In this document: positions 1 to 15,329 of the stretch, piece after piece
How positions within the stretch are numbered: the stretch's first letter is position 1
Layout of the letters: every line of letters begins with the position of its first letter
Assembly: GCA_013166835.1 (NCBI GenBank)
Contig: JABLTI010000066.1
Coordinates: 1 to 15,329 of the forward strand
DNA from: Promethearchaeati archaeon
GTDB taxonomy: Archaea; Asgardarchaeota; Heimdallarchaeia; JABLTI01
DNA: 15,329 nucleotides
Reading direction: 5' to 3'
The notes under the pieces: generated by a model
The model's input: only the letters and a program-made list of their open reading frames with translations
What the model was told of the DNA's origin: nothing
The model's database searches: none
Translations under genes and position numbers: made by a program

Positions 1-102
1 TGGATTTGTGATCGCGCCATCTATACCTGTAAATGCTAAGAAATTGCATATGATTAGTAACCCGAGAAATGATGTAAACACGAATTTTATTTTTATTTTC
101 AA
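1..102 (-). CDS. 5' end of a secreted or membrane protein with a signal peptide; runs off the left window edge
   Basis: Manual translation gives TTG at 102, then MKIKIKFVFTSFLGLLIICNFLAFTGIDGAITNP, open to the edge. It has a basic N-region and a hydrophobic stretch. A GGAGG SD at 110-114 (minus strand) lies 7 nt upstream. Not in the ORF track. Confidence 0.75.
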   Translation of the reverse strand, partial: MKIKIKFVFTSFLGLLIICNFLAFTGIDGAITNP

Positions 103-239
103 ATTATATCCTCCAGATTCCAAGATTTACATTCAATGAACTATATTTCAATTGCCTATTTTAGTAATTCCTTTCTTTACTGTTTTTAATAATTCCTATC
201 AAATTTAAAACAAAAAAATAAATGTAAAGAGCAATCCAA

Positions 240-1367
240 TTATTTAGGAATTAACCATTTACCTGCTTTGTATATTTCTTCCCCATCAAGAATGATTTTG
301 GAATCTTTGCTTTTCATATCCTTCAAGATATCCCAATGTATAGGAGATTTATTCTTTGATCCTGCTTCAGGAAAACCAGAACCTAAAGCTAAATGAATGG
401 TTCCACCTATTTTCTCATCAAAAAGCATATTCTTGGTAAATCTTTGTATCCCATAATTTGTACCTACAGCTAATTCTCCTAAGATTTTTGCGTTCTCTAA
501 CTCAAGAACATTATTCAAGACATCTTTTCCTTTTGCTGCATCACAATCAATTACTTGTCCATCTTTGAATTTAAGCCAAATATTCTCTACTTCCCGACCC
601 ATATAAATGCCCGGATAAGTGAACCGAATTGTTCCATTTACAGAATCCTCTATTGGTGATGTGAAGACTTCCCCATCGGGCAAATTCTTGTGACCACAGC
701 TATTTATCCATTTTCTACCGACTATACCCAAAGATAAGTCTGTATCTTCTCCAATTATCCTAATTTCTTTACCTTTATCTAGAATCTTGACTATCTCGTT
801 TTGATTTGCTTCCATCTTATTCCAGAATTTAACCGGATCTGGTTTATCTAGAGCAAGTGCTTTGTAAACAAATTCTTTGTATTCTTCAATACCCATACTT
901 GCTTCTTGAGCCATAGCTAAGTTTGGATAAGGACAGATATTCCAATCAATTTCACCTGCAGCAGCTCGTTTCTTAAAAATCTCGTTTAATTCTTTACCAG
1001 CATTTCGTTGCATTACTAACAATTTTGGATCAATATTAGTTAAAGATCGAGTATTATAAGATGAAAATATGAAAATTGCTTTAGTTAATTTTTTGACATG
1101 TTCAAAACCAATTTCATCGACATATTTTATTTGGTCTTCAGTCGCATACTTGAAGAAAATCTCTTGAAAACCTGAAAAACCAATATCCAGTTTTACTGTA
1201 TGTCCGCCTGCTTTTATGATTTCTCTGTAAATATCTCTTATCAGATCCTCTGCATTTGCTGCTCCTTTAAGCTGAACCCTATCACCTTTTTGGACGTTCA
1301 CAGCATATTGCACAACTAGTTTTGCTAATTTCTCACTAAAATCTCCATACACGGTAATTTGCTCCAA
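240..1367 (-). CDS. Aminopeptidase, peptidase family M29 (AmpS/AmpT/PepS-like metallo-aminopeptidase)
   Basis: Family motifs KLAKLVVQYAVNVQKGD, NLPDGEVFTSP, LGELAVGTN, FDEKIGGTIHLALG and SPIHWDIL. The true start may be GTG at 1352, with GGAG 9 nt upstream. Confidence 0.93.
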   Translation of the reverse strand: MEQITVYGDFSEKLAKLVVQYAVNVQKGDRVQLKGAANAEDLIRDIYREIIKAGGHTVKLDIGFSGFQEIFFKYATEDQIKYVDEIGFEHVKKLTKAIFIFSSYNTRSLTNIDPKLLVMQRNAGKELNEIFKKRAAAGEIDWNICPYPNLAMAQEASMGIEEYKEFVYKALALDKPDPVKFWNKMEANQNEIVKILDKGKEIRIIGEDTDLSLGIVGRKWINSCGHKNLPDGEVFTSPIEDSVNGTIRFTYPGIYMGREVENIWLKFKDGQVIDCDAAKGKDVLNNVLELENAKILGELAVGTNYGIQRFTKNMLFDEKIGGTIHLALGSGFPEAGSKNKSPIHWDILKDMKSKDSKIILDGEEIYKAGKWLIPK

Positions 1368-1535
1368 TAATTAACACGAAGAACTAGTTAGATTATCTGA
1401 AAAAACTTTCTACCACTCTTTTTCTTATATTTTTTTATCATTAAATTTTGAAAGGAAAAAGGATAAAGGAATAAAGTTTATCAAAGCATTACCAAAATTT
1501 CAATATACTAAAATTATTCTATTATGTGATACTCT

Positions 1536-2519
1536 ATGTCTGATATTAAAATTAAACAGGGAGAAAAAGGTCAAGAAAACATCATTTGTGAAATTCATAA
1601 TGAATCGTTTTCATATTGGATAGATAATCTTGGATTACTTTATGGGTACAAATATCTTGAAAATAAAGATGTTGAAAACTGGTTATTAAACGAAAAAAGT
1701 TTTGTCTTAATTGCTTATGATAATGAGCAACCGGTTGGGTATGTCCATTGTCAAATAGAAGATATTGTTGGAGATAAAAAAACAATTAGAAATCTGGTGT
1801 TCTGTGAAACTAAAGAAAGCTTAGGTCAGAGTAGAATTGGTGTTCTTTCAACAAATAGAAGAAAAAAAATTGCTTCAAGATTAATGAAAAAGGCTCTTGA
1901 GAAGTCTAAGCAATTTGAAGCTGATACTGCTCTATCATTAGTATACAATCAGAATCTACCAGCAAGAAGATTATTAACAAATATGGGTTTTGAACATAAG
2001 CAGTTGTTTTACTTTAAACCATATTCGAAAGAAAAGCCATATGTTCAAGATTCTTTTCTAGCTGAATTTAATCTTTTTCAAAATATACCTGAGATCCAAT
2101 TGAATCAGGATGTTGTGATTAGAAAAATCCTGTTAGAGGATTTATCTTCTATGCAACGTATTTTTGGTGAATCTCGTCCAGATGTTTTTGGTTCTAATCC
2201 TACCTATAATCAAGTGAGAGAATGGTATCAATCTGCATGGGGAGAAGTTACACTAATAGCAGAAAAAGAAGGACAAGTAGTCGGTTGTATGGAGTTCACT
2301 TCCTTAGGTGTTATTGGAATTCCAGGTGTTCTGCTTGAATACAGAAAACAAGGAATTGGTTCTACTCTTTTCTATCATTTACTTCTAGAGATGAAAAATT
2401 CTGGAAAAGAAAAGGCTCTTGCGGATACGGGTTTTGAACTTCAAGATGCAATAAATTTGTATAAGAAATTTAATTTTAATCTCTCAAGAGAACTCTGGGC
2501 TTGGGTTAAGATCCTTTAA
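1536..2519 (+). CDS. Tandem (two-domain) GNAT family N-acetyltransferase
   Basis: Two GNAT-like halves: LIAYDNEQPVGY...GVLSTNRRKKIASRL...NLPARRLLTNMGF and LIAEKEGQVVGC...GVLLEYRKQGIGSTL...AINLYKKFNF. Confidence 0.85.
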   Translation: MSDIKIKQGEKGQENIICEIHNESFSYWIDNLGLLYGYKYLENKDVENWLLNEKSFVLIAYDNEQPVGYVHCQIEDIVGDKKTIRNLVFCETKESLGQSRIGVLSTNRRKKIASRLMKKALEKSKQFEADTALSLVYNQNLPARRLLTNMGFEHKQLFYFKPYSKEKPYVQDSFLAEFNLFQNIPEIQLNQDVVIRKILLEDLSSMQRIFGESRPDVFGSNPTYNQVREWYQSAWGEVTLIAEKEGQVVGCMEFTSLGVIGIPGVLLEYRKQGIGSTLFYHLLLEMKNSGKEKALADTGFELQDAINLYKKFNFNLSRELWAWVKIL

Positions 2520-3682
2520 TTTTTCCCCTTTTCCTTTCCTGTTGAATAGCTTTTAATTATTTTATCTAAAACCTCTTTTTCCTCTTCACTTAGATCTTTT
2601 CCAGATTCAACTAGTGCTTCTTCAAAATTTAAAATTTCAGAATCCGTTGAGCTTATATCTTTCTGATTAATTGGTTCCGATTTATCTTTTAATCTAGGTT
2701 TTTGTATTTTTGTCGAGGATCTTCTTCTTGTAATACGAATAATTAAGAAAATTCCAATGATAACAGCTAATACAGCTCCAAAAATCACTAATGCTTTCCA
2801 GTTAAAATCAAGCTCACTAGGATGAGATACTTGAATGATTATTTCATATGCACCAAAACCAGTTAATCTACTAACCAGTATTCTGAAAGTACCTGTATCT
2901 GATACAGTTATATCAATACTTTCTTCAGAGTCTCCTGCAGTACTCATAGCAATTCTGTATGTGTTAGGATCATAAAAAAACAAATCAAAATTTAAACTCT
3001 CTTGAAATGACAAATGAATCGTAATAATATCTCCAAAAATTAAATCTATTTTGTAATAATCATAATAATCAAAATCAACTAGCATTCCATTATGTTGTCC
3101 ACGTGTGATTGAAGTAGCTGAATTAAAAGTGTTCCCTGCATCTCCTCCGCTACCAGCATCATTCTGCATTAATGTAGTTGAGGTTATTGCTGATGTTTGA
3201 AGCAATAAAGAATAATTTCCATGGCTTGTAAGATTGAATTTCTCTATTCTTACAAACCAATAACCATAATTCAGAATATCAGTTTCAATATATTCATTTG
3301 AATCAATATTTAGACTTGATTGTATAATATTTCTATCAGGAGCATAAAGGTGCAAATCAAAATCCGTACCATTATCTCCATTAAGTATTATTACTGCATG
3401 ACGATTTGAAATAATATAGACAGTGTAAAAATCATCATTATCATCAAATGGAAGTGATCCATTAAAAGTTCCTGTACCAATTACTGTAGCATTATCAAAA
3501 TTATCACCTGCATCACCACCAGTATTTGCATCATCTTGAGTTTCTGGAGAAAGGGAAATGGGATAAATAGTGGAAAAAGGAGTTTTTGCAGATGTATCTA
3601 CTTTAGAAAATAAGACTGGAGTGAAAATAATAACAACCAACAAACACAATTTCAGGTGCTTATTCATCTGATTCTCGCCCAT
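2516..3682 (-). CDS. Type I membrane surface protein with two PPC-like (pre-peptidase C-terminal) beta-sandwich repeats
   Basis: N-terminal signal peptide (start possibly ATG 3667). Two repeats 124 aa apart, each QxDAxxGGDAGxxFxxAT...DxY...DFDL/NFDL-x-LY/FY-xP...E.I...G.Y. C-terminal TM WKALVIFGAVLAVIIGIFLII followed by RRR and a charged tail. Confidence 0.75.
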   Translation of the reverse strand: MGENQMNKHLKLCLLVVIIFTPVLFSKVDTSAKTPFSTIYPISLSPETQDDANTGGDAGDNFDNATVIGTGTFNGSLPFDDNDDFYTVYIISNRHAVIILNGDNGTDFDLHLYAPDRNIIQSSLNIDSNEYIETDILNYGYWFVRIEKFNLTSHGNYSLLLQTSAITSTTLMQNDAGSGGDAGNTFNSATSITRGQHNGMLVDFDYYDYYKIDLIFGDIITIHLSFQESLNFDLFFYDPNTYRIAMSTAGDSEESIDITVSDTGTFRILVSRLTGFGAYEIIIQVSHPSELDFNWKALVIFGAVLAVIIGIFLIIRITRRRSSTKIQKPRLKDKSEPINQKDISSTDSEILNFEEALVESGKDLSEEEKEVLDKIIKSYSTGKEKGKN

Positions 3683-3885
3683 TTTTACAAAACTTGCTTT
3701 AAGAATTAATCTTCCTCTAACTATTTAAATAATACAATAAAGTTAGGAATTCAAACTTTAGAAAATATAGCTCGCTAATGTTAAAAAAATAAATATTTTA
3801 CAATAAGAATTAACACTTTCTTAATGATTATTTTATTGTATTAGCGGTTCAATCTTGAATATAGATAAAAAATGGGGTGCGTACC

Positions 3886-4773
3886 ATGACAGAACCACTA
3901 ATAATTGATGCTCATGAAAGTCATGTAACACATATTGATTTTACTAAAGATAGTAATGTACTAATCTCTGCTGGAATGGATAATGCAATCAGATTTTGGA
4001 AAGCACCAGATTGGGAATACAGTTTTGAATTGGATGGTCATACAAAAAGCGTTAATACTTTTGCTTTAGATGAGGTTGATAGGGTTTTATATACAGGTTC
4101 CAGCGATAATACAATTAAACTTTGGGATTTAAGTGAGCGGAAAGAAATTCTATCACTAAAAGGTCATAAAAAACCAATAATAAAATTGGTAATTTCACCA
4201 GCAAAAGCATTATTGGCTTCCGGTTCTTATGATGGAGATATTCGTCTATGGTCTTTGGAAAATTTGGTAGAATATAGTGTTTTAAATGGTCATCCTAGTC
4301 ATTCTACTGGAATTAGTTTTGCACCTGATTGTTCATATATTATAACAGGTGGAATGGATAAGAATATGCTAATATGGGAATTGCCTTCTGCTACTCTTAA
4401 GAAGAAGATTCAATCTCATAAAGATGCTACCTTAGCTATTCATCATTTCGCTAAAGGTAAGAAACTGATTTCTATAGGTCTTGACCAAATAATTAGGATT
4501 TGGAAAACTAGTGATTGGTCTATTGAAAAGAAATTAAAAGTAAAGCATAAGAAAATTAATTCGCTTACAATTTCACCTAATGAGAAATATGTAGCTACTA
4601 CTTGTGATAATAATTTCCAAGTATGGTCATTAAAGGAAGAAGAATTACTCAGTGATATTACAATCAAACCCAAAGGTGTTTACACTACAGCATTTTCACC
4701 TGATGGGAAATTGTTTGCTGTTGGTTCTGCTGACAAAAAAATCAGAATTTGGAAACTGAAGGACCTTGTATAA
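3886..4773 (+). CDS. Stand-alone WD40-repeat protein (7-bladed beta-propeller)
   Basis: Seven ~42-aa repeats with GH/AH/SH...S[AG]xxDxxI[RK]xW[DKSE] signatures. ATG 3886 is preferred because GGGGTG at 3874-3879 reads as an SD. Confidence 0.93.
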   Translation: MTEPLIIDAHESHVTHIDFTKDSNVLISAGMDNAIRFWKAPDWEYSFELDGHTKSVNTFALDEVDRVLYTGSSDNTIKLWDLSERKEILSLKGHKKPIIKLVISPAKALLASGSYDGDIRLWSLENLVEYSVLNGHPSHSTGISFAPDCSYIITGGMDKNMLIWELPSATLKKKIQSHKDATLAIHHFAKGKKLISIGLDQIIRIWKTSDWSIEKKLKVKHKKINSLTISPNEKYVATTCDNNFQVWSLKEEELLSDITIKPKGVYTTAFSPDGKLFAVGSADKKIRIWKLKDLV

Positions 4774-4837
4774 AATATTTCATTAATTATATCTAGGTTC
4801 TAATTAATTCTAAAATCAATTGAAAATCTTTTTTTTA

Positions 4838-4921
4838 TTTTTAAATAAAATACATTCTTTAAAATTAATTTATTAAGCAATAGTATTTTACAGAAAGATA
4901 AGCAGTATTTTTATTTAAAAA
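4838..4921 (+). promoter_or_regulatory. Putative promoter of the Ni/Co ECF operon (TATA-like TTTATTAA, 4869-4876) with GTATTTT repeats as possible operator half-sites
   Basis: AGTATTTT at 4882 and 4904, with an inverted copy AAAATAC at 4847-4853. The context is very AT-rich. Confidence 0.35.
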
Positions 4922-4942
4922 AAATATGGGCGGGAAAATAAG

Positions 4943-5980
4943 TTGCATATTCCTGATGGCGTTTTACCATTAAATCATGTTTTGATTTATCTAGCTATTT
5001 CAGCATTAATTATAGTAATATCAATAATACAAAGTAGAAACAGCTTAACATTAAAACAAATACCAATAGTAGGAGTACTCGCTGCTGGTTTATTTGCAGC
5101 TCAGATGTTTAATTTTCCCATTCCAGCAGGATCTAGTGGGCACCTGATTGGGACTGCTTTAGCAACAGCTCTTGTTGGTCCCTGGGTTGGTATACTAATT
5201 CTAACGGCAATTCTAATAATTCAATCATTCTTTGGTGACGGAGGATTTTTAGCTTTAGGAGCTAATATCATAAATATGGCAATTATCGGTGCTTTTGTTA
5301 CTTTTTTGTTTTTTGTTCTGATACCAAAGAAATGGCGAGAGAAAAAAGTCATGTTTGCAACCTTTGCAGGTATCTCGGGATTCTTATCTACAATGTTCAT
5401 GGCTTTTTTTGCAAGTGTAGAATTAATAATTGCACAACTGGGTAGTCCTGGTATAATTTTCGGTTCTATGTTAGGATTACATGCTATAATTGGTTTAGTA
5501 GAAGGTGTAATTACCTTTGCTTTAGTTTTCTTCACGTTCAAAGCCCAAGCTTCATTATTTGAAGCAGCAGAAGATTCCTTATACATCAAAGGCAAGAAGG
5601 AAATCAAGGAAGATATACCGCCATCATATAAATTCCCTGTTTGGGGTGCTGTCTCAACTGTAGGAATATTTGGGATAATGTCAATTTTTGGGATAGTTGC
5701 AAGTGAGAATCCAGATGGACTTGAACGAACATTCGAATTTCTTGTAAAAGATGGTTCGGTTCTCACAATATTAGAAACTGGTTTGTTTGGATTTCCGGAT
5801 GGTTTAGGTTGGTCAATATTACAGATGGCAATTATCATGGTGATATTCTTCACAATAATTCTGATAATAAACTATTTAGTATTTATATTAAGAAGAAGAA
5901 TTTATCGAAAATCACATATTGAAATTCAACAAAATGCAGAAAAATTATCTAGTGAACTTAATCATGATGTTTTTAATTAA
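4943..5980 (+). CDS. nikMN: ECF Ni/Co transporter substrate-binding component, NikM/CbiM fused to a NikN-like PDGLE domain
   Basis: N-terminal metal-binding MHIPDG (TTG start), AQMFNFPIPAGSSGHLIG, FGDGG and HAIIGLVEG. Two extra C-terminal TMs flank ASENPDGLE (PDGLE at 5711-5725). Confidence 0.9.
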   Translation: MHIPDGVLPLNHVLIYLAISALIIVISIIQSRNSLTLKQIPIVGVLAAGLFAAQMFNFPIPAGSSGHLIGTALATALVGPWVGILILTAILIIQSFFGDGGFLALGANIINMAIIGAFVTFLFFVLIPKKWREKKVMFATFAGISGFLSTMFMAFFASVELIIAQLGSPGIIFGSMLGLHAIIGLVEGVITFALVFFTFKAQASLFEAAEDSLYIKGKKEIKEDIPPSYKFPVWGAVSTVGIFGIMSIFGIVASENPDGLERTFEFLVKDGSVLTILETGLFGFPDGLGWSILQMAIIMVIFFTIILIINYLVFILRRRIYRKSHIEIQQNAEKLSSELNHDVFN

Positions 5981-6004
5981 AAAAAAGGATAATTTTTTTA
6001 ATTA
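5974..6004 (+). repeat. 12-bp A/T-only inverted repeat between nikMN and the Q gene
   Basis: TAATTAAAAAAA (5974-5985), 7-nt loop, TTTTTTTAATTA (5993-6004). Confidence 0.4.
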
Positions 6005-6026
6005 CTTCATTTTATCTTTCACAATC

Positions 6027-6806
6027 ATGTCTAGTAATAATTTTTTACTCCCTTTTAGAGATAAAAGACTAACAAAACCACTATCAAATATAGGATTAAC
6101 AATTACTGTTGTGTTATCTTTAGTGTTTTTAAATATCAGTCAAGAATTGATAGATATATTATTTGTTTATCTATTGACATTCGTTTTCTTTCTAATTTTC
6201 AGAGCAAATTTCCTACGAACAATAAAAATTATTCTATCAGCATCCATCATAATATTTTTCATGGGTTTACCTAGTTTCTTTATGAAGCAAGGTTCAATAT
6301 TATTCATCATACCTATTGGAAAATATAGTATTAATTTCCATGATATCAGTGTTTACAGAGCAATCTATATTTGGGTTAGAGGATTCTTTTCTGTATCCAT
6401 AATAACGTTATACACAACAATATTAACTGTTCAAGAATTCATCTCTGCACTTCGTAGCTTGTTCATACCGAATATTCTAGTTACATTAATCCTCTTAATA
6501 CTAAGATATACTCCAATGTTATATGAACAAGGAAATGAGATAAAAACTGCTCAAGAATTACGAGGTATATCAACTGCTCCTTTTGGTAGAAGATTTTCTG
6601 CTGCAACTTCTAGGATTGGTGGAACGTTAATACGGTCTTTGAGAAAAGGTACAGAGGTTTACGAGGGAATGATTCTGAGAGGATTAGAAAATTCTGAATT
6701 TGTTAAAAGAAATTATGTAAAATGGTTAGATTTTCTTGTTATACCATTAATTGCTGGACTTTTTAGTTTATTTGCAGGAGGAATTATTAGTGGATACATT
6801 GGTTGA
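6027..6806 (+). CDS. cbiQ: ECF transporter transmembrane T component (CbiQ/NikQ)
   Basis: Multi-TM protein with ALRSLFIP...LILRY and the two conserved Arg motifs AQELRG and MILRG. It lies between the M and O genes. ATG 6027 avoids a 62-nt overlap with nikMN (the track start is 5919). Confidence 0.88.
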   Translation: MSSNNFLLPFRDKRLTKPLSNIGLTITVVLSLVFLNISQELIDILFVYLLTFVFFLIFRANFLRTIKIILSASIIIFFMGLPSFFMKQGSILFIIPIGKYSINFHDISVYRAIYIWVRGFFSVSIITLYTTILTVQEFISALRSLFIPNILVTLILLILRYTPMLYEQGNEIKTAQELRGISTAPFGRRFSAATSRIGGTLIRSLRKGTEVYEGMILRGLENSEFVKRNYVKWLDFLVIPLIAGLFSLFAGGIISGYIG

Positions 6807-7509
6807 GTTTCAAAACGTTGAATTCGAATATCCGGAAAAAACATTTGGGTTATACAACATAAATTTCCAAATAGAAACCGGGAAAAAATATGCTATATGT
6901 GGAAAAAATGGTGCTGGTAAAACTACTTTGCTAAGACTTCTTATGGGATTAGAAGAAATAAAAACAGGAACAATTAAGATTGAAGGACAAGAACTATCTA
7001 AAAGGAATTTAAAAGAAATAAGACAGAAAATAGGGTTTGTTTTTCAAAATCCTGATTCACAAGTTTTTTCCGCAAGTGTATATGAAGATGTTGCTTTTGG
7101 ACCAAGAAATATGGGATTAGAAGCAGAAGAGATTGATAAAAGAGTAATTTCTGCATTAGAAAATGTTGATCTCGTTGAATACAAAGATCGATCCCCATAT
7201 CAATTATCATTTGGTCAAAAGAAAAGAGTAGCTATTGCAGGGATTTTAGCAATGGATCCAGCTATAATTGTATTAGATGAACCTTTCTCGAATCTTGATT
7301 ATCCTTCAAAAAGCTCATTAAAGGAACTACTGGAAACAAAAGTAATTCATAAAGGTAAAACAATTATTTTTGCATCCCATAATAGAAAACTTATCAATGA
7401 ATGGGCAGATATAGCATTGTTTCTTGATAATGGAGAAATAATTTATTCAGATATAGCTAAAGGGCTTGTAAATATAGAATTGGCAGATAAATATCTAGGT
7501 CCGTTATAA
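6790..7509 (+). CDS. cbiO: ECF transporter ATPase (CbiO/NikO)
   Basis: Walker A GKNGAGKTT, Q-loop FQNPDSQ, signature LSFGQKKR, Walker B IIVLDEP and H-loop ASH. GTG 6790 follows GGAGG (6777-6781). Confidence 0.93.
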   Translation: MDTLVEFQNVEFEYPEKTFGLYNINFQIETGKKYAICGKNGAGKTTLLRLLMGLEEIKTGTIKIEGQELSKRNLKEIRQKIGFVFQNPDSQVFSASVYEDVAFGPRNMGLEAEEIDKRVISALENVDLVEYKDRSPYQLSFGQKKRVAIAGILAMDPAIIVLDEPFSNLDYPSKSSLKELLETKVIHKGKTIIFASHNRKLINEWADIALFLDNGEIIYSDIAKGLVNIELADKYLGPL

Positions 7510-7750
7510 TAGATCTAGAAGTAATCATTTACAATTTTTACCAGAAATCGTAATCTGTTTTCTATTTCTTATTCTTAGCATCAATGGTTTTTTATCGGTG
7601 ATAGTGTTTAAGTAATGTAAATCTTTCCAATTCGTAAAAAATATCGCCTATTTATAAAGAAATATGGAAATTCTATCGACAAAAAAATCTCTTTTGGATA
7701 GTCTTATTAAGTAGAGAGACAAAAATAAATTTGAAACTTGGGGAAAATCG

Positions 7751-8587
7751 ATGGAAAATATTATACGAATTCAACCTTATCTGGAGAGAAATGATAAGGA
7801 ATTTAAATCCTATTTAGAATTTTTAAAAAATGTTGTTTTGATTTTAGAGCCCAACTTCCAATTTTTTGAGATATTTTTAGAAGAAGACAGAGAAGATAAA
7901 CCATATGAATCTCTACTTATTAAGACAAAATTCGGAACTGAAAAGCAAGGATTTGAAGTTATTTTATCCGAAGTATATGAACAAGTTGCCAATATTGTTG
8001 TTGTAGATTGTGTAATTGTGCGAGCTTATGGGTTAAACAATGATTCTGAGTTAGAAATTAGATCAATAAGAGAGTATGATGAACCCTTTTACCTTGAATT
8101 AAAAGTAGTGGGTAATCCTGAAGAATCACAAGAAATAACTAAAAAATTTAAAGATAAATTCGAAAGAGCACACATCTCAAAAGAGAAATTAAAAAAAGAG
8201 CTTCTGATTTTAAATACTTCACTAAAAAGAAGTGCATGGTATGCCGTTGAAATGAGAGCTAAAAGTATCCTGGAAGATTTTCCAGAAGAACCTCATGCAT
8301 TACTAGCTCTGGCAATTGCACGAGTTGCTCAAGGAGATTTAGAAACTCGGAAAGAAATATTGCAACATATCTCTAAATTGAAACCAGATAAACCTGATAA
8401 ATTATACAATATTGGTATAATCCATAAAAAAAGAAAAGAATATGTAGAAGCTATAACATCACTTCGAGAATCAATTAAAGTGGAATCAGTAGAAGAACCA
8501 GTTCTTAAAATCGTAAGTCAAGTTCAAGCAGCTTTATCTGAAGTAGAAGATGCTCTAAAAACCTATGAAAAAGCATCAAAAACATAG
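7751..8587 (+). CDS. Protein with an unknown acidic N-terminal domain and C-terminal TPR-like repeats
   Basis: FPEEPHALLALAIARVAQGD, KPDKPDKLYNIGIIHKKRKEYVEAITSLRESI and VEDALKTYEKA match TPR helix pairs. GGGG SD-like sequence before the ATG. Confidence 0.7.
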   Translation: MENIIRIQPYLERNDKEFKSYLEFLKNVVLILEPNFQFFEIFLEEDREDKPYESLLIKTKFGTEKQGFEVILSEVYEQVANIVVVDCVIVRAYGLNNDSELEIRSIREYDEPFYLELKVVGNPEESQEITKKFKDKFERAHISKEKLKKELLILNTSLKRSAWYAVEMRAKSILEDFPEEPHALLALAIARVAQGDLETRKEILQHISKLKPDKPDKLYNIGIIHKKRKEYVEAITSLRESIKVESVEEPVLKIVSQVQAALSEVEDALKTYEKASKT

Positions 8588-8685
8588 TTTAAGGCTTGAT
8601 AGATTTTTACCTCTTCTTAACTTTGACTCAACATGAATACTTTAAAACTAAAAGCACTTATCGTTAAATGTAAAAGTACAGATAG

Positions 8686-9198
8686 GTGATCCTTATAGCA
8701 AAACCATTATGCCTTTGTATTTCTGTTATGAGTAAAAAGGGTTTAGAAGTAACAAAGGTGTATCCTAATATTTTAAATCAAGCAATTATTAATGAAATTG
8801 CTTTGAAGAGTATGCCATTTGGTGCTAAAGAAGGGGATTTTACAACTATTACTTTATCAGATAATAAAATATTTTCTGGACTTGTTTTTACAGTTCCACA
8901 TCTTTTGAGTAGAGATAATATTGCATCGCTAATTGCTGTGTTTGAATCCATGAGTTATAATGCAGAGATTTTACAAGAAAATTTCACTCTACTAATTAAC
9001 TCATTAAAAGAGTTTAACGTAATCTCATCAGATAAGGTTACAGATCTTCTACCAGAGATATTTGCAGGCATTAAACTAGAGAAATTTAACTTGAACATTA
9101 AACGTGGAAAGAATATAACATTTAATTTTACAAATCTTGATGCAAAATTTGTGAAGAAAGATAAGTTAAAAGAATTCACAAGTGATGTTTGGGGCTAA
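8686..9198 (+). CDS. Hypothetical protein, putative uDENN/longin-like fold (AVL9/DENN-like)
   Basis: The pattern hydrophobic strand-KKGxEVxxxYP...IALKSMPxGA...DF...hydrophobic strand...R...SLIAV resembles uDENN modules as I recall them. The start codon is uncertain (GTG 8686, ATA 8695 or ATG 8728). The gene itself is likely real and the fold call is tentative. Confidence 0.5.
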   Translation: MILIAKPLCLCISVMSKKGLEVTKVYPNILNQAIINEIALKSMPFGAKEGDFTTITLSDNKIFSGLVFTVPHLLSRDNIASLIAVFESMSYNAEILQENFTLLINSLKEFNVISSDKVTDLLPEIFAGIKLEKFNLNIKRGKNITFNFTNLDAKFVKKDKLKEFTSDVWG

Positions 9199-9236
9199 AC
9201 CAAAAGATACAAAACTGGAAACATAAATCTCTAACT

Positions 9237-10058
9237 ATGGAGATTACTGCTTATACTTGGTATTTCTTAATAACAGCTACTATTGTATGTGTCGCATTAA
9301 TAATCTCCAATATAATATTTCTGAGACACTATCTCAAACTAAAAACACCAGGATCAATTCTATTACTGCTAACATATTTTCTTTTTACAATAGGAGAAAT
9401 ATTAAATACAACAGGATTGTGGTATTATACCTTTGTTTCAGAAACAAGCCCTATCAGTGGATATTTTGAATTAAACTTCGCTTTCTTTTATGCCGTGGGT
9501 TACATTTTCTTCTACTTCTTTGCTAATAGACATATACTTGAAGACAATGATTTAGTGAAATCTCTAACCGCTATTATATTAACGATAATTATTAGTGTAA
9601 CCTCATCTTTAATGTATGTAGAATTAGTCTATCAAAATGTGGATCCTATTTTTTATAATGAAATTATTGTAATTGGACCAAATTTAAAACAATATTTACC
9701 AACTATGTTGGCAGGATTAATGATTTTCATTCCAATATTTTTGTTCATACATTTACGAATTATTATTGGTATTACTAAGCTAAGAAGAAGTATTGAAGAC
9801 TCTGTTTCTAAAACAGGATTCACTTTTATACTCTTTACAATAATCAGCTTTGTTTTATCTGCATTAATTGCTAGTACATTCATAATGCCAAATGTTGGAA
9901 ATTATCCCAGATTATATACAACACTACATTCCTTAAGAATTCTAACAATAATTATTGCTGTCCTGCTCGGGTATTTTGGATGGACCCTTCCAAACTGGTT
10001 AAAGAAAAGATTACAAAAGAGAGATGCAAAAAAACTTGAGCAAAATAATGTTAGTTAA
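9237..10058 (+). CDS. Stand-alone 7-transmembrane protein of unknown function
   Basis: Seven hydrophobic segments counted by eye, basic loops after TM1 and TM5, and a C-terminal GWTLPNWLKKRL. ATG 9237 is preferred over the overlapping TTG 9189. Confidence 0.75.
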   Translation: MEITAYTWYFLITATIVCVALIISNIIFLRHYLKLKTPGSILLLLTYFLFTIGEILNTTGLWYYTFVSETSPISGYFELNFAFFYAVGYIFFYFFANRHILEDNDLVKSLTAIILTIIISVTSSLMYVELVYQNVDPIFYNEIIVIGPNLKQYLPTMLAGLMIFIPIFLFIHLRIIIGITKLRRSIEDSVSKTGFTFILFTIISFVLSALIASTFIMPNVGNYPRLYTTLHSLRILTIIIAVLLGYFGWTLPNWLKKRLQKRDAKKLEQNNVS

Positions 10059-10378
10059 ACCATCCTATGAAGCTGACAACCATGTTATGCAATAATACTA
10101 CTGATAAGAGTTCCAATAACACCTAGAAGAGCAAATAAATTAAGCTTAAACCATCTTTCTTCAGGTATTTCACCTATCACTCTCCAATAAAAAACCCTAG
10201 TCATCATTATTGATAGCCTTTTTCCGTTATTTGTTAGCATATTTCCTATATCGTGCAATTTAAATTTAATGAGAATAAGTATTATTGTGAGAGAAAGCAG
10301 GTGAACTAAATCACTATTTCTATATTTTATTGCTTTCTCTCCTCCCTCCCCCAAATTCTCAGAATTAACTTTGGACAG

Positions 10379-11452
10379 CTACATTTTAGCTTTTTCACGA
10401 CTCACTTTTGCTTCTAAGCTGTTACCCATTTCTTCATAAATGTCAGCGATAACAAACCAATGACTCTTATCATGTGGTTCGAATTCAGCTATTTTTTTCC
10501 AAACAACAAGAGCTTGTTGAAACATCTTTTTCTCTTTTAAAATAAGACCACTCTTTTTGAAATACTTCATACCTCTTCTGATTTGTTTCTTTTCAATGTA
10601 GAGAGTGACTAATTCAGTTAAACCTGTTAGATCCTTTGGATCAAGAGACAAACCATGAGCACCAAATTCATCGGCTTTCTCTTTTAATCCCATTTCTTCG
10701 TAGAGTGTTACAAGATAAAACCAATAATTGGGATCTTTGGGATAATCATTGAATCTCTTCAGTTTTTTAAGAATAATATAATGTATATTGTAAATCATTA
10801 AGCGGATTTTATGGATCTCCATGAACCACATTCCAGAAGATTCGTACATTCTATCAATAGCAATGGGATAATATTCCTTATCCTTTGGTATGAAAAATGC
10901 GAAAGAATAATCTGGAAAAAGCAAATTAAAGAATCGAGCAGTACTTTTGATAATCTTCACTAATGGAGTATTGTTTTTTATCCTATAATAATCAATTACT
11001 TTTTTTGTCCAAAACTCAAATGCTTGTTCTCGATATTCTGGTATTTTTTCAAAAGGTCGTAAACCTATTTTTGAAATTATTTCAGAGTATTTTGCAGGAT
11101 TATCCATCTCGAGCAAGTCAAGAATTTTCATATAAGATGCTCGAACGTATTTTTGCATCATGAGAACGTCTTCTGTTGGAGGTTCCTTATCAGGTTTAAA
11201 AGCAGAAAATAAATCATCCATTGGATCAGAACCAGGAGGAGGAGCTTTTCGAACAAGAAGACATTCATCACCATGTTCTAAACCAATAGTATCAACTCTA
11301 TAGTTTGGAAATTGAGTTTCAAAATAATTTTGAATAGCAGACACAACATTCTCTAAAGAGTAGAATTTTCGCTCATCTACTGATTCAATGATTATTTTTG
11401 CCCACTCATTTTTTTGTTCTTCACTTGGTTCAGGAATTGGAGGGTTACTCAT
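10379..11452 (-). CDS. Protein with a duplicated N-terminal domain and about three C-terminal TPR repeats
   Basis: YPKDPNYWFYLVTLYEEMG, LDPKDLTGLTELVTLY and FEPHDKSHWFVIADIYEEMG. Internal repeat at offset 131 aa. Confidence 0.78.
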   Translation of the reverse strand: MSNPPIPEPSEEQKNEWAKIIIESVDERKFYSLENVVSAIQNYFETQFPNYRVDTIGLEHGDECLLVRKAPPPGSDPMDDLFSAFKPDKEPPTEDVLMMQKYVRASYMKILDLLEMDNPAKYSEIISKIGLRPFEKIPEYREQAFEFWTKKVIDYYRIKNNTPLVKIIKSTARFFNLLFPDYSFAFFIPKDKEYYPIAIDRMYESSGMWFMEIHKIRLMIYNIHYIILKKLKRFNDYPKDPNYWFYLVTLYEEMGLKEKADEFGAHGLSLDPKDLTGLTELVTLYIEKKQIRRGMKYFKKSGLILKEKKMFQQALVVWKKIAEFEPHDKSHWFVIADIYEEMGNSLEAKVSREKAKM

Positions 11453-11666
11453 TTACAAACACCATTAACTGATTATCTTCTTACTACTTGTTTTAGAATT
11501 TTTCCAAGAAAAACTCGTTTAATTCTTCTTTTTCTTTCACCATTTAAATGAAAATCAAAAGAATTCTATTGTTAATTTTATAGTAATTCTTATTATTTGA
11601 AGCGCTATAGCCTAATTAGTAAAAATTCTTTGTTCTATAGTTATATAAAAAATTGGTAGGATTAAA

Positions 11667-14333
11667 ATGAAAAAAAGGTTAATTGGGCTTATTCTTGTGT
11701 TGATGTTTACAACTGTTTTTACACCGTTTACAACTAGTGTAGCAGTAAGAGAAGAAGCTAATTTGGAAATGGCAACAAATAGCATCCCAAATGATGTAAT
11801 CAAAGACTTAGTACTAGAAGCAGTTTCTGATAACATCACACAAATTGATGCTTGGGATAACAACTATTATGCACAAAACAATGTGGATGTAGAAGGAAAT
11901 ATTGCTTTCATAAGTTGTTATGGAGATGGGTTATTAGCTGTTAACGTAAGTAGTCCAATAAATCCGTACATTGTTGGACAATATCAAATAGGCGGTAATC
12001 GATACTTACAGGATGTTTACGTTTTAGGTGATATCGCGTATTTAGCCTGCGATACTTACGGAGTAGTTTCGTTAAATGTTTCAGATCCAACGAATATGTA
12101 TCAATTAGATAGATATGATACCACAGGGGCTGCTTATGATTTAGTTGCTGACGGAAATTTTGTTTTTGTGGCAGGATTAACCGGGGGAATGCAAATAATC
12201 GATATAACTGATCCAACCGATATTTTCCAGGTTGGAAATTATTACAATGGGTCAGCTTATTGCTACGAAGTAGAAAAAGAAGGATCCTATATTTATTCAA
12301 CAACTCGAAACTATGGAATGGATATCATCGATATCTCTGATGAAACAACTCCAACAAAAGTGGCAAATTATTACGGTGGATATTCCATCAATGATGTAAA
12401 AGTGAAAGGAAATTATGCTTATTGTGCTTCAGGCAGTTTAGGCTTAGAAGTAGTAGATGTAACAGATAAAGCAAATCCAACCTATGTAAACAGTCAATAT
12501 ACTTCAGGTTCATATTCTAAAATCTTGTTAGATGGAAATACAGCTTATATTGGGAGAAATACAAACCCAATATTAGTGATAGATATCACTACTCCTTCAA
12601 GTCCAACTTATATCACTAATATTGCTAATACAAATGGAAGATCTTTGACAGATTTCTGTGTCAATGAAAGCTATTTATATACAGTATTTGAATACGATGG
12701 ATTTGATATTTATGATATATCACAAACCGCTTCACCAAGTTTAACAGCATCTATCAAAAATTACGCAAATTTCAATGATGTAATTTTAAAGGATAACTAC
12801 GCTTTTGTTGCTAGTCTTTATTTTGGTCTAGTTGTTTTCGATGTTTCTGATCCATATAACATTGTAAAGGTGTATGATGAGAAATTGACAGGTATCTACG
12901 CAAGAAAGCTAGATATCGTCGGTGACTTGCTTTTCTTAGCAAATAACGATTTAGAAGTCTATAATATATCGGATCCAACGAATCCAACATTTATAGCTGA
13001 ATTTACACCTAATAATATCCGTGATATGAAAATTGTGGGAAATTATGCATACTGTGCAGCATATACTGACGGCTTGGTAATAGTTAATATTACTGACATC
13101 TATGCTATGACTTTTGTAAGTGGCATAACTGATGGAAATTACTCACAAGCAATCGATGTAGCAGGAAATTACGCATACTTAGCCTCGCAAAGTGGAGGAC
13201 TACAAATAATCAATATTACCAATATTGCAACACCTGAATACGTCTACAGAAATAATCCTGGAGGAGTTGCCTATGATGTTTGGGCAAAACAAGGTTTAGT
13301 GTTTCTTGCTAATGGTTGGGGAGGATTGTGTGCTTTTAATACAACAGATTTTGAAAATATATTGCATATTGACAATGTAGATCCGGGTGGGTATTCCTAC
13401 GGTATAACCGTCGAAGGTCAGTATATGTTTCTAGCTGATGGTTGGTCAGGAGTACATATCTACGAATGGAGTCCGACATCAGAATTACTAGAAGTTGGGC
13501 ATTTCTATGATGACGAGGGTCATGCATTTGGAATTGAAGTTCTTAACGGAACCATCTACTGTGCAGATACGCAAGGGGGATTAGAAGTTCTCTTGCATGA
13601 TAACGATGGAGATACGCTCTCAAATCACGTGGAACAATATTACTATGGAACAGATATTGACAAAGTAGATACAGATGGGGATACAATCAACGATAATGTC
13701 GAAGTTTATACATACGGAACAGACCCAGCAAATGCAGACACAGATGGAGATGGATTCAATGACTACGAAGAAATAACAGCAGGGGTAGACGGTTACATTA
13801 CAAATCCACTTCGATCAGATAGTGATTATGACTTGTTAAGTGACTACGAAGAATACAATTCCTACGGAACAAATCCATTATTGGATGATACCGATGGCGA
13901 TGGTCTGGATGATGGTTCTGAAGTGTTAGTATATTATACTGATCCGCTAGATACAGACACAGATGGTGATACGATTACCGATCAAGAAGAAGTTCTCCCA
14001 GGAGTAGATGGGTACGTGACAGATCCATTGGATGCAGACACCGATAGTGACGGAATAGAAGACTACGAGGAAATTATTTTGGGAACAGATGGTTTCGTAA
14101 CAGATCCAACAGATGAAGACACGGATAATGACGGTCACATAGATGGAGATGAAATTACAGCAGGAACTGATCCCACAGATCCAAATGATCCCGCACCAAC
14201 TACTTCCCCAAGTCCTACTCCGACATTTACTAGTGGTTTCCAGAATGGATTAATCTTTGGTTTTTCATTGATGGCTCTAGTAGCTATTGTTGTTTGGATA
14301 ACTGATCGTCGAAGAATTAAGTATACAGGTTAA
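11667..14333 (+). CDS. Membrane-anchored surface protein: signal peptide, 14 LVIVD repeats, 8 acidic TSP3-like DxDxDG repeats, PT linker and C-terminal TM
   Basis: MKKRLIGLILVLMF signal. Repeats of V.GNYAY.A....GL.I.D[IV]SDP..P and DTDGDGxxDxEE...GTDP. PAPTTSPSPTPT linker, TM LIFGFSLMALVAIVVWI and RRRIK tail. Confidence 0.9.
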   Translation: MKKRLIGLILVLMFTTVFTPFTTSVAVREEANLEMATNSIPNDVIKDLVLEAVSDNITQIDAWDNNYYAQNNVDVEGNIAFISCYGDGLLAVNVSSPINPYIVGQYQIGGNRYLQDVYVLGDIAYLACDTYGVVSLNVSDPTNMYQLDRYDTTGAAYDLVADGNFVFVAGLTGGMQIIDITDPTDIFQVGNYYNGSAYCYEVEKEGSYIYSTTRNYGMDIIDISDETTPTKVANYYGGYSINDVKVKGNYAYCASGSLGLEVVDVTDKANPTYVNSQYTSGSYSKILLDGNTAYIGRNTNPILVIDITTPSSPTYITNIANTNGRSLTDFCVNESYLYTVFEYDGFDIYDISQTASPSLTASIKNYANFNDVILKDNYAFVASLYFGLVVFDVSDPYNIVKVYDEKLTGIYARKLDIVGDLLFLANNDLEVYNISDPTNPTFIAEFTPNNIRDMKIVGNYAYCAAYTDGLVIVNITDIYAMTFVSGITDGNYSQAIDVAGNYAYLASQSGGLQIINITNIATPEYVYRNNPGGVAYDVWAKQGLVFLANGWGGLCAFNTTDFENILHIDNVDPGGYSYGITVEGQYMFLADGWSGVHIYEWSPTSELLEVGHFYDDEGHAFGIEVLNGTIYCADTQGGLEVLLHDNDGDTLSNHVEQYYYGTDIDKVDTDGDTINDNVEVYTYGTDPANADTDGDGFNDYEEITAGVDGYITNPLRSDSDYDLLSDYEEYNSYGTNPLLDDTDGDGLDDGSEVLVYYTDPLDTDTDGDTITDQEEVLPGVDGYVTDPLDADTDSDGIEDYEEIILGTDGFVTDPTDEDTDNDGHIDGDEITAGTDPTDPNDPAPTTSPSPTPTFTSGFQNGLIFGFSLMALVAIVVWITDRRRIKYTG
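13599..14192 (+). repeat. Eight coding acidic (probable Ca-binding) TSP3-like repeats of 23 or 27 aa
   Basis: Units begin DNDGD, DTDGD, DTDGDG, DSDYD, DTDGDG, DTDGD, DTDSDG and DTDNDG, and most end T[DN]P. Confidence 0.85.
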
Positions 14334-14342
14334 TCGAATTAT

Positions 14343-14380
14343 AATGAGGAAAGTTTAGTTCCTCATTCTTTTCTTATTTT
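14343..14380 (+). terminator. Hairpin plus T-rich tract, putative intrinsic terminator of the LVIVD gene
   Basis: AATGAGGAA (14343-14351), loop AGTTTAG, TTCCTCATT (14359-14367), then CTTTTCTTATTTT. It begins 10 nt after the stop. Confidence 0.65.
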
Positions 14381-14456
14381 TAGTTGTATTTTGATAACGC
14401 AATTATATGTAAGTTGTTGGAAAATAAATTTAACAGAGAAGATTCTTTGGTTGATT

Positions 14457-14975
14457 ATGATTTGTGTGGATATCAGTAAATGCACGGGATGCAAAAGATG
14501 CGAAACTGCATGTGCTTTTTTTCACACAGAAAGAGTTAGTAATCATCTTTCAAGAATTAAAATTTTGAATTTATATGAAATTGGAATTGACAGTCCAGTT
14601 GTTTGTCAGCAATGCAATGAGCGTTACTGCATAAATGATTGTCCAGATGAAGCATTAAGTATTGGTTCTCAAGGAGAAATTCTGGTAAACAGAGATGTTT
14701 GTTCCTTATGTTTTAGTTGTGAAGATGCATGTCCGATTGGGGCTATTCAACTTTTCAATGATGAGGTTCTTGTCTGTGATCTTTGTTCGGGAGATCCTGA
14801 ATGCATTAAAGCTTGCACTGAAAATGCCTTATCTTTAAAATCAAGAGAGGAAAAAACTTCTCTATCTGAGTATAAGAACGTCTCAGTTAAGTTAACACCA
14901 AGTCAAAAACGATTCGAATATATAAGAAAACAAGGAATCGGGTTGCGAAAAACATGGAGGGAGAATCGTGTTTAG
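14457..14975 (+). CDS. Four-cluster 4Fe-4S ferredoxin-like electron-transfer subunit (DmsB/HydN-type) of the AOR complex
   Basis: CTGCKRCETAC, CQQCNERYCINDCP, CSLCFSCEDACP and CDLCSGDPECIKAC. It overlaps the AOR start by 8 nt. ATG 14457 is preferred to the track start 14391. Confidence 0.9.
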   Translation: MICVDISKCTGCKRCETACAFFHTERVSNHLSRIKILNLYEIGIDSPVVCQQCNERYCINDCPDEALSIGSQGEILVNRDVCSLCFSCEDACPIGAIQLFNDEVLVCDLCSGDPECIKACTENALSLKSREEKTSLSEYKNVSVKLTPSQKRFEYIRKQGIGLRKTWRENRV

Positions 14976-15329
14976 ATATGGTTTTGGTGGAAGAATTCTC
15001 AGAATTAATCTCACTGAGAAGAATTTCAAAATAGAAATAATTTCCACCAATTGGATTAAACCACTAATTGGAGGAAGAACTGCTAATACTCAGAGACTCT
15101 ATGACGAATTGGATTCTAACTGTGATCCACTGGGAATGGATAATATAATCATTTTTGGAGTGGGACCACTGACGGGCTCCATTCTGCCTGCTTCTGCTTA
15201 CTTTATTGTTACAGCTAAATCGCCTCTTACTGGAATTCTAGGTGATTCTGCTGCTGGTGGTTCTTTTGGTCCCGAAATGAAACAAACAGGTTTTGATCAG
15301 ATTATAATTACTGGGAAAGCAAAAGAACT
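14968..15329 (+). CDS. aor: Aldehyde:ferredoxin oxidoreductase family (AOR/WOR, tungstopterin) large subunit, N-terminal part; runs off the right edge
   Basis: Manual translation from GTG 14968 (GGAGG at 14956-14960): MFRYGFGGRILRINLT...LIGGR...DPLGMDNIIIFGVGPLTG...KSPLTGILGDSAAGGSFGPEMKQTGFDQIIITGKAKE, the AFOR_N domain. Not in the ORF track. Confidence 0.93.
   Translation, partial: MFRYGFGGRILRINLTEKNFKIEIISTNWIKPLIGGRTANTQRLYDELDSNCDPLGMDNIIIFGVGPLTGSILPASAYFIVTAKSPLTGILGDSAAGGSFGPEMKQTGFDQIIITGKAKE

Follow-up and report, generated by a model that had tools for sequence, protein, structure and literature searches.

A longin and seven-helix membrane protein gene pair in a Heimdallarchaeial genome is a GTPase-less variant of a cassette family with an Arf-like GTPase

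The window analyzed here, a 15,329-nucleotide stretch of one Heimdallarchaeial contig, encodes a small longin-like protein (L) and, directly downstream, a seven-helix membrane protein (T), with TPR-like proteins encoded on either side. A sequence-only reading had proposed that the four form a signaling assembly coupled to a small GTPase encoded elsewhere. The locus therefore raises the question of whether L and T make up a functional unit, and of which GTPase, if any, such a unit would serve. The four reading frames lie where that reading had placed them, with 98 nt between the TPR1 stop and the L start and 38 nt between the L stop and the T start codon, an ATG at 9237. The features are as follows.

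7751 to 8587, plus strand: TPR1, 278 residues, TPR-like repeats in the C-terminal part, N-terminal half unassigned.
8588 to 8685, plus strand: spacer between TPR1 and L, with five consecutive T at 8604 and, at 8641/8642, the TATA-like hexamer TTTAAA.
8684 to 10182: L-T two-gene unit, missing as a clean block from two related genomes, G003 and G007.
8686 to 9198, plus strand: L, a 170-residue NPRL2-like longin-domain protein.
9237 to 10058, plus strand (frame open from 9189): T, a 273-residue seven-helix membrane protein.
10379 to 11452, minus strand: TPR2, 357 residues, convergent, TPR repeats in the C-terminal part.

The start of T is placed at 9237 because all T orthologs begin with MEITAYTWYF. 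For L, translation from the GTG at 8686 is taken as correct because residues 5-14 are kept in paralogs as low as 41% in identity, because the internal Met is replaced by Leu in one homolog 86% identical, and because strand beta1 of the predicted model spans residues 9-16. A 156-residue call from that internal Met was rejected as too short. The T run and the TTTAAA in the spacer suggest that L-T probably has its own promoter; the spacer is still present in G003 and G007, both of which lack L-T.

The predicted structure of L (pLDDT 86, pTM 0.80) has the longin topology, b1-b2-a1-b3-b4-b5-a2-a3 with a five-stranded sheet, followed by a C-terminal beta-hairpin. DSSP assigns strands to residues 9-16, 19-26, 52-56, 62-70 and 78-86 and helices to 32-42, 93-109 and 115-131, and the tail ends in a conserved D-x-W. 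Compared with solved structures by VIA, L matches best, over 153 aligned residues at Z 14.8, chain 8fw5_B of GATOR1, a chain of about 362 residues that we take to be NPRL2; 8adl_S (Z 13.6) and the Lokiarchaeial longin 8yqg_B (Z 12.6) follow. Nineteen chains score at about Z 8 or better (14.8 down to 7.9), and all of these first nineteen rows bear a longin domain. Foldseek returned ten rows at E<=1e-3, every one from GATOR1 or SEA, with GATOR1 chains at 2.4e-6, and the Atlas matches are NPRL2/PF06218 clusters at TM 0.74 and 0.71. As modeled, L has an NPRL2-type longin fold. Sequence similarity between L and the GATOR1 proteins is undetectable, and Pfam, including the uDENN and Longin models, gave zero matches at E<=0.1 for L; the 46 family members likewise have no uDENN or DENN match at that threshold. 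The label "uDENN-like" given earlier to this protein consequently holds at the level of the longin fold and fails at the level of the uDENN/DENN family; the core DENN and dDENN domains are absent from L, which consists of the longin domain and hairpin only. Nor does the affinity to DENN-type Rab exchange factors hold, since the nearest relatives of L are the GAP-type longins NPRL2 and FLCN.

Most longin proteins are exchange or recruitment platforms, and L might likewise be one, as TRAPP, Mon1-Ccz1 and DENN proteins are, rather than a GAP, with T a mere anchor. Exchange-factor longins do match L in the VIA comparison (DENND10 at Z 11.3, DENND1A at 9.6, Mon1-Ccz1 and TRAPP both at 7.6), but GAP-type longins lead clearly, with the two NPRL2/Npr2 chains at 14.8 and 13.6 and FLCN at 10.5; SMCR8/C9orf72 is at 8.9. 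The hallmarks of GAP-type longins are a GP motif in the turn before strand b2 and an arginine finger (described in the accessible part of PMC12290439). The GP position of L is G19-L20 in the window, and this genus reads G-L, having lost the proline of the motif, a point in favor of the platform reading. Across the family G19 is found in 36 of 46 rows; a separate count gives it in 32 of the 33 rows that cover the position. At position 20, proline is seen in 13 of the 46 rows and, among 20 distant homologs, in 18. The candidate finger, R76, sits in the b4-b5 loop and is kept in the window copy; its equivalence to the NPRL2 finger is one of co-linear structural alignment (model residues 6-163 against chain residues 6-170), not residue by residue. 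Of 46 family rows 35 have R76, as do 19 of 20 distant Asgard homologs. Sorted by locus type (G denoting an Arf-like GTPase gene), the arginine is kept by 19 of 20 L-G-T loci, by all 9 L-T loci and by the locus with a broken T, and by none of four stand-alone copies of L; the only cassette-linked L to lack it is one truncated copy. A second longin, such as NPRL3, FNIP and C9orf72 provide in eukaryotic GAPs, was found in none of the cassettes, which again suits a platform. With GAP-type structures in the lead and a near-invariant arginine that disappears from stand-alone copies, we regard the platform reading as unlikely, though by no means negligible.

The T model (pLDDT 93, pTM 0.88) has seven transmembrane helices, a basic helix 8, and a beta-hairpin within the TM4-TM5 loop, and so bears out the earlier "7TM" label. 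Lys and Arg number 16 on the predicted inner segments and 2 on the outer ones, an N-out/C-in orientation. In the family alignment the invariant cytoplasmic-face residues are Y93, F95, R98, D103, G248, W249 and P252, and the window copy differs at none of the family-invariant positions. The top VIA rows are GPCRs and microbial rhodopsins, with 211-249 residues aligned at Z 13-15 (maximum 15.3), scores that unrelated helical bundles also attain, about 14 being a typical best for helical models. All 50 Foldseek matches listed are GPCRs, the best at E 2.3e-3 and none at E<=1e-3, and Pfam found 7TM_GPCR_Srsx in one of 36 T members, at E 0.56. T is predicted to be a seven-helix protein, oriented N-out/C-in, whose fold resembles that of GPCRs and rhodopsins.

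A different identity for T might be read from two further matches: HisKA_7TM (PF16927) in one of the 36 members at E 0.0045, the window copy being without a match, and one nearby Atlas cluster automatically named "Histidine kinase N-terminal 7TM region". T could accordingly be a stand-alone prokaryotic sensor or transporter of the HisKA_7TM kind, next to L for co-regulation only. However, T has no output domain, its invariant residues lie on the cytoplasmic face, and the L, G and T trees described below are congruent, with the genes tightly packed; we consider such a T scarcely probable at all.

The sequence-only reading had suggested comparing the neighborhood across relatives, and this comparison showed the L-T adjacency to be conserved. 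We surveyed 34 L loci in 13 genomes, a multi-copy Heimdallarchaeial family. An intact T lies downstream of L on the same strand in 29 of these, with one broken and one weak T in addition, and because of this co-location on one strand the arrangement is not due to chance. Between L and T, 20 of the 34 loci have an intact G and one more a G fragment; a further L-G-T locus lies beyond the 34. In the window's own genome a complete L-G-T cassette is found on contig C175, with gaps of only 18 and 4 nt. All four cassette GTPases scanned score 126.7-142.9 bits against Pfam Arf (cut-off 22.3), so that the family GTPase is Arf-like and not Rab-like. One eight-locus clade appears in all three gene trees, with SH-aLRT 93 for L, 98 for G and 100 for T; three locus pairs are shared likewise, and the cassettes therefore duplicate as blocks. 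Three separate L-T clades lack G in cis. Within this L-G-T cassette family, the window copy represents a variant without the GTPase gene.

Loss of the GTPase gene could have left L-T a decaying remnant without function. In G003 and G007 the unit is deleted outright, in G005 T is interrupted by two TAA codons, and both G005 and G009 carry the related stand-alone GTPase gene as a pseudogene. The window L and T, by contrast, are intact with all family-invariant residues present; comparing G004 with G005 gives a dN/dS of 0.25 for either gene, at dS 0.17 for L and 0.15 for T; and metagenomic homologs at 86%, 83%, 72% and 71% identity are intact. A functionless remnant is therefore decidedly improbable. 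As judged from trees and substitution rates, L and T are inherited jointly, block-duplicated with G, and under purifying selection, and both look functional.

That the window holds no GTPase was correctly seen before, and indeed none was found on its whole contig; 35 open reading frames of the genome match the GTPase profile, all on other contigs. One of them, G000:C165:24619-25152, matches the cassette-G profile at 244.7 bits and stands alone, with neither L nor T adjoining. This gene and the cassette GTPases share the G1, G3, G4 and G5 motifs GLxxAGKT, DLGGQ, N/HKxD and SAK, and their N-termini, MSFLxxLF in cassettes and MAFFLRLF in the stand-alone protein, look amphipathic. The placement of G within 20 of 34 loci, together with a stand-alone member in the genome, makes a GTPase encoded elsewhere reasonable for the window copy, and the idea, which had rested on adjacency, is now well supported by family context and co-divergence. 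L-T is found without an intact stand-alone G, and the reverse, so the two are not obligate partners. The stand-alone G is retained in G003 although L-T is gone, and G009 keeps L-T although its own stand-alone G has three in-frame TAA codons and a spoiled P-loop; in G005 the stand-alone G is broken as T is, and none was found in G004 (84% complete).

The TPR label holds for TPR2, which passes the Pfam cut-offs of TPR_17 (27.1 bits against 24.4) and TPR_8 (26.4 against 25.7), and is borderline for TPR1, which falls just below that of TPR_1 (26.0 against 27.8), as with nine more TPR models. The two proteins are unrelated to each other. Orthologs of TPR1 are 87% identical in G003, 86% in G007, 49% in G004, and 46% in both G005 and G009; TPR2 lies beside the locus in G003, G004, G005 and G007. 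In unsaturated pairs dN/dS is 0.14-0.23 for TPR1 and 0.10-0.19 for TPR2. The window's L-T might then work independently of any GTPase, for example as a membrane sensor complex, TPR1 and TPR2 having taken the place of G as partners. The order TPR1-L-T-TPR2 recurs in the window's genome, G004 and G005, and TPR1-L-T in G009; cis G is missing from three separate clades; and a TPR protein adjoins all four Lokiarchaeial clusters examined. Yet TPR1 and TPR2 flank L-T in this orthologous group only, with no homolog beside the other two GTPase-less clades (E<=1e-8), and neither is similar to the Lokiarchaeial TPR protein at E<=10. In G003 and G007, blastn homology to the window ends at 8683 and restarts at 10183 and 10189, leaving TPR1 and TPR2 as convergent neighbors around a clean loss of L-T. 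TPR genes are moreover very common in the window's genome (43 first-look candidates), and R76 is kept in every GTPase-less cassette. We therefore hold a GTPase-free TPR partnership to be very unlikely. The scaffold role proposed earlier is likewise unsupported, because the pair stays adjacent in two genomes without L-T and flanks the orthologous group only. TPR1 and TPR2 are conserved neighbors of L-T, and their link to it is weak.

The reading we prefer, and consider somewhat better than even, is that the window carries a GTPase-less derivative of the L-G-T cassette in which L and T regulate an Arf-like GTPase in trans, L being an arginine-finger GAP. L and T would pair up as a membrane-bound regulator. 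Within L, the b4-b5 loop with R76 would lie next to the G19 turn, as in NPRL2, FLCN and SMCR8, and T would be a membrane receptor or anchor, possibly an exchange factor as well. Action in trans is proposed because the window copy has lost its own G; candidate partners from other loci are the stand-alone C165 gene and the G of the complete C175 cassette. A bolder version, in our estimate quite unlikely, makes L-T the core of an archaeal switch resembling receptor and G protein, a core separable from its own G and able to serve a GTPase encoded at another locus, in which T senses and loads the GTPase and the arginine finger of L switches it off. If that were true, the logic of 7TM protein, longin GAP and Arf/Rag GTPase seen in LYCHOS-GATOR1-Rag, and perhaps in GPCR-G-alpha-RGS, would be older than eukaryotes.

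Several known systems invite comparison. GATOR1 (NPRL2-NPRL3-DEPDC5) is a GAP for RagA/B, and C9orf72-SMCR8 (CSW) acts on Arf1. The closest structural match of L is a GATOR1 longin chain, and in each a longin loop carries a conserved arginine; L, however, is a single 170-residue domain without the NPRL2 C-terminal domain, an NPRL3-like partner or DEPDC5, and the cassette GTPase is Arf-like rather than Rag, with its gene absent from the window copy. LYCHOS/GPR155, a lysosomal protein with a GPCR domain, binds GATOR1 (accessible part of 10.1101/2024.11.21.624772), so that there, as in the cassette family, a 7TM protein is combined with a longin regulator and an Arf/Rag-kind small GTPase. With C9orf72-SMCR8 and FLCN-FNIP, L shares the longin fold, a candidate arginine finger and the glycine of the GP position; it differs from them, and from the Asgard longins with a GP motif, in having leucine for the proline and no DENN module. 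Like a GPCR, T is modeled as an N-out/C-in bundle with helix 8, has GPCRs as its top fold matches, and in the family is paired with an Arf-kind GTPase and a GAP-like protein, but Pfam does not place it in a GPCR sequence family, and the system lacks a G-alpha helical domain and beta/gamma subunits. G-alpha itself probably derives from Arf-like GTPases.

Asgard archaea are rich in Arf-, Rag- and Rab-like GTPases as well as in longin and roadblock proteins. Regulators are hard to match to GTPases because the genes are said to be mostly unlinked, those for MK-D1 GTPases lying generally outside operons with longin or roadblock genes according to the accessible part of PMC10933270. In that of PMC12290439, Asgard longins with a GP motif and arginine finger are assigned no GTPase partner, and which GTPases partner the GAP-like longins is raised as a question. 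Many NPRL2-like longin asCOGs, and an operon of LAMTOR1-like protein, Rab-like GTPase and DENN protein, are described by Liu et al. (10.1101/2020.10.19.343400), the accessible part of which does not mention the L-G-T cassette. That operon and bacterial MglA-MglB resemble the cassette as prokaryotic operons of a small GTPase with a longin/roadblock-fold regulator, but their GTPase is Rab-like or MglA and they have no 7TM partner. The cassette G and the C165 gene match Pfam Arf strongly and in this resemble the Asgard ArfR/AArf proteins, whose gene context and membrane-protein partners we did not find discussed in the accessible parts of 10.1101/2024.02.28.582541 and PMC11914678. No paper describing the L-G-T cassette was found. 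The family supplies matched triplets of longin, Arf-like GTPase and 7TM protein suited to expression and assay, with L and T as candidate native partners of archaeal Arf switches, and a natural experiment in which a GTPase-less copy with candidate catalytic R76 is under selection while sister genomes carry an exact L-T deletion. Should the preferred mechanism be right, it would be a prokaryotic small-GTPase switch coupled to a membrane receptor and built of components that serve eukaryotes at the lysosome.

Among 400 Asgard genomes, 88 contain the L family. In a set of 16 distant loci, 12 again place L within 3 kb of an Arf-like GTPase gene, mostly with two polytopic membrane proteins also present; homology of those in Lokiarchaeial clusters to T was undetectable by hhalign (probabilities 0.4% and 35%). 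The Atlas also lists an archaeal 341-residue Arf-domain cluster with a model that aligns to L at TM 0.62, a lead to a possible fusion.

The window, which is an entire contig (G000:C168) of an Asgard genome of about 30% G+C, carries four open reading frames at the positions that a sequence-only reading had given them, with gaps of 98 nt between the first TPR gene and the longin gene L, and of 38 nt between L and the membrane protein gene T:

7751-8587, + strand: TPR protein (TPR1)
8686-9198, + strand: L, 170-aa ORF, start GTG 8686
9237-10058, + strand: T, membrane protein, real start ATG 9237
10379-11452, - strand: second TPR protein (TPR2), convergent

The GTG at 8686 is the correct start of L, giving 170 residues, because paralogues conserve residues 5-14, the start Met chosen by gene callers is Leu in one close homologue, and the predicted model forms strand b1 from residues 9-16. 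Public gene calls place the start of L and of five homologues at an internal Met (155-156 aa), which costs the longin domain its strand b1. A T5 run 17 nt past the TPR1 stop and a TATA-like element 44 nt upstream of the L start suggest that L and T have a promoter of their own; the L-T spacer contains neither element. The 320-nt spacer between T and TPR2 folds no better than its shuffles (z -0.05), and Rfam at gathering thresholds and ARAGORN gave no matches over the window. No small GTPase gene is present on the contig.

Pfam offered no significant family for L, either with the window protein or with 46 family members, and the L-family profile, searched against all PDB sequences, returned a single chance-level row (E 0.34). 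The predicted model (46-sequence alignment, pLDDT 86, pTM 0.80) shows longin topology with a C-terminal hairpin. By exhaustive structural comparison its top match is GATOR1 chain 8fw5_B, which we take to be NPRL2, at Z 14.8 and rmsd 3.7, with 153 residues aligned (6-163 of the model on 6-170 of the chain). The next rows are the yeast SEA complex 8adl_S (Z 13.6), a Lokiarchaeial longin (12.6) and DENND10 (11.3), with FLCN (10.5), adaptor sigma subunits and DENND1A (9.6) further down. Foldseek found ten rows at E<=1e-3, every one from a GATOR1/SEA entry, and an ESM Atlas model of the exact L sequence matched eukaryotic NPRL2 (PF06218) clusters with TM scores of 0.74 and 0.71. Judged by these models, the nearest relatives of L are GAP-type longins. 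The earlier label "uDENN-like" is therefore correct as a fold class, longin, given matches both to GATOR1/NPRL2 and to DENND10 and DENND1A, but it misplaces the closest kin, which are NPRL2 and FLCN, and no Pfam family stands behind it.

The L family is small, with 65 cluster representatives among 1.84 billion at E<=1e-3. It is present in 88 of 400 Asgard genomes and is multi-copy in the window's genus, at up to nine places per genome. A search covering lengths of 357 aa and above turned up no fused form of L, a weak negative. An archaeal ESM Atlas cluster of about 341 aa, with Pfam Arf in every member, resembles L in part of its model (TM 0.62, 139 residues aligned), and may represent a longin-Arf fusion; if so, it would support direct interaction between L and the GTPase. 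A third, divergent L-family gene of the window's genome, with an acidic C-terminal tail, lies at a contig start (G000:C164:1-438); neither T nor a GTPase gene follows it, and the genes beyond run convergently and look like those for a CoA-dehydratase activator and subunits.

A second L copy in the same genome (contig C175) revealed a fuller arrangement. There, L and T stand 580 nt apart, and between them a gene designated G, which leaves gaps of 18 and 4 nt to its neighbours, encodes a 178-aa Arf-family GTPase. We surveyed 34 L loci in 13 genomes. T lies downstream of L, intact, at 29 loci, and is broken at one and weak at another; L stands alone at three, one of them at a contig edge. An Arf-like G between L and T is intact at 20 loci and a fragment at one. 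The places of L and T coincide throughout, and the same clades recur in the L, G and T trees (an eight-locus clade, for example, has SH-aLRT support of 93, 98 and 100), so the sequences indicate block-wise duplication and divergence of the cassette. G is missing from three clades, among them the window's own, found in G000 and in the related genomes G004, G005 and G009. Among distant L loci, 12 of 16 fetched have an Arf-like GTPase gene of about 300 codons within 3 kb, and most of these also encode two polytopic membrane proteins of about 215 aa. In Lokiarchaeial clusters these two are mutual paralogues (hhalign 97.5%); they were considered as relatives of T and rejected, having no detectable kinship to it. 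The Lokiarchaeial-type loci, which come from other Asgard families (L061-L068, L073), further encode a conserved protein of about 250 aa with a faint match to Sybindin, a TRAPP longin (E 0.0069), a 421-aa FAD oxidoreductase upstream of L, and a 785-798-aa TPR protein convergent to the GTPase.

GTP hydrolysis by Arf GTPases requires a GAP. Among the polar residues of L, R76 in the b4-b5 loop is conserved best; 35 of the 46 family rows keep it, as do 19 of the 20 distant homologues. Sorted by locus type, the arginine is found at 19 of 20 L-G-T loci, at all nine L-T loci and at the broken-T locus, and at none of four stand-alone L genes. At the turn preceding b2, G19 occupies the position of the "GP motif"; the residue that follows is leucine in the window's genus and proline in 18 of 20 distant homologues. 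According to PMC12290439, NPRL2, FLCN and SMCR8 are GAP-type longins distinguished by a GP motif combined with an arginine finger. We infer that L is an arginine-finger GAP for an Arf-like GTPase, and that pairs lacking G still serve a GTPase.

For T, no significant Pfam family was detected among 36 members; PF27675, which lies outside the Pfam set used for that scan, is precomputed for one homologue. The model (pLDDT 93) is a seven-helix structure that also has a basic helix 8 and, in the loop between TM4 and TM5, a beta-hairpin; Lys plus Arg counts of 16 versus 2 place the N-terminus outside. In structural comparison T comes closest to GPCRs of several classes and to microbial rhodopsins (Z 13-15, 211-249 residues aligned), and GPCRs appear in all 50 Foldseek rows listed, none at E<=1e-3. 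The predicted fold is GPCR/rhodopsin-like. We do not call T itself a GPCR, because Z scores of 13-15 fall within the range of helical bundles and no Foldseek row reaches E<=1e-3. The TM7 lysine is absent. Residues invariant across the family lie on the cytoplasmic side, with Y93, F95, R98 and D103 where TM3 ends and G248, W249 and P252 in the turn from TM7 to helix 8. T carries the motifs FANRHILxDND and YLGWxxPxW.

Both L and T in the window are intact and retain all invariant positions. Between G004 and G005, the sole unsaturated orthologue pair for the two genes, L and T each have a dN/dS of 0.25, similar to the 0.23 of TPR1. The proposed link of the pair to a small GTPase encoded elsewhere gains support from family context, G lying between L and T at 20 of 34 loci. 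A candidate is the stand-alone gene at G000:C165:24619-25152, which scores 244.7 bits against the cassette GTPase profile, begins MAFFLRLF, has intact motifs, and groups with other stand-alone genes in a clade that sits within the cassette GTPases (SH-aLRT 99). The G of some other cassette is an equally possible trans partner. Several observations argue against simple pairing with the stand-alone gene: G003 lacks L-T and still has a GTPase of the C165 type, whereas G009 has L-T and a damaged GTPase, and in G005 both T and the GTPase are broken. The damaged genes are:

L047:3053-3589 (G005:C66): stand-alone GTPase pseudogene, one in-frame TAA, damaged P-loop (lost)
L048:3000-3545 (G009:C58): stand-alone GTPase pseudogene, three in-frame TAA, damaged P-loop
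L020:4924-5745: broken 7TM gene of G005, two in-frame TAA

The in-frame TAA codons and damaged P-loops mark the two GTPase genes as pseudogenes. Recoding of TAA was rejected, since the codons stand in place of Y, S and Y in one genome and of Q, Q and E in the second, with spoiled P-loops besides. The stand-alone GTPase was not found in G004, which is 84% complete. Overall it occurs in five of seven genomes with a GTPase-less L-T pair (two as pseudogenes) versus two of five without, a pattern too weak to serve as pairing evidence, the genomes being related and incomplete.

The order TPR1-L-T-TPR2 is kept in G000, G004 and G005, and TPR1-L-T in G009. In G003 and G007, where TPR1 is 86-87% identical, homology to the window ends at 8683 and picks up at 10183 and 10189; these genomes miss exactly the L-T unit and retain the spacer upstream of L. 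Because more distant genomes carry the pair at the same site, its absence would most simply reflect one deletion. TPR1 and TPR2 are still neighbours without L-T, under purifying selection. The suggestion that they scaffold the pair is not borne out, as they stay together after its loss and are absent from the other GTPase-less clades, and we treat them as conserved neighbours only. The two are unrelated to each other, and TPR genes are very common in G000. A large TPR protein lies beside all four Lokiarchaeial clusters examined; this 785-798-aa protein was ruled out as a relative of TPR1 or TPR2, its sequence being unrelated. About 200 nt downstream of TPR2 (10183-10378) are roughly 90% identical in G003 and G007 and include a C-rich tract, CTCCTCCCTCCCCC. 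An overlapping 89-aa ORF (10085-10354, - strand) has no Pfam match, and the segment has no Rfam match and an ordinary fold energy.

Asgard ArfR/AArf GTPases and NPRL2-like longins have been described separately (10.1101/2024.02.28.582541, PMC11914678, 10.1101/2020.10.19.343400, PMC12290439). The searched texts of 10.1101/2024.02.28.582541 and PMC11914678 do not discuss gene context of Arf proteins, and PMC10933270 gives GTPase and longin genes of MK-D1 as generally unlinked. Our literature search found no account of a longin/Arf-like GTPase/7TM cassette, although supplements to Asgard papers may list the families. The closest working analogy is LYCHOS-GATOR1-Rag of the eukaryotic lysosome, which joins a 7TM protein, a longin GAP and an Arf-Rag GTPase. 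Haloarchaeal ArvA/ArvB/ArvC was considered and set aside as another kind of GTPase operon, in which the partners are DUF2073 and DUF2072 (PMC10927574). To this family the window contributes a GTPase-less, TPR-flanked variant, a clean L-T deletion in sister genomes, and the pattern of R76 across cassette types.

Other genes surround the cassette. Directly upstream of TPR1 is a CbiM/CbiQ/CbiO-type ECF operon for cobalt or nickel uptake (4943-7509; Pfam CbiM 164 bits, CbiQ 78 bits, ABC_tran 122 bits), and before it a 298-aa WD40 beta-propeller (3877-4773) that matches eukaryotic-type WD40 models strongly and is typical of the "eukaryotic signature" proteins of Asgard archaea. The stretch 14391-15327 encodes a 4Fe-4S ferredoxin-domain protein and, after it, the N-terminus of an aldehyde:ferredoxin oxidoreductase truncated at the contig end. 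The region 11667-14333, where G+C rises to 0.39, encodes an 888-aa secreted protein, probably a cell-surface protein, with about ten LVIVD repeats, bacterial TSP3 calcium-binding repeats and a C-terminal membrane anchor.
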